Origin: Chthonomonadales bacterium
GTDB lineage: Bacteria > Armatimonadota > Chthonomonadetes > Chthonomonadales > CAJBBX01
Assembly: GCA_037443035.1 (NCBI GenBank)
Contig: JBBIPC010000008.1
Coordinates: 1 to 64,000 of the forward strand
Reading direction: 5' to 3'
DNA: 64,000 nt
Shown: piece by piece, positions 1 through 64,000 of the stretch
Position numbering within the stretch: position 1 is the stretch's first letter
How the letters are laid out: every line of letters begins with the position of its first letter
Notes under the pieces: generated by a model
What the model was told of the DNA's origin: nothing
The model's input: the letters and a program-made list of their open reading frames with translations, nothing else
Database searches by the model: none
Position numbers and translations under genes: made by a program

Positions 1-15
1 CCGGGTGGCCCCGGC

Positions 16-55
16 GGTTGAGTAGTCCCGATCGCCATCGGGACGTATCGAAACC
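16..55. repeat. REP-like palindromic element
   Basis: GGTTGAGTAG-TCCCGAT-cgcc-ATCGGGA-CGTATCGAAACC: a perfect 7-bp inner hairpin inside partly complementary flanks. I saw only one copy in the window. Confidence 0.45.
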
Positions 56-127
56 ACCGCCCTGCCCCTAACACACCCATCTTCCGGCACTTCTGACAGT
101 GGATTACGGCTGTCGCGGGCGGTTCCG

Positions 128-1336
128 CTAGCCTTCCTCCTTCAGTTCCGCCTCTTCCTCCGATATCGCAACAGGTTCGCGAACGGGACGCGGCATCAGG
201 TGCCTGGGGAGGACAGTGGCATTGGCGATCAGAGTGGGTATCAAAGCGCTGCCGATGACCGTGGCGACGAGATAGGAGTACTGTGCCTGCGTAACGATTC
301 CGTGAGATAGCCCGTACAGGGATGATATCGTACCGAATGTTAGACCAGTGGACATCATCAGCGTGTAGTACCAGCGTTCGTCACGACGCTGGCGAAAACG
401 ACAGATGATGGGGTAGAGGCCGAAGATCTTGGTCGCGACCTTGCCGGCGAACAGCGTGACGAACACCAGAGGCGCGGCCACAAGCGCAGGAATCGCCACG
501 AGAGTTCCCGCGCGGATGAAGTAGAATGGCGTCAGAAAGCCCACGGTCAGCGTTCTCAGGCGCCGCAGCCAGTGAACGTCACCAGACGAAAACTCGGCTA
601 GCGCCATACCGACAAGGTACGCCGGCAGTACGGCCTCGCTACCGGACCACAGAGCCAGTGCGCCAAGCCCAAAGAGAACGAACGCGACCCACTTCGTACG
701 TATAGCCGCAGTCCGGCCGGCATAGACGCCGGAAAGAGCCTTGGTTACCATAGGAAGCAACACCATCGCCAGGGCAATGGCAACTATGAGCGCGATGGTG
801 CGCCAGGTGAACGGTGCGAACAATAGGCCGAGGGCTATTACCGTTCCCAGGTCGTTGACGAAACAGGCTCCGAGGATCCCCTTGCCGTACTCGGTCTGAT
901 TCAAGCCGGTCTCGAGCATGACGGCGTAGACAACCGCCATGGACGTCGTAGATAGCGCTACGCCGGCCAGCAGACTAGCCTGAACACCCCACCCGAGCAG
1001 GTGCCGGGCCACGGCAGCACAGCCAAGGAATGGTGCCAGGAAGCCTACTAAGCCCACGATGCTGACCTCCTGGAGTTTCCTTCGAACGGTGGATGCCTCG
1101 AGCTCCCCGCCGGCCAGAAAGGTCAACAGTACTGCACCAGCCGAGGCGAGGAACCGTAGCCACTCGAGGTTGCTGCCAAGTTCGGCAGACCCGCCGTAGT
1201 TCTTGGCGGCAGCAGCGGCTACGACTCCCACGGTGATCTCGACCAGCGCGATGGAGATTCGTGCATGATAGGCGATCACCGCCGAAAGGACAGCCATCCC
1301 CAGCCAGAGCGCCGCGATAGTGTAATGATGTTCCAT
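128..1336 (-). CDS. CPA2/Kef-type cation:proton antiporter (Na+/H+ exchanger family), probably fluoride-resistance related
   Basis: About 12 hydrophobic segments and motifs LLTFLAGGEL, ALSTTSMAVV, GACFVNDLG and GFLTPFYFI. Start moved to ATG 1336 (MEHHY) after a GGAGGGACAAGGGT purine-rich leader. Confidence 0.9.
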   Translation of the reverse strand: MEHHYTIAALWLGMAVLSAVIAYHARISIALVEITVGVVAAAAAKNYGGSAELGSNLEWLRFLASAGAVLLTFLAGGELEASTVRRKLQEVSIVGLVGFLAPFLGCAAVARHLLGWGVQASLLAGVALSTTSMAVVYAVMLETGLNQTEYGKGILGACFVNDLGTVIALGLLFAPFTWRTIALIVAIALAMVLLPMVTKALSGVYAGRTAAIRTKWVAFVLFGLGALALWSGSEAVLPAYLVGMALAEFSSGDVHWLRRLRTLTVGFLTPFYFIRAGTLVAIPALVAAPLVFVTLFAGKVATKIFGLYPIICRFRQRRDERWYYTLMMSTGLTFGTISSLYGLSHGIVTQAQYSYLVATVIGSALIPTLIANATVLPRHLMPRPVREPVAISEEEAELKEEG

Positions 1337-1444
1337 ACCCTTGTCCCTCCGTTTCCCCGCGTAGGACAGCGCAGGCTCGGCGACTCGGGCCAGGGAGGTA
1401 TGCATGGGCAGGGCGCCACAGGCTCCCACCGCGACCGCCTGGGC

Positions 1445-1497
1445 GGCAGGAGTCATCAGCCCCGGGAGGGCGCGATTACGGGGGACTCCATCCCCTA
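1445..1497 (-). ncRNA. Fluoride (crcB) riboswitch
   Basis: The minus strand reads GGGGATGGAGTCCCCCGTAATCGCGCCCTCCCGGGGCTGATGACTCCTGC, matching the GAUGGAGUxC..AAYCGC..GCUGAUGACUCCUR consensus. It lies about 110 nt upstream of the antiporter. Confidence 0.93.
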
Positions 1498-1507
1498 TGT
1501 GCTTAGT

Positions 1508-1516
1508 AGTTTACCA
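1508..1516 (-). promoter_or_regulatory. Extended -10 promoter element for the riboswitch leader
   Basis: TGgTAAACT on the minus strand, about 10 nt upstream of the aptamer. Confidence 0.5.
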
Positions 1517-1577
1517 TACGACCGCAAAGCGGCGGCTGCGTCGTCAGGAAGCAGTTCGGATCTGGGATATGGAAAGA

Positions 1578-3017
1578 TCATCCCGCCGACGAATAATCCC
1601 GTGCCCACGATCCCCGCTTGTTTCCGCCGCTAGTCCAGAGCCGAATGACCTCCTCTGTGGCACCAGCTTCCACCAAGTGCTTGCGGATCAGTTGACGCAT
1701 TTCCTCGAGGACGTCTCCGTGTTGAGCTGCTACGTTGCGCGCAGCCAAGGGGTCGGTGCGAAGGTCGTAGAGCTCCTCTGCGCCGTGAGCGCCCACGGGA
1801 CAGTAGCCCCATCGCTCCGTCACAACGAAGGGCGTCGAGCATTTCGCGGGCGCGCGTCCGTCGGTCGAACGGGCGTGACAACCGGTGACAACGAACTCAC
1901 GGAATCGACCCTTGCCTTCGCGGAGGACGCTGGCCATGGAGCGGCCGTGGAACGGCTCGGGAGGCTCGGGCCGGGAACCAGCCAGCTCGCATACTGTGGG
2001 TAGGAAATCCACTGGTTGACCGAAAGCGGCCACGCCAGTTCCCCGCGGCAGGGTCGGCGCCGCGATGAGGAAGGGTACGTGCCCGATTTCGGGGTAGAGG
2101 GGCCAGTAGCGATCGTCTTGTGGATGAATGTTGCTCTTGCCTGTCCGTGCGTGCTCGCCGATGGACATGCCGTGGTCGCTTGTCACGACAACGACGGAAT
2201 TCTCCCACAGCCCTAGGTCGTCCACTTTCTGCAGAACTCGACCTACCCAGCGGTCCACCAGCTCCGCCTCTGCCGCGTAGTGGGCCCGCAGATTGCGGAT
2301 CTCGTCCGGCGTGTATGCGTCGGAGGGGCCGTAGTTCGGGTGGAGCATGGGGGTGCCGCGATAGCCGGGGTCATAGCGTCGCACGAGGTATTCCGGTGCA
2401 TTCCAGGGCTCGTGGGGATCGAAGAAGTCCACCCAAAGGAAGAACGGCGTAGCCTTCCAATTCTCCTCCAGCCAGCGCACCGCCAGTTCGGCTGTCTTGC
2501 ACGGAAATGCATCGGCCTCGTATTGCGGCTTGCGATTGGTCCACGCGTGGAGGTCCACGAGTGTTCTGCCGCGATAGATAGGGGACGTACGCGTCTTGGA
2601 GTGGGGCATCACCTCCTCGATGGGGTCATTCAGATGCAATAGTGGCCGATCACCTTCCTGGCCGCGCACATGGTAGGCGCCTTCGAAAGCACGGTCGAAG
2701 CGAGCGGGGAAGAGGTGGGGGCAATCGCAGAGAAGCTGCGTTGCGTAACCGCAGCGACCGAGTATCGAGGCGATATGATTCTTGCCGCTTAGATCGATGG
2801 GCTGCCAACCGTAGTGGGGCCAGCCCACTCTGCCCGTGGCGATATCGGTGCGGTGGGGGATGGTGGGGAAACTGCCAGTGTAGAACCCGTGGACTTCTAC
2901 TGCCATCTCTGCCGCGAACCGGTCGAGCTGGGGCGTCCTCACTGGCATCTCGGAGTTTCGTTGAAGAAGGTTGTCGTAGCGAAAAGTGTCCGTAATAATC
3001 AGAATGATGTTGAGCAT
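1578..3017 (-). CDS. Sulfatase-fold (alkaline phosphatase superfamily) hydrolase with an atypical T-x-P-x-R motif
   Basis: NIILIITDTFRYD, SFPTIPHRTDIATGR, FDPHEPW, VTSDHG and ELYDLRTDP. Start at ATG 3017 with GGAG upstream. Confidence 0.88.
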   Translation of the reverse strand: MLNIILIITDTFRYDNLLQRNSEMPVRTPQLDRFAAEMAVEVHGFYTGSFPTIPHRTDIATGRVGWPHYGWQPIDLSGKNHIASILGRCGYATQLLCDCPHLFPARFDRAFEGAYHVRGQEGDRPLLHLNDPIEEVMPHSKTRTSPIYRGRTLVDLHAWTNRKPQYEADAFPCKTAELAVRWLEENWKATPFFLWVDFFDPHEPWNAPEYLVRRYDPGYRGTPMLHPNYGPSDAYTPDEIRNLRAHYAAEAELVDRWVGRVLQKVDDLGLWENSVVVVTSDHGMSIGEHARTGKSNIHPQDDRYWPLYPEIGHVPFLIAAPTLPRGTGVAAFGQPVDFLPTVCELAGSRPEPPEPFHGRSMASVLREGKGRFREFVVTGCHARSTDGRAPAKCSTPFVVTERWGYCPVGAHGAEELYDLRTDPLAARNVAAQHGDVLEEMRQLIRKHLVEAGATEEVIRLWTSGGNKRGSWARDYSSAG

Positions 3018-3231
3018 GGTGGGCTCCTGTAGCCTAAGCCTTCCGAATGTCACCGTGAGCGAGCCCATGACAGGGCACTGCACAGGACTTCGCATTCAGG
3101 CAGCCCATGTCCTGCCATATGTAGGGGTATTCCTGCAGCGGGAATGGCATGGAAGGGATCGAACGAAAGAGTGAACCGCCATGGCGCACGACACGCGCAA
3201 GCGCCCATGGCCACGATCGGGAGGGTGGCAT

Positions 3232-5004
3232 ATGAGCATGATAACGAGGGGAGTCTGCGGCGTTGCTTGCATCTTGGCGATGGCATCGGGCATCCCCGAG
3301 AAGACCGGCGGCGTGTCAGAAGCGGTAGAGCGCATCATTGCGCGGATGCACGCGTCCCTGACCACGGAACAGATGCTCGCTGTGGACGAGGCGACGGCCG
3401 AGCGCTTCGTAACTCCGGAAGATCGCGCCATTCTGGCGACGGCCTACTGGGTGTTCGACGTGAACGTTCCGGTGCGTGTCTCCGTCATGCGCCATGCCGG
3501 GCAGAGCACGGTACCGTTCTGGCTCGCTGAGAACGGCTTCCGTAGGACGAACCTGCGAGTCACGAACGAAGAATACGAGTACGAGGTCTGGCAGAAGGAC
3601 TTCCCGGCTGGCAGGGTAGGGTTAGGGATCAATGGCTTCGAGAAACACCGGGTGCATTACTTTGTCTGCATAGGACCAAAGGACGCCGCCGCGCGTCTGC
3701 AAGTGAAGCCAGTCTATCCTGCCAACCAGCAAGTGGCAGTCATGCGCAAGGGTGCTAGCATCTATCACGACTGGCCGGATCTTGTCCTCACGGAGGTGCC
3801 GACCGAACTGGAGGGGCAGCTCTTGCTTCCAACGATACGAGGAAGGGCTCGCGAGGCGCACATCGTCGGAGGCTTCCGACGGTCGCCGTATCCTTCGTCC
3901 ACCTCTCCAGACCAGATTGCTCTCACGTTCGCAGGTGATCCGCAGACGTCCATGGCTGTCCAGTGGAGAACTTCGTCAAGCGTTGCCCGAGGCGTGGTGG
4001 AATGGCGTCGCGTCGGGGAGACAACTTGGCGCAGGACCGCCGGTCGGTCGGTCGTGCTTAGGGATTCCCGCATTCTCAACGATCCCATTGTCCGCCATCA
4101 CGAGGCGAGACTCGAGGGACTCACGCCTGGAACGCGATGGGAGTACCGCGTGGGCAGACCGACAGGTCCGTGGAGCGATGTTGCCGTCTTCACAACGGCC
4201 CCACGCCAAGGACGAGCCTTCTCATTCCTGTGGCTGAGTGATGCGCACAATCAGCCTGCCACAGCGGAGCTTCTGCGAACAGCAGAGCGCACCTTTCCAG
4301 ATTCCGCCTTCTGCGCCATCACAGGCGATCTTGTTGGCACCGGGCAATACCGCGATGACTGGGATCAGTTCTTCGCCCACGTGGGGACCTACGCGAAGTC
4401 GCATCCGCTGGTGCCGACGATCGGCAACCATGACACCATAGACGGGCTTGGCGCAGACCTGTACCTGAGCCTGTTCACGCTGCCGAGGAATGGGGCGAGC
4501 ACGTTGCAGCCCGAGAAGTCCTACAGCTTCATGTTTGGCAATGCTCTGTTCATCGTATTGGACTGTACCGACAGCGTGGAGGCACAGACGCCGTGGCTGG
4601 AGCGGACCCTCAGCAAGAGTGGCGCAACGTGGAAGTTCGCCCTTTTCCACTTTCCGCCCTATGCGCTGTCCCGCGATTATCCGGAGATCGAGCGCGAATG
4701 GGTGCCGCTGTTCGATCGCTACCACGTGGACTTCGTCTTGTGCGGGCATGTCCACCATCTGCAGAGAACGAAACCACTACGTGGCGGCCGGGTGGTCTCG
4801 TCGCCTGCCGACGGAACGATATATCTCACCACAGTGGCAGTGGGGCAGGGACGAACGGTGGACAGGATTCCCGACGACTCGGTCGTCGCCATGGAGCCGG
4901 GACCGCCGCTGTTCCACGCCTTCCGCATCGAGAATCGCCGTGCGCACGTAGAGTGCCGCGACGCCTCCGGCAAGGTCTGGGACGAGCTTACGGTAACGAA
5001 GTAA
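3232..5004 (+). CDS. Secreted purple-acid-phosphatase-like metallophosphoesterase (Fn3-like plus calcineurin-like domain) with an extra N-terminal domain
   Basis: Motifs SDAH, GDLV, IGNHD, FHFP and GHVH; an Fn3-like HEARLEGLTPGTRWEYRVG segment; signal-peptide-like N-terminus; GGGAGG RBS before ATG 3232. Confidence 0.85.
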   Translation: MSMITRGVCGVACILAMASGIPEKTGGVSEAVERIIARMHASLTTEQMLAVDEATAERFVTPEDRAILATAYWVFDVNVPVRVSVMRHAGQSTVPFWLAENGFRRTNLRVTNEEYEYEVWQKDFPAGRVGLGINGFEKHRVHYFVCIGPKDAAARLQVKPVYPANQQVAVMRKGASIYHDWPDLVLTEVPTELEGQLLLPTIRGRAREAHIVGGFRRSPYPSSTSPDQIALTFAGDPQTSMAVQWRTSSSVARGVVEWRRVGETTWRRTAGRSVVLRDSRILNDPIVRHHEARLEGLTPGTRWEYRVGRPTGPWSDVAVFTTAPRQGRAFSFLWLSDAHNQPATAELLRTAERTFPDSAFCAITGDLVGTGQYRDDWDQFFAHVGTYAKSHPLVPTIGNHDTIDGLGADLYLSLFTLPRNGASTLQPEKSYSFMFGNALFIVLDCTDSVEAQTPWLERTLSKSGATWKFALFHFPPYALSRDYPEIEREWVPLFDRYHVDFVLCGHVHHLQRTKPLRGGRVVSSPADGTIYLTTVAVGQGRTVDRIPDDSVVAMEPGPPLFHAFRIENRRAHVECRDASGKVWDELTVTK

Positions 5005-5047
5005 CGCACCGAGCCGGAGGTGACAGGGCAACGTCCGGCTCGGTGCG
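5005..5047. terminator. 14-bp perfect hairpin between convergent genes
   Basis: CGCACCGAGCCGGA ... TCCGGCTCGGTGCG, with no U-tract. Confidence 0.55.
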
Positions 5048-5061
5048 GCGACAAGTGTCTG

Positions 5062-7089
5062 TTACTTGAGCTTTCGAGCGCGATCCTTCAGCGCATCACT
5101 GTCTGCAAGCGCGATGATCTTGTCCAGCGCTGTAGCCACGGCGGATCCCTGCACGGCGGGTAGGTCGCGATTGTTGCGGTTCTGGGGAACGGCGAGGTCC
5201 AGGATAGTCTCGGCAGCTTCTGCGAAAACCTGCTTGTCTTCCAGCAGTTGCGTCGCGAGCACCACGGAGCGTTCCGTGCGGCAGTCCCGCAGTACTCCCA
5301 GGGCTTGGCGCTTCTCTTCTGGCCGTTCAGCGATCTTGAGAGCGGCTTCCACGGCAGCTACCTTATCGTCTGGTGACATCCCAGCATCCTGGGCCACCAG
5401 CCGGAGGTACCCTCGGAGGGCCAGGACCCGAGAGGTGCGCTGCGAATCCGTACGGGCGATGTCCAGTAGGATCGGTCGCGCCGACGCGTCACTCCATGTT
5501 TCCGCCAATCCTTGAATGGCGGCCCGCTTGATCTCCGCGTCTGACGACATCGCGGCTTTGCGGAGCTCCTCGAGAGAAGCCGGGCCGCCAACTTCGGCCA
5601 GGACGCCGAGCATGGCGATGCGGGCCGACCTAGCCGACGATTCGAGCTCGCGGATGATCTGCGCCGTTGCAGCAGAGCGATCCGGTGAACGCTGGATGCA
5701 GGCGACGATGGCGCGGGCTGCCGCTTCGCGGACGCTGTCGTGCGACGTGGCGGAAAGGACGCTCGTCATCGCCGGAACCTGCTCAGCTGACCCAACTGCT
5801 TGCAGTCCCCTCAAGGCCGCAGCCGCCACCGCCTCATCCGCCGTGCGCGCTCCTGCAACGAGCGCCTCCAGGGATGCCTTGCCGGGACGCTCAGCCAGGA
5901 CCGCCATGAGCGCCGCACGCTCGCCGACTGTCCCTGCAGCCGATAGTCGTACGATGGCAGCGGCAGCAGCCTGGCCAGGCATGGCAGCGAGAGCCTCACG
6001 AGCCACTGCGCTCGCATCACCGTTCTTGGCAGCAATCGCCGCGAGCACGGGTACGGCCGTTGCTCCTGCACAGCGCGCAGCCGCGCGGATGGCCGCTATC
6101 TGCACCGCACCGCTCTCGTTCTGCGCCGCAGCAAGAGCGACGCGCGCTTTGAGCGGCTCCTTGCGATCGGCCCAGCCACTGAGGAGGACTACCTTGGCGT
6201 TCGCGGGCAGCTTGCTCCACAGTTGCGCAATCTTCTTCGTCGAAGGTGCCGTTGCGAACTGCACGCAAACCATGGCCGCGCCGCGCTGGATATAAGGATC
6301 GGGGTCCGTGAGCATCTTGGTTGCCAGCGCGCCAACCGCGCTGCTGCCGAAGCTAGCGAGGGCGCGCAGAGCGGCAACCCGTATGACCTTGGGGTAGCCA
6401 GCTGCGGTTAGAGTGGCTATCGTGGGCATGGCGATAGACGACTTGCCTGCCTTGACAAGCGCCATGCTACACTTCAGCAAAGCCTGGGCGGCGGTGATAT
6501 CCCGCCCGCGTAGTCTGCGGAGTGTCTGAAACGCTTCCACGGTACCAATCCGGCCCAGAGCACGGATAGCCGCCGTCCGTGTCTCCCGGTCCTCGTTCGC
6601 CACCAGCCGGGAAAGCAGGGGGACCGCCAGCGCATCTCGACGAACGCCGAGCGAGTTCGCCACTCCCACACGGGAGAGACCCTGCGTCTTCGTGAGAGCC
6701 CTGCGGAGTGCCGCTGATGCCTCGGGTCCCGGTATGTGCTCGAGCGCATATCGGGCAGCATCCGCCTGCCTTTGGTCGGCAAGGAGCATTGCCTCCAAGG
6801 CGGGGACACTACGGGCGGTGCCCATGGACCAAAGGAACTTGCAGACTTCTTGCTTACCTGCGAAGGTCGCAGCGGGATCCTTGAGCACGGCTATGAGCTG
6901 CGTCTCGATAGCGGCAAGCTTGGCTGCATCCTTGCCCGCGTTGCGGATACGCGCATGGATCGCATCCACGGTTTGGCGATTTTGAAAGTCGTAGCCGCGG
7001 ATGCCACGATAGGGATCTTCTTGCCCGTAGGCCAGCGCACCCAGTACGCCAAGGAGCGCGAAAACGCTCGCTAGTCCCATCCTTCTCAT
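5062..7089 (-). CDS. Exported HEAT-repeat (PBS-lyase-like) protein
   Basis: Signal peptide MRRMGLASVFALLGVLGALAYG and repeated R.AAIRALG.IG / A..AL helical units. Confidence 0.8.
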   Translation of the reverse strand: MRRMGLASVFALLGVLGALAYGQEDPYRGIRGYDFQNRQTVDAIHARIRNAGKDAAKLAAIETQLIAVLKDPAATFAGKQEVCKFLWSMGTARSVPALEAMLLADQRQADAARYALEHIPGPEASAALRRALTKTQGLSRVGVANSLGVRRDALAVPLLSRLVANEDRETRTAAIRALGRIGTVEAFQTLRRLRGRDITAAQALLKCSMALVKAGKSSIAMPTIATLTAAGYPKVIRVAALRALASFGSSAVGALATKMLTDPDPYIQRGAAMVCVQFATAPSTKKIAQLWSKLPANAKVVLLSGWADRKEPLKARVALAAAQNESGAVQIAAIRAAARCAGATAVPVLAAIAAKNGDASAVAREALAAMPGQAAAAAIVRLSAAGTVGERAALMAVLAERPGKASLEALVAGARTADEAVAAAALRGLQAVGSAEQVPAMTSVLSATSHDSVREAAARAIVACIQRSPDRSAATAQIIRELESSARSARIAMLGVLAEVGGPASLEELRKAAMSSDAEIKRAAIQGLAETWSDASARPILLDIARTDSQRTSRVLALRGYLRLVAQDAGMSPDDKVAAVEAALKIAERPEEKRQALGVLRDCRTERSVVLATQLLEDKQVFAEAAETILDLAVPQNRNNRDLPAVQGSAVATALDKIIALADSDALKDRARKLK

Positions 7090-7115
7090 ATCCTTCGTCC
7101 TTTCCTTGTCACGGC

Positions 7116-8420
7116 CTACAGGCGCCACGGCGCACGCATGGGCGTGGAGAGCATGCGGGTCGCCGACGGGTCGTTCAGTATCTGTTCCGTGTCAGGGTTC
7201 CAGCGGATCTTCCGTCCCAGGAGCATGGCGATCTGTCCGAGATGACCGATGGACGCCGACCGGTGCGCAGTCTCGGCTGGTGTAGTGGTCTGGCGCCGGG
7301 TCTTGACGCAGTCGAGAAACTCGCGGTGATGCCCCGGGCTCCGGAATAGTTGAATCTCGTCTGGTCCGATACGCTCACGCAGTAGACTCGGTGGACTGGC
7401 TTCGAGACCACCTCGGTCTACCCATACCCACCTTCCGTCTTCGCCGATCCATCTGGTGCCGCTACGGATTCTGCGATTTCCAGCATTGGCCACGTGCATT
7501 TCCACGCCGCCTCGGTACCGGGCAACGAAGTGATACGTGGTCGCGGCATCCCAGATGCCTGTCGAGGGGTATTCGCCGCTGCCCTCGATCTCGACCGGGC
7601 CAGTATTGTCCCAACCCATGCCCCAGTGGGCGATGTCGCCATGATGACCGATCCAGTCCATGAGCTGGCCTCCACCGTAGTCCAGTTGCCAGCGCCAGTT
7701 CCAGTGGGTCCGCTGGTCGCAATAGGGTGCCCACCTCGATGGGCCCAGCCAGAACTCGTAGTCGAGTTCCGGCGGGGGGTCCTTGAACTGGACGGGTCCG
7801 ATGCCGCGTCCCGTAGGGAGACCGACCTCGATGCGGACTATTTTGCCGATCCTCCCGTTGCGCACCAGCTCGCAGGCGAACCGGAATTCGCTGACGGAAC
7901 GCTGCCAGCTCCCGGTCTGCCAGATACGTCCGTTGCGTTTCTGAGCGTCTGCCATGGCTCGACCTTCCGCCAGACAATGGGATATGGGTTTCTCACCGTA
8001 GACGTCCAGCCCGGCGTCCATGGCCATAACAGCCGGGATTGCGTGCCAGTGATCGGGCGTAGCCAGAGAGAGGACGTCCAAGTCGCCTCGAGCAAGCAAC
8101 TCCCGAAAGTCCGTATACGTGGCACAGTCCCTGTTCCCGTAGTGCCGATTGACGATGTCGCGTGCGTTCTGCAGGTGGTTTCTGTCTACGTCGCACACGG
8201 CGATCACCTGCGTGTCTGGCTGTCCCAGAAAGGCCTGCATGTTGCCAGTGCCCATGCCCCCAACGCCGATGCAACCTATGGTAATGCGGTTGCTCGGCGC
8301 CGGCCGTCGGCCTCTTCCCAGCGCGGACGACGGCACGATGGTGAACACGCTGGCCCCCAATCCTAGCCTGATGGAGTCGCCCAGAAACTGCCGGCGGCTC
8401 ATGCGTAGTCGCTGATGCAT
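7116..8420 (-). CDS. Tat-exported Gfo/Idh/MocA family NAD-dependent oxidoreductase
   Basis: Tat motif SRRQFL; IGCIGVGGMG, ATPDHWH, YGEKP and DWIGHHGD. Confidence 0.92.
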   Translation of the reverse strand: MHQRLRMSRRQFLGDSIRLGLGASVFTIVPSSALGRGRRPAPSNRITIGCIGVGGMGTGNMQAFLGQPDTQVIAVCDVDRNHLQNARDIVNRHYGNRDCATYTDFRELLARGDLDVLSLATPDHWHAIPAVMAMDAGLDVYGEKPISHCLAEGRAMADAQKRNGRIWQTGSWQRSVSEFRFACELVRNGRIGKIVRIEVGLPTGRGIGPVQFKDPPPELDYEFWLGPSRWAPYCDQRTHWNWRWQLDYGGGQLMDWIGHHGDIAHWGMGWDNTGPVEIEGSGEYPSTGIWDAATTYHFVARYRGGVEMHVANAGNRRIRSGTRWIGEDGRWVWVDRGGLEASPPSLLRERIGPDEIQLFRSPGHHREFLDCVKTRRQTTTPAETAHRSASIGHLGQIAMLLGRKIRWNPDTEQILNDPSATRMLSTPMRAPWRL

Positions 8421-8527
8421 AGAAAACCTCCTGTCAGAGCTCGCTATCCTGTGCCCTGACGTCCTCTCGTGTCTTCGCTATGCTGGGTCGCCAGTCCTGC
8501 CATGCAGCATGGAGGCCGGCTCGCGAA

Positions 8528-9613
8528 TCAGGCGATCAACTGAGCGACGCGCTCGACACGTCGGAAGTCGGCATTGGGCGGAACGTTGTCGCTCATTCCG
8601 AGAATGAACCCGCGACGATTGCGCAGCGGAAGAATCACGTCTACGATGTACCGGTCGAACTCCGTCGCGGTGCACCCCTCCTCGCAGACGAGCACGGATG
8701 GTATGCCTCCCTGGAGTACCACCTGGCCCTCCAATCTGTCTAGCGCTTCTGCCAGCGTGATATCCGCCATTGGCTTTGTCACAATGGCCTCGACGCAATC
8801 CAGGCCGCAGCCTGGGACGAGCGGGAGCAGATGCTGGGTACGACCGCACCAATGGCCCTGGAAAACCTTACCCTTTTCGCGAGTATATCGGGCGACCTCC
8901 TGGTAGAAAGGAACAGCATAGTGCCGGAAGAGCCTCGGTGGTAGCGTCCACTCGTCCATGTTATCACCGGTGGCAACCACGTCGCCTGGCCCATCGGCGA
9001 GGATACGGTATCCCTCCAGGAACCGCTCGAACCATACATCCACGAGTGCGTCCACTTCGGCCCGATGGTCCGCCCAAAGGTAATAGGCCGTAACGTATCC
9101 TGCGTTGTTCTTGGCGAATTCGATGAACGGCACGCAGAAAGCTCCTGTAACGACGATCCCATCCTCGCCTGTCTCCTCTAGAGCCCTCGAGGCTGGGCCA
9201 TAGTCCGGTTCGTAATGGGTTGCTTCGGCCACGTACCGCATGACGCGCAGACTGTCCAGATCCTTGACGTAATGCTCCCCTAGAAACCGGCTCCTATGCG
9301 CTCCCTCCGTCGGAAACCACGCCGCCCTGACGGAACCTATGGGCGTGTGAAACCAGTGAACAGAAGCGTCGCCCTCTTGTGTCCATTCGCTCCGGACGGA
9401 GGGATCCAATACGGTCCTGATGGCGCTGGCACGGTTCCAGATGTACCCTCCAATGGCCCGGACGATGTCATTGCGCGACATGCCGTTGTACGCAGGCGGG
9501 ACAGTGCCTTCTGCACGGTTCACAGCGAGCCAATAGTCGAAATTCGGGGCCCAGACCAACCGGTCTACCGGCTCATTCCGCAGTGCACGCAGATACCGCT
9601 CGCGCTTCGTCAT
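8528..9613 (-). CDS. Uroporphyrinogen decarboxylase/MtaA-like (URO-D superfamily) protein
   Basis: MTKRERYLRALRNEPVDR start, GDN, HWCG, LQGG and GFILGMSDNVPP. The N-terminal extension in the ORF track overlaps the neighbouring gene and was removed. Confidence 0.82.
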   Translation of the reverse strand: MTKRERYLRALRNEPVDRLVWAPNFDYWLAVNRAEGTVPPAYNGMSRNDIVRAIGGYIWNRASAIRTVLDPSVRSEWTQEGDASVHWFHTPIGSVRAAWFPTEGAHRSRFLGEHYVKDLDSLRVMRYVAEATHYEPDYGPASRALEETGEDGIVVTGAFCVPFIEFAKNNAGYVTAYYLWADHRAEVDALVDVWFERFLEGYRILADGPGDVVATGDNMDEWTLPPRLFRHYAVPFYQEVARYTREKGKVFQGHWCGRTQHLLPLVPGCGLDCVEAIVTKPMADITLAEALDRLEGQVVLQGGIPSVLVCEEGCTATEFDRYIVDVILPLRNRRGFILGMSDNVPPNADFRRVERVAQLIA

Positions 9614-9744
9614 CGCTCCATCCTTGCATGGCCCTGGTCGTACACGTCGTTTCGGTGCAGGATATCCGGACTCCTTGTGCAGCGTCCGGCGAGGCAAGCT
9701 GTCGCGGGAGGACATCTGAGCACTCGAGCAGGGACCGAGCAAGG

Positions 9745-9778
9745 AAAAAGGACGGGCAGCCCCGTACGCTGCCCGCCC
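9745..9778 (-). terminator. Intrinsic terminator
   Basis: The minus strand reads GGGCGGGCAGC-gtacggg-GCTGCCCGTCC-TTTTT, just after the 9808 stop. Confidence 0.75.
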
Positions 9779-9807
9779 GTGTACAGAACAGAGAGAAGCT
9801 AGAACGG

Positions 9808-10647
9808 CTAGCGGCCGGGTGGCTGGGGGCCGCGTACAGGTGGGCCGCCAACTCCCGGCATGCCCGGTCCCATCATCCCGCCCTTCATTTCGGTGGCACC
9901 TTTTGGTGGTGTGAACGTGAAGAGACCCGGAGGTATGGGAGCGTTCAGTGTCTCCTTGATGAGCACCATGGTAGTGGTCATGACCATGGGCTTTGGCTGT
10001 GCGGACTGGCCAGCACCAGCATTCGGGCCACCCGGGCCCATGGGCATGGTCACCACCGTCTTGACCTGCTGCAGGTGGTTCGTATTGACGTCTACATAGG
10101 CGCGGATGTCCTGTTTCATGCCAGGTCTGGGGCCCTGTTGACCTGAAGGAGGCGTAATCTTGATCACGTGGCACTTCTTGCCCCGTACCATTTCGGTGCC
10201 GGCATAGGCGTAAGTCACGCCCTTCTGGTCAATATTCCCAAGGACGCCCTTCACACCAGGATTGCGATCCTTTGGCGCCGGCATCTTCTGGTAGGCGTTC
10301 ATGCCTTTCAGGTAGATGTAGACTGTCTTTCCGTCAGAAACGGTGGTCGTCGAGGCCATGGCCGCACCCATGGCCATCATGCCGGTGGGAGTACCTACTG
10401 GCGTGGTTGTGACATAGGCCTTGCCATCGGAGGTAGTCTTCATATCCATATCCATGGACATCGTGCCCATGTCGCCCATGGACATGACCATGCGCCACTT
10501 GGCCTGGTACGTCTTGGCCGTCTTCATGGGTGCGCTGGCCTTGCGAATGATGGCTGCGGCATCGGGACCGGCCATGGCCGAGGCACCCAAGAAGGTGGCC
10601 AATCCTGCCATGGAGGCTGCGGTTGCGGTGCGTCGAATCATACTCAT
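9808..10647 (-). CDS. Secreted LolA-like (DUF2092-type) protein, Met/Gly/Pro-rich
   Basis: Signal peptide, VSDGKTVYIY, GTEMVRGKKCHVI, and a C-terminal LNAPIPPGLFTFTPPKGA typical of the LolA fold. Confidence 0.72.
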   Translation of the reverse strand: MSMIRRTATAASMAGLATFLGASAMAGPDAAAIIRKASAPMKTAKTYQAKWRMVMSMGDMGTMSMDMDMKTTSDGKAYVTTTPVGTPTGMMAMGAAMASTTTVSDGKTVYIYLKGMNAYQKMPAPKDRNPGVKGVLGNIDQKGVTYAYAGTEMVRGKKCHVIKITPPSGQQGPRPGMKQDIRAYVDVNTNHLQQVKTVVTMPMGPGGPNAGAGQSAQPKPMVMTTTMVLIKETLNAPIPPGLFTFTPPKGATEMKGGMMGPGMPGVGGPPVRGPQPPGR

Positions 10648-10773
10648 CCACCCTTCCCGGGCCGACTCGTGCCGGCCCGCTAGTGCATATTACTCCACCA
10701 CGGCGTGCAGGTTTCACACTACCAGCCTGTGTTCCACTGCTGCATTACGCAGAGCATGCGCGCAAAGCGAGTC

Positions 10774-11574
10774 TCATAGCCTGGGCACGGTCAGGCCGCC
10801 ATCTATGGTTAGTACGCTGCCTGTTGCGTAGGGAAGATCTCCCCTGACCAGGGCCGCCACTACCCTGCCCACATCGTCAGGCGTACCCCACCGCGGCTCT
10901 AGCGTCAGACCATCGGCTATGAGCCGCTCGTACTTCTCGCGAACCGGCACCGTCATGTCTGTGCGGATGATTCCCGGACGTACCTCATAGACAGGAATGC
11001 CGTATTCAGCGAGTCGGACGGCCCAGAGCCGCGCCGCCATGGATAGACCTGCCTTCGAGACGCAATACTCGCCTCTGTTCACCGAGGCCAGCTCAGCCGA
11101 AACCGAGGTGACGAACACGATGGTGTGCTGAGCGCTAGCGGCGGATTCGAAGCCTGCGAAGGCATCGCTCCAAGAATCGCGCGATAGCATGTGGCGGGCC
11201 ACGAGCTGTGTCAGAAAGTACGGGCCGACGAGATTGGTGTCCAGGAGGTCGCGGAAGCTCTGAGGCGTGGCGTCCAGGATGTCGCGCCGGTCGGAGGGAG
11301 CCCGACCAGCGTTGTTCACCAGGATGTTGATGCGTCCGAAACGCTCGATGACGGCGTCCACCAGACGCTGGCGTTCTTCGGCCATACTGATGTCAGCGGG
11401 AAAATACTGGACGTCCACGCCACGTCCTCGCAGCATGTCCAGTACATGGGTGACCTCGGTCTCCGGTCGTACACCGTTCAGCGCCAGCGTACAGGACTCG
11501 CCTGCCAGGGCCTTGGCAATGCCGAGTCCAATGCCACGGGTCCCACCAGTGATGAGCGCGACAGGGTGGATCAT
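10774..11574 (-). CDS. SDR family oxidoreductase (FabG-like)
   Basis: ITGGTRGIG, LVNNAG and YCVSK. ATG 11574 overlaps the GH88 stop (ATGA). Confidence 0.9.
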   Translation of the reverse strand: MIHPVALITGGTRGIGLGIAKALAGESCTLALNGVRPETEVTHVLDMLRGRGVDVQYFPADISMAEERQRLVDAVIERFGRINILVNNAGRAPSDRRDILDATPQSFRDLLDTNLVGPYFLTQLVARHMLSRDSWSDAFAGFESAASAQHTIVFVTSVSAELASVNRGEYCVSKAGLSMAARLWAVRLAEYGIPVYEVRPGIIRTDMTVPVREKYERLIADGLTLEPRWGTPDDVGRVVAALVRGDLPYATGSVLTIDGGLTVPRL

Positions 11575-12995
11575 GGGCGTGTTGCTCCATAGAATGCCAG
11601 GTACCGTTCGCTTCGTGCCAAACGCTGTATCAGGAGCGCGAGCTCCCTGGCATGGTAGTCGCCCCACATGCTCGATTCTCCGCATGGCACGCGTGGAGTG
11701 GGGGGAATGTAGTCCCACCCGTTGGGGCGATGATAGACGGAATGCAGGATCAAACCTTCGTGCCTAGCATCTTCACTGAGATAAGGGGGACCGAACAGCG
11801 ACCGAGCGACCGTCAACCCAGCACGGATGTAACGGTCGCCCAGAGCAGCACGGTTCACTGCCCCCAGGTAACGGCCAAGACGGAGGAGTCCCTGCGCAGC
11901 AATGCACGCAGCCGAGCTGTCCACGGGCTCGTAATCATTGAACGGATCGGCGGGTCTGCTCAGATGATCGCCTAGACGGGTCAGGCCGGGCGCTCCGGTG
12001 TCCCAGTAGGGGATGCCGTCTCTTGGCGTGTTCGCGATATAGAACTCGCACGTGGCTTCGGCGGCCCTAAGCATCAGGGGGAATGCTGCGTCCACGGCTG
12101 GCGTTTTCTCGGCGGGTTCCATGTGGGCGAACCACTCTAACTGCTCAGCGAGACCACACATGGCCCACGCCAGACCCCGTGTCCAGGTCGTGAACGGCGA
12201 ATAGCCCTGTTGGGTGCTCGGGCATCGGTAGATGCCGTTGGTGGGGTTGAAGATGCTCTCGTGTGCTGTGCGCCCAAGAACGTCGTAGCAGTCACGTCCT
12301 CGACCGTAGTAGATGGACCAGATGGCCGTGCTCGTTGCATGCGCGCACAAGCGGTCCAACAAGGAGATCCGCGCGTCTTGCTCGTCCATAAGCGTCTGGC
12401 CCAGGTCATGAGCAATGGCCAGCGAGCGGAGAGAGCGAATAGTATCGACGAACAGGGAGTGTGGTCCGTTGAAGGAGTGGATGTAGCCCAGGCTGAAGGG
12501 CAGCAGCGTAGGATCGAGGTCAGGAACCGGCGGGAAGGTCTGTGAGGCTGACACCGCCGTCCACCTTCGCGCCTGTACCGCGCCACTGCATCGCAAAGCG
12601 AGCGTGCACGTAGCTAGGTCCTGCTCGGAGTGCTTCCCCTCCAGGATGAGCCGACGCAAGTTGCCGTACGTGCTGACTACATTGAAGCCGTGGTCGTGGA
12701 CTCCGAAATGCGTGACATGCGTTGGCATGCGCTCGATGGTACCGTGCCGGCCCAATTGGAGGAAAGCTGTATCGCCCGTCGCATCGTACTGGAGGAGTGC
12801 CGAGCCGTGCAGGAATCCCTCCGTCCATTCCGTCCACCCACGGCTCGTATAGCGCCCCTGCACGGTGAATACCGGAGCGCCACGCGACGGATCCCATCTA
12901 GAGGCGATGGCCGTCAGCTTGCCGGCCGAGAGCTTCCATACGCGTGCGATAAGCGGGAGAAGGTCCTGTGGTTGTATCGCCGCGTCAATGTCCAT
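11571..12995 (-). CDS. Glycoside hydrolase family 88-like (unsaturated glucuronyl hydrolase)
   Basis: WTEWTEGF.G, HDHGF, WTRGLAWA, DGIPYWD, DSSAACIAA and WGDYH. Confidence 0.82.
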   Translation of the reverse strand: MDIDAAIQPQDLLPLIARVWKLSAGKLTAIASRWDPSRGAPVFTVQGRYTSRGWTEWTEGFLHGSALLQYDATGDTAFLQLGRHGTIERMPTHVTHFGVHDHGFNVVSTYGNLRRLILEGKHSEQDLATCTLALRCSGAVQARRWTAVSASQTFPPVPDLDPTLLPFSLGYIHSFNGPHSLFVDTIRSLRSLAIAHDLGQTLMDEQDARISLLDRLCAHATSTAIWSIYYGRGRDCYDVLGRTAHESIFNPTNGIYRCPSTQQGYSPFTTWTRGLAWAMCGLAEQLEWFAHMEPAEKTPAVDAAFPLMLRAAEATCEFYIANTPRDGIPYWDTGAPGLTRLGDHLSRPADPFNDYEPVDSSAACIAAQGLLRLGRYLGAVNRAALGDRYIRAGLTVARSLFGPPYLSEDARHEGLILHSVYHRPNGWDYIPPTPRVPCGESSMWGDYHARELALLIQRLARSERYLAFYGATRP

Positions 12996-13007
12996 GGCCG
13001 AGGAACG

Positions 13008-16000
13008 TCACCGCCTTATGCGCGGTGTGGCGATACCTGTAGTCGTCTGCCGGGACGGTCTGGACGCGAGCAGCGCTTCGATGGCCTCGGCGACGGCTCG
13101 ACGATGCCGGTACAGTAGCTGGGGATCCGTCGTGAAGTGCGTAAGATCGGACGTGATCTCACGTGGCACGCTCAAGAGACGGCGAGCGCGCTGAACAAGT
13201 GCGTCCTTGCGACCTCTAGATTCTGCGGCGTTGACCAAGGTCGAGAGGAGGTGGAAGTACTCCCAGTCCTCGATTCCCTCGCCGAGCATTTCCCATCGCA
13301 GCGAGTCCACGGGTCCTGACATGTAAGGCGTCTCGCGGTCCGTGTTCGGGTGCCGATTGGGTGGATAGAAGAAGCGCCCATCGCCGTTGCCCCAGACGCC
13401 GCTCACGTCAGCCACATAGGCCATGGGATCCTCCCACGGGTTCTGGACATGATCGCCCGTGAACTGCTGTGGGCTGGTCCACCACGTGGTCTCCCAGATG
13501 AGAATGCCCTGGATGCGCCTCTGCCACGTCTGCCATAGCCACATACGGAGCTCGATCGCAGGCTTGTCAATGAAGAGGGTGCAGTATGGTTCCTTCGGGC
13601 CGGTGCACACGTACCACCATACTTCCTCACCCATGGCCTGCCGCGCCCACGCCTTCTTCGTGTCGTAAGTCGGGGTGATCGGGCACCACAGGTCTACGTA
13701 GCCGTAGAGCGGTTCCTCGAACTGCTCCGTCATCATGCGCTTCAGCCGCGGGAAGTACTTTCGTAGACGAGCGGCACCCTCCTGAACAATGGGATAGTCG
13801 TTGACCTCCGGCTCGTCGTACCAGTAGACGTAAGCCTTGCCCAGCCAGCCGTTCTGGGCTAGGTGATCCTCGAGCTTCCGGCCGTAGTCACGCATGAGCG
13901 CATCGAACTCCGGAGTGTCGGCCTGGAAGCCGAAAAAGGACCCGTGGTCAAAGTTCGGGTATCTCCCACCTGGCAACCCGTCGACGTGGATCGTGAAAGC
14001 GTTGAAGCCCATTCCGTCGAGGTACTTGCGGGCGGCCTTGTCGAACTCCGTGAAATCAAGGTTGACTTCCAACTTGGGCTCGGTCTCGAAGTCTCCGTCG
14101 TCGAGCAGCGAACGGGGCCGACCGCCCAACTCCTCTTCCGGTGGGCCCGCCTCCAGGCGAACAGTGTCGAACCAAGCCGTGCCAGTATTCTCGCCGCGCT
14201 CGGTCCATACTGTCGGCCGCAGAGTGATCTGAACGTAGCGAGCGCTCGCCGGTATGGAAGGTCCGATATCCTGGTGTTCGTAGGTCCAGTCCGTCTGGCC
14301 AGTGCGCACAATGTCGTTGTTCCGTCCGGACATCCACTGCTTCGCTGAGTCGTAGTGGCTCACGGTTACCATGTACTGCTGGCCTGGCTTGGCCGTGCGA
14401 CACATCCACGAAATGCGATAGGGCTTGCCGGGCTGCACGGGTACGAGCTCCGTGTAGGTAGCACTGACATCGGCAGCGGCGTTGTTGTCCGTGATCCGGA
14501 GACAGTACTTGCCGGCCGCGGGCTGGTCAGATACCCGGGTGCCGCCGGACCAACGAACCCCCTCTACCTCGATCTTGTATGGCGACAATGCCATGGGATC
14601 GTAGGGGTCGATACGCCGCTTGCGAAACGCCTGCATGTACAAGTCCCAGACCTGGACCAACTGGGCCGGCGTCTTCAGATTGTGATAGCGGGCAATGTTG
14701 CCCGGCTGGACGCCAAAGCCCGACCTGAGCGTCGTCATAACCGGCAACGCGAACCCCCAGACGTGGAGCTTGATCAGAACCTCTCGCTTCCACTTCGCTG
14801 TGCGCAGCGTGAGGGTGCCCGTGTAGCCACCAGCTCTAGCATTGGGCGGCACGGTCACAGTGAGCCACAGTACATTGTTCACGTTGGTCTGCGGCCTCCA
14901 CGCACCCTGCAGCGGTGGAAGCGGATCGGGCCAGGGAGCCGCGACACCGGTACGGTCCGTAGGTTGCGTGACACGGACATACGCTACTTCACGGACCTCT
15001 ACGGCCGACGATGGGATCTTCGCATTGCCCGGTCCCGAGAGGTGGGAGACCGTGACTGTGATCGGTCCCGTATTCTCGAACGGACGGAAGACCAGTTGGG
15101 CATGCTCACGCTCCCGACGGGCTGCCTGGAGGACGATGGCACCCTTGCCGCGGACGGCCTTCAGATCCGCGATCCCAGCGCCGAACTCCTGCGGAGGCGG
15201 CAAACGAGTGAGCGGCACCTTGTAGGTCGCTTCGCACCACCATAGATCACCGTCGGGAACTGGCGTGAGAGGATGCCCGTAGTCTGCTGCGAAGTAGGTT
15301 GGTAGGTAGGCATTCACGCCCGCTTCGTACACGCGCGTCTGCTGCGACCCCATGGTCCGCTCTACGATGAGACGGCACCATAGCTCGCCACTGCCGCGGA
15401 TCCGATACGGGATGTGGAATTCCGCCGGCTTACCTGGCTGAGCCGCGGCGCTTTGTGCGAACTCCTCGTCTTGTGCCGTTGCACCAACGCGCACATACCA
15501 TCGTGCAGTGAGGCGACCGGCAGTTGGCGCGTGCGACGTTACGCGCAGGATCACATTGCCCTGATCTGACTGGCCCAGGGGACCGAGGTCTTCGACTTGG
15601 ACGGCCACATCAGGTGAATGGTGACGGACCTGCAGGTAGGTGGTCGCGCCGTCTACGTCCGGCGGGTTCTGCTCGAGTTCTGCGAAGTACTGATACCCCT
15701 CCACCTGGAGCGATCCCGGAGCGGAGTTACCGGCTGGTTCCGCGCGCGCAGCACCTGTCAGCCGAACGTAGATACGCGACGATGGGAATAGAGCCGATGG
15801 CAGTGTGAACCGATGATCACCCGATGTAGCAGCCCGGCCAACGTCGTGCCAATGCGTGCCATCTGTGCTTACGCTGACGGCCAGTTCACCTCCACTGTAG
15901 TAACCGATCGTGATGCGAAGCGATCCGTTCCTCTGGCGGTAAGGCTTTGTCTCGTGGCAGTACGTGACCTGCAGCCCGCCCGTGAACACCCAGCGGTTCG

Positions 16001-16691
16001 TGTTGAACGGAGCCGTATGGGATACCAGGCATCGAGAGGAGTTCGAGCCGTAGGCGCTGAGGGGAGCACGAAACTCGTAGCGCCCCGAACGGAGAGTCTC
16101 ACCTTCACCAAGAACGACGCCACCAGCGGATCGGTGGATCGGGGTGACGGGCAGAAGCTCCACTTGCGAGAACGCAACGGTCCCCGTCATGTGCCATTGG
16201 CCCAACCGAAGGAAGGCGCTCGATACATCCGACGGGGTCGTGAACACGAAACTGTAGTCAGACCAAGTCTCCGAGGTAGCGAAATCCCGGTTGCACACGT
16301 CGAGACCGCTGATGATGGTGAACTGGCTCGTGCCAGGCAGCGCCTTCGATCGGAAACGGATGGCGTAGACGTGGTTCGGTTGGAGCTCTGGCGCCTTGTG
16401 GGCCCAGTAGCTCATGTCATTGCCGTCACCCGTCACACTGATGCTGCGCCGTCCACCAACAGCAGGGTCCCACTGACCGCGTCCACCTTGGAGCGTCCAA
16501 CCCTCTGGAGCCTGAACACCCTTGCCGAAATCATCGCGTAGGATCTGTGCTGAGGATGCCACTGCAAGCCCGGTCAACAGGGCGAGGAATGCAGCCCACG
16601 GCAGGAGAGACGATCGGTTCTTGGAGACGGAGCCGGTGGCTCGGCCTTCGGAGTCAGTTCGTCGTCTCGATAGAAGCGTGCTCGGTAGCAT
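13008..16691 (-). CDS. Large secreted DUF4091/GH123-like glycoside hydrolase with CBM-like domains
   Basis: Signal region, WPDPLPP, YWYDEP, WWYVCTGP, GNGDGRFFYPP and SLRWEMLGEGIEDWEYF; galactose-binding-like inserts (AWFDTVRL). Confidence 0.8.
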   Translation of the reverse strand: MLPSTLLSRRRTDSEGRATGSVSKNRSSLLPWAAFLALLTGLAVASSAQILRDDFGKGVQAPEGWTLQGGRGQWDPAVGGRRSISVTGDGNDMSYWAHKAPELQPNHVYAIRFRSKALPGTSQFTIISGLDVCNRDFATSETWSDYSFVFTTPSDVSSAFLRLGQWHMTGTVAFSQVELLPVTPIHRSAGGVVLGEGETLRSGRYEFRAPLSAYGSNSSRCLVSHTAPFNTNRWVFTGGLQVTYCHETKPYRQRNGSLRITIGYYSGGELAVSVSTDGTHWHDVGRAATSGDHRFTLPSALFPSSRIYVRLTGAARAEPAGNSAPGSLQVEGYQYFAELEQNPPDVDGATTYLQVRHHSPDVAVQVEDLGPLGQSDQGNVILRVTSHAPTAGRLTARWYVRVGATAQDEEFAQSAAAQPGKPAEFHIPYRIRGSGELWCRLIVERTMGSQQTRVYEAGVNAYLPTYFAADYGHPLTPVPDGDLWWCEATYKVPLTRLPPPQEFGAGIADLKAVRGKGAIVLQAARREREHAQLVFRPFENTGPITVTVSHLSGPGNAKIPSSAVEVREVAYVRVTQPTDRTGVAAPWPDPLPPLQGAWRPQTNVNNVLWLTVTVPPNARAGGYTGTLTLRTAKWKREVLIKLHVWGFALPVMTTLRSGFGVQPGNIARYHNLKTPAQLVQVWDLYMQAFRKRRIDPYDPMALSPYKIEVEGVRWSGGTRVSDQPAAGKYCLRITDNNAAADVSATYTELVPVQPGKPYRISWMCRTAKPGQQYMVTVSHYDSAKQWMSGRNNDIVRTGQTDWTYEHQDIGPSIPASARYVQITLRPTVWTERGENTGTAWFDTVRLEAGPPEEELGGRPRSLLDDGDFETEPKLEVNLDFTEFDKAARKYLDGMGFNAFTIHVDGLPGGRYPNFDHGSFFGFQADTPEFDALMRDYGRKLEDHLAQNGWLGKAYVYWYDEPEVNDYPIVQEGAARLRKYFPRLKRMMTEQFEEPLYGYVDLWCPITPTYDTKKAWARQAMGEEVWWYVCTGPKEPYCTLFIDKPAIELRMWLWQTWQRRIQGILIWETTWWTSPQQFTGDHVQNPWEDPMAYVADVSGVWGNGDGRFFYPPNRHPNTDRETPYMSGPVDSLRWEMLGEGIEDWEYFHLLSTLVNAAESRGRKDALVQRARRLLSVPREITSDLTHFTTDPQLLYRHRRAVAEAIEALLASRPSRQTTTGIATPRIRR

Positions 16692-16732
16692 AAAATGCCT
16701 CCTTCGGTGTACCGCAGGGGCGTCGTATCACG

Positions 16733-17398
16733 CTAGGCACCATGATCACCGACCGCCGCGGTGGTCTTACCCTCGAGAAGGACGCGGTTGCCTTCGATAG
16801 TCACGCGGGTCAGCACCACTTTGCTGTCAGTGATCTGGGATGTGATGACCCTACCAACCTCATCTGCGAGGCGCTGGGCCGCAGCGTGTGGTGCAGGCAG
16901 CCTCCCTATGCGAATGTCTGTGATGCGCGCTCGCACCTGTCGTTTCCCTCTTAGTACCGGCACCATCGTGGCTCGCACCTGAACGCTTATACCACCCATG
17001 CTACGGATGACGGTGGCTTGGATGGCTCCATCTGCGATGCGTACCCATGCTTCCTCCACATTCCGGGAGGCCAGGCGCTTACGTACTTCTTCATCCTCAG
17101 CGAGCAGCAGGTTGAGCTGCTCGTCGCTCACGGCCAGCTCGAAGCGGCGTTCGACACCTGCGCGAGCGTCGCTCCGTACCTGTTCGAGCTTCTTCTTGAC
17201 GTGCTCCAGTTCGCTCGCGATGCGGTCATGGTCGCGACCTGTCAAGACAGGCGCGTGCTCCTGCCCAGTCAGGGCCAGGAAGGCCCCGATGACCAGAGAC
17301 ACCGCGGCCACCATGGCAACGAGCAGGCACCCTGAAGCAAAGCGGAAGACACTGCGTCTTCTCCGCATTAGCCGCCGTTCGTACCGATAATCTCGCAC
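16733..17398 (-). CDS. Membrane-anchored hypothetical protein
   Basis: Basic N-terminus, one TM segment and a beta-rich soluble domain; collinear with its neighbours. Confidence 0.65.
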   Translation of the reverse strand: MRDYRYERRLMRRRRSVFRFASGCLLVAMVAAVSLVIGAFLALTGQEHAPVLTGRDHDRIASELEHVKKKLEQVRSDARAGVERRFELAVSDEQLNLLLAEDEEVRKRLASRNVEEAWVRIADGAIQATVIRSMGGISVQVRATMVPVLRGKRQVRARITDIRIGRLPAPHAAAQRLADEVGRVITSQITDSKVVLTRVTIEGNRVLLEGKTTAAVGDHGA

Positions 17399-17478
17399 CC
17401 ACTGCGCTCCTGTTGTTCAGCAGCTTGCCAATGTGCGGCGGCCATGACCGTCGCGCCGTACGTCGAGAGACCCGCGTC

Positions 17479-18468
17479 CTATGCTGCCGTGCCGCGGAGG
17501 GGACCGAAACAATCGTACAGCACGCCCCAGCGCAACCCGCGGCAGCTTACCGCGATTTCTGCAAGTCCACTGGCTTTCATAGCGCCCTCCACGATGATGG
17601 CGCCTGCCAGGATCACATCCGACCGGCCAGGATCCAGCGCCCGAATGTCTCGTCTCTCCGCCTGACTCAGTCGGGAGTAGAGCGCGATCTGACGTTGCAC
17701 TTCCGCCAATGGTAGAGCGGTGCCGTGCAGTTCCACCAGATCGGGTTGCCCACGGTGGTCCAGCGCCACAGCACCCATGTTCGTGATGGTACCGCCGACG
17801 CCGACGCCGGTCAGCCGCGAACCGGGCCAAGAGATGGTCTTGAACGCAGCACGAACCACGCTGACTGCATTTCGAATCTCGTCCTGAGTCGGCGGGTCGC
17901 TCGTCAGGATCTGTTCCGTCAATCGGACTGCTCCAAGGCTGAGGCTGGTTCGGCGCTGACTGGATGAGGACAGATCGTCGAAGATGACTTCCGTGCTGCC
18001 TCCGCCGATGTCGAGCACCATGATATGTTGGATGCCCGCCCATCTCGGATCCGACCGTACAGCCAGAGCCGAGAGGCGAGCCTCATCATCACCCGAGAGC
18101 ACCCTGACGGCCAACCCAATCTCCTTCGCCCGTCTCACGAACTCATCGCGGTTGAGGGCGTCCCGGAGAGCAGATGTACCGACAGCAACCACCTCCTGCA
18201 CACCTTCTGTCGCGCAGAGAACGACGCATTGCTCGAGGACATGCAGAGTACGGTCCATGGCGCGGTCGCTCAACACCGCATGCCGAATGCCTTCTCCCAG
18301 TCTCGGGGTTGCACCCGCGTCTTGGAGATGAATGAGCCTGCCATCGTCCGCCCGAGCAGCGATTGTCATCTTCACTGTGTTCGTGCCGATGTCTATGGCA
18401 GCGAACTTCGGCAGACCAATGACGTTCCCTCGAGGTACGTTCGAGGGCCGAACGCCGAACGTGCTCAT
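17479..18468 (-). CDS. ppx: Ppx/GppA family exopolyphosphatase (short form)
   Basis: AAIDIGTNTVK, GTSALRDA, DIGGGSTE and GRSDVILAG. Confidence 0.92.
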   Translation of the reverse strand: MSTFGVRPSNVPRGNVIGLPKFAAIDIGTNTVKMTIAARADDGRLIHLQDAGATPRLGEGIRHAVLSDRAMDRTLHVLEQCVVLCATEGVQEVVAVGTSALRDALNRDEFVRRAKEIGLAVRVLSGDDEARLSALAVRSDPRWAGIQHIMVLDIGGGSTEVIFDDLSSSSQRRTSLSLGAVRLTEQILTSDPPTQDEIRNAVSVVRAAFKTISWPGSRLTGVGVGGTITNMGAVALDHRGQPDLVELHGTALPLAEVQRQIALYSRLSQAERRDIRALDPGRSDVILAGAIIVEGAMKASGLAEIAVSCRGLRWGVLYDCFGPLRGTAA

Positions 18469-18519
18469 GTACCTTGCGAGCTCGAAGCCGACATGGTAGT
18501 TACTATGCCGCGCTTCCGT

Positions 18520-18765
18520 TCAGGATCGGCGACAGCAAGATCCACAGAATGCCTCGTCTCTGCTGCCACGGCAGCGCTCTGCTGCTTCGGAAGCTCGCGT
18601 GCCGCAGGGTGCAAGCTGGTGATTCACAGAGAAAGCTGACAGAAGGCGTGTCAGTTGCTTCGAGTCACATCCAGGGCACTGGACACTGCCGATACTCGCC
18701 GCATTCCTGCAAAGCCAATCGAAGACTTTGCCGCAAGTGTTACACCGGAACTCGAAGATGGGCAT
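18520..18765 (-). CDS. FmdB-family zinc-ribbon protein
   Basis: MPIFEFRCNTCG ... CPGCDS ... RLLSAF. Confidence 0.85.
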   Translation of the reverse strand: MPIFEFRCNTCGKVFDWLCRNAASIGSVQCPGCDSKQLTRLLSAFSVNHQLAPCGTRASEAAERCRGSRDEAFCGSCCRRS

Positions 18766-18832
18766 AGGGCGAACCGTCCTTTGTCATAGGGGAAGCCCGC
18801 AGAGGTAACCCGCAAGGCGCCACTGGCGGATT

Positions 18833-19999
18833 CTAGCACAAGCCGGTGTAATGGCGGGGCAGGCGTGGACCGAGACGTGTGGTAATCTCGTGCTCTGTGG
18901 TGTCTATGGCCCGTGCCAGGTCCTCTGCGCGGATACGGTGTTCACCATCCGTACCGATTAGCGTCGCAACATCTCCAGCGATCGGTTCTGGTACGTCGGT
19001 AACGTCGGCCATGCAGACGTCCATGCAGATCGTCCCGATCAATGGCACACGATGCCCACGGATGAGGACGTCGGCTCGTTGGCTCAGATGCCTGGGTAGA
19101 CCATCCGCGTATCCAATGCCCAGCACCGCGACACGACTGTCCTTGGTCAGGCGGTGGCGTCCACCATAGCTGATCGTGCTACCCGCAGGTAACGAGCGAA
19201 CCAAAAGGACACGCGCACGAAGCGCCATGACCGGCTCCAGATGCGGATGGGGCGCCCCGTCTGGCAAGGTCGGCAATAGACCATAGACGGCCAGACCCGG
19301 GCGCACCATGTCGAAGTGGGCCTCAGGGTACAGCAGCAGCCCTGCCGTGTTGCATGCATGGCGCACGGCGTGGATGCCCATGGAGGCCAGTTCAGAAAGG
19401 CACTCCTCGAACAACTGGATCTGATTGCGTGTGAGATCAGGCGAGCCCTCGGCATCAGAAAAGTGCGTCATGACTCCTTCGAGACGAAGACCGGGGGCTT
19501 GGCTAATGGCCAATGCGAGAGAAGGCGCCTCTCCGGGCAGAACGCCGTTGCGGCCCATGCCGGTGTCAACCTCCATGTGAACAGGGAGCATCGTGCCAGC
19601 ACGCATGGCTACCGTGCTGAGTGACGCTACAGATTCTCTCGTGCTCAGGACTGGTATAGCACCGCACTCTAGGACGTCGGAGGCTTCCTCGGGCAGGGTG
19701 GGTGAAAGTATGTAGATGCGTCCGGCAGGGATCTGGGCACGGAGCTCGACAGCTTCGCCAGTGGTCGCGACGCCGAACTCGATCGTGGGATCAACGGCGG
19801 CGAGACACGCGCCGATGGCTCTGGCGCCATGGCCGTAGGCGTCAGCTTTGACGACGGCCATGATACGGACAGACGGGCCGACGAATGCACGAATCGAGCG
19901 GATGTTTTGCACCATGGCGCCGAGGTCCACTTCTGCCCATGCTCTTGTCCTGCTATCTGCGAAATATCTCACTGAGTCTCCCCGGTCAACCTGTAACAT
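18833..19999 (-). CDS. alr: Alanine racemase
   Basis: AVVKADAYGHG (PLP lysine), VDTGMGRNG, MTHFS, VRPGLAVYG, ISYG and ICMD. Confidence 0.96.
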   Translation of the reverse strand: MLQVDRGDSVRYFADSRTRAWAEVDLGAMVQNIRSIRAFVGPSVRIMAVVKADAYGHGARAIGACLAAVDPTIEFGVATTGEAVELRAQIPAGRIYILSPTLPEEASDVLECGAIPVLSTRESVASLSTVAMRAGTMLPVHMEVDTGMGRNGVLPGEAPSLALAISQAPGLRLEGVMTHFSDAEGSPDLTRNQIQLFEECLSELASMGIHAVRHACNTAGLLLYPEAHFDMVRPGLAVYGLLPTLPDGAPHPHLEPVMALRARVLLVRSLPAGSTISYGGRHRLTKDSRVAVLGIGYADGLPRHLSQRADVLIRGHRVPLIGTICMDVCMADVTDVPEPIAGDVATLIGTDGEHRIRAEDLARAIDTTEHEITTRLGPRLPRHYTGLC

Positions 20000-20120
20000 T
20001 CTCCCCACTGATGTGTCTATAAGTACAGCAGCTCGGTTGGGGGTAATCCCCCTTTGCCTCCCCTCGGAAGGTGTTGGGTAGTGGTCTCTGCCCCATGTCT
20101 CAAGGGGCCAAACGAGGGAC

Positions 20121-20165
20121 TGGGCCGAACGCAGACGTGAGGGGATGCGTTCGGCCCATCTTTTT
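20121..20165 (+). terminator. Intrinsic terminator with its U-tract on the + strand, antisense to the flanking genes
   Basis: TGGGCCGAACGCA-12 nt-TGCGTTCGGCCCA-TCTTTTT. Confidence 0.6.
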
Positions 20166-20179
20166 CGAAACGTGCCCTG

Positions 20180-21139
20180 CTACAGCGGCTCTCCGCCCGC
20201 CTCAACGTTCTCCTTGGTGAAGATCCTCGTGCCAAGGGTGATGACTTTGTCTACCTTCTCACCTTTGAGAATCTTCAGAGCAGTCTCGATAGCTTCCTTG
20301 CCGCCGGTCGGGTACTGGAACGTGGCTGTGAGGATCCCTTCCTTGACGTACCGGACGCCTTCATGTGGGAGGGCGTCTATGCCGACGAACTTGATGGTCT
20401 TCTCACGCCCCTTACCTTCTTGTCTTGCCGCCAGATAGGCACCGTGGGCACTCGGGTCGTTGTGGCCGTACACTGCGTCAATCTTCGGGAACCGCGCCAG
20501 CGCCGACTTCATTTCTCGCTGAGCGTTAGGCTCCAACCACTGGCAGTCGGCATCGAAGACGATCTTGATGTTGGACCCGGCAATGCCCTCCATGAACCCG
20601 TTGTGCCGCTCCTGCCCCGGAGTAGAGGTCATGAGACCCTTTAGCTCGACGATGTCACCCTTGCCGCCGAGGAGCTTGACAAGGTACTTACCGGCCTCTC
20701 GGCCGATCTTGACGTTGTCCGCACCAATGAAACAGGTGTACTTGTCTCCCTCGATCTTCCGGTCCAGGACGATGACGGGTATGCCCGCATCCATAGCCTC
20801 CGCGACGGGCTGGCTCAGGGGGCGAGCCTCCTTGGGACTGATGATGATCAGGTCCACTTTCTGCTGCACCAACTCGCGCACCTGGCTCTGCTGCATCTCT
20901 GTTTTGTTCTGGGCGTCCTTGAATATCACGGTGATCTCGGGATGCGCCTTAGCCGCCTCGGCGATATCCGTGTCCATCTGCACGCGCCATGGTTCACCTC
21001 GATTGCACTGAGACATACCAATGACGTATTTCTTTGCTTCGGGCTGACCCGTCTCGCTGGCAGCGGTCTGGTCTGTCTTCTTGGCCTGGCATCCACCGAG
21101 GACTATAAGCCCGGCGGCAGCCCACACCAGTCTTCTCAT
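20180..21139 (-). CDS. Sugar ABC transporter substrate-binding lipoprotein (RbsB-like)
   Basis: Lipobox LGGC; DAQNK..QQ, VDLIIISP, GIPVIVLDR, IGADNVKIG and HND. Start at ATG 21139. Confidence 0.92.
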   Translation of the reverse strand: MRRLVWAAAGLIVLGGCQAKKTDQTAASETGQPEAKKYVIGMSQCNRGEPWRVQMDTDIAEAAKAHPEITVIFKDAQNKTEMQQSQVRELVQQKVDLIIISPKEARPLSQPVAEAMDAGIPVIVLDRKIEGDKYTCFIGADNVKIGREAGKYLVKLLGGKGDIVELKGLMTSTPGQERHNGFMEGIAGSNIKIVFDADCQWLEPNAQREMKSALARFPKIDAVYGHNDPSAHGAYLAARQEGKGREKTIKFVGIDALPHEGVRYVKEGILTATFQYPTGGKEAIETALKILKGEKVDKVITLGTRIFTKENVEAGGEPL

Positions 21140-21141
21140 AC

Positions 21142-22173
21142 TTACCCCCTTTTCTGGCGCTGAATGAGGACCGCCACCACGATGATGACGGCCTGGATGA
21201 TCATGCGGCGGTCTATCGCTACCGCATTCAAGCTCAGGATCTTGTTGATATAGGCCATGATCAGGACGCCAATGAGCGTGAACATCATGCCGCCCCTTCC
21301 TCCGCTCAGGCTCGTGCCGCCGATCACGGTAGCCGCAATGGCATCCAGTTCGAACGTGAAGCCGGCCTCCGGGTCGCCGATATCCTGGCGACAGCAGTTC
21401 ACGATGCCGGCCAGGGCAGCGAATGTGGCACAGAGCGCGTAGGTCTGTAGCTTCACGAGAGAGACGGGAATGCCTGCGAGACGCGCGGCCTCCTCGTTGC
21501 CACCGATGGCGTAGAGCTTCCGTCCATAGCTGGAGCGTCTGACGATGAGAGCCATGACCAGGATGCAGACCAGGAAGAGGATCGTGGCGGGTTGCATCCC
21601 GACGCCAGGGATGGCAGTGGTCATCCACCGGAAGAACTCGGGAGTGTCCTGGGTTAGCTTGTACCACGGCTGCGCCGCGGGCTGAACCTTGATGCCTCCG
21701 GAAATCAACTTGGCGGTTCCCCGTGCCGCGGTCATCATGGCGAGCGTTGCAACAAAGGGCTGGATGCGGAAACGGGCTACCAACAGGCCGTTGATGGCTC
21801 CGGCCATGACCCCGCAGGCAATGACGGCGGCCACTGCCGCGGCGATACCCCAGCCGTACCCGATGGTCAGTAACGCGAACAGAGTTGCGCATAGCCCCAG
21901 AACCGAGCTGACAGAGAGGTCAATGCCTCCACTGAGAATCACGAGGGTCATTCCCGTTGCTAACAGGCCGTATTCGCAGTACTCGAATAGGATGTCGAGC
22001 TGCGTACGCATGGACAGGAAGATCGGCAGGCCCGTGTCACGTGCCACTGGCGTGTAGAAGCACCCCAGCACGAACACGACCAAGAGCGCGACGAGACCCC
22101 GGTAGTTACCTGTCCACTCCCAGACCCTCTGGAAGCGTGCGTAGCCACTCTCGGCTCGATCAGGTGCGGTCAG
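21142..22173 (-). CDS. Sugar ABC transporter permease (RbsC-like)
   Basis: GMTLVILSGGIDLSV, PFVATLA, YAIGGNEEAARLAG and ELDAIAATVIGGTSL.GG.G. The start is uncertain (probable CTG at 22173). Confidence 0.9.
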   Translation of the reverse strand: MTAPDRAESGYARFQRVWEWTGNYRGLVALLVVFVLGCFYTPVARDTGLPIFLSMRTQLDILFEYCEYGLLATGMTLVILSGGIDLSVSSVLGLCATLFALLTIGYGWGIAAAVAAVIACGVMAGAINGLLVARFRIQPFVATLAMMTAARGTAKLISGGIKVQPAAQPWYKLTQDTPEFFRWMTTAIPGVGMQPATILFLVCILVMALIVRRSSYGRKLYAIGGNEEAARLAGIPVSLVKLQTYALCATFAALAGIVNCCRQDIGDPEAGFTFELDAIAATVIGGTSLSGGRGGMMFTLIGVLIMAYINKILSLNAVAIDRRMIIQAVIIVVAVLIQRQKRG

Positions 22174-23285
22174 CGCAGCACCTCCTCGACAGGAGTGAGG
22201 GGCAAGCCGAACTGTTCGGCGATGTCCGGGAAGACGACATGACCTTCGACGATGTTCAGGCCGTGGCGCAGGGGGGTGTGCTCCGCCGCTGCAGCCTTCC
22301 AACCATCCTTGGCGAGGCGCCGAACGTACTGGAGCGTCTCGTTGGTGAGGGCATAGGTGGACGTTCCCGCGACGGCTCCCGGCATGTTCGCCACACAGTA
22401 ATGAACGACGCCTTCCTCGATGTACGTCGGGTGGCTGTGGGTCGTCGGTCTGGTCGTCTCGAAGCACCCGCCCTGGTCCACCGCGACGTCCACGACAACC
22501 GAGCCTTTGCGCATGGTCCGGATCATCTCGCGGGTGACGAGCACAGGCGCTCTGGCTCCCCGGCGAAGCACGCTGCCAATGACGAGATCCGCATCGCGAA
22601 TAGCCTGGCGGATGTTGTGGCGATTGGAGAAGAGCGTGTTGACGTTAGGTGGCATGATGTCGTCAAGGTACCGCAGGCGTTCCAGATTCACATCGAGTAC
22701 GGTTACGTCGGCTCCGAAACCGGCAGCGACCTTGGCGGCATTCGTGCCGACAACGCCACCACCGATGATGACAACTTTCGCTGGAGCAACTCCTGGTACT
22801 CCACTCAAGAGGATGCCCCGACCTTCCATAGGACGCTCCAGGTACTTCGCTCCCTCCTGTACCGCCATGCGGCCTGCAACCTCACTCATGGGAGTGAGCA
22901 GCGGTAACGTGCCATCGGCAAGCTGGATGGTCTCGTAGGCGATGCAGACGGCGCGCGAAGCCACCATGGCACGCGTCAGATCCTCGCTGGCGGCGAAGTG
23001 GAAATACGTGAAGACCGTCTGCCCGGACCGGATAAGGGGATACTCCGTAGGAAGGGGTTCCTTGACCTTGACGATTAGCTCGCTCTGGGCATAGACTTCG
23101 GCGGCGCTGCCGACGATCCGTGCGCCGGCTGCGGCGTATTCACTGTCCTCGATACCAGTACCCAGGCCCGCTCCACTCTCGACGAGTACGGAGTGACCGG
23201 CCTCGGTTAGCGTCTCCACGCCGGCTGGTACCATGGCGACTCGGTATTCGTCCGGCTTGACCTCTTTCGGAACTCCAACAACCAT
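22170..23285 (-). CDS. ald: Alanine dehydrogenase
   Basis: MVVGVPKEVKPDEYRVA, KVKEP, PMSEVAGR, GGGVVG, DVAVDQGG and HYCVANMPGAV. Confidence 0.96.
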   Translation of the reverse strand: MVVGVPKEVKPDEYRVAMVPAGVETLTEAGHSVLVESGAGLGTGIEDSEYAAAGARIVGSAAEVYAQSELIVKVKEPLPTEYPLIRSGQTVFTYFHFAASEDLTRAMVASRAVCIAYETIQLADGTLPLLTPMSEVAGRMAVQEGAKYLERPMEGRGILLSGVPGVAPAKVVIIGGGVVGTNAAKVAAGFGADVTVLDVNLERLRYLDDIMPPNVNTLFSNRHNIRQAIRDADLVIGSVLRRGARAPVLVTREMIRTMRKGSVVVDVAVDQGGCFETTRPTTHSHPTYIEEGVVHYCVANMPGAVAGTSTYALTNETLQYVRRLAKDGWKAAAAEHTPLRHGLNIVEGHVVFPDIAEQFGLPLTPVEEVLR

Positions 23286-23691
23286 AGCGCGTTGCTCCTT
23301 GATCGCCGTGCACTTCTGTGTGCGCGTTACTCTACCCTTCGACGGGACCCACAGGACGTCCTGCCGATAGCTACGCCGAGACGAGGCATGCTCGTGGTCG
23401 AGGGCTGCGCGTCCTAGTGTAGGTGTTGTTCCTACGTCAGGTTTCGCGGGTATCCCTGGTCGGTTCGGAAAACCGCTGACAGGGCGAAGCTTCCTCATCC
23501 GATACGGCAACGGCTGCTGCCGGGTGCATAGTTGCATGGTTGGAAGCCCGCGGAAGGGCTGTCGCTTGCGCGATGTCTCCTTCTTCGCCCTTCGTTGTGC
23601 TGGACCTGTCGGCCAGAACCCGGCTTGCATAAGGGGCAGAGGACCTATGCGCTAGCTAGCCCTGGCACATTACACGTCAAGGAGGTGCACC

Positions 23692-26600
23692 ATGCACATC
23701 TCTAGGCGCACGAGAGGCAGTCACTCGGCCTTGCCCGTGGGTCTCCTTGTTGGGATGGCGCTTTCCGTCATGGCAGGGCGTGCTCACGGCCAGGGAGTGC
23801 CGCCCATCCATTGGATGGCCGGTGGACACTACGCCGGCGTTCATGGCATCGCTCTCTCCACGGACAACACGAGGCTTGCCACTGCAAGCTTCGACACAAC
23901 GGTGAAGCTGTTCGACACGGCCTCAACGCTCTTGCTTCGCACGATGGTTGGCCACGACGTCGTGGCGCTGAGCGTAGCCTTCTCCTCGGACGGTACCAGG
24001 CTTGTGAGCGGCGGTTTCGATGGGGCGCGCGTGTGGAATCCGCAGACGGGGGAGCTGGTGGGCACCCTGAGCGGTCACACGGATGCTGTGAACGCTGTGG
24101 CTTTCTCGCCAGATGGGACGAAGATTGCCACTGCTAGTGGCGATACCACGGTGAAACTGTGGGATGCTGGCAGCCTGAGCCTCATTCGGACGCTTTCGGG
24201 ACACTCCGACTGGGTATACGCTGTGGCGTTCTCGCCGGATGGGACCATGGTTGCATCTGGTAGCGGTGACGGCACGATCAGACTGTGGCGCGTATCTGAT
24301 GGTGCCTCGCTGGGGACGGTGCCCGCGCACGCCGGAGCCGTCCTGAGTGTCCGGTTCTCGCCGGATGGCGCGTTGCTAGCCTCGGCAGGGACCGATGACG
24401 CGGTCAAACTCTGGCGGGTGTCGGACGGAGCCAACGTGGCATCCTACACGGGACAGACGATGTACGTCTTTTCCACGATATTCTCGCCCGACGGTTCGCT
24501 CCTTGCATCCGGCGCCGGAGATGGAACAGTCGTGCTCCGGAGGGTATCCGACGGCATCGTTGAGCGTACGATTCTTGCGTCCGGCGGTGTCCACAGCCTT
24601 GCGTTCACTTCAGACGGCGCCACTCTCTATGTCGGATCCGATGACGGCATGGTCACGGCCTACTCCGTCGCGGACGGGACAGTGGTGACGAAGCTTACCC
24701 GCCACAGCGGAAGTGTGAATGGCCTGGTGGTTAGTCCTGACGGACAACGGGCTGTTTCGGTCGCCGACGACGGGAAGGTAGTCATACACCGTCTCGCCGA
24801 TGGGAACTCCCTTCTGGCCTTCGATGCTCACTCCAACGCCATATCGTCCGTTGCGGTGTCGCCAGACGGAGCAGTTCTGTGCACGACGAGCTACGACAAC
24901 AATGGCGCACTCTGGAACGCGTCCGACGGTACGCCCATCGCTACACTGGTGGGACACACAGACGTCGTCCTCTGCTCGGCATTCTCGCCGGACGGTCTCA
25001 CCGTCGCGACCGGTGCAAGCGACTCGACGATTCGCCTGTGGCGAGTCAGCGATGGCGTGCAGGTCGGCATACTCTCCGGGCATGCAGGCGCCGTGCGTGG
25101 GGTCGCTTTCTCTCCCGACGGTCAGTGGTTAGCGTCCGCGAGCGCCGACGGCACGGTACGCAAGTGGCGATTGTCCGATGGTACGGAAGTGTGGAGAGCC
25201 ACCGCGGCCGATCCTGTAGCATATTGCGTGAGCTTCTCTCCGGATGGCAACACGATCGCCACGGGTGCAGCAGCCTCGTCCTCGGGCACGCTCAAGCTCT
25301 GGAACGCTGCAGATGGTTCGCTCATCGCTTCGGCGTCGTCCGATCCCATCCGCTCCCTGGCGTTTTCACCAAACGGGCTACTCTTAGCGACGGGTGGCGA
25401 TCATGACAGCGAAGGGCGGCTGCAGTTCTGGCAGGCAAGCAATCTCGGTCTCCTCCAGACGTTCGACCAGGAGACAGGGACATGCCTTGGAAGTACGGGT
25501 GTCAATACAGTGGCCTTTTCGCCGGATAACACCGGCCTCATCTACGGCCGCTTCGACGGAACAGTCGTCTTCATTGACAACCCGTTCTGGCCAGTGCCGA
25601 CGAACCTTGCTGTCGCCGACATTCCTGGCCAGGTCGGCGAGCTTGTCACCCTCCGCGCTACGCTCACGGCGGGCCTGGGCGGTGGCCCAGTTCTCGGCAA
25701 GACCATCACGTTCGAAGTGGCTGGGACTGAAGTTGGCAATGGGGTCAGCGCCGCCAATGGCGAGGCATCCTGCGAGTTTCGCATACCCGAGGCACTCGGC
25801 GTAGGCACGCAGAGCATCGCTGCTGCGTTCGCGGGGGATAGCGCCTATGCCGGGAGCAGTGGATCGGCAACGCTCACGATCAACAAGGCGAATACAGCCA
25901 TCCTTGTCAGCGACGCTGCTGGCATCTTGGGCGACCCCGTGACACTGCGTGCCAAGCTGCAGCGTACGACCGACGATGCACCGCTGGCAGGCCGTGTACT
26001 ACGGTTCTCTGTAGAATCCACATCAGCCGGATCCGCCGTGACGGACGGCACAGGTTACGCCTCCGTGGACTACACGATTCCCGTGCTTCCGGGCGCGGGG
26101 GAGCGGCTCATCACGGTCACCTTCGACGGGGACGCCAACCACCGGGAGTGCACTGCTTACGGCATACTGACTGCGCAGAAGCGCCCAACGGACACCGTCG
26201 TCGCAGCGCGGTCGGCTAGGATAGGCGAGCTCATTCCTCTTACGGCAGACGTGACGTTCCGTGGCGCCGGAGTCGAAGGGCTCGAAGTGGAGTTCTTCGT
26301 GGATGGCGCAGCTGTTGGCACCGCGTTTACGGACGCATCCGGCATAGCAGAGGTGGGCTATCTCGTGCCGGAGCTTGGCGGTGTCGGGAGCCGAACGATC
26401 AGCGCATCCTTCGCCGGAACAGCGATCTATGCAGCTAGCTCCGGAACGGCTACGCTGGACGTGGTGAGGACCGAGTCCCGTCTGTACGTGCCGGATATCA
26501 CGCGCACGGTCCCAGCCGATGGTGCGGCCGTCATGCGCGCGTACCTCCTGCGGACGACGGACAAAGGCGGCATTGCGGACAGAATCGTGGAGTTCTACGT

Positions 26601-27069
26601 AGATGGGACCCTCGCCGATACGCAGATTACAGACTCCAACGGACGTGCGACGGGCTACTGGCAAGTGCCTTCGACTGTGGGCACCGCAGATGTCTTGGTC
26701 CACTGCGTCTTTGCTGGCGATGTGTCGTACTTCCCGTGCGACGGTACTGGACGCCTCACGGTCGTTGTTCAGAAGACGCCCACCAACCTATGGGTCTTGC
26801 CGCGGATAGGCGTCCGAGGTGCCGGAACGTACTTGCGAGCGTACCTCCGCAAGGCAACCGACTGGTCCTGGCTGCCAGGGCAGTCTGTCGCGTTCAGCGT
26901 CGCGGGTACTTACGTCGGGTCGGTCACGACGAACTCCGACGGTCGCGCCTCCGTCTTCTACCGGATTCCTAAGGAGATGGCCAGTGGCTTCTACACTATC
27001 TCAGCTAACTTCGCAGGCGATGCTACGTACCTTCCTGCGACAGGAGAGTCCGTCCTGCTAGTCCTGTAG
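23692..27069 (+). CDS. Secreted WD40-repeat protein with C-terminal bacterial Ig-like repeats
   Basis: Signal peptide and GGAGG RBS. About 14 GH..V..VAFSPDG..LAS.S.D.TVKLW repeats, then about 5 F.GD..Y..S.G...L.V Ig-like units. Confidence 0.9.
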   Translation: MHISRRTRGSHSALPVGLLVGMALSVMAGRAHGQGVPPIHWMAGGHYAGVHGIALSTDNTRLATASFDTTVKLFDTASTLLLRTMVGHDVVALSVAFSSDGTRLVSGGFDGARVWNPQTGELVGTLSGHTDAVNAVAFSPDGTKIATASGDTTVKLWDAGSLSLIRTLSGHSDWVYAVAFSPDGTMVASGSGDGTIRLWRVSDGASLGTVPAHAGAVLSVRFSPDGALLASAGTDDAVKLWRVSDGANVASYTGQTMYVFSTIFSPDGSLLASGAGDGTVVLRRVSDGIVERTILASGGVHSLAFTSDGATLYVGSDDGMVTAYSVADGTVVTKLTRHSGSVNGLVVSPDGQRAVSVADDGKVVIHRLADGNSLLAFDAHSNAISSVAVSPDGAVLCTTSYDNNGALWNASDGTPIATLVGHTDVVLCSAFSPDGLTVATGASDSTIRLWRVSDGVQVGILSGHAGAVRGVAFSPDGQWLASASADGTVRKWRLSDGTEVWRATAADPVAYCVSFSPDGNTIATGAAASSSGTLKLWNAADGSLIASASSDPIRSLAFSPNGLLLATGGDHDSEGRLQFWQASNLGLLQTFDQETGTCLGSTGVNTVAFSPDNTGLIYGRFDGTVVFIDNPFWPVPTNLAVADIPGQVGELVTLRATLTAGLGGGPVLGKTITFEVAGTEVGNGVSAANGEASCEFRIPEALGVGTQSIAAAFAGDSAYAGSSGSATLTINKANTAILVSDAAGILGDPVTLRAKLQRTTDDAPLAGRVLRFSVESTSAGSAVTDGTGYASVDYTIPVLPGAGERLITVTFDGDANHRECTAYGILTAQKRPTDTVVAARSARIGELIPLTADVTFRGAGVEGLEVEFFVDGAAVGTAFTDASGIAEVGYLVPELGGVGSRTISASFAGTAIYAASSGTATLDVVRTESRLYVPDITRTVPADGAAVMRAYLLRTTDKGGIADRIVEFYVDGTLADTQITDSNGRATGYWQVPSTVGTADVLVHCVFAGDVSYFPCDGTGRLTVVVQKTPTNLWVLPRIGVRGAGTYLRAYLRKATDWSWLPGQSVAFSVAGTYVGSVTTNSDGRASVFYRIPKEMASGFYTISANFAGDATYLPATGESVLLVL

Positions 27070-27092
27070 CGACCAGACGAGTGTCCTTACAC

Positions 27093-27120
27093 GAGCCCGG
27101 CCCTGGTGCCGGGCTCTTTT
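27093..27120 (+). terminator. Intrinsic terminator
   Basis: GAGCCCGGC-cctggt-GCCGGGCTC-TTTT after the WD40 gene. Confidence 0.75.
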
Positions 27121-27209
27121 CGCAAAAGAGGAGTTTCACTCTGCGTTCACGTGCGTCACTTATGGTAACGGACAATGCGGTCCGCATCTGTCGCTATGGA
27201 GGTCACAAC

Positions 27210-28157
27210 ATGGCAAGAAAAGTTGGCTACATGGCCACCACGTTGGTTGTACTGCTAGCCTTGCACGGAGCTGCGCTTGGCCAGGCAGGTCGTCAGGCAC
27301 GACAGAATCGTCCCGGTGGACCAGCGGCCAGTGGACGTCCGCAGCGGATGATGCCAGGGCTGCCTGTGTCTCCAGGGATGCAGCCGGATGGCGCCATGGG
27401 TAAGCTGACTGCGGAGATCATGGCACTGCGGGAACTCCATGCTGCTGGTTTCACAGCCCGCGATGTGGAGGCGGCCGTCGCAGTACTGCGAGAGCTAGCC
27501 GAGTCGGAGCGCAATCTGCGAGGGCGTGCGGAGGATGCCCTCAACGCCGAGAAGAAGGCGCTGCTAGCCTCCGGTCCCGACGATGCACCGCCGCCGCCAG
27601 CAGCGCATGGTCTCGGCGAAGCGTCCCAGGAACATGCTCGGACCATGGCGAGGCTGTTCGAACGTCTATCTGGTGCGATAGGCGAACAGAAAGCCGGCAC
27701 GATTCGACGTCTCGTGGGGCTGTTCCCGCAACCTATGGGACCAGGCGTGCCGGGCGTGCCCATGCCAGGTATGGGACCAGGCATGCCCCTGCAGGGTGCG
27801 CCAGGAGTCGGTGGCAGACCGTCTGGGCCAGCGCCAGGGCAGCAACCAAGTGGACCTGGAGGACCCGAGCCGCCGCTCGGTCCGGAAGGTGTTTTGGGCA
27901 GACAGGGACCCATGCCGCCCCAAGGGCCTGTTGGGCCAGTACCACAGGGACCGGGCTTCGGGCCAATGCCGCCTCAAGGACCGCCGGGACAGCCGATGAT
28001 GGGGCCGCCCTGGATGCAGCCGGGGAATCAGCCGTTTCCAGGGATGATGCCGCCCGCCGCGTACATGCTTGGCGGGGTGCATCCCGTGGCACCACGGCTC
28101 ACTGTTTCCGAGCTGCTGGATCTGCTAGAACAGAAGCTTGCAGCCATGAAAAAGTAG
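27210..28157 (+). CDS. Secreted helical protein with a Pro/Gly/Met/Gln-rich low-complexity region
   Basis: GGAGG RBS before ATG 27210, signal peptide (LLALHGAALG) and PGM/PQGP repeats. Confidence 0.7.
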   Translation: MARKVGYMATTLVVLLALHGAALGQAGRQARQNRPGGPAASGRPQRMMPGLPVSPGMQPDGAMGKLTAEIMALRELHAAGFTARDVEAAVAVLRELAESERNLRGRAEDALNAEKKALLASGPDDAPPPPAAHGLGEASQEHARTMARLFERLSGAIGEQKAGTIRRLVGLFPQPMGPGVPGVPMPGMGPGMPLQGAPGVGGRPSGPAPGQQPSGPGGPEPPLGPEGVLGRQGPMPPQGPVGPVPQGPGFGPMPPQGPPGQPMMGPPWMQPGNQPFPGMMPPAAYMLGGVHPVAPRLTVSELLDLLEQKLAAMKK

Positions 28158-28192
28158 ATACGACGTTGTCGCGGCACGGAGATGACGCGTCT

Positions 28193-28768
28193 ATGGCTCC
28201 CACCATGGCACAACTGATGCCGTTCGTAACGGACGAGGCGCTGGCACAGGCTGCGCAGGCAGGCGACACCGGTGCTTATCGTACGCTTGTCGAACGCTAC
28301 CAGGACATGGTCTACGCCTATGCCTACGCCCATCTCCGTAGCCGCGAAGACGCCGAGGATATTGCTCAGGAAGCGTTCGTCAAAGCCTACGAAGCGTTGA
28401 TCCGTCAGACTGTTGTACGTTCCTGGGCCAGCTGGCTCATGTGTATTGTGCGAAACCTTTGTCGAGATGCTGCTCGACGACGCGCGGTACGCGTTGCCGC
28501 AGCGGAGGACCTCCGGGCGCTGTGCGCAGGCCAGGGCACTCTGCCCGAAGACCAGTTGCTCGCTGGCGAACGACGCAGGCAGATGCAGGCGGCGGTGGAC
28601 GCCCTTCCCGACAGGTTGCGTATCCCGTTAGTGCTGCACTACGCCCAGGGGCTGACTTACCAGCAGATTGCGGCGGTGCTCGGAGTCCGTCCATCCACAG
28701 TAGTAGGAAGGATCGCCGGAGCTCTGAGGCGTCTGCGAGGCATGGCAGATTGGGAGGTCCAGCTTTGA
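28193..28768 (+). CDS. ECF RNA polymerase sigma factor
   Basis: DAEDIAQEAFVKAY, SWLMCIVRNLCRD, LPDRLR and GLTYQQIAAVLG. Confidence 0.92.
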   Translation: MAPTMAQLMPFVTDEALAQAAQAGDTGAYRTLVERYQDMVYAYAYAHLRSREDAEDIAQEAFVKAYEALIRQTVVRSWASWLMCIVRNLCRDAARRRAVRVAAAEDLRALCAGQGTLPEDQLLAGERRRQMQAAVDALPDRLRIPLVLHYAQGLTYQQIAAVLGVRPSTVVGRIAGALRRLRGMADWEVQL

Positions 28769-29694
28769 ACGTCCAGTGCAGGCTTGTGGAGCTACTCTTG
28801 TCGCACTGTGTCGCGACGGGACGGCAGGTGTCCGGGCAGTCCTGGGTAGGACACCACATGGCGGCGTGTGAACGATGTCGGGCCGCGGTTGAGACGATGA
28901 AGCATCTGGCGGAGGTTCTCCCGCAGACCTTGGCGGCACCGGTCGCATCCTCGGATCTGACGGATCGGGTGATGGAGCGCGTGCTCGACTCCGCGGCACT
29001 GTCGCCGGCGGGCAAGTGGCCGCGGCACAAGGGACTGTTCGGCGTTGCTGTCGCGCTTGCAGCGGGGGTATTGCTGGCGATTGCAGTTCGGCTTGGACCT
29101 TGGGACCATCCCTCTCGTGAGGTGGCCACTGCAATGCGGACTCCTTCGGTGAAGAACGAACCGACAGTCGTCGCCGAGAACAAGACCAAGCCTACAGAGC
29201 CGGCAGAACCTTCGAAGAGTGCAGCGGGCCGGAATGCGCGCGGGAAGGAGGGCGCGAAGGCGAGTACGGTGCATCAGAAGGACACAGATGTCCTCGTGCG
29301 CCTGTTGATACGAGCTAGGCGGAAAGTCGTGAAACAGCCCGCCCCCGAGCCACGGGTTGTCGCCTCGGTCAGCCAAGGAAGCCGGATGCCGGCACCGTCT
29401 GCCACCTCCGTGACTGCCGATCCCACGCTGTCGACGCTGGTGACATTGGGCGCCTACTACGAAGCCAACTCTGACTTCCGGCGGGCGGCGGTAGCCTACT
29501 ACTGGGCGTCCCAGACAACGAGCGATGCAGGCTTGGTGTACGCCGCCGGACGCGCTGCGGAAGCTGTCGGGGATATTCCGTCAGCGGTGGAGCAGTATCG
29601 GAAGCTGCTGGAGCCGCAAGATGCCCAAGACAACAGATCTGGGACACCATCGAACACCTCCTGGCAGTCCGACGAACGTAAGAATGTGGCGTAA
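28765..29694 (+). CDS. Zinc-finger (ZAS) membrane anti-sigma factor with a C-terminal TPR-like region
   Basis: TTG start overlapping the sigma stop, with GGAGG upstream; HMAACERC (HxxxCxxC); one TM segment; C-terminal helical repeats. Confidence 0.78.
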   Translation: MNVQCRLVELLLSHCVATGRQVSGQSWVGHHMAACERCRAAVETMKHLAEVLPQTLAAPVASSDLTDRVMERVLDSAALSPAGKWPRHKGLFGVAVALAAGVLLAIAVRLGPWDHPSREVATAMRTPSVKNEPTVVAENKTKPTEPAEPSKSAAGRNARGKEGAKASTVHQKDTDVLVRLLIRARRKVVKQPAPEPRVVASVSQGSRMPAPSATSVTADPTLSTLVTLGAYYEANSDFRRAAVAYYWASQTTSDAGLVYAAGRAAEAVGDIPSAVEQYRKLLEPQDAQDNRSGTPSNTSWQSDERKNVA

Positions 29695-29765
29695 CAGCCG
29701 CCAGGCTTGAAGATCGCTGCCGACGGCGGCGTGGCGAACTCCTCGAACCGGCGACCTTCGTGCGA

Positions 29766-29795
29766 TTGACCCTGCCATGCCGGGCGTGCTAGACT
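29766..29795 (+). promoter_or_regulatory. Sigma70-type promoter for the GH130 gene
   Basis: TTGACC-18 nt-TAGACT with a TG extension. Confidence 0.55.
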
Positions 29796-29860
29796 TCAGT
29801 CAGCGCTCTACTGCGTGGACGCAACCTACTCCAGCGCGACACTCGAGAGGACACGACTGC

Positions 29861-30862
29861 ATGACTAACCCGACCCCACGTTCGCGAACCATCATCGGCG
29901 CTGACCTGCCCAACATACCGTGGGAAGATAAGCCCGCCCAGTGCAAGGGCGTAGTCTGGCGGTACAGCGGGAACCCCGTCATCCCCAGGGATCTCTTGCC
30001 AACTTCCAACAGTATCTTCAACAGTGCTGTCGTACCGTTCAAAGGGGAGTTCGCAGGCGTATTCCGCGTGGACGATACCCGGCGCAACATGCAGCTCCAT
30101 AGCGGGCGAAGTCACGACGGCATCCACTGGACGCTTCAGCCTGACCGAATTCAGTTCATCTCGGACGACCCCGAGATTGGCAGATGGGAATACGGCTATG
30201 ACCCCCGCGTATGCTGGATCGAGGATCGGTACTACGTAACATGGTGCAATGGCTACCATGGCCCGACCATTGGCGTCGGCTACACGTACGACTTCGAGAA
30301 GTTCTACCAACTGGAGAACGCCTTCTTGCCGTTCAACCGGAACGGTGTCCTATTCCCACGGAGGATCAACGGCAAGTACGCCATGTACAGCCGACCCAGC
30401 GACAACGGCCACACTCCGTTCGGCGACATCTACTATAGCGAGAGTCCCGACATGTGCCACTGGGGCAAGCACCGCTTTGTCATGCGGCCCAACGGCGGAT
30501 GGCAATCCACGAAGATCGGTGCCGGGCCCACACCCATCGAGACAACGGAAGGATGGCTGCTCATTTACCACGGCGTACTCACGTCCTGCAACGGGTTCGT
30601 CTACAGTATGGGGGCGGCTCTGCTCGACATAGACCAGCCCTGGAAAGTCATCTATCGCACCGCACCATACATTCTGTCGCCTCAGACCATCTACGAGTGT
30701 GTTGGCGATGTGCCGAACGTGGCATTCCCATGCGCGGCTCTAGCGGACGCTGCGACGGGGCGTCTTGCCATCTACTATGGTTGTGCCGATACCGTCACGG
30801 GTCTGGCGTTTGCGCAGGTGGACGAGCTGATCGCGTTCATCAAAGAGAACTCCAGGGTGTAA
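29861..30862 (+). CDS. GH130 beta-mannoside phosphorylase (GH130_2-like)
   Basis: [45 protein letters not shown] and YYGCADT. Confidence 0.92.
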
Positions 30863-31080
30863 TAACAGGTCAGGAGGCCAGTCGGGCAGCGCCGTAGGCA
30901 TCGGCCAGTCCCGTTTTGTTGGAAGTGATCTTCGACACACGATCCGGCGACACTCGGCTGAGAACGTGGCGCAGACATCTCGGCTGCAATCTGGCGTGAC
31001 CGCCAGATGCCTGCGCTACGTGGTTTGCCAGGTTTCTCAACGTTACAAGGCCGAGGTGCGAACGTCGCCTGGTAGGGGAA

Positions 31081-32748
31081 CTAGCTTCTTGCCGATGCCC
31101 ACGTGAGGTAGGCGCCCGAGAGATTGCGTGCTCTGAAACCTCTCTGATTGAGGATTCGACACGCATAGTAGGACCGTTGCCCCGAGCGGCAGTAGACCAC
31201 TATCTCCTTTTCTCTGGGCAGCTCTGACAGCCGGGCACGCAGTTGCCCCAGGGGAATGTGGATGGCGCCCGGAATGTGTCCCTCCTGCCATTCCATGGCC
31301 TCCCTCACATCCAGCAGGACTGCGCGATCGGGGTCCAGACTCTCGATCTCGTCCCATTGAACTTCCTCGAGATCTCCATTGAGGACATTCTCCGCCACCA
31401 TTCCCGCAAGATTCACGGGGTCTTTTGCCGAACCGAACGGTGGAGCGTAACCCAGTTCGAGCTGAGCAACTTGCCGGACCGTGAGGTTGGCCTGGATGGC
31501 CGTTGCCAAGACGTCCATGCGCTTGTCCACGCCGGACTGGCCGACTGCCTGAGCTCCGAGGACGCGGCCGCTCTTCGGATCGAACAGTAGCTTCATAGCC
31601 ATGGGCGTCGCTCCCGGATAGTAGCCGGCGTGCTGCGCAGGATGAAGGTGCACTGCCGCGAACGGCATATTGGCTTGTTCGAGCATGCGTGTGTTCGCGC
31701 CAGTTCCGGCTACGGTCAGGCGGAAGACACGGAGAATGCCCGTGCCGTAGGATGCAGCGTAAGTCGTCGGCCGGCCGAGGATGTTCTCAGCGGCGATTCG
31801 GCCCTGGCGGTTCGCAGGGCCGGCAAGAGGCAGCAAGCATGGCTGTCCCGTGACGCCGTGGCGCACCTCGATGGCATCGCCGACCGCCCAGATTGCAGGG
31901 TCACTGGTGCGCAGGTGCTCGTCCACTTTGATGCCACCGGTTGGGCCGATCTCGAGTCCGGCGTCGCGGGCAAGGCTAGTCTCCGGACGCACTCCCATCC
32001 CCAGGAGAACCATATCCGCAGGAATCCGCGTCCCATCCTTCAGTACAACGACCGATGCCAAAGCCTCGCCAGGTTGAACAGGATCTTCGAAGGAAGCGAC
32101 GCCGTTGTTCAGGTGCAATGCTACTCCGTTGTCCCGAAGCTCACGGTGGACTAGGGACGCGAGCTCGGGATCGAGAAAGGCGGCAACCTGCGGCAGCGCC
32201 TCCACGAGCGTCACGCTGAGATGGCGACGACGAAGCTGCTCGGCCATCTCCAGGCCAATGTAACCGCCTCCGACGACAACCGCGCGACACCGTGGATGCC
32301 TGCCAATGTAGTTGTCCACGGCGAGGGTGTCAGGTATGTCCCTCAGGACGAAGTGACCAGGGCGATCGATACCCGGTATCGGTGGTTTCAGAGGAACCGC
32401 GCCGGTGGCCAGCACGAGCGCATCGTAAGGTTCTCGGTATTCACTGCCATCCACGAGATTACGGACGACTACCTCGCGAGTGTCGCGCAGGATGTGGATT
32501 ACCTCGGAGCGGACGCGGACCTCGATGTCGAAGCGGCTGTGCAACCCTTCCGGCGTCTGAACTAAGAGGTGGCTTCTATCGGGGATCTCCCCGCCCAGAT
32601 AGTACGGTAGGCCGCAGTTTGCGAAGGATACGTACGGGCCGCGCTCCAGGACCAGTATGTCCGCGTCTTCTGAAAGCCTGCGGGCTCTAGCGGCCGCGCT
32701 AGCTCCGCCGGCCACTCCGCCCACGATGATGATTCTGGGTTTCCTCAC
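31081..32748 (-). CDS. CoA-disulfide/persulfide reductase with C-terminal rhodanese (CoADR-RHD)
   Basis: GGVAGG, SFANCGLPY, GGGYIGLE, YAPPFG, rhodanese GHIPGA and YCRSGQRS. Confidence 0.92.
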   Translation of the reverse strand: MRKPRIIIVGGVAGGASAAARARRLSEDADILVLERGPYVSFANCGLPYYLGGEIPDRSHLLVQTPEGLHSRFDIEVRVRSEVIHILRDTREVVVRNLVDGSEYREPYDALVLATGAVPLKPPIPGIDRPGHFVLRDIPDTLAVDNYIGRHPRCRAVVVGGGYIGLEMAEQLRRRHLSVTLVEALPQVAAFLDPELASLVHRELRDNGVALHLNNGVASFEDPVQPGEALASVVVLKDGTRIPADMVLLGMGVRPETSLARDAGLEIGPTGGIKVDEHLRTSDPAIWAVGDAIEVRHGVTGQPCLLPLAGPANRQGRIAAENILGRPTTYAASYGTGILRVFRLTVAGTGANTRMLEQANMPFAAVHLHPAQHAGYYPGATPMAMKLLFDPKSGRVLGAQAVGQSGVDKRMDVLATAIQANLTVRQVAQLELGYAPPFGSAKDPVNLAGMVAENVLNGDLEEVQWDEIESLDPDRAVLLDVREAMEWQEGHIPGAIHIPLGQLRARLSELPREKEIVVYCRSGQRSYYACRILNQRGFRARNLSGAYLTWASARS

Positions 32749-32921
32749 AGAGTATCTCCATTCTCTTGCCTCCTTCGATGAGGCTCTGCATAGTATACGC
32801 TCCAGCGATGGTGGGGTGGGAATGCAACGCTGCCAGCGAACTTTGGCGTACAGGGAAAGGATAAGAGCCTATCCATGTGAGAGGTACACTGCAACCGCCA
32901 CAAACTATCAGGAAGCCCTTC

Positions 32922-34853
32922 ATGACAGATCTGCTCGACCACATACAGTCTCCTGCCGACCTCAAGAGGCTCACACCAGAGGAGCTGAGAAAGGTAGCTG
33001 CTGAACTCCGAGATGCTCTGGTGCGGAACCTGTCTCAGACAGGCGGCCATTTCGCCTCCAACCTTGGTGCAGTCGATCTGATCGTGGCGCTGCACGCCGT
33101 CTACGACACGCCACGCGACAGGATCATCTTCGACGTGGGCCATCAATGCTACGCTCACAAGATGCTCACAGGACGGCTCAAGGACTTTCCGATGCTGCGG
33201 CAGTACGGCGGTATCAGCGGCTTCCTCAGGCGCGACGAGAGCCCCTATGATGCGTACGGCGCAGGACATGCCAGCACCTCCATCTCTGCGGCGTTCGGTT
33301 TCGCTGTGGCCAGGGACCTTGCAGGAACGGATGAGCACGTGGTGGCGGTCATTGGCGATGCGGGTCTGACAGGCGGTCTGGCATTCGAGGGGCTCAACAA
33401 TGCCGGTCACAGCGGTCGCGATTTCACAGTTGTCCTGAATGACAACGCCATGTCCATTGCACCGAACGTGGGTGCACTGGCAAGATACCTGGCTCGGCTG
33501 CGGACGTCTGGATGGTATCAGCACCTGGAGCGACGCACACAGGAGATGCTGCGGCGCCTGCCAGCTGGTGAGGTTGCTGCTCGGGCCGCCGACGGCTTGT
33601 TCAAACACTCCATCACGAACCTCGTGGCTCCAGAGCAGACCGGCGTCATGTTCGAGCAGATGGGATTCCAGTACATAGGACCTCTGAACGGTCACGACTT
33701 GCCCCTGCTACTCGATGTGTTCCGTCAGGTACGGCAGATGAAGGGGCCAGTCCTCGTACACCTTATCACGGTGAAAGGGAAAGGCTACGAGAAGGCAGAG
33801 GACGACGCCCGGAAGTATCATGCCGTTACGCCGTTCGAGCCTGAGACGGGCGAGGCACACAAGAGATCCTCTGGCCCGACGTACACGTCCATCTTCGGCG
33901 AAACACTCGTGGCGTTGGCGGAGGCCGACCCCCGCATCGTTGGCATTACGGCTGCTATGCCGGACGGCACCGGCATTGCGAAGCTTCAGGACCGGTTCCC
34001 GGATCGAGCGTTCGACACCGGCATCGCCGAGGGACACGCTGTATGCTTCGCAGCGGGGCTTGCAGCGGCGGGCATGCGACCGGTTGTGGCGATCTACTCG
34101 ACGTTCTTGCAGCGTGCCTATGACATGATCCTCCATGACGTCGCGCTCCAGAAGCTGCCCGTGATCTTCGCCATTGACCGGGCGGGTTTGGTGGGAGAGG
34201 ATGGCGGCACGCATCATGGGGCGTTCGATCTCAGCTACCTTCGCGCTGTGCCTGGCATGGTGGTGATGGCTCCTAGCGATGGCTTCGAGCTTGCGGCTAT
34301 GCTTCGATTTGCCGTCGAGCACGTGCGCGGTCCTCATGCGTCGCCCATCGCGGTACGGTACCCGAGAGGCGCAGCTTCGCCGGTGCCCCTAGCTGCGCGG
34401 ACCGTGCCGATCCAACTCGGTCAATCCGAGCTGCTATTGGACGGCGAAGACATCGTCTTCCTTGCAGTTGGGTCTATGGTGGCTCCGGCGCTGGCCGCTG
34501 CCCGCAGTGTCTACGACGAGGGCATCCACGCGGCTGTGGTCAACGTCCGTTTCGTGAAACCCATGGACGAAGATCTCATCACTCGCTTAGCTGCTCGTAC
34601 CGGGCGTGTCATCGTATGCGAAGAGAACAGCATCATCGGGGGATTCGGCGAGGGGGTAGTCGATCTCCTGAACCGAGCAGGGCTGGGCAATGTGGAAGTC
34701 CGGCGTTTCGGCATCCCGGATCGGTTCATCGAGCACGGTTCGCAGGCAACACTGCGCAGCATCTGCCACCTCACTGCTGAGGATTTCGCCGCCGCCGCTA
34801 GGGACATGGTCCGTGCGAGCAGCGTACAAGGTGCCAGAAGCCTTAAGACGTGA
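32922..34853 (+). CDS. dxs: 1-deoxy-D-xylulose-5-phosphate synthase
   Basis: GGHFASNLG, DVGHQCY, GHASTSISAA, GDAG...NDN, IYSTFLQRAYD and DRAG. Confidence 0.97.
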   Translation: MTDLLDHIQSPADLKRLTPEELRKVAAELRDALVRNLSQTGGHFASNLGAVDLIVALHAVYDTPRDRIIFDVGHQCYAHKMLTGRLKDFPMLRQYGGISGFLRRDESPYDAYGAGHASTSISAAFGFAVARDLAGTDEHVVAVIGDAGLTGGLAFEGLNNAGHSGRDFTVVLNDNAMSIAPNVGALARYLARLRTSGWYQHLERRTQEMLRRLPAGEVAARAADGLFKHSITNLVAPEQTGVMFEQMGFQYIGPLNGHDLPLLLDVFRQVRQMKGPVLVHLITVKGKGYEKAEDDARKYHAVTPFEPETGEAHKRSSGPTYTSIFGETLVALAEADPRIVGITAAMPDGTGIAKLQDRFPDRAFDTGIAEGHAVCFAAGLAAAGMRPVVAIYSTFLQRAYDMILHDVALQKLPVIFAIDRAGLVGEDGGTHHGAFDLSYLRAVPGMVVMAPSDGFELAAMLRFAVEHVRGPHASPIAVRYPRGAASPVPLAARTVPIQLGQSELLLDGEDIVFLAVGSMVAPALAAARSVYDEGIHAAVVNVRFVKPMDEDLITRLAARTGRVIVCEENSIIGGFGEGVVDLLNRAGLGNVEVRRFGIPDRFIEHGSQATLRSICHLTAEDFAAAARDMVRASSVQGARSLKT

Positions 34854-34892
34854 TACCTCTCGGCGGTGGTCAGCAGTGGCGACGCTACACGT

Positions 34893-37800
34893 CTAGCGTT
34901 CGGCCGTGATTGCCAAGACCCGCACGTCGGGTGCGTCACCCAGCGTGATGGCTACTAACGGCTTGGGTTCCTTGATTTCCACTGTGTACCAGAATACCGA
35001 GACGGGAGGTCCTACTCCGTCCGCTGTGCTGGTCCGGGAATACGGCATTGCATGGGCCACTGCTTCGGTGTTGGCTGGAGGGCCGTTCCAGGCGCTCACT
35101 GGGAACGACATGAACTGCTCGGAGCTGTCGGCGAAACGCAGCGTCACTGAGAGGCTCTGACCAGGACGCACTGCTGCAGCCAGGATGTGGACGCGCCGTG
35201 CGAGCTGCGCCTGCTTGGCGGTTGCCACGGGGATCTCCTGACCCCTGCACCGAACTGCGTTGGGGCCGGATGCCGGCAACCAAGCGAAACTGATCTGCCG
35301 GCTTCGAGCCGTGCCTGTGCGTATTTCTGGCATCCAGAGAGTAGCAGGAACCGGAAGGTTCAGCGCGTAGGGCGGGGTTAGCTCGGCTGGATAGGCGTTG
35401 CCGCTGCCATCGAAATCGGGTCGCTTGGCACCGAGGCCACCACTGGCTCCGTGTACGTCGGCTGCGGACTTGAGATCTACGAAGCGAAGCCGTCCGTTCA
35501 CGATCTGTACAAGGCTGACACGCGTTTCGTAGGTTCTGTTGCCCGGCAAGGTAGAGACCCACGTGTCGCCCACGCGGAGGTCCCACACGAGCCAGTAGGT
35601 GCCGTCATGTGGCGGAGCGGTCACTGACGCCCCGACGTCAGCGATCTCCTTTCCTGGCGTTACGTCTACCTTGATCGGGAATACTTCATCTTCCCAGACC
35701 GCTTCCAAGCCATCGAAGTAGTACCAATGGTAACCCACGGCAACCTGATCTCTTAGCCACGTCTGGGGACCGCGGTTGCGAACGCCGATGATCACAGGAA
35801 TCCGGCGCTCCCCGGGGAACCTGCCTGGCGTGTAATCGTTGAAGAACTGGACGCCCATATCGGCTTCTGCCATCTCCACTTCACGCGATGTCGTTGGCAG
35901 GGTCAGAGCGGTATCCGCAGCGAGGTCCACGTCCACTCGCACTAGGTATCGGCCGAAGGTGTCTCCGGAGAAGCGGAACGGACTACCGTCGGGCCGCGCG
36001 AAGGTCGTTGGGATGGTCAGGTCAACTTCGGATCCTGGCAAGACGTCTGACGGGATACGAACCGAGGCGTCGGCCATTTCCAACACGACTGGCTCTCCGT
36101 GGTCGTCGGGCTGTTCGAGCAGGCGTATGCGCACGGCCGTCGTTTCGCGTGGCCAAGGAGCCGGACCATCATTGCGCAGCGTTACGGCTACAGGGTAGGT
36201 GGACTGAGCCTCCACCACGCGTGTCAGAGACGAATCGACGAGCGTGGCGGCGGGGAGCAGGTCGTCGGCTGAGACGATGCGCGTAGCGAGCACGCCGAGG
36301 GCCGCACGCGTCAGCGGGGATGGTGCCAGTGGCTTGCCCTTGCGATCCAGGCGCACAATAGCGATCGTCAGCTCGTGCACCCCTTCCTGGCGCGGCAGGC
36401 TCACATTCAAGACGACCTGGGTCCTGGCGCCGGGTTCTGTGACTGCCGCCACCGGCGCTGGAGACGAAATGGCCGTGTTGCCTGCGAAAGCCACGAAGGC
36501 AGTATCCTCGGGTGACCAGGCGGACGTGCCCTGATTGCGCGCCGAAACGCGGAGCGTCACGGTTCCTCCGGCCGGACACGTAGGAGGAAGGTTCACGCTG
36601 AGGATAGAGCCCCCGAACGGACCCTTGGCGCTGAATCGCAGAGAGAATGCGCGTGTGATGTCAGTATACTCCAGCCCGAACTCGACGGTCGGCGCTATCT
36701 CCGTACCAGCCACATGGTCATTCCAACTCTCGATGAACACCCAGTCAGGGGGCTGGCTGAGCAGACGCCGCCACGCCACACGGTAGTCCTCGGAAGATCT
36801 CCTGGCGAGGGGATGTGCGTTCTGGGCGCGCCCGATGGCCCCTGCATAGATCGAGCCAATGGTGGCTATGCCACGTTCGGAGGTGGCAAAGCCTGTATCC
36901 GTCGCAGAGGGCACAAGCCCGTCGGCGCCCGGAATCTCCTTGCCTGCCGATAGGAGGACGATATCCCTTCTCAGATCCGCGCGCAGCCGGGCTCTGAGCT
37001 CGTCCATCAGCGCCTGTCCGCCTTCTGGGGACAAGCCGCTCAGCACGACAACAGAGGCAGCCCCAACGCCGTTCTGGCCAGCGAGTGGAAGCTGTGCGAT
37101 GTACTGCTCTGGTATGCACTCATGGAACTGCCGTACGGCTCTCTCGAGGCGAGCAGCTAGGTCAGCGGCCTCCTTCATTGCAGATGTGTCCAGCCAAAGG
37201 CACACGGACGGGTAGTCCATGCCGGAAGCTGCCATGCCCTGAAGTGCGGCTGCAATGGCGGTCGCCGCCAACCTGCCTTCCCGATCGGGCCGGAAGGTGA
37301 CGGCGGCGACACCTACGCCAGCCTCGCGCATGCGGGTGAACTGGATGCGATGCCAGTCCGGACGATCGTAGGTGAACCACGGACCGGTTCCGTCCATGGG
37401 ATGTGTGGCCAGTAGTGTCTGCCCGGATGCGTCGGCCACTGCCCGTAGTGGCAAGGCCTTTCGCGTGTCGCACTGATAATCCACCCTGTAGCGAGCGAAG
37501 ACGAGTCGAGGCCATTGCTGCTGCGCCAGTGCATGCTCGCGTGGCGGTGTAGGCTGTCTGACAATGCGACTCGGCATGGTGCCAGCCTTCAGGACCACAG
37601 GCGCCCGAAATCGCGCCGCGGCCGCGGTCCCCATGCCGATGCGCGCACCGCCACCGCTATCCGCGAAGCTGAATGCTGTGACCCGGGACCACTCTCCCTC
37701 GGCAATTGCACCGTCTATGACAGGACGTACATTGTAGACACGAGCACAGACGATGCCACCCGGTACACCGGCGATGGACGCCACGGGAGCGTCGGCAAAG

Positions 37801-38456
37801 ACCATCCGCCCCCAAAAGTGCGCATTCTGCACGTCGTCGCGCGTCTTCACGTCCGGTGACAGACTTGCCAACGGCGCTTCACCTTCCACGGTGTTGAGCA
37901 CCACAACGTTGAAACGCATGACTTCGCCGGGCTTGGGAGGGCCACTCAGTTCCGTCCACGGAATCGCCATCTCCACCGTGAACCCGTTATTCGTATCCGG
38001 AGGGCCATTCAGCGCGCCCCGCGGCCGGAGGCGGTACTTGAATAGAAGTCTCGTGCCGTCGGGCCCGACGCGGAAATCGTCTACGCCGCTGAGAGGTACG
38101 CGACCCTTCCCGCGATAGAGTTGCGCGCCGCCGGCTACACTGACGGCCATCTCCACGCGTGTGTCCGATTCGTCGGGTGATGTGCTGTCGGATCCCGCGG
38201 CAAGGAAAACTGCGATGCAGTCGTCCTGGTACGGATCGTGGAACGGTGCCGACACCGTGCCGCGCAGGACTGCCTTCTCGACATCCGCCGCTACGTAGAA
38301 GTAATCGGCATCGAAAGCTGTGCGGGCGTGCACACGAATGGCCGCACCAGCTCCGCTGCACGCTGTGACGATGCATGTGGCCATGATCCACGCCAGCGAG
38401 TGTCTGGCCAAGAGTACACGGGTGCGGCGCATCAGCAGGGAATAGAGCTGTGTCAT
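34893..38456 (-). CDS. Large secreted multidomain glycan-binding/glycosidase-like protein (CBM9-like, GH99/DUF5010-like barrel, Ig-like domains)
   Basis: CBM9-like FTVEMAIPWTEL and P.IDG...EW; barrel motif WVFIESWND...GTEIAP; Ig-like V.L.N.G..W and GTYWLVWDL. Confidence 0.6.
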   Translation of the reverse strand: MTQLYSLLMRRTRVLLARHSLAWIMATCIVTACSGAGAAIRVHARTAFDADYFYVAADVEKAVLRGTVSAPFHDPYQDDCIAVFLAAGSDSTSPDESDTRVEMAVSVAGGAQLYRGKGRVPLSGVDDFRVGPDGTRLLFKYRLRPRGALNGPPDTNNGFTVEMAIPWTELSGPPKPGEVMRFNVVVLNTVEGEAPLASLSPDVKTRDDVQNAHFWGRMVFADAPVASIAGVPGGIVCARVYNVRPVIDGAIAEGEWSRVTAFSFADSGGGARIGMGTAAAARFRAPVVLKAGTMPSRIVRQPTPPREHALAQQQWPRLVFARYRVDYQCDTRKALPLRAVADASGQTLLATHPMDGTGPWFTYDRPDWHRIQFTRMREAGVGVAAVTFRPDREGRLAATAIAAALQGMAASGMDYPSVCLWLDTSAMKEAADLAARLERAVRQFHECIPEQYIAQLPLAGQNGVGAASVVVLSGLSPEGGQALMDELRARLRADLRRDIVLLSAGKEIPGADGLVPSATDTGFATSERGIATIGSIYAGAIGRAQNAHPLARRSSEDYRVAWRRLLSQPPDWVFIESWNDHVAGTEIAPTVEFGLEYTDITRAFSLRFSAKGPFGGSILSVNLPPTCPAGGTVTLRVSARNQGTSAWSPEDTAFVAFAGNTAISSPAPVAAVTEPGARTQVVLNVSLPRQEGVHELTIAIVRLDRKGKPLAPSPLTRAALGVLATRIVSADDLLPAATLVDSSLTRVVEAQSTYPVAVTLRNDGPAPWPRETTAVRIRLLEQPDDHGEPVVLEMADASVRIPSDVLPGSEVDLTIPTTFARPDGSPFRFSGDTFGRYLVRVDVDLAADTALTLPTTSREVEMAEADMGVQFFNDYTPGRFPGERRIPVIIGVRNRGPQTWLRDQVAVGYHWYYFDGLEAVWEDEVFPIKVDVTPGKEIADVGASVTAPPHDGTYWLVWDLRVGDTWVSTLPGNRTYETRVSLVQIVNGRLRFVDLKSAADVHGASGGLGAKRPDFDGSGNAYPAELTPPYALNLPVPATLWMPEIRTGTARSRQISFAWLPASGPNAVRCRGQEIPVATAKQAQLARRVHILAAAVRPGQSLSVTLRFADSSEQFMSFPVSAWNGPPANTEAVAHAMPYSRTSTADGVGPPVSVFWYTVEIKEPKPLVAITLGDAPDVRVLAITAER

Positions 38457-38604
38457 GGCATACCTCTCACCAACGCCCGGGCAGACGGAGGCTGCACGAG
38501 CCCGACGGCTACGGCGGATTATGGCACACGACAGGCGAGGCCTGACGTACCGATCCTCATGCCCCCGTACTCCGATCAGGCCAGCCACGCCCTGGGACCG
38601 TTCC

Positions 38605-38634
38605 TTGACGCCCTCCAGAGGGGACGTCTATAAT
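38605..38634 (+). promoter_or_regulatory. Sigma70-type promoter for phnD
   Basis: TTGACG-18 nt-TATAAT. Confidence 0.7.
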
Positions 38635-38687
38635 CCGCCGAGAGCGCCACGAACGAGGTGCGCTCATGGTCTTGAGGGGGTGCAGAG

Positions 38688-39608
38688 TTGAGGCGACTTG
38701 GCAAGGCGATCATTGTCCTCATGGTGGCGGGCAGTCTTGGCGGTTGTGCGAAGCCGCGCACGACGACGTCCGATGGCCGCGGACCAGCGCTGCGGCCTCT
38801 AGGTGAAGTCCTGACGCTAACGGTGGTGCCCTACGAAGCGGCTGAACGCCTCCAAGACGAATACACGCCAATGGCCGAGTTTCTTGCCCGAGAGGCAGGC
38901 TGCAAGCAAGGCCGGTTCATCTCGGTCGTGGATTACGCGGGCGTGCTGGCGGCACTGGAGACTGGTGGAGTGGACGTAGCGTACCTCTCACCGTTCCCCT
39001 ATGCCTTGGCCACAAGCCGCATGCGGCTCAAGCCTCAGCCCCTGGCCATGCCGTGGGTGCAGGGCAGCCTGACCTACCGTGGCATCATCTTCGTTCGCGC
39101 CGACAGCCCCATACGCAACCTGGAAGATCTCCGCAACCGGACTTTCGCGTTTGGCGACGTCTCGTCCACCACTGGATATCTGCTGCCTCGCGCCATGTTG
39201 GAGTCGAAGGGGATCTTCGCGACTCTCAAATGGCGCAACGCCGGGAACGCGAATATGGTGGTGAAAGCCGTGGAGAACCGGGCTGCGGATGCTGGAGCTG
39301 CCTACGAGAGCGTGTTCCAGGTCGCCTATCGTACAGAGCCACAGAAAGCCAAGCTCATGCGCGTCATCGCCCATACAGTCGCGATCCCGAACGGCATCTA
39401 CGTGGCCCGTGGGGATATGCCCCCGGATACGATCGAGAAGTTGCGCCAAGCGTTCCTCAAGATGAATACGGATCCCGTAGGTCGTCAGGCCATGCTGAAA
39501 GCACCTAACGACAGGATTGTGCCGCCGGACGACCACCTCTTTGACCCAGTGAGGGAAACGGCCCGGGTGCTGAACCTCGACCTGGAAGCCCTGGAGAAGA
39601 AGGGCTGA
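38688..39608 (+). CDS. phnD: Phosphate/phosphite/phosphonate ABC substrate-binding lipoprotein (PhnD-like)
   Basis: Lipobox LGGC; DY...AL..G.VDVAY, YRGIIFVRADS and GDVSSTTGYLLP. Confidence 0.85.
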   Translation: MRRLGKAIIVLMVAGSLGGCAKPRTTTSDGRGPALRPLGEVLTLTVVPYEAAERLQDEYTPMAEFLAREAGCKQGRFISVVDYAGVLAALETGGVDVAYLSPFPYALATSRMRLKPQPLAMPWVQGSLTYRGIIFVRADSPIRNLEDLRNRTFAFGDVSSTTGYLLPRAMLESKGIFATLKWRNAGNANMVVKAVENRAADAGAAYESVFQVAYRTEPQKAKLMRVIAHTVAIPNGIYVARGDMPPDTIEKLRQAFLKMNTDPVGRQAMLKAPNDRIVPPDDHLFDPVRETARVLNLDLEALEKKG

Positions 39609-39658
39609 TGCTAAAGGACGCGGCTTGGACGAGCGTTGCGGAGCACAGGTAAGGTGGC

Positions 39659-40435
39659 ATGACGAGCTTCGGACCGGTAGTGGAGCTTCGGAACGTCAGC
39701 CATGCATTCACCGGTGAAGCGTGGGTGCTGCGCGATGTCAGCCTTAGTGTGGTTCAGGGCCAACGCCTTGCCATTGTCGGACCTTCAGGAGCGGGGAAGA
39801 GCACATTGCTCCGAACGATGAATGGGCTGGTCGTGCCAGTATCGGGCGAGGTGTGGGTTCTGGGACAGCGCATCAGTGATACGGCGGAATCGACGCGACG
39901 TGACTTGCGTCGGCAGATTGGCATGGTATTCCAGGAGTTCGCGCTTGTGGAGAGGTTGACGGTGCTGCTGAATGTGCTTATCGGGCGCCTGGGCTACGTG
40001 ACCGTCGCGCGAAGCCTCATGCGGTCGTTTCCAGAGGAAGATATCGCCCGGGCCAGAGCCGCGCTGGCGGAAGTTGGGCTGAGTGGTCTGGAGGACAGGC
40101 AGGTGCGCCATCTGTCCGGCGGTCAGAAGCAACGTGTGGGCATAGCCCGAGCTATTGTCCAGGAGCCGCGACTGATACTGGCGGACGAACCGACGGCGAA
40201 CCTCGACGTGCGTACTGCAGATGAGGTCCTCCGTCTGCTTCTAGAAGTGGGCGAACGACACAGCACGACCTTGATCCTGAATCTTCATGACGTGCGCGCT
40301 GCCCGGAAGCATTGCGACTGCATAATCGGCCTGAGAGACGGGCGCATTGTATGGAGCGGGCGTGCCACGGACTTCGGTGAGGTCGAGGTGGAGCAGGTGT
40401 TCTATGCATCATCGCCCGGTCCGCTGAGCGTATAG
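39659..40435 (+). CDS. phnC: Phosphonate ABC transporter ATP-binding protein (PhnC-like)
   Basis: GPSGAGKST, LVERLTVLLNVLIGRLG, LSGGQKQRVGIARA and ADEP. Confidence 0.88.
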   Translation: MTSFGPVVELRNVSHAFTGEAWVLRDVSLSVVQGQRLAIVGPSGAGKSTLLRTMNGLVVPVSGEVWVLGQRISDTAESTRRDLRRQIGMVFQEFALVERLTVLLNVLIGRLGYVTVARSLMRSFPEEDIARARAALAEVGLSGLEDRQVRHLSGGQKQRVGIARAIVQEPRLILADEPTANLDVRTADEVLRLLLEVGERHSTTLILNLHDVRAARKHCDCIIGLRDGRIVWSGRATDFGEVEVEQVFYASSPGPLSV

Positions 40436-40470
40436 GTTACAGACGAGCAAGGGAGGCGAGAGTCTAGGCA

Positions 40471-42117
40471 ATGGGCGTACGAACGAGGGCCGACCAGGAG
40501 CTAGAAACGCTCATCCGAGCGCGCTATCCCATCGTCTATGTCGTTTCATGGGAAGAGGATCGGGTGGAGGATGCGTTGCGGGCCATCGCCGCAGAACGCA
40601 ACAAGACGCTGCATGTGTGGACCATCACGCGGGGCTTCGGAGCTGGCACGGACAGACGTGACCCGGCGACGCGCGACCCTCTGGCGGCGCTCGAGTACGT
40701 GGCGTCGGCAGCCGACCAGGCGGTCTTCTTGCTGAAGGACTTCCACGCGTATATCAGCGACGCCAGCGTTACTCGTAGGCTGAGGGATCTGACTCCCATA
40801 CTCAAGAACAGCTACAAGAGCCTGGTGATCCTCGCACCAGCATTGAAGCTGCCTGCTGACCTGGAGAAAGAGGTCACCGTTCTCGACTACGCTCTGCCGA
40901 CCTACGAGGAGCTCGCGCGTCTTCTCGACGACATCGTGCTTACCGTCAAGGACACGCCAGGAGTCCACACCGACCTGACGCCAGAACAACGAGAGCAGGT
41001 GCTCAAGGCAGCACAGGGACTGACTGCCATGGAGGCCGAGAACGTCTTCGCCAAGTCCCTGGTCCTGACACGTACCTTCGATGTCGATGTGGTTCTGTCG
41101 GAGAAAGAACAAATCATCCGCAAGTCAGGCATCCTCGAGTACTACCCTGCGTCGGAAGCATTCAGCTCGGTTGGCGGTCTGGATCTGCTGAAGGACTGGA
41201 TGGAGAAGAGGACGTCGTCCTTTACCGACAAGGCTCGGACCTTCGGGCTACCCGAGCCGCGTGGGGTCCTCCTCATCGGCGTTCAAGGCTGCGGAAAGAG
41301 CCTTAGCGCCAAGGCGGTGGGAGCTCAGTGGCGCCTGCCCCTCCTTCGCCTCGATATCGGCAAAGTCTTCGCGGGCCTGGTCGGTGCATCGGAAGAAAAC
41401 ATGCGGAAGGCATTGCGGGTGGCCGAATCGGTCGCTCCGTGCGTTCTCTGGCTGGACGAGTTGGAGAAAGGGCTATCAGGACTGCAAAGCTCAGGGGCGT
41501 CTGACGGCGGCACAACCGCTCGAGTCTTCAGCACCTTCCTGACATGGCTGCAGGAGAAAACAGTGCCGGTCTTTGTGGTGTCGACGGCCAACCAAGTGGA
41601 GGCCCTGCCGCCAGAACTTCTTCGCAAGGGAAGGTTCGACGAGATTTTCTTCATTGATCTGCCTTCCCGCGAAGAGCGCGAGGAGATCTTCCGCATCCAT
41701 CTTCGCAAGCGAAAGCGGGATCCGTCGGAGTTCGACCTGGACCTCCTCTCGAGCGTCACGCCCGGATTCTCGGGGGCGGAGATCGAGCAGGTGGTCATCG
41801 AGGGACTGTATGAAGCCTTCGACTTAGGTGCGGAGCTCACCACCGACCACATTCTGAAGGCGGTCAGGGCCACGGTACCACTGTCCATGACCATGCGTGA
41901 GAAGATTGCGTACCTCAGGGACTGGGCTTCCACCCGCGCGCGACCAGCGTCCAGCGCGATCGCTGAGTCGTTCGAAGTACAGGCGGCCGTGTACATGAAG
42001 CTTCGCGGTACAGCGGGACAGGCTCGTGGCGCTCACGTGGATGCTGAGCCGACGGTTGTCGCCACGGAGCACCAGCCCACTCGGATTCGGCGCAGACGCA
42101 AGGGAAACGCGGCATGA
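40471..42117 (+). CDS. Ycf46-like AAA+ ATPase
   Basis: N-terminal LIRARYP..Y..SWEE.R and LKDFH; Walker A GVQGCGKS, Walker B LWLDELEK and ELLRKGRFD. Confidence 0.9.
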   Translation: MGVRTRADQELETLIRARYPIVYVVSWEEDRVEDALRAIAAERNKTLHVWTITRGFGAGTDRRDPATRDPLAALEYVASAADQAVFLLKDFHAYISDASVTRRLRDLTPILKNSYKSLVILAPALKLPADLEKEVTVLDYALPTYEELARLLDDIVLTVKDTPGVHTDLTPEQREQVLKAAQGLTAMEAENVFAKSLVLTRTFDVDVVLSEKEQIIRKSGILEYYPASEAFSSVGGLDLLKDWMEKRTSSFTDKARTFGLPEPRGVLLIGVQGCGKSLSAKAVGAQWRLPLLRLDIGKVFAGLVGASEENMRKALRVAESVAPCVLWLDELEKGLSGLQSSGASDGGTTARVFSTFLTWLQEKTVPVFVVSTANQVEALPPELLRKGRFDEIFFIDLPSREEREEIFRIHLRKRKRDPSEFDLDLLSSVTPGFSGAEIEQVVIEGLYEAFDLGAELTTDHILKAVRATVPLSMTMREKIAYLRDWASTRARPASSAIAESFEVQAAVYMKLRGTAGQARGAHVDAEPTVVATEHQPTRIRRRRKGNAA

Positions 42118-43580
42118 AGGCCTCCGCGCCGCGTAGATATATGCTCGCAGGCGTCCTGGGCTTCATGCTTGCATGTCACGGACATGCTATCGCCCAGGCC
42201 ACTAGTCCGCCGGATACCGCGCATCTGTTCAATGATGCCCTGGCACGCTACAGGTCCGGCGACCTGGACGCAGCTCTGAGCCTGTTTAGGAAAGTCAGCG
42301 AAGCCACCCCGAAAGACCCCGAGATCCATAACTGGATTGGCTTTCTGCTGATGCGCATGGACAGGCACGCAGAGGCCGTCCGCTCCTTCGAGGAGGCAGT
42401 CCGTCTTCGTCCGGACTACGTAGAGGCGTGGACGAACTTGGGCACGGCATGCATGGCCGGACTCGGTGTCGAACAAGCCCTACAGGCGTTTCGTAAGGCA
42501 GCATCCCTTGCGCCGCGGAACCCGACCGTTCGCTACAACTTGGCGAACGCGCTGGCCCGTGCAGGGAAGCACGCGGAAGCCGTGGCGGAGTTCCGTGAGA
42601 CCGTGCGACTGCGACCCGAAGACTCCGCCGCGTGGAACAACCTCGGCTGTTCGCTTCAGACTCTGAAGCAGCCAGTACCTGCCGCAGACGCCTTTCGGAA
42701 GGCCGTTGCGTTGGAGCCGAAGAACGCGACGTACCAGACCAATCTCGGAGTCGCTCTCAACGAGGCTGGCAAGCCTGGCGAGGCACGGAGGGTCCTGGAA
42801 ACTGCGGTGCGACTCGACAAGCGTAACGTGGCCGCGCGGGTGGGGCTAGCCGAGGCGCTGATTCGGCTCGAGCAGTATGCGGCCGCGATTCCGCACTTGG
42901 AGGAGGCAGCACGCCTGGCACCAAGAGACTTCGCTGTGCAATACAACCTGGGTCTGGCACGTTGGCGGTCTCGCGACCTCAGAGGTGCCGTTGCTGCCTA
43001 TGAATCCGCCAGAGAGATCCTCCCGGACAACGTGGAAACGCTGACCGCCCTTGTCCAACTGTACCAGGCTGCGGGTCGCCTGGCCGACGCCATCAAGACG
43101 TGCGAGCGTTTGGTGGAACTACGGCCGGATGATGCTGGTATCCGGGTAAGGCTCGGGAATCTGAAGGCTGCGTCGGGCGACATGCCGGGCGCTGCTTCGG
43201 CGTGGGAGGATGCGACCGTCAGGGCCCCTACGAGAACCGACGTGCGGTTGCGTCTTGCGGCCTACTACCTGGAGAGGGCCAACCTGGATGCTGCAGAACG
43301 ACACTATCGGCGTGTCTTGCAGCGAGAACCCGCCAACGGTATCGCCATCAACGGTATGGGCCTCATTAGCGATCTGCGAGGCAAGCCTGGCCAGGCAGTG
43401 CAGTACTACCGACGAGCAGTTGCCGCCGCTCCCAACATGGCGGCTGCTTGGAACAACCTCGGTGTCGCGCTGGAGAAGACAGGCGATGTTGCGGGAGCAC
43501 GACGCGCGTACCGCAAGGCGCTGGCAGTGGACGCCGGGTGCACTGATGCCCGAAGAAACTTGGAGCGTCTCGGGCGCTAG
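42114..43580 (+). CDS. Exported tetratricopeptide-repeat protein
   Basis: Signal peptide, more than 10 TPRs (AWNNLG..L, A..AFRKA..L.P) and an ATGA overlap with the ATPase. Confidence 0.9.
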   Translation: MKASAPRRYMLAGVLGFMLACHGHAIAQATSPPDTAHLFNDALARYRSGDLDAALSLFRKVSEATPKDPEIHNWIGFLLMRMDRHAEAVRSFEEAVRLRPDYVEAWTNLGTACMAGLGVEQALQAFRKAASLAPRNPTVRYNLANALARAGKHAEAVAEFRETVRLRPEDSAAWNNLGCSLQTLKQPVPAADAFRKAVALEPKNATYQTNLGVALNEAGKPGEARRVLETAVRLDKRNVAARVGLAEALIRLEQYAAAIPHLEEAARLAPRDFAVQYNLGLARWRSRDLRGAVAAYESAREILPDNVETLTALVQLYQAAGRLADAIKTCERLVELRPDDAGIRVRLGNLKAASGDMPGAASAWEDATVRAPTRTDVRLRLAAYYLERANLDAAERHYRRVLQREPANGIAINGMGLISDLRGKPGQAVQYYRRAVAAAPNMAAAWNNLGVALEKTGDVAGARRAYRKALAVDAGCTDARRNLERLGR

Positions 43581-43670
43581 GCTCGACCGGGCATTGTAAC
43601 AGGCAGGCGCAGCAAGCACCCCGGAAACCCAGAGCGGTGAGAAGCCGTCTAATCGTGTGAGACAGGCCGA

Positions 43671-45284
43671 ATGGCCGCGAATCCCGAGAAACCGCAGAAT
43701 CGCGTGTCACGAAGCCAGCAGCCAGCCGTTATGGAAGGAAGGAGCGAGGCGGTGGCGAGGACGCTGACAGAGGGGATGTCCAAGGGGGCGGCGCGTGCCG
43801 AATCCCTGCCGCTGGACGTCGTCAGCATTGCCGACGAACTGCTTTCGCTCGTTGGACCGCGGGCGATCACCCTCCTAACGACACCCCGCCAGCTCGACGA
43901 TGGACGCATCGTGAGACCCCGACTGAGTGTCAACGACTGCTACGCCGCGCTACCAGAGGCATGCCGCAAAATGGCACGAGTCGTCGTTACGCGGCGCCAG
44001 CGCATGGGACAGGCCGGTGGCAGACTCACGCTGGAGGAGATCTTCCCCGACCCGGCGGCGTACCTTGCCAGAGCCATCCGGTCGGTGATCAGCGACGAGG
44101 GTCGGGCAGCACGGCGGGAACCGGAATGCTTTTCCCTGGACGTGCCAATCGGATCCGAGGAGGGTGCCTCGAGCTTTACGCTCGCGGATACGCTGCAAGA
44201 GGAAGATACCGATAGCCTGCCGGAAGAACGGCTTCTGGCGGAAGCTGACCGGACGGAATTCAGGGCAGCATTGCGGAAGGCATTGCGCTCCGTTCCGGCG
44301 AACTATCTCGCAGCACTGGCGCGAGACATGCAGCGAGAACGTGCTCGCCAAGCGGGAAGAGCGGTCGGACCTGCTACGGACGCAGAACGGCAAACTCTTT
44401 GCCGCGCACGTGCAGCGGTCGCGGACGTCATTCGCAAAGAATGCACAGCCGACAATCCGTATGTGTGGATGTTAGGAAGACACAGGACAGCGAAGGTGCC
44501 ACGAAAGACACAGCCGTCGGCGAAGTGGACTGGAGAACGTCAGGATGCCCTCCTGAAGCGTCTGCTCGAGGTCGGCTGGGCTGAGCGGTCGCCGGATCTA
44601 GAAGCAGGGCATGTGGCCGAGGCCGTGGTGAATGACGTCACCGAACCAGGGGCTGTAGCTCCACCGAGCCCGGAGGTCCGCCAGGCCATCCGTGTCTTGG
44701 ATCTCTACACGGTCGATCGCAAGGTGCCAGCCACGGAGCCGGCACGCTCGCTGTACGAAGAGGCGCGTGCACTGCGTGCTGCGGGTCGGATCGAAGAGGC
44801 CCTGAACAGATACCGTGAATGTTACGAGGCCGAACCGGAGTTCGTCGAGGCGCTCAACGAAGTTGGCGTCATGTACAGCCAGCTGGGCAAGCTGCGAGAC
44901 GCGCTTCGGGTGTACCTGACCATCATTGATCTCGATCCCCACGGTCCCCATCGTCACATCGCTGCGACGAACGCAGCCGACATTTACCTGACGTGGTATG
45001 ACGCCGGGCGCAACCGGGATAGGAATATCGCGCTGGCCAGGCAGTATGCCGAGATGGCAATGCAGAGACCATCGCCCATGCGGGCCTGCAATCTTATCTT
45101 GGCCCTGGTGAAGGATCGGATGTACACGGAGGCGCGAGACGTACTGGAGAGGCTGATACGGGAGGACCGAGCCGAGTGTCGCGCCCAGAAACTCCTGGAG
45201 ACAATGTTCCAGATCCGCGACCCAGACTTGGTAGCATGGTGGTCGTGGCTGGAGACGTCGCTGGGTAAGGAGCAGAAACAATGA
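43671..45284 (+). CDS. Divergent sigma70/ECF-like domain fused to C-terminal TPRs (putative peptide-sensing regulator)
   Basis: Region-2-like AYLARAIRSVISDEGR; linker SLDVPIG...TLADTL...PEERLL; LRKALRSVP; region-4.2-like RQTLCRAR; TPRs EALNRYRECYEAEPEFVEALNEVG. No TM segment. The start may be ATG 43731 or 43776. Confidence 0.65.
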   Translation: MAANPEKPQNRVSRSQQPAVMEGRSEAVARTLTEGMSKGAARAESLPLDVVSIADELLSLVGPRAITLLTTPRQLDDGRIVRPRLSVNDCYAALPEACRKMARVVVTRRQRMGQAGGRLTLEEIFPDPAAYLARAIRSVISDEGRAARREPECFSLDVPIGSEEGASSFTLADTLQEEDTDSLPEERLLAEADRTEFRAALRKALRSVPANYLAALARDMQRERARQAGRAVGPATDAERQTLCRARAAVADVIRKECTADNPYVWMLGRHRTAKVPRKTQPSAKWTGERQDALLKRLLEVGWAERSPDLEAGHVAEAVVNDVTEPGAVAPPSPEVRQAIRVLDLYTVDRKVPATEPARSLYEEARALRAAGRIEEALNRYRECYEAEPEFVEALNEVGVMYSQLGKLRDALRVYLTIIDLDPHGPHRHIAATNAADIYLTWYDAGRNRDRNIALARQYAEMAMQRPSPMRACNLILALVKDRMYTEARDVLERLIREDRAECRAQKLLETMFQIRDPDLVAWWSWLETSLGKEQKQ

Positions 45285-45466
45285 AGCTTGCAGATGAGAT
45301 TCGGAAACTGCTGCTTGCTGCTGCGATCGCCTCGACGTTGGCGATCGCCACGGGCAGTCTCTTGAACGGGACCTCGTGCGTGGAGCGCATCGCATCGCTT
45401 GCGACCCACAGCCACTCCATCCAGGTCGCGGACAAAGGTAGCGACGGTCAAGAGACCCACGGCTAG
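45281..45466 (+). CDS. Small 61-aa putative secreted propeptide
   Basis: AAGGAG RBS, ATGA overlap with the upstream stop, hydrophobic h-region (LLLAAAIASTLAIA), polar tail and a strong hairpin downstream. Confidence 0.7.
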   Translation: MKLADEIRKLLLAAAIASTLAIATGSLLNGTSCVERIASLATHSHSIQVADKGSDGQETHG

Positions 45467-45488
45467 ATTGCGATCATTCCAGAGCTAC

Positions 45489-45530
45489 CGTTGGCCGGCC
45501 ACTTCCTCGGGGGAAGGTGGCCGGCCAACG
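45489..45530. terminator. Strong hairpin closing the regulator-peptide unit
   Basis: CGTTGGCCGGCCAC-TTCC..GGAAG-GTGGCCGGCCAACG (14-bp perfect stem), with no U-tract. Confidence 0.55.
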
Positions 45531-45567
45531 TGTCTCAGGCTGCGCTAAGCAAGAGGAGACAGCAACC

Positions 45568-46611
45568 ATGCCCATTATCCGGGATGCACGCATCGAGGTC
45601 AGGGAGATCCCGTTGCGACATCCCTTCGCTACATCACGCGACGCTGCCCCACGCCATGCAACCCCGCTAGTCCGCATCACGCTCCGCACAGACGAAGGAA
45701 TCCTGGGCACAGGGGAGTGCGTTCCCGTTCCCTATGTGACCGGTGAGACACATGCGACCGTGGAAGCCACGCTGAACCGTGCCGTGCCGGACGTCCTCGG
45801 TGCCAACTGTCTACGCCCTCAGGAGGTGCTGCGGCGCGCAGAGGTGCACTTCCGCCGGCAGCCCGCGGCATTGGCCGGTCTGGAGATGGCCATCTACGAT
45901 GCGTTCTGCAAGGAGTGCGGCGTGACACTCTGGGAGCTGTGCGGGGGTGCCATCGAGGCAGTCACGACCGACGTCACACTGTCCATAGGAGCAGATGCTC
46001 CGAAGCATGCGGCTGCCCTCGCACACGAGGGGTTCCGTATCTTCAAAGTCAAGCTGGGCCGCGGCGACCTGCAGGCCGATCTCCGAGTTCTCGAGACTGT
46101 GCACGAGGCAGTGCCCAACGGCGTCCTGCGGCTCGACGCCAACCAAGCCTACGCTGCCGATGAGGCGCTCCACCTCATAGACGAGGTGGTCAGCAAGGGA
46201 CTGCCAGTGGAACTGCTGGAGCAGCCCGTAGATCGTTCGGACTTGGGCGCCCTGCATAGGGTGGCGGCAGCATCGCCAATCCCTATCTTTGCCGACGAGG
46301 CGGTGCTCACGCCTCAAGACGCCATGCGGCTAGTGGAACACACAGCAGTTCACGGTGTAAATGTCAAGCTCATGAAATCGGGGCTGCGCGGGGCTCTCGC
46401 CATTGCGGCGGTGGCCAAGGCCGCTGACCGAAAGCTCATGATGGGTTGCATGCTGGAGACGTCGCGGGGGATCGGAACTGCACTGGCGTTGGCTGCAGGT
46501 ACGGGTCTCTTCGACTACTTCGATCTCGATGCTCATCTCCTGACCGATGCGCCACCGTGGCAGGGCATGTTCGAATCGGATGGCGCGCTACTGCGCATCA
46601 ATCGGAGATAA
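45568..46611 (+). CDS. Dipeptide (L-Ala-D/L-Glu) epimerase, enolase superfamily
   Basis: GTGEC, FKVKLG, RLDANQ, LEQP, ADE, NVKLMKSG, MMGCMLE and DLD; GAGGAG RBS. Confidence 0.9.
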   Translation: MPIIRDARIEVREIPLRHPFATSRDAAPRHATPLVRITLRTDEGILGTGECVPVPYVTGETHATVEATLNRAVPDVLGANCLRPQEVLRRAEVHFRRQPAALAGLEMAIYDAFCKECGVTLWELCGGAIEAVTTDVTLSIGADAPKHAAALAHEGFRIFKVKLGRGDLQADLRVLETVHEAVPNGVLRLDANQAYAADEALHLIDEVVSKGLPVELLEQPVDRSDLGALHRVAAASPIPIFADEAVLTPQDAMRLVEHTAVHGVNVKLMKSGLRGALAIAAVAKAADRKLMMGCMLETSRGIGTALALAAGTGLFDYFDLDAHLLTDAPPWQGMFESDGALLRINRR

Positions 46612-47296
46612 CTGCGGCGTCGTTCGTGTAGGCGGCGGCATACTCTACGGGCATGTAGGCGTAACGCCCGCCGTTGCCGGAGTCTTTGAAGATGAGAACA
46701 TCGTGCGGTTCCTCTTCTCGGCCAAGGTAGAAGCCCACGAAGAGCACGCTATGGCCGTCGTACACTTCCTCGGCTGGGCACATCCCCAGCACGCCATTAT
46801 CCCAGACCGGCGCCTTGGGCCACCGCAGACCTGCGCAGACTGGCAATCCGTCCCGTATCGCCTGCAGGACCGCCTCCAGTTCGACGTCACTGAGGCCTGT
46901 GTCAATGTCCCACGTCTTGATCCAGGCAAGGTCGTAATGATCCTCGCGAAACGCATGAGCCTGCCGTTTCGCCTCCTTGGTCGGCTCCCAATGCGGGTCG
47001 AAGGTCTCGGCATAGGGCGCGAGCCTGGCCTCGCAGATACCGTGCTTTTCATAGCCTTTCCAGAGGTCCGCGAAGAATCCGCCGTCTTCGTACTCGCCTA
47101 TCGCATCGTTGGAGGCCCAGTTGAGATACTCTTCGCTCAAGATGAAACCTGCCTGCTGCCGCTGGGAGACGGCGAACTCCAGTGCAGCCGTCATGGCGAA
47201 AACGGAGCACGTAGGCCGGCCACCCTGGGACTTCAGGGGCAGCCCCCATTTCGCAAAGAGCGGGCGCAGGTCGGCGCGGCGATTCCTGATACCCAT
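46598..47296 (-). CDS. Papain-like C1 family cysteine peptidase
   Basis: ADLR, QGGRPTCSVFA, LSEEYL, GHSVLFVGF, IFKDSG and GRYAYMPVEY. The start abuts the glmM stop. Confidence 0.8.
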   Translation of the reverse strand: MGIRNRRADLRPLFAKWGLPLKSQGGRPTCSVFAMTAALEFAVSQRQQAGFILSEEYLNWASNDAIGEYEDGGFFADLWKGYEKHGICEARLAPYAETFDPHWEPTKEAKRQAHAFREDHYDLAWIKTWDIDTGLSDVELEAVLQAIRDGLPVCAGLRWPKAPVWDNGVLGMCPAEEVYDGHSVLFVGFYLGREEEPHDVLIFKDSGNGGRYAYMPVEYAAAYTNDAAVISD

Positions 47297-48699
47297 CAGA
47301 TCGCTCCTCCGTGGCGCTCGATAAGTGTGCAAAGCCGGCTGACGACGCTCTCGACAGCGGCCGCATCCCGCCCCTGAGCCATGACACGGACCACCGGTTC
47401 CGTGCCCGACGCTCGGACCGACAACCACTCGGGCCGTTCCAGCGCACTGCGAGCCTCCCGGATGGCTGCCTGAACGGCAGGTACCTCTTGCCAACGCCTG
47501 CGATCCGCGACGGGTACGTTCCGAAGAACTTGCGGGTAGACCGGCACGTTGCCTGCAATCTCGCCCAAAGGCTTCTGCGCCTGGCGCATCTCGCGCAGGA
47601 CCTGGAGCCCAGTCACCATCCCGTCGCCCGTTCTGGTCAGGTGGGCGAAAATGACGTGTCCCGATTGTTCCCCACCCAGTACGGCGCCCGTGCGAGCCAT
47701 CTCTTCTGCGACGTATCTATCGCCGACGTCCGTGCGGCGAAGTGCAATGCCGTGGGCCTCCAAGAAGGCTTCCAGCCCGGCGTTGCTCATGATCGTCGCG
47801 ACCACTTGGTCTCCGTCCAGTTCGCCTCGCTGTTTCATGCCAACTGCGCATATGGCCATGATCCGGTCCCCATCCACCAGGCGGCCCGCCTCGTCGCACA
47901 TGATGACGCGATCTCCGTCGCCATCGAAGGCCAGGCCGGCATCAGCGCCGACCTGCCTGACGAGTTCGCACATAGCCTGGGGAGCCGTGGAACCACAATT
48001 CCGATTGATGTTAGTGCCGTCCGGGCTTGCATGCAGTACGTGGACGTCTGCGCCGAGGTCTGCGAAGAGCGCCGGTGCGAAGTACGATGTGGCGCCGTTG
48101 GCGCAGTCGAGGACTAGTCGGAAGCCGTCGAGCGGACCACCCGCCGTGGCTGCGACATGGGCAACGTAACCCATGACGGGTGCACGATGGTGGACGAGTG
48201 CGTCTTCCGCGCCGTGAACGACTGTGTCTCCCTCCGCGGCGTCGAAGATCCTACCGATGCCGGCGCCGGTAGGCCAGGGAACGTCCTGGACATTGGCGAG
48301 GACGTCTTCGATCTCGGATTCGAGGGCATCCGGAAGCTTGCATCCGTCAGGACCCAGGAACTTGATACCATTGTCTTCGTACGGGTTGTGGGATGCCGAG
48401 ATGATCGCTCCTGCCGCAGCCCGCAACCGTACGACGATATGAGACACGGCTGGCGTCGGAACCACGCCCACGTTCGTGACAGCGCACCCCGTTGCTGCCA
48501 ATCCCGCGTTCAGTGCTGCCTCCAGCATGTCGCCAGAGATACGCGTGTCCCGGCCGACGATCACATGGCGGTTGGTAGCGTGGCGCCCGAGGATGTGGGC
48601 CGCAGCGATACCTAGCTTGAGGGCGAAGGGGGCGGTGAGCTCTCGATTCGCGACGCCACGGACCCCGTCGGTACCAAACGTGGGTTCCCTGGCTGTCAT
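47296..48699 (-). CDS. glmM: Phosphoglucosamine mutase
   Basis: FGTDGVRG, ISASHNP, DGDGDR, GGEQSGH and RASGTEP. Confidence 0.96.
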   Translation of the reverse strand: MTAREPTFGTDGVRGVANRELTAPFALKLGIAAAHILGRHATNRHVIVGRDTRISGDMLEAALNAGLAATGCAVTNVGVVPTPAVSHIVVRLRAAAGAIISASHNPYEDNGIKFLGPDGCKLPDALESEIEDVLANVQDVPWPTGAGIGRIFDAAEGDTVVHGAEDALVHHRAPVMGYVAHVAATAGGPLDGFRLVLDCANGATSYFAPALFADLGADVHVLHASPDGTNINRNCGSTAPQAMCELVRQVGADAGLAFDGDGDRVIMCDEAGRLVDGDRIMAICAVGMKQRGELDGDQVVATIMSNAGLEAFLEAHGIALRRTDVGDRYVAEEMARTGAVLGGEQSGHVIFAHLTRTGDGMVTGLQVLREMRQAQKPLGEIAGNVPVYPQVLRNVPVADRRRWQEVPAVQAAIREARSALERPEWLSVRASGTEPVVRVMAQGRDAAAVESVVSRLCTLIERHGGAI

Positions 48700-49283
48700 G
48701 GACGTGTCGCTACCTTGACCATTGCGGGTCGGATCACACGACCATCCATCGTGTATCCGCGCTGAAGCTCCTCGACGACGGTGTTCTCATCGACTTCCGC
48801 ATCTTCGACACGCATGGCCGCATCATGGAGATTCGGGTCGAATGGCTGCCCAACGGCCTCGATGGGCTCCACACCGTGCTTCTGGAGCAGTTCTCGCAGT
48901 TGCCGCAAGATCAGCTCGACGCCGGCGACCAGGCCGTCGAAGCTCCGTGAATCAGCCGCTGACGCCAGAGCACGCTCGAAGTTGTCGAGTATGGGCAGCA
49001 AATCCGCTACGAACTCCTGCACAGCCCTCGACGCTGTCTCGGCCCGTTGCTCCTCGCTTCTGCGTCGGAAGTTCTGGAAGTCGGCCAGGACCCGCAACGC
49101 CTGGGTACGTTCCGCTTCGAGCTCCTTCTCCAACTCAAGTATACGGTCCTCGATGGAGGCTGCCTGCTCCTCCTCACTGAGAACCTCGGTAGGAAGTACC
49201 GCAGCGCCCTCCGGCTCTGCCTGCGGCTGCTCCGTTGTCACGCTGTCCTCTTTGGCATCTTTCTTGCGTTTCATGGCTGACAT
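48696..49283 (-). CDS. grpE: Nucleotide exchange factor GrpE
   Basis: ADFQNFRRR, LLPILDNFERA, FDPNLHDA and GY....RVIRPAMVKV. Confidence 0.95.
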   Translation of the reverse strand: MSAMKRKKDAKEDSVTTEQPQAEPEGAAVLPTEVLSEEEQAASIEDRILELEKELEAERTQALRVLADFQNFRRRSEEQRAETASRAVQEFVADLLPILDNFERALASAADSRSFDGLVAGVELILRQLRELLQKHGVEPIEAVGQPFDPNLHDAAMRVEDAEVDENTVVEELQRGYTMDGRVIRPAMVKVATRP

Positions 49284-49375
49284 TCCGTCTCCACTAGGTG
49301 GCATCTACGGCACTCGATAGCGCCTCTCGCTGGCCAAGCAGTGACTGGCCTGCCTCGATCGGTGCTTACCGTTAC

Positions 49376-50416
49376 TTACGAAAAGCTGGTGCGTGCCAGC
49401 ACCGAGGACAGTGCTCGCGCCGTTAGTTCCACGGCTGCTACCGCCCTGTCGTAGTGCATACGCGTCGGCCCCAGGACCCCGATGTGGCCCCAACCTCGCG
49501 AACCCGCCTGATACCGCCTTATGACGACGCTACATTCGTCCAGCACGGATAGATGGCTCTCCGGACCTATGAGGACTGCGACCTGGTCGGGTTCGCCGAT
49601 TAGGCGCAGGACGTAGGAGAATGCGTTACCCTCGACAAGGTCAGCGAGGATCTGCTCCATGCGCAATACATCGCGGAACTCCGGATGCCGGAACATGACG
49701 CTTGTGCCTTCGAACATCAGTTCGTCTTTGCGCACTTCCTCAGCTATCTTCCGTACCGCACTGAGGATGCGTTCCAGTGCATCGTTCCCCGTGTCCATGT
49801 CCACTTGTGGTTGGGCTCGTACTGAGCGAATCTCCGACACCGAACGGCCAGCGAGCAGCGTGTTGAGCCGCTCGCAGACATACTGAACAGTCGTTCCGCG
49901 AAGCGTGCGAGCGAGCTTCACAATCCGGCTCTCCGTATGGCCGGTCGAGAACAGCACGACGACAAGCACATGGGCCCTGTCAGCAGCGGCGAGGAACACG
50001 CGATGTACCTGGATGTCTCCCTGCGTCGGCGCTGATGCTACCGAGGGATAGTCGGTCATACGCACGAGGAACCGGCATGCATCGCGAACGATTTCGTTCA
50101 CGTCCTCGCGCACCTTCGATCCGCGACGGAGTTCCCTAAGCGCGGGACGCATCTTCAGTGGCAGCGGCTGCATGAGGTTATCCACGTAATACCGGTACCC
50201 CATCGGGGTCGGAATGCGGCCAGCTGATGTGTGGGGCTGTTTGAGGAGGCCCGCCTCGGACATCTCGCACATCTCGTTGCGCAGAGTCGCCCCGCGACAG
50301 CCAAAGTCGAAACGCGAGGCGAGCCACTGAGATCCGATGGGCTCTCCCGTTTCCACGTATCCGTGCACCACTGCCTGGAGGATGCGCTGTTTCCGTGCTG
50401 ATAGCTCTCTGAGCAT
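49376..50416 (-). CDS. hrcA: Heat-inducible transcription repressor HrcA
   Basis: YVETGEPIGS, ATLRNEM, QPHTSAGRIPT..GYRYYVD and GVLGPTRMHY. Confidence 0.95.
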   Translation of the reverse strand: MLRELSARKQRILQAVVHGYVETGEPIGSQWLASRFDFGCRGATLRNEMCEMSEAGLLKQPHTSAGRIPTPMGYRYYVDNLMQPLPLKMRPALRELRRGSKVREDVNEIVRDACRFLVRMTDYPSVASAPTQGDIQVHRVFLAAADRAHVLVVVLFSTGHTESRIVKLARTLRGTTVQYVCERLNTLLAGRSVSEIRSVRAQPQVDMDTGNDALERILSAVRKIAEEVRKDELMFEGTSVMFRHPEFRDVLRMEQILADLVEGNAFSYVLRLIGEPDQVAVLIGPESHLSVLDECSVVIRRYQAGSRGWGHIGVLGPTRMHYDRAVAAVELTARALSSVLARTSFS

Positions 50417-50440
50417 GGTCCGAACCTCGCGTATCGGTCC

Positions 50441-50470
50441 AGTATAGTCATGCGCCGAAACGCCTGTCAA
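50441..50470 (-). promoter_or_regulatory. Sigma70-type promoter for hrcA
   Basis: The minus strand reads TTGACA-18 nt-TATACT. Confidence 0.72.
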
Positions 50471-50565
50471 GCGAAGACTCTCGTGCGCAGCCTCTGTCTA
50501 CTATAATGATACGTTAACGACACGGGGTACGACGGCGTGACCGGCGACCCCTGGGGAGCAGGGAC

Positions 50566-51999
50566 TTGACGGAATCACCAACCCTTGCCGAAGCTCCGAC
50601 ACATGCCCATGCTGCGGCCATCATCTTGGCTGCGGGCAAGTCCACGCGTATGCGCTCGCGCCTACCGAAGCCGCTGCATTCGCTATGTGGACGTCCACTG
50701 ACCCGTCATGTAATTGCCGCGTGCCGCGAAGCTGGCATCAGCAGGATCGTCGTGGTGATAGGCCACGAAGCCGAGCAGGTACGTGCAGGTCTCGGCGACG
50801 ATGTGGAGTATGTGATACAGCAGGAACAGCTCGGCACTGGACACGCAACGCTGTGCGCAGAGCAGGTGCTGGTAGACCATGACGGTCCCATACTCGTGCT
50901 TGCAGGCGACGTGCCGCTCCTCCGGCCGGAGACGCTGGGCCGCCTTGTAGCGGCTGCGTCGGCAAGCGAAGTATTCGGGGCGATGCTCGTTGCCGAGCTG
51001 GACGACCCGACAGGGTATGGCCGCGTCATACTCGATGCAAGCGGCGCCGTGCGGCGCATTGTCGAACAGAAGGATGCCACGCCGGAGGAAGCCGCGATCC
51101 GCACGTGGAACCCATCCGTCTACTGTTTCCGCGGCCAGGGCCTGTGGAAGCGGTTGCGCGAGGTCCGGTCCGACAACGCGCAGCGAGAGTACTACCTGAC
51201 GGATGTAGTAGGACTCGCCGCAAGCCATGGCGAGCGAGTCGTTGGAGTGCCAGTTGCGGACGCAACCGAGGTCCTTGGAGTCAACAGTCGTATAGACCTG
51301 GCCGAGGTTGCGAAGGCTCTTCGAGATCGCGTTCTCCGCAAGTGGATGCTTGCGGGAGTGACAGTGGTCGATCCAGCCTCGACGTACGTGGACGTGGATG
51401 TCCAGATCGGAGCGGACACTGTCCTCGAGCCGCAGACGCATCTTCTCGGCAAGACCGTCATCGGGGAGGAATGCCAGATCGGTCCCATGGCCGTGATACG
51501 GGATTGCAGAGTGGGCAACGGATGCGTGGTAATTGCTTCCCACGCGGAGAACTGCACCATCGGCAACGCTGTGCGAATAGGACCTTTCGCGCGACTTCGG
51601 CCTGGCTGCGCAATCGGTGACCGAACCAAGATCGGGAACTTCGTGGAGCTGAAGAATGCTGTCATCGGGGAAGGTGTGGCCGCTTCGCACTTATCCTATC
51701 TCGGTGACGCCAGTGTCGGCGCATATACGAACATTGGTGCTGGTACCATCACGTGCAACTACGATGGCTTCGCCAAACATCGGACAGTCATCGGCGAACG
51801 TGCCTTCATCGGCACGGACAACGCTCTAGTGGCTCCCGTCTCCATCGGTAACGGAGCCATGACGGCAGCGGGAAGCACTATCACTGAGGATGTTCCCGAC
51901 GATGCCCTAGCGATCGCGCGAGCCAAGCAAGTCAATCGGGACGGGTGGGCAGCGCGCTGGCGCGAAGCACATACGAAGCGGGAGAAGAAGGATGGGTGA
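50566..51999 (+). CDS. glmU: Bifunctional UDP-GlcNAc pyrophosphorylase/glucosamine-1-phosphate acetyltransferase
   Basis: LAAGKSTRM, QLGTGHA, GYGR, EYYLTD, hexapeptide repeats and ITCNYDG. Confidence 0.97.
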   Translation: MTESPTLAEAPTHAHAAAIILAAGKSTRMRSRLPKPLHSLCGRPLTRHVIAACREAGISRIVVVIGHEAEQVRAGLGDDVEYVIQQEQLGTGHATLCAEQVLVDHDGPILVLAGDVPLLRPETLGRLVAAASASEVFGAMLVAELDDPTGYGRVILDASGAVRRIVEQKDATPEEAAIRTWNPSVYCFRGQGLWKRLREVRSDNAQREYYLTDVVGLAASHGERVVGVPVADATEVLGVNSRIDLAEVAKALRDRVLRKWMLAGVTVVDPASTYVDVDVQIGADTVLEPQTHLLGKTVIGEECQIGPMAVIRDCRVGNGCVVIASHAENCTIGNAVRIGPFARLRPGCAIGDRTKIGNFVELKNAVIGEGVAASHLSYLGDASVGAYTNIGAGTITCNYDGFAKHRTVIGERAFIGTDNALVAPVSIGNGAMTAAGSTITEDVPDDALAIARAKQVNRDGWAARWREAHTKREKKDG

Positions 52000-52936
52000 G
52001 CTACGTCTCTTCGGCGGCAACGCGAATCCCGAGCTGGCGGCAAACATCGCCAGAGAACTGAAGATCGGCCTCGGCCGCATGGAAGTGACCGAGTTCAGCG
52101 ATGGCGAGATCGGGGTAAAGATCGACGAGAGTGTCCGCAACCTCGATGTATTCATCATTCAGCCAACCTGCCGGCCAGTGAACCGGAACCTCATGGAACT
52201 TCTGATCATCTTGGATGCGTTCCGGCGTGCCTCTGCGGCGCGCATCACGGCTGTGATGCCCTATTACGGGTATGCCAGGCAGGACAAGAAGGTCAAGCCT
52301 CGCGAGCCTGTATCCGCGCGCCTGGTGGCGAATCTGATCCAGACGGCTGGTGCCAACCGCGCGCTGTGCGTTGACCTCCACGCGGGCCAGATCCAGGGCT
52401 TCTTCGACATTCCCGTGGATCACCTCACTGCGATTCCACTGATGGGTAAGGCGTTGCGAGAAAGAGGGATGTATGGCGACAATGTCGTCGTGGTGTCACC
52501 CGATGTGGGCGGTGTGGCCCGGGCGCGAGCGCTCGCCGAACTTGTGAATGCTCCACTGGCCATTATTGCGAAGCGTCGTCCGGAACCGAACGAGGTGGAG
52601 ATTCTGGAGGTTGTCGGCAACGTCAGGGGCCGACGGTGCATCATGGTGGACGACATCATTGACACTGGTGGGTCCATCGTGCAGGGCGCCCAGAAGCTCC
52701 ACGAACTCGGCGCGGCTGAGGTGTACGCATGCTGCACGCATGGTGTGCTATCGGGCGATGCCCTGGACCGTGTGGCTGCGTCGAAGCTGAGTTCGCTTAT
52801 CGTGACCGATACGATCCCCTTACCGGCAGGACGTCCCACCGGGAAGGTGCAGGTCATCTCGGTCGCAGAGCTGCTTGCTGAGGCGATCGCCCGCATCCAC
52901 GATGACCGGTCTGTCAGCGAGATGTTCCGGCGCTGA
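51992..52936 (+). CDS. prs: Ribose-phosphate pyrophosphokinase
   Basis: FSDGE, PYYGYARQDKK, DLHAGQIQGFF, SPDVGG and VDDIIDTGGS. Confidence 0.97.
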   Translation: MGELRLFGGNANPELAANIARELKIGLGRMEVTEFSDGEIGVKIDESVRNLDVFIIQPTCRPVNRNLMELLIILDAFRRASAARITAVMPYYGYARQDKKVKPREPVSARLVANLIQTAGANRALCVDLHAGQIQGFFDIPVDHLTAIPLMGKALRERGMYGDNVVVVSPDVGGVARARALAELVNAPLAIIAKRRPEPNEVEILEVVGNVRGRRCIMVDDIIDTGGSIVQGAQKLHELGAAEVYACCTHGVLSGDALDRVAASKLSSLIVTDTIPLPAGRPTGKVQVISVAELLAEAIARIHDDRSVSEMFRR

Positions 52937-52963
52937 AGACAATACGAGACGGCAATACGTGGC

Positions 52964-53010
52964 CTCCGGGGTGCCTATTGAGGGGTTCCACCCCAATACG
53001 CACCCCCGAA
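52964..53010. terminator. Long imperfect hairpin between prs and the putative 6S RNA (convergent)
   Basis: CGGGGTGC.TATTG.GGGG-ttcca-CCCCAATA.GCACCCC. Confidence 0.5.
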
Positions 53011-53025
53011 GTGTCCGGCTAGTTC

Positions 53026-53205
53026 GAGCCCCGCGGCGCCGTGTGCTCCTGAGCCCAAGAACCCGTGTAACACGGGCGGATGTACGCCGGATGTCATCGC
53101 GATTCCCCAGGATGGGGCTGCCACTCCGACAATCCGAGTCGTACTCCCTGGGACTGGCGTTGGGTATGGGCTCTTCGGTGCATCACCAACGCCTGCAGGG
53201 CTCCC
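53026..53205 (-). ncRNA. ssrS: Probable 6S RNA
   Basis: About 180 nt. The 5' GAGCCCTGCAGGCG pairs with the 3' CGCCGCGGGGCTC. Internal GGGAG and CCGCCCGTGTTACACGGGTTC resemble 6S elements. A TACAAT -10 lies at 53212-53217, just upstream. Confidence 0.75.
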
Positions 53206-53209
53206 GCAG

Positions 53210-54139
53210 TTATTGTACTTCGTATACGCTGTTGTCGGACGCAGAAGGTTCCAGCCAGTATTCCAGAACCTGAGATGGACGCATCCGCTCCAAGCCGCGG
53301 CCACCTACTGTCAAACCCATTAATGCTTGCTGTGGAGCCAGACCTATCAGCTCTCCGTCGCCTACCTCACCGCCAGCCGACTGGACGACGTCAGCTACAA
53401 ACGCGAATACGCCGGCGACGGGAGTGCGAAACGGCTGCGTGATATTCATAGACACCTGAGCCGACTCCTGCGAGGGGAGCAGCAGGCCGAGCGCACGGAC
53501 ACCTGCGACCGCGGCATCCCTATGTCGTGCAGTCCGTATGGCCCTAGCAGCCATGCGCGCAGCGGGTAGCCCACCCCGGACCATATAGATGTTGTAAGCC
53601 ACCAGGGGAGGGCGTGCTCCTACTACGGCGGCCCCTCGGGACGGGTGGAACGAGGCTCGAAGGTCAGGCTCCAGCAAGCCGCATTGTGGTGGAGCATAGC
53701 CCGAAGCACGCACAGCTCGGCGGATGGCGGGCAAGGTGGAGGGGCGTCCTTCGCGGGCAGCACGCTCGTACAGGTACACCGGCACCTGCATGTTGTCTGC
53801 GAGGGCCCTGGCCGTCTCTTCGGCCAACACGATGCAGTCCTGCATGGTCGTGTTTCTAATGGGAGTGAAAGGTACCACGTCCACAACACCCATTCGAGGG
53901 TGGGCGCCGTCGTGGTAACGGAGGTCCACATGATGCAGTGCCACGGCCGCGGCGGCAAGGACCGCTTCGCGCACCGCAGCAGGGGAACCAAGGAGGGACA
54001 GAACCATGCGGTTGTGATCGGCATCGGCCGAGTAGTCCGCCACGATGGCTCCGTGTCCAGAAGCCGCTTTGGCTATGGTGCGGACAATCTCTGGGCGCCG
54101 TCCTTCGCTGAAGTTGGCGGCACACTGGACAACGGGCAT
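53210..54139 (-). CDS. ftcD: Glutamate formiminotransferase (FT domain only)
   Basis: VQCAANFSEGRR, DADHNRMV, HDGAHPRMGVVDVVPFTP, VGARPPLVAYN, QVSMN and ELIGL. Confidence 0.9.
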   Translation of the reverse strand: MPVVQCAANFSEGRRPEIVRTIAKAASGHGAIVADYSADADHNRMVLSLLGSPAAVREAVLAAAAVALHHVDLRYHDGAHPRMGVVDVVPFTPIRNTTMQDCIVLAEETARALADNMQVPVYLYERAAREGRPSTLPAIRRAVRASGYAPPQCGLLEPDLRASFHPSRGAAVVGARPPLVAYNIYMVRGGLPAARMAARAIRTARHRDAAVAGVRALGLLLPSQESAQVSMNITQPFRTPVAGVFAFVADVVQSAGGEVGDGELIGLAPQQALMGLTVGGRGLERMRPSQVLEYWLEPSASDNSVYEVQ

Positions 54140-54195
54140 GTGGGGCGGCAGCCGTGCCGGGGGGTGCAGACTAGAGCTGGATGACCGCATGCGCA

Positions 54196-54771
54196 TCAGG
54201 GGCTTTCCGGAAGCGAGGGAGCAGACGCCTCGGACTCCTCTAGTGGCGGCAACTCCGAAAGGTCTTTCAGTGCGAAGTAGTGCAGGAAGCTTGGCGTCGT
54301 AACATAGAGGATCGGGCGGCCCACAGTCGGCTTGCGGCCGGCCTCGGCGATGAGGCTCCTGTCGAGCAGCGTCTTGAGCACCGATGAGCATCCAACTCCG
54401 CGCACTGCTTCGATCTCCGGCTGCGTGATGGGCTGCCAGTAGGCGATGATCGCGAGGGTCTCCAGCGCTGCTCGGGACAGCCTGTTGGACTCGCGCGCCA
54501 GCAGTCGTCCGATAACGGCAGCATAAGCAGGACGCGTGCAGAGGTGGTACCCGCCTGCGATTTCGACCACTTGTAGGCTGCTGCCGCGTGCGTCGAGACG
54601 TTCCTGCAGTTCGCGTATGGCGGTGGCAGCTTCGTCTTCTGGACAGTCCAGCGCGCGCGCAAGCTCCGCGATGGAGACAGGCGCACTTGCCACGAAGAGG
54701 ACCGCCTCGACCTCTGCGTCGCGGGACGTCGGAAGCTGATCGGCGCGGATCGTGGGACTATCCGACATCAT
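54196..54771 (-). CDS. scpB: SMC-Scp complex subunit ScpB
   Basis: EAVLFV, LSRAALETLAIIAY.QPIT..EIEAVRGV and GRPILY.TT..FL..F. Confidence 0.95.
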   Translation of the reverse strand: MMSDSPTIRADQLPTSRDAEVEAVLFVASAPVSIAELARALDCPEDEAATAIRELQERLDARGSSLQVVEIAGGYHLCTRPAYAAVIGRLLARESNRLSRAALETLAIIAYWQPITQPEIEAVRGVGCSSVLKTLLDRSLIAEAGRKPTVGRPILYVTTPSFLHYFALKDLSELPPLEESEASAPSLPESP

Positions 54772-55555
54772 CGCCAACGGTCGCCTCCGGGGCGCTGTCA
54801 GTGGGCGCGACGTAGTGGATCCGAATGTCTCCGAATGCATGTCGCTGGTACACTCGAACCTTACCCGTACGAACAAGCTCCAGCAAGGCCAGGAAACAGA
54901 TGACGATCTCGGTCAGCCCCGCGCACTTTGCGCTCATGTCCTGGAAAGAAACGCCGCCAGGGGACCTGCGGGCTGAGCGAAGCAGTTCCGCCATCTTCAT
55001 GCGTAGGCTGACCCGCTGCTGCGGCACGATGGCCGATACCGGTTCAGATTGCTGCACGCCTGCCGCTTCGAGAACGCGCCTCAGAGCGCTGGCGAGGTCA
55101 GCGCCGGTCAGCTCACTGGCCGTGACAGGCAGTACATAGTCGTCCACGGTCTCCAGCGCATCTCGAAAGAAGAGCTGCGCGCGATAGTTCTCCCATTCTC
55201 GGAGCTGTTCGACCACCCCTTGGTATCGGCGATACTCGAGAAGCTTGGCCACCAGCTCGGCGCGAGGATCCGGCTCATCATCCGTTTGTGGCGGCTTCGG
55301 CAACAGCATGCGCGACTTGATCTCCAACAGCGTGGCGGCCATCACCAGATACTCGCCGGCCACAGTCAGATCCAGTGCGTGCCATTCCGCAAGCCGTTCC
55401 AGGTACTGGCGGGTGATCTCCGCGATGGGAATGTCGTAGATGTCAACTTCGTTCTCGCGAATGAGCTGCAGGAGCAGATCCAGAGGACCCTCGTAGTTGG
55501 GAAGCGTGAAGCGTGGCGCCATCGTGGAGCTCGATGCTGTCAGTTCGCGGATCAT
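54758..55555 (-). CDS. scpA: Segregation and condensation protein A
   Basis: YEGPLDLLLQLI, EYLVMAATLLEIKSRMLLP and FLALLEL. Confidence 0.95.
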   Translation of the reverse strand: MIRELTASSSTMAPRFTLPNYEGPLDLLLQLIRENEVDIYDIPIAEITRQYLERLAEWHALDLTVAGEYLVMAATLLEIKSRMLLPKPPQTDDEPDPRAELVAKLLEYRRYQGVVEQLREWENYRAQLFFRDALETVDDYVLPVTASELTGADLASALRRVLEAAGVQQSEPVSAIVPQQRVSLRMKMAELLRSARRSPGGVSFQDMSAKCAGLTEIVICFLALLELVRTGKVRVYQRHAFGDIRIHYVAPTDSAPEATVGDDVG

Positions 55556-56217
55556 GGTCGGATGCCGTCCAGGTTGGCAAGATGGCACGTGTCGTTGGTG
55601 AACCAGATCCACGACCGCTGTGGAGTGTGCTCGACGAGACTCACGGAGCCGTTGTCGAGACGGAAGGCAAGCATCGAAGGAATTGCTGCCACTCCGAGTG
55701 CCAAGCAGAACAACACGCGGAGGCTGCCACCATGGCCAACAACGACGACTGTCTCCCCTGCGTGGCGCCGGGCGATGTCATGCATGGCTGTTGTCATGCG
55801 CTCGGCCACCTGCTCGAGGGATTCGGCGCCGGGTGGACGATAGCGTACGGGATTCGCTCGGTAGCGAGCCAGCGCCGCGCCCTCGCCCTTGGCGAGCAGC
55901 TCGGCGTCGGTCATCCCTTCCCAGCCTCCGAGGTCGGTCTCCGTAAGGAGGTCCGTTTCCAGCACCCGAAGTCCATGCGGTTCGGCGATGGCCTCCGCGG
56001 TCGCGCGGGCGCGTGAGAGCCTGGAGCTGTAGACTGCGGATACAGGCTCGCCGCTGAGCCGTTTGGCGACGGCCGCCGACTGCAACACGCCCCGTTCCGA
56101 TAGAGGAACATCGGATCGTCCCTGCATCCGGCCAGCGGCGTTCCACTCGGTTTCCCCATGACGAACGATGAAGACCCGCAGCGGACGTGGTACCGCCAGA
56201 CAAGCCAGTTCAGACAT
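55552..56217 (-). CDS. Histidine phosphatase family protein (GpmB/CobC/PspA-like)
   Basis: VRHGETEWN, SSRLSRA, GGWEG and VGHGG. Confidence 0.92.
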   Translation of the reverse strand: MSELACLAVPRPLRVFIVRHGETEWNAAGRMQGRSDVPLSERGVLQSAAVAKRLSGEPVSAVYSSRLSRARATAEAIAEPHGLRVLETDLLTETDLGGWEGMTDAELLAKGEGAALARYRANPVRYRPPGAESLEQVAERMTTAMHDIARRHAGETVVVVGHGGSLRVLFCLALGVAAIPSMLAFRLDNGSVSLVEHTPQRSWIWFTNDTCHLANLDGIRP

Positions 56218-57289
56218 CGCCGTTCCTGTACACTGGAATGATCCGCCCGTCGGCCGCCCAACATGCCGCGCCTAGTCTGATGATGCGCACGCTATCCATT
56301 GCCGGAGCAGAAGAGGTCACTTTCAGGATCCGGCGTTCTGCGTCCAGACCCACCACCAGTCCGATTCCCACCATCGTCCGCTCTCGATCATAGAGTCCTA
56401 CGACCAGACGCTCCAGCGACGTGGATGGGATGGAGAGAACGGCCTGCGCGCCGTAGAGCCGCGAGGCGACGGCCTGTGCCGTCTCGTATGGAGGAAGCGT
56501 CCGTGCAACGATTCCGAGCCGGTTACCGATCTGCTCAGCATACTCCACCTGCACGTCCAGCGCGGCGCCTAGCTGGTCGAGTGCGCGTTTTCCCAGAGGC
56601 GCTCCACAGCCCAGCCACGAGTTCTCGATGACGACCTCCTCGAATGGCCACTCTCGCACGACCGCGTTCGCGAATGCCTCGGCGAAGCGGGCGGCACGCC
56701 GCTGGGCACGCAGGGCGGGCGTCTTGACGGTGATCGTGTCTGGCACGGGGACGTGGTGAACGATGGGCCGTGCGACACTCCGCAAGACACGTGCCAGGGC
56801 CGATACCCCTTGACGGCGTGCGAGAGCGACCACCTGGTCGGGGCGCAGAGCATCGAGCTTGCATCGCTTCAGGCGATGAGACCAACTCATGGCAGCCAGA
56901 CCTGTCGTGTCACAAATGATGAACTTGGCTCCCCGCTCCCGTGCGATGCTAACCATCTGACAGGTCTGTGCTAGGTGCTCGAGAGGTACATGCTGCGGAG
57001 TGACACTCCCGACAAAGCCGCTGGCCACGGGCTTGATATCGCTCAGGCGGGTAACGGGTTCCGTCACGAGTCCGACGCTAACGCACGTTGGCGGTCCGAT
57101 CTCAGACTGCCCGATGTCGGCGTCCACGACGCCGGTGGGGATTCCCGCTGCTACCGCACAGTTGGCCAGCTCCCTGGCGAATGTCGTCTTGCCTGTATCC
57201 ACAGCGCCCAGAATCAGCACTAACCCGCCTCGCTCGGCGACGGCCTCGATCGTCTGGGCCCATTCAGGTGGCGTGGACGGTGGCGTCAC
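56210..57289 (-). CDS. Clp1/Grc3-like polynucleotide 5'-hydroxyl kinase
   Basis: Walker A GAVDTGKTT, DADIGQSEIGPP, ICDTTG, Arg-rich lid RAQRR and C-terminal GIGLV..IRLG. Confidence 0.85.
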   Translation of the reverse strand: MTPPSTPPEWAQTIEAVAERGGLVLILGAVDTGKTTFARELANCAVAAGIPTGVVDADIGQSEIGPPTCVSVGLVTEPVTRLSDIKPVASGFVGSVTPQHVPLEHLAQTCQMVSIARERGAKFIICDTTGLAAMSWSHRLKRCKLDALRPDQVVALARRQGVSALARVLRSVARPIVHHVPVPDTITVKTPALRAQRRAARFAEAFANAVVREWPFEEVVIENSWLGCGAPLGKRALDQLGAALDVQVEYAEQIGNRLGIVARTLPPYETAQAVASRLYGAQAVLSIPSTSLERLVVGLYDRERTMVGIGLVVGLDAERRILKVTSSAPAMDSVRIIRLGAACWAADGRIIPVYRNGDV

Positions 57290-57302
57290 GTACGGCTCCT
57301 CA

Positions 57303-57331
57303 TTGACGAAACCGCTTCACGGCAGTATCAT
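57303..57331 (+). promoter_or_regulatory. Sigma70-type promoter
   Basis: TTGACG-17 nt-TATCAT upstream of the 57388 gene. Confidence 0.65.
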
Positions 57332-57387
57332 GGTGCCTGCAGTGTCCAGACGCCATATGACGAACGGGAGAGGACCTGTACCTCGAC

Positions 57388-57894
57388 ATGCAGAGGTCGA
57401 ATCGTATCATCCTGGCTGTGGCGGCAGCTCTTGGCATTCTGAGCATCGTGGTCTATTTCCTGTCTCAGGATACCCCCGCCCCGCGGCTCACCCGTGGCGT
57501 GGTGCAGAAGCTACTCGCGGACGTGGCGGTTGCTGTACACCACAGAGACGCCAGCGCAGCATTCGCCTGTACGACACCGGATGCGATTCTGTTTGGGCAG
57601 CGCCGAGCTAGGCTCGAGCGATGGGCGCAGAGGTGGACGCGGCAGGCCTCCACAGGAACGCTGGAGATTACCTGGCGCGACCTCACTGTGACGGATCTCG
57701 GTTCTACGGGGCTGGCGGACTTCTACGTAGTCGTCGGGGAGCGTTTGGGGGGCGTGAACACGGTCTACTTCGAGTCTCAGGTCACCCTGCACTTGACGAA
57801 AACCAAGCTCGCCGGACCGCTAGGGCTCGGCAGCAAGGAGAAGTGGCTCATCAGCCGCGCTGAAGCAGTGACGGACCCATTCTCAGGACAGTGA
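57388..57894 (+). CDS. Membrane-anchored hypothetical protein (possible NTF2-like fold)
   Basis: N-terminal TM segment; helix-then-strand pattern ending KWLISRAE; RBS and promoter present. Confidence 0.65.
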   Translation: MQRSNRIILAVAAALGILSIVVYFLSQDTPAPRLTRGVVQKLLADVAVAVHHRDASAAFACTTPDAILFGQRRARLERWAQRWTRQASTGTLEITWRDLTVTDLGSTGLADFYVVVGERLGGVNTVYFESQVTLHLTKTKLAGPLGLGSKEKWLISRAEAVTDPFSGQ

Positions 57895-57915
57895 TAGAAG
57901 TGTGGGGCAGTCGCC

Positions 57916-59073
57916 TTACCCGCTCGGTGGACCGCCAGGCCGACTACCGAGACGCACCGTAACCTCCTCCGACCCTGATCCGCGCAGGAGTCGTATTCTC
58001 ACCTTGTCGCCGATCTTCCGCCGACTCAGCGCTAGGCGCACGTCCGCTAGGCGGCGCACAGGCTGACCGTCAATGGCGAGGATTACGTCGCCGCGACGCA
58101 TGCCGGCATCGGCCGCGGGCGTCAGCGGCTTCACCTCTAGTACGATCACGCCGATACCTGGGGGCAGGTCGAGCTGGCCGGACATTTCCGGCGTCAGCGC
58201 AGCGTAGACGATCCCTAGGAAAGGTGCCGACGGCGACTCCACCACCGGCTTCTTGTGCGCAAGGATGTCCGCCAGTACCATGCGCACCGCGTTGCTCGGA
58301 ATCGCGAATCCAATGCCGACGTTCGCGCCACGCTCGCTGACAATGGCCGTGTTGATACCGACAAGCTGACCGCTCGTATTTGCCAGTGCTCCCCCGGAAT
58401 TCCCCCTGCTGATCGCAGCATCGGTCTGGATGGCTCTGCGGAGGAAGACTCCGTCGCCGACACTGAGGTCTCGGCGGTCGGTGGCTGAGACGATACCGTG
58501 GGTGACCGTCGTCCCGAGACCAAACGGGTTGCCAATGGCGATCACTTGCTCGCCCACCTCGAGTGCGTCCGAGTCCCCGAATTCGGCTGCCGGCAGTCCT
58601 GTTGCGGCAACCTTCAAGAGCGCGATGTCGTTCGTGGGATCAGCACCCACGACACGCGCCTCGAACTTAGCGCCGGACGCGGTGACGATCCGGATGAGGC
58701 TGGCTCCCTGCACGACGTGGTTGTTCGTGACAACGAATCCGTTCGGATCTATCGTCACGCCAGAAGCCTTGCCCTCGCGCGAGAGGGGAGGCCCGTAGGG
58801 GTCGCCAACTATGTCCCGATGTGGTCCGCCAAGCTCCTCCAGGGTGTCCACGTTCACCACGGCCGGCCTGATGCGCTTAGCCGCGGCGACGAGTGGGGAA
58901 GGTTCCGCGATCGGACGTGCAGGCGTGGAACGCAGGCGCTTGAGCAGTGATCTTTCGGCTGCATTACCAGATCTGGAGCCACTCCGCGCCGTGAGAAGCC
59001 ACGCAACGCTGACCGTGATGGCGCCGAGAGCAAAAACGATGGCGTAGGCACCGACATGCCGCAGCCGTGACAT
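57916..59073 (-). CDS. HtrA/DegS-type serine protease with one PDZ domain
   Basis: TNNHVV, DIALLK, QTDAAISRGNSGG, GIGFAIP and PDZ AGMRRGDVI. Confidence 0.93.
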   Translation of the reverse strand: MSRLRHVGAYAIVFALGAITVSVAWLLTARSGSRSGNAAERSLLKRLRSTPARPIAEPSPLVAAAKRIRPAVVNVDTLEELGGPHRDIVGDPYGPPLSREGKASGVTIDPNGFVVTNNHVVQGASLIRIVTASGAKFEARVVGADPTNDIALLKVAATGLPAAEFGDSDALEVGEQVIAIGNPFGLGTTVTHGIVSATDRRDLSVGDGVFLRRAIQTDAAISRGNSGGALANTSGQLVGINTAIVSERGANVGIGFAIPSNAVRMVLADILAHKKPVVESPSAPFLGIVYAALTPEMSGQLDLPPGIGVIVLEVKPLTPAADAGMRRGDVILAIDGQPVRRLADVRLALSRRKIGDKVRIRLLRGSGSEEVTVRLGSRPGGPPSG

Positions 59074-59092
59074 GCGTTATCCTCGATCGAGG

Positions 59093-59560
59093 TTAGGCGA
59101 GTTGCCGCAGCAGATTGGCCATCTCGATGGCCGCCATGGCCGCCTCTGCACCTTTGTTGCCGGCTTTCGAGCCAGCGCGTTCGATGGCCTGCTCCAGGTT
59201 CTCTACCGTAATGATGCCGTAGGTCACCGGCACACCGGTATCCAGCGCGATCTGGGCCAGACCCTTGGTCACCTCGGCGGCCAAGTACTCGAAGTGGGGC
59301 GTCGCACCGCGAATAAGGCAACCAACACACGCTACGGCATCGTAGCTACCAGACCGCGCCAGCCTCTGGGCCGCCAGGGGTATCTCCCACGTGCCGGGCA
59401 CGCGTACAATCTCCACGTCTTCTTCTTTGGCGCCGTGCCTGACGAGCGCGTCCGTCGCCCCGGACAGCATCCGCTCCGTGATGAACGAGTTCCAGCGGCT
59501 TACGACCACGCCGAAGCGCAGCCCTTCGGCTACCAGCTTGCCCTCGATGATCTTGCTCAT
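59093..59560 (-). CDS. ribH: 6,7-dimethyl-8-ribityllumazine synthase
   Basis: [24 protein letters not shown] and GSKAGNKG. Confidence 0.97.
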
Positions 59561-59628
59561 CGCTTCTCCTTGTGCGCTGAGCGGCTCATGGTCGCCAGCA
59601 CGAAGCTGGAGGGCCGCTCCTGCCTCCT

Positions 59629-60849
59629 CTAGTCGGTGTCCGGCTCGGGTAGACGAATGACGTGCCCAAGTTTGTCGCGTTTCGTGCGCAGGTAACGCCT
59701 GTTGTACCGGTTGGGCCGAGTGACCAGCGGCAGCCACTCGACGATCTCGAGACCGTATCCTTCCAGCGCCGCTACCTTCGCCGGGTTATTGGTCATGAAT
59801 CGGAGCTTCCGAACGCCGAGGTCTGTGAGGATCTGGGCTCCGATGCCGTACTCACGTAGATCGGGTTTGAAGCCAAGGCGGAGGTTCGCTTCGACCGTGT
59901 CTGCACCGTGATCTTGCAGCGCGTACGCTCGCACCTTGTTCACCATGCCGATGCCGCGACCCTCCTGCTGAAGGTAGACTAACACCCCACGTCCTTCGTT
60001 GTGAATACGGAGAAGGGCCAGGTGAAGCTGGTCGCCACAGTCGCATCGGAGGGATTCGATGAGATCCCCAGTCAGGCAAGACGAATGTACGCGGACCAGA
60101 ACCGGCTCCTCCGTGCTTACCTCGCCCTTGACGAACGCAACAGCCGGAAACGGATCCACACTCGATTCGTAAGCGTACAACTGCCATTCGCCATAGCGCT
60201 TCGTCGGTAGGGTCGTCGTGGCGACACGGCTAACCAAGCGTTCGGTGCGCCTGCGAAACTTGATCAGGTCCGCGATGGTGACTAGCTTGCAGCCGAAGGA
60301 CTGTGCGATCTGCCATAGCTGCGGCAAGCGGGCCATGGTACCGTCTTCGTTCATGACCTCCGCCAGCACAGCCACGGGCTGAAGCCCTGCCATGCGACAG
60401 AGGTCCACGGCCGCCTCCGTGTGGCCGGACCGTTTGAGCACCCCGCCCTCTGCCGCTCGGAGTGGCACGATGTGGCCGGGGCGTGTCAGATCTTGTGGCT
60501 TAGTGCTCGGGTCTGCCAGCACGCGGACCGTTCTAGCTCGGTCAGATGCAGATACTCCGGTCGTCGTTCCTTCTCGAGCGTCCACCGTAACGGTCATGGC
60601 GGTGCCCAGCCTGGCCGTGTTATGCTCCACCATCATCGGGATGTTCAGCTCGGAAAGGCGCTGGGCTGTCATCGGCGCGCAGACGAAACCACTTCCGTAG
60701 CGGATCATGAGGTTCATGATTTCCGGCGTGCACTTCTCCGCCGCGACGATGAAGTCCCCTTCGTTCTCCCGGTCCTCGTCATCCACGACGATCAGGACCC
60801 GGCCTGCTCGGATGTCCTCGATGGCTTCAGGGATACTGGCGAACCTCAC
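59629..60849 (-). CDS. ribBA: Bifunctional DHBP synthase/GTP cyclohydrolase II
   Basis: [39 protein letters not shown] and TNNP. Confidence 0.97.
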
Positions 60850-61511
60850 GCGTGCACCTCGCTCCCAGGCAGCATGAAACCGGCGGCCGCGAGCTTCTCG
60901 ACCGTCAACCCGGCCTCTTGCACGTGCAGCCCGAGCAACCGATCGACGTACTTACCGAGTATGTCAGCCTCGATGTTCACGGTGTCCCCTTCGCGGTGCT
61001 CACGGAACGTCGTGTTCCTGAGCGTATGGGGGATGATGGCGACACTGAACGTCTCCGTATCCAGCTCCGCGACGGTGAGGCTGACACCGTCCACGGCTAC
61101 CGATCCCTTGTAGACCATGAGACGCATGAGTTCCGGCTCGGCGTGGATCCGGATGACGCGGTCCGCACCTCGGTCATGGACAGACACGATTCGGCCGGTA
61201 CCGTCTACGTGACCGAGAACGAAATGCCCTCCCACTCTACCACCAACGGCCAGTGCCCGTTCCAGGTTGACGTTCTCGCCAGGACGCGTGTAACGAAGGG
61301 TGGACCTCTGCAACGTCTCGGTCACCGCGTCGAACGCCATTCTCGTGCCCAGGCAAGCTGTAACGGTGAGGCAGACCCCGTTGACAGAGACGCTGTCGTT
61401 GACTTGGGTACCGGCTGCGACTTTCGGCGCATTCACCGATATGCGCGTGACAGTGCCGGTACGGCGAACTTCCGTAACCTTGCCAACTTCCTCGACGATA
61501 CCGGTGAACAA
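60846..61511 (-). CDS. ribE: Riboflavin synthase (alpha)
   Basis: [25 protein letters not shown] and [12 protein letters not shown]. Confidence 0.97.
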
Positions 61512-61550
61512 AGATTCTCCCTCGCAGATGCGAACTGTGCTGCAGTAATC

Positions 61551-63617
61551 CTATTCTACCAGACCTTCAGTCCGTGCTTGGTTCGCGTTGCTCTCTGCCA
61601 GGGCGTGCAAGTGGAGGTAGAGACCCACGATAACCCAGACTCCGAAGATGAACAGGCCCGCAACGGTTCCAGTGTCATTGAACAGGAATGCGACGATGCT
61701 CGCGTATAGAGCCACTGGCCGCCACTGGAGCCACCATGGATACCTGGCTTCCAGCACCACTATATGCTGTCGCCCGTGCAGGGCAATGACTACGACAAAC
61801 CCTATGACGATTGCTAATGCCAGGACCGCGGGCCACGTGACCAGGATACTGAGGTTCATCAGGAGCTTCCGGGTGGCGATCTCGGCCAGGAGGTGGATGC
61901 CTTGCATCCTGGCATGCTGGAGGGAACCGCCGAGATGGGAGGCCGCAGGTCCAAAGAGGCTAGCATCCAACGTCGCGAATGCGAATGCGGCGGCCACTCC
62001 GAGCAAGGCAGAGCCCACAAACCAGCGAGCCTGCCATCGCGAGACGCGGTTCCGCTGAACCTCGCACGCACACGCAGCAACCGCAGTGACCACTCCGCCG
62101 GCGTTGGCGCCGAACACGCCAAGACCGAAGAACGCAGCGAGGACCAAACCTGCTAGAGCAAATGCCCTGCGCCTAGCACCGGTCATGTATAGCAGACTTA
62201 GCGATGCACCCACTAGAATTCCCATGTACTCGTTTCCGACGCCATAGAAGCGTATGCCGCCCATGCCACACGCAGCAAGGAGGGACATCTTCGACAGGTG
62301 CTGACCCGTGACACCGTCCAGGACGATGACAAGACACGTTGTGGCCAGGAAAATGCACAGTTCAGCCGGCCACACCTGCGAGCATCGCAGCAGCCTCGCC
62401 GACATCGCGACCAGCCAACTCAGTAAGCATGCCGCGGCAGCGACCAGGGTCCCGTAGAGCCAGGCAGGAATAGGGAATGGAGTCACGCTGACAACCCAGC
62501 CTGCGATCAGGAAAACGAGAGGGAGTGTCATGCAGAGGCGTAGGAGCAGGAGCGCAGGACCGGCCAACTCCTGACGCCTGGCCATCGCCCACAGAGCCAT
62601 GGTACCGGATACTGCGAGTACAAGGCCGCAAGCCAGAAGGACTGGGACCATGGCACTGATGTTCGATCGGGCCAACCCATCCCACCGGCCGACGACGCTC
62701 GCGGCATGCTCCTCGGCCCAAGCCTCCACGGGATGGAAGATCGAGGCAGTGCCACCTTTCACCCAGGACAGCAACGTCGACTTCACATCGGCGAACGAGA
62801 TCACGCCGGCCGTGCGCGTGGTCCGGGATAGGAGCACGCCACGAGGAATGCCAGGACCCCACAGGATCGCCAGCGTCGGCCGTACCGCGAACTCGTTTCC
62901 GTGGCCGGGAGCTCTCGTGCCGAGGATCCAGAGGCGTGTTCGCTGGCGAATGGCTGCGGCAGCGTACTGCTCCGCGAGACCGAGATCGGTGCCGACGTGC
63001 ACCACCCGTACCGCGCTCGCGTTGTACCCGCAAGGAGCGATGCCGGTCTCGTCCACCGCCAAGAGCCCAGCCAGTCGAGATTGATTGCCAGCAGCGGGGA
63101 GAATATCCGCGCCTAACGCACGTGGCGGCGATGCCGCTCCGACGAGCACTAGGGCCAGACCACGGCGCCGCAGGCTGGCGATGCCGAGGTGGACCACGTA
63201 ACAGGGTAGGTCTGGCAAGTCCGCGCCTGTGCGCCGGTGTAGAACCAGTCCAGCAGGGTCCCCCTCGACGACCTCGCCGTTGTCGTAGAGCTGACTGTCT
63301 CCGGGACAGGCTTGCGTTGCCTGCCCGGACGCCATGCTGAGAACGGCCGAAGCCTCGTCTCGTGCGACCGTTACCGGCATAGCCACCACCGCCAGCGCTC
63401 CGCCGCGCGCGGCCGTGTGCAGCGCAGGATAACGTGGGTCGGCCAAGGCGTCGAGCGTCAGCCCGGAGCATAGGACGACGGATGTGGACGGGGCTGCCTT
63501 TGCGTCCGCTGTGCTCGACATCCCTGTCAGTACGAACGCAAGGACGACTGCCTTCCGCGAGGCAACAGGATAACGAAGAAGATTACGCCACCGAATGCGA
63601 CCACTACGCAGCAGCAT
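61551..63617 (-). CDS. Conserved hypothetical polytopic membrane protein with an N-terminal extracytoplasmic domain
   Basis: About 10 C-terminal TM segments with conserved-looking RFYGVGNEYMG, GANAGG and FNDTG; overlaps the recN stop. Confidence 0.7.
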   Translation of the reverse strand: MLLRSGRIRWRNLLRYPVASRKAVVLAFVLTGMSSTADAKAAPSTSVVLCSGLTLDALADPRYPALHTAARGGALAVVAMPVTVARDEASAVLSMASGQATQACPGDSQLYDNGEVVEGDPAGLVLHRRTGADLPDLPCYVVHLGIASLRRRGLALVLVGAASPPRALGADILPAAGNQSRLAGLLAVDETGIAPCGYNASAVRVVHVGTDLGLAEQYAAAAIRQRTRLWILGTRAPGHGNEFAVRPTLAILWGPGIPRGVLLSRTTRTAGVISFADVKSTLLSWVKGGTASIFHPVEAWAEEHAASVVGRWDGLARSNISAMVPVLLACGLVLAVSGTMALWAMARRQELAGPALLLLRLCMTLPLVFLIAGWVVSVTPFPIPAWLYGTLVAAAACLLSWLVAMSARLLRCSQVWPAELCIFLATTCLVIVLDGVTGQHLSKMSLLAACGMGGIRFYGVGNEYMGILVGASLSLLYMTGARRRAFALAGLVLAAFFGLGVFGANAGGVVTAVAACACEVQRNRVSRWQARWFVGSALLGVAAAFAFATLDASLFGPAASHLGGSLQHARMQGIHLLAEIATRKLLMNLSILVTWPAVLALAIVIGFVVVIALHGRQHIVVLEARYPWWLQWRPVALYASIVAFLFNDTGTVAGLFIFGVWVIVGLYLHLHALAESNANQARTEGLVE

Positions 63618-64000
63618 CAGTGTCGCGTTTCAGCATGGAACGCACATGCTCACGCACGGCATCGGTGACCTGGGTGCCTGCCAGCATGCGGACGAGCTCT
63701 TCCACACGCTCATCCTCGTCGAGGAGGCGAACTTCGACGACGGTTCGCGAATCCCTCTCGACCTTGGAGATCGCGAAGTGCTGCCGCGCTGCCGCGGCGA
63801 TCTGCGCGAGGTGGGTGATGCAGATTACCTGGGCATGGGAGGCTAGGAGGTGCATCTTCCTGCCTATAGCCTCCGCCGTGCGGCCGCCAATGCCAGCGTC
63901 AATCTCGTCGAAGACCATGGTGGGCAGAGGAGATCGTGAAGCAGCGGCGCTCTTGATCGCCAGCATGACGCGCGAGATCTCGCCGCCTGACGCTATCCGA
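63604..64000 (-). CDS. recN: DNA repair protein RecN, C-terminal part (truncated by the window edge)
   Basis: ASGGEISRVMLA, VFDEIDAGIGG, QVICITHLAQIAA and RVEELVRML. Confidence 0.95.
   Translation of the reverse strand, partial: RIASGGEISRVMLAIKSAAASRSPLPTMVFDEIDAGIGGRTAEAIGRKMHLLASHAQVICITHLAQIAAAARQHFAISKVERDSRTVVEVRLLDEDERVEELVRMLAGTQVTDAVREHVRSMLKRDTDAAA

Follow-up and report, generated by a model that had tools for sequence, protein, structure and literature searches.

An overlapping gene pair of the Chthonomonadales predicted to encode a peptide-controlled, ECF-type sigma factor

Can a sigma factor be switched by a peptide encoded in its own operon? The question is raised by a locus within a 64,000-nucleotide stretch (the window) of contig JBBIPC010000008.1 from a Chthonomonadales bacterium, where a gene for a sigma-like protein with C-terminal TPRs, here called the receptor, overlaps a small ORF with a signal-peptide-like start. 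Peptide signalling of this kind has so far been described mainly in Gram-positive bacteria, with other outputs. With somewhat more confidence than doubt, we predict that the pair constitutes a peptide-controlled ECF-type sigma factor that is RRNPP-like in its working.

The overlapping pair and its distribution

The receptor gene lies in an open frame of 537 codons (43671-45284, + strand), which a sequence-only reading of the locus had taken as the protein. The frame exists; the real start, however, is likely the GTG at 43752, giving 510 residues, since an AGGAG stands at 43740-43744, the conserved promoter lies downstream of the ATG at 43671 and the database entry has 510 aa. Residue numbers throughout count from 43671 (the 537-aa open frame), not from 43752. 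The small ORF of 61 codons (45281-45466, + strand) does overlap the receptor stop at an ATGA and does have its own AAGGAG (45267-45272), and the motifs quoted in that reading are all present in the translation. The 14-bp hairpin described after the operon proved to be a perfect inverted repeat (45489-45502/45517-45530); it lacks a U-run and is therefore not a classic intrinsic terminator. A hairpin lies downstream of the peptide gene in 86/97 loci, a count without a control that we do not use as evidence.

Table 1. Features of the locus (positions in the window)
Feature	Position	Strand	Remarks
-35-like element TGTCACG	43705..43711	+	TGTCAC in 80/87 distinct upstream regions vs 4.5 in shuffles
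-10-like element CGT	43727..43729	+	15 nt past the -35 element; spacing 15 in 77/78 sites with both elements
Receptor RBS AGGAG	43740..43744	+	sequence; precedes GTG 43752, yielding the 510-aa product
Sigma-like/TPR receptor gene	43752..45284	+	510 aa from likely GTG start
Divergent sigma-70/ECF-like module, residues 49-260	43815..44450	+	sigma2-like helices, SLD-x-P linker, sigma4-like helices, changed first HTH helix
Strand/loop before first TPR, residues 342-349	44694..44717	+	L345, T347 and D349 change with the core T/S and H positions
TPR domain, residues 356-536	44736..45278	+	five helix pairs; conserved N396, N434, N474, R369, D437, W442, R471, K481, D482
Codon of S403	44877..44879	+	co-changes with the peptide, tracking core position x of G-x-E
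Small-ORF RBS AAGGAG	45267..45272	+	sequence; within the 3' end of the receptor gene
61-aa propeptide gene	45281..45466	+	basic n-region, hydrophobic h-region, variable spacer, [VIL]A motif, conserved core
Core DGQETHG	45443..45463	+	likely ligand; lone propeptide-like copy among the genome's 5 motif matches
Perfect 14-bp hairpin	45489..45530	+	arms 45489-45502/45517-45530; after the operon, without U-run

Relatives in genome contigs were found by alignment search; a single-protein scan of the same contigs gave no match. A strong receptor copy occurs once each in 52 of the 54 genomes of the order, and no receptor pair was found among the 347 other genomes of the phylum, so that the gene pair marks a single order, the Chthonomonadales, assigned via named relatives. 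The databases annotate these proteins only as 'TPR protein' or 'hypothetical', so surveys for ECF or RRNPP proteins that rely on HMMs would overlook the family. A cultured member of the order, C. calidirosea T49, exists (PMC4959169). In all 110 assessable loci the receptor gene is followed by an ORF that is signal-peptide-like and carries a (D)G-x-E-[TS]-[HNTG]-G core; in 106 of these loci the ORF begins between -14 and +9 nt relative to the receptor stop. Whether homologues keep the downstream small ORF had been set as a check on the sequence-only reading, and they invariably do; the recurrence of both ORF and core in 110/110 loci makes the pairing more than chance.

Beyond the peptide gene, clustering of ORFs of at least 100 aa revealed no conserved neighbour, the commonest being a HEAT-repeat exported protein (11/51 genome loci) and a dipeptide epimerase (6/51). 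On these counts, a conserved neighbourhood wider than the pair was rejected, as was the adjoining epimerase as a part of the system. They also weigh on the idea that the small protein has an extracellular role of its own, for example as a modified peptide, with the TPR domain merely chaperoning or sensing its precursor: repeated cores with G/K-rich tails do recall multi-core precursors, but genes for a modifying enzyme, a protease or an exporter are not conserved beside the pair, and we regard this explanation as highly improbable. The receptor-peptide pair is a single chromosomal copy. No receptor was found in viral contigs, and none of the 48 matches to the core pattern in them was judged to lie in a signal-peptide ORF.

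The sigma-like module and its candidate promoter

The resemblance of the N-half to sigma-70/ECF factors, proposed from the order of its motifs, is weak but appears by every method, in HMM, profile-profile and structure searches that are each weak alone. TIGR02937 matches 25 of 87 N-halves, at best with E 2e-5, and sigma-70 families make up 22 of the 25 families among the HMM matches listed. Every sigma HMM match of the N-half falls below its curated cut-off, with the window protein reaching 15.8 bits against the 42.9 of TIGR02937; Pfam gave no match on its N-half, and no TIGR02957 match came near the cut-off. Among weak outside matches, 9 of 10 retrieved are ECF sigmas above cut-off. By hhalign, the family aligns with an ECF set colinearly from sigma2 to sigma4 (P 97.6, E 4e-12), a score inflated by the choice of that set from matches to the same profile. 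Judged by title, all 48 Foldseek matches listed are entries for an RNAP holoenzyme or a sigma, none at E <= 0.001, and the best VIA structure match is middling (Z 6.5, rmsd 3.6 over 71 residues). The ESM Atlas, used as a lead only, returned unnamed clusters first, with Sigma70_r2/r4 the nearest named at 0.93-0.94.

In the profile alignment, NDCY takes the place of the ECF DAED motif, and the HTH is altered in its first helix. Together with the sub-threshold scores and the 24 ordinary sigma-70 genes of the genome, these changes could mark a decayed sigma that has lost the ability to direct RNAP and acts instead as a peptide-controlled DNA-binding repressor or RNAP decoy, with a different ECF reading the promoter. 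Against such decay, sigma2-like and sigma4-like parts are both kept, with many invariant basic residues, and a two-element promoter of fixed spacing occurs only where the receptor gene occurs; none of the genome's other sigma genes carries it, as the 600 nt upstream of the 24 sigma-70 genes hold no such motif. We consider decay improbable.

This promoter, TGTCAC[AG]-N15-CGT, stands upstream of the receptor gene in 77/87 loci; in the window, transcription is predicted to begin at about 43735. A bipartite promoter with a -10 CGT before a sigma's own gene is an ECF-type feature in the accessible text of PMC3426412, and is thus present in these 77; the last C of the ECF41-type CGTC is not conserved. 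The promoter also precedes three unlinked genes (T1, T2 and T3), all predicted to encode exported proteins or lipoproteins, and identified as targets only via promoter conservation in orthologues. It was found at 18 strict and 5 C-variant sites among 30 T1 loci, at 9 strict and 5 C-variant sites among 20 T2 loci, and before 4/4 T3 orthologues; for T2, 8 of 11 additional genomes from the order have it too, against 0/26 orthologues outside the order. Genome-wide there is no excess of the motif, with 10 sites at N15 versus 11-19 at other spacings. The fused sigma module likely transcribes these promoters, and we infer that the receptor's own sigma, not another, reads them; since both promoter and gene go back to a single origin at the level of the order, the promoter could instead be read by a different sigma specific to that order. 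The conserved ECF-type promoter and small regulon go beyond what the sequence-only reading had in view, as additional support.

The peptide core and the TPR domain

The propeptide has 61 aa here and 48-106 aa in relatives, nearly all of them under 100. Judged from charge and hydropathy, all 95 distinct peptides combine an n-region whose net charge ranges from +1 to +5 with at least 14 consecutive uncharged residues, in keeping with the signal-peptide-like character first ascribed to the small ORF; export itself is a prediction. One of the 95 has a lipobox-like sequence. The motif [VIL]A directly precedes the core in 58/95, the core is present in 2-3 copies in 11/95, and a variable tail follows it in 63/95. 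Over 82 sequences the mean column identity is 20%, with only M1, G56 and E58 invariant, and the core reads DGQETHG in 61 motif copies spread across both large families. The variable C-terminus anticipated for homologues was therefore not borne out: the C-terminal core is conserved instead, and signal region, spacer and tail vary. In the window's own genome no orphan propeptide was found among the 5 core-motif matches. The 61-aa product would presumably be exported by Sec and then cleaved after [VIL]A.

The basic n-region also bears on a simpler layout, a plain membrane-anchored anti-sigma, whose uncleaved h-region would tether the sigma-TPR protein to the inner membrane, to be released by a stress. 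By the positive-inside rule a basic n-region stays on the cytoplasmic side, and this charge, in 95/95 peptides, would put the core on the opposite side of the inner membrane from the TPR domain. The cytoplasmic N-terminus is moreover short and not conserved, and an anchor would have little use for tandem cores. Although position +1, translational coupling and a single hydrophobic helix form the usual ECF anti-sigma layout in the accessible text of 10.1101/2019.12.11.873521, we find an anchor decidedly improbable.

That the C-half consists of TPRs is confirmed by PF07719 (35.3 bits; cut-off 27) and by the AlphaFold model, with five helix pairs at 356-536. Structure comparison likewise gave a TPR fold (Z 13-15), and the ESM Atlas, as a lead only, generic TPR. 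The Asn residues noted on successive helices of the translation, N396, N434 and N474, are kept in 84/90, 90/90 and 90/90 receptors.

The peptide core co-changes with receptor residues 403/433/438/441 and 345-349, and the top columns sit within or beside the TPR domain. In trees built without the top co-change columns, residue 403 shares 8/10 changes with peptide position x and ranks first of 395 columns, with a score of 0.80 (median column 0.15, 99th percentile 0.55); D349 shares 4/4 changes with the core H/N/T/G position. A core Q is paired with S/C at 403 in 61/61 cases and a non-Q residue with non-S/C in 29/29, with repeated core/receptor switches (Q/S, N/N, V/I, S/M). Independent pairs on well-supported branches number only 2-3, all in the same direction (p 0.25-0.5; 7 on all branches), so that co-evolution is not formally significant. 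We infer that N396, N434 and N474 bind the peptide backbone, that S403 reads Q and that D349 reads H.

Two points count against a returning signal: the core is conserved far beyond the need of a strain-specific signal, and in a two-membrane cell the peptide might never leave the periplasm. The main rival is an export or envelope sentinel without intercellular signalling, in which the propeptide serves as a Sec substrate that is normally cleared from the cytoplasm; lagging export, or leakage or non-recycling of periplasmic contents, would alter the level of core reaching the TPR domain, and the sigma would reset the transcription of exported proteins. Consistent with such a sentinel are the predicted export or lipoprotein nature of all three conserved targets, a core nearly identical across an order, the single chromosomal copy with no viral copies found, and the variable tail, with which the TPR domain may read an internal motif without processing. 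The repeated core/receptor switches and tandem cores, however, better fit a signal with specificity types, and [VIL]A directly before the core suggests processing after export. We judge the sentinel unlikely.

A predicted returning peptide and its known counterparts

For the peptide-controlled sigma factor, we propose that the 61-aa propeptide is exported by Sec and trimmed to a short peptide that contains DGQETHG. This peptide would re-enter the cytoplasm by way of the only Opp/Dpp-type binding protein of the genome (which has one SBP_bac_5 gene) and bind the TPR groove, switching the fused sigma module, which would bind RNAP and transcribe its own operon and the three unlinked exported-protein genes. 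We lean slightly towards the peptide switching the sigma off, in the role of a returning anti-sigma, which would close the positive loop of a self-transcribing sigma; translation of the two genes is coupled, and the conserved neighbourhood offers no alternative anti-sigma. We give even chances to a peptide-pheromone system that evolved independently and in which the receptor is itself the sigma factor, a one-protein switch fixed across an order of two-membrane bacteria; part of it would be a known promoter and a residue code, with receptor 403 facing peptide Q/N/V/I/S/T and receptor 349 facing H/N/T/G.

The claim of a peptide-controlled sigma factor in a non-Firmicute lineage is thus upheld as a prediction, given the sigma resemblance, the small ORF that is always kept, and the joint change of peptide core and TPR residues; none of the three outcomes that computation could have turned against it appeared. 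The pair joins a peptide receptor to a TPR-extended sigma and names a candidate ligand, pocket residues, promoter and targets, which means that it can be put to the test in a laboratory host without delay. Were the reading true, it would add a mode of sigma control, by a returning peptide, extend peptide signalling to a diderm phylum of whose regulation next to nothing is known, offer a first handle on cell-to-cell signalling in Armatimonadota, and supply natural orthogonal peptide/sigma pairs, or peptide-switchable sigmas, for synthetic circuits. In the literature searched, mostly outside subscription journals, we found no paper on a sigma-TPR/peptide family or a peptide-binding sigma factor.

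In the accessible portions of the sources, accounts of intracellular peptide receptors come from Bacillota, with outputs of HTH or Rap type, and no TPR ligand is named for the ECF42 sigmas with their TPR extension. The RRNPP(A) systems (Rap/Phr, NprR/NprX, PlcR/PapR, PrgX, Rgg/SHP and AimR/AimP; PMC10075063, PMC9765709, PMC11343458, as far as their accessible text goes) likewise have a TPR receptor adjoining a small Sec-type propeptide, here with predicted export and a predicted cytoplasmic receptor. Shared too are a conserved core within an unconserved propeptide, tandem or pseudo-repeated cores with tails past the core (tandem Phr propeptides are known; PMC11343458), and conserved TPR Asn with receptor residues tracking the peptide. 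Propeptides there are defined as 10-100 aa (PMC10075063) and effectors by an N-terminal HTH and/or three-helix bundle (PMC9765709), whereas the output here is sigma-70-like. The present receptor, with about five helix pairs and 510 aa, is just past the ~250-500 aa range; it is a chromosomal single copy whose peptide core is conserved over an order, and that order belongs to Armatimonadota, not Bacillota, a related lineage having been reported as diderm (PMC5629042). Among the sequence and structure matches listed for the TPR domain there were only generic TPR proteins and no RRNPP receptors. The label 'RRNPP-like' given by the sequence-only reading thus holds for the logic of the system, but descent from RRNPP receptors was not seen among those matches.

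Sigma-TPR fusions as such are already known from ECF42 (PMC8999054), which the sequence-only reading did not mention. By the accessible text of PMC8999054 and 10.1101/2019.12.11.873521, ECF42 is an ECF sigma with a ~200-residue C-terminal TPR extension thought to control activity via partner binding, for which no TPR partner is identified there. Its genes neighbour a YCII-domain gene, whereas the neighbour here is a predicted exported peptide, and no YCII-type gene is conserved beside the pair at 51 genome loci; the present sigma core, in addition, falls below sigma-70 HMM cut-offs. ECF41, in the portion of PMC3426412 available, shares a fused regulatory C-terminal domain, a very small regulon and a promoter, TGTCACA-n16(+/-1)-CGTC, whose stated spacing covers TGTCAC[AG]-N15-CGT. 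Its extension is SnoaL-like rather than TPR, and its sole target is a neighbouring carboxymuconolactone-decarboxylase/oxidoreductase/epimerase gene, whereas the candidate targets here are the operon itself and exported proteins. Lastly, in streptococci, as far as the accessible accounts describe, a peptide pheromone also ends in sigma activity, as predicted here, through ComR/ComS and the alternative sigma ComX; receptor and sigma are separate proteins of a cascade there, and one polypeptide here.

The receptor-propeptide locus and its range

A receptor gene, encoding a sigma-like N-half and a TPR C-half (residues 356-536), and an adjacent propeptide gene form a real, order-wide and unannotated two-gene system. 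The two ORFs, their ATGA overlap, the second RBS, all quoted motifs and the 14-bp hairpin described in the sequence-only reading were each found in the sequence, with no U-run after the hairpin. The 537-aa product holds as an open frame from ATG 43671, from which residues are numbered here; the true start is likely GTG 43752, giving 510 aa, because AGGAG precedes this codon, the protein is 510 aa long in the database and the ATG stands upstream of the conserved promoter.

With 8000 candidates scored, 180 relatives were obtained at E <= 0.001. The best 120 are 48-98% identical to the receptor over most of its length, and the named entries among them are 'TPR' or 'hypothetical' proteins of Chthonomonadales or Armatimonadota. 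Across all genome contigs scanned we found 51 loci, with record titles of Chthonomonadales, Armatimonadota or plain 'bacterium', and metagenomes supplied 70 more. In a sample of 401 genomes of the phylum, an N-half profile gave one strong match (E < 1e-85) in 52 of the 54 that belong to the order and none in the 347 others; no receptor copy was found in viral contigs. Our literature search, in which subscription journals were thinly covered, returned no paper on the family or on a sigma factor binding a peptide pheromone, and the available part of a C. calidirosea paper, which reports many ECF sigmas, makes no mention of this one (PMC4959169).

The gene pair directly upstream of the promoter is kept by few relatives, and the epimerase-like gene past the hairpin occupies the same place in 6 of 51 genome loci. 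Just 3' of the peptide gene, 11 of the 51 encode a predicted exported HEAT-repeat protein of 620-680 aa (L019, L023-L025, L028, L031, L035, L048 and others), with no match in the window's genome. Divergent upstream of the receptor gene in seven loci (L005, L007, L010, L012, L040, L062, L065) are genes whose N-termini read as flagellin-like, in tandem at L007 and L065.

Features of the locus, its surroundings and the remainder of the genome
Feature	Location	Description
Receptor gene	window, from GTG 43752 (frame from ATG 43671)	sigma-like/TPR protein
Propeptide gene	window 45281-45466(+)	61 aa
Upstream gene pair	window 40471-43580(+)	AAA ATPase (548 aa) overlapping 488-aa exported TPR protein
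Downstream gene	window 45568-46611(+)	L-Ala-D/L-Glu epimerase-like, enolase superfamily
Gene row	window 47296-50470(-)	hrcA-like, grpE-like, glmM-like (labels by reading translations)
Multidomain gene	window 34893-38588(-)	1231-aa exported protein, apparently sugar-binding or glycoside-hydrolase-like (by reading translation)
T1, candidate target	L143:505-2172(-) = G000:C1:44807-46471	555-aa predicted exported R/D/G-rich protein
T2, candidate target	G000:C1	lipoprotein with CarboxypepD_reg domains
T3, candidate target	G000:C18	predicted exported, Cu_amine_oxidN1
Second sigma-TPR fusion	G000:C19, minus strand, from 54562	752-codon frame

The propeptide core and its co-change with the TPR domain

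The window and 121 fetched loci make 122; eight without a receptor C-terminus, one without a stop and three with <=70 nt downstream were set aside. In all 110 remaining loci (49/49 for genome loci alone) a small ORF encodes the core (D)G-x-E-[TS]-[HNTG]-G, 108 of them by pattern; L005 and L007, with DGQETGG, were seen outside the pattern match and are counted. The ORF starts -14 to +9 nt from the receptor stop in 106 of the 110, and at -4 in 37. With L117 dropped, whose small ORF looks frameshifted, 95 distinct peptides were analysed, and each has an n-region of net charge +1 to +5 followed by at least 14 residues without charge. Another 12-40 residues separate this stretch from the core; [VIL]A precedes the core in 58 of the 95, a tail follows it in 63, and it occurs twice in eight and three times in three. 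The only invariant columns are M1, G56 and E58 (alignment of 82 peptides, 13, mostly multi-core, being omitted), and a peptide profile search returned 40 proteins, all with the core. The expected downstream ORF is thus present in the assessable homologues, but its C-terminal core is conserved and it is the rest that varies, contrary to the variable C-terminus that had been anticipated. A membrane-anchored anti-sigma fits less well than a peptide switch and is quite unlikely, and a modified-peptide precursor, which also fits less well, is highly improbable.

Peptides of L080, L094, L025 and L028 hold pseudo-repeats, EGSESHG or EGGGG, ahead of the cognate DGQETHG; these stand at different stages of decay and form a short series in which the core is duplicated and lost.

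Position x of the core is Q with S/C403 in the receptor in 61/61 and non-Q with non-S/C in 29/29 (90 distinct pairs, last core copy; L080 is the one exception if the first copy is taken), the non-Q pairings being N-N, I-I, S/T-M and V-I/M/H. On trees of 83 rows, with seven short ones omitted and the tested columns left out, residue 403 ranks first of 395 columns, with 8 of 10 changes shared with x; I438, T441 and T433 come next. For the H position, D349 has 4 of 4 changes in common, and L345 and T347 lead for the T/S position. Well-supported branches hold 2-3 independent pairs, all in the same direction (p 0.25-0.5), and all branches hold 7, too few for the formal co-evolution test to reach significance. 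In the AlphaFold model, helix 392-405 holds N396 and S403, seven residues apart, and residues 433-441 lie on helix 427-444. Helices such as these line the TPR groove. The domain matches the generic TPR proteins CTPR, OGT, MamA, HOP and LGN (Z 13-15), with no RRNPP receptor among the TPR sequence and structure matches listed.

The sigma-like half and its candidate promoter

By sequence comparison and modelling, the N-half appears to be a sigma-70/ECF module that has diverged; no single test is strong but all agree, and the sigma70/ECF layout first read from the sequence is supported, weakly in each case, by HMM, profile-profile and structure (Foldseek, VIA) comparison. TIGR02937 of NCBIfam matched 25 of 87 N-halves at E <= 0.1 (best 2e-5), and sigma-70 families account for 22 of the 25 NCBIfam families listed; the window's N-half reaches 15.8 bits, where the cut-off is 42.9, and has no Pfam match. 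The best non-TPR match to the receptor within its own genome is an ECF sigma, and nine of ten proteins fetched from 28 weak matches in the 401-genome N-half search are ECF sigmas above cut-off. By hhalign, the N-half aligns with eight outside ECFs and its own genome's ECF in unbroken order across regions 2 to 4 (P 97.6, E 4e-12), a score inflated because the comparison set was drawn from hits. NDCY aligns with the ECF DAED, and the first HTH helix is changed. An altered DAED motif can make an ECF dependent on activation. As an alternative to the peptide switch, a decayed sigma fits less well and is unlikely. Both AlphaFold models have high confidence (pLDDT 87.1 and 88.6), and the 48 Foldseek matches listed for the N-half all bear titles of RNAP holoenzymes or sigmas, with no E <= 0.001 among them. 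In VIA the top match is sigma4 of SigL (Z 6.5, rmsd 3.6, 71 residues), and ECF sigmas align with residues 1-220 at Z 5.5-5.9.

A second, unrelated sigma-TPR fusion in the genome has an ordinary ECF core, whose Sigma70_r2 match exceeds the cut-off, ahead of a long TPR array; no propeptide-like ORF lies downstream.

An ECF usually drives its own gene through a bipartite promoter whose -10 element is CGT (PMC3426412, in the part available). Among 87 distinct receptor upstream regions, two of them too short, TGTCAC occurs in 80, against 4.5 in shuffles, and TGTCAC[AG]-N15-CGT in 77, with one more at N16 and five with CGTCAC. Genome-wide there is no excess in the window's genome (10 sites at N15 versus 11-19 at other spacings), and 61 genomes gave a mixed result. 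From the genome's motif list, three sites before RBS-bearing genes (T1-T3) were picked and orthologue upstream regions then checked. T1, which 56 of 61 genomes from the order contain, has the strict site in 18 of 30 loci and the CGTCAC form in 5, against 3 matches over six control spacings; three of the 30 stop short of the gene start. Its product has no Pfam match; one half is of low complexity, rich in R/D/G/P and very variable in length, and the C-terminal domain is conserved. T2 has 9 strict and 5 CGTCAC sites in 20 loci, with three more GGTCAC and no match at control spacings; with a relaxed pattern, the site occurs in 8 of another 11 genomes from the order and 0/26 outside it (one 60-nt region dropped; 11 of the 26 from one genus, 10 from one family). 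For T3, it precedes 4/4 close orthologues and 0/4 weak ones. The motif is absent within 600 nt upstream of the genome's 24 Sigma70_r2 genes, and TIGR02957, which we take to stand for ECF41, reaches at best 60 bits there against a cut-off of 323. From the order-restricted sites, the absence before the 24 sigma-70 genes and the lack of TIGR02957 near its cut-off, we infer that the promoter goes with the receptor gene, though both share a single order-level origin.

Proposed mechanism and comparison with known systems

A candidate ligand, pocket, promoter and targets are all visible in sequence, and we lean towards a peptide-switched ECF-type sigma. The sigma module would transcribe the operon that encodes it, along with a few genes whose products are exported. 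The propeptide would be exported and cut after [VIL]A, and the core would return through an Opp/Dpp-type importer (the genome has one SBP_bac_5 gene) and, by binding in the TPR groove, switch the sigma, off being slightly favoured over on. According to the portion available of PMC5629042, LPS and BamA are encoded in a related lineage of Armatimonadota, so action of the peptide from the periplasm is conceivable. The main rival, a sentinel of export or of the envelope, is consistent with candidate targets that are all predicted exported and with a core conserved order-wide, and we regard it as rather unlikely.

Like the small ORF here, the Phr propeptides of RRNPP systems combine a conserved pheromone with an unconserved remainder, repeats and tails (PMC11343458, in part). 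Three of the five RRNPP signature features in the accessible text of PMC10075063 are present outright: propeptide length, TPRs in the receptor and adjacent genes. For the other two, the likely 510-aa receptor is slightly longer than the range of about 250-500 aa, and Sec export is predicted from the basic n-region and the uncharged stretch. By analogy, the sigma-like/TPR and peptide pair would work like RRNPP; it is not filed as a member because its effector is not the HTH/three-helix bundle named in the sections available of PMC9765709. With ECF42 the receptor shares its architecture, sigma plus TPR extension; the ECF42 neighbour is a YCII protein, and the parts seen of PMC8999054 and 10.1101/2019.12.11.873521 give no known TPR partner. 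With ECF41, for which the excerpt of PMC3426412 gives TGTCACA-n16(+/-1)-CGTC, the receptor operon shares the promoter.
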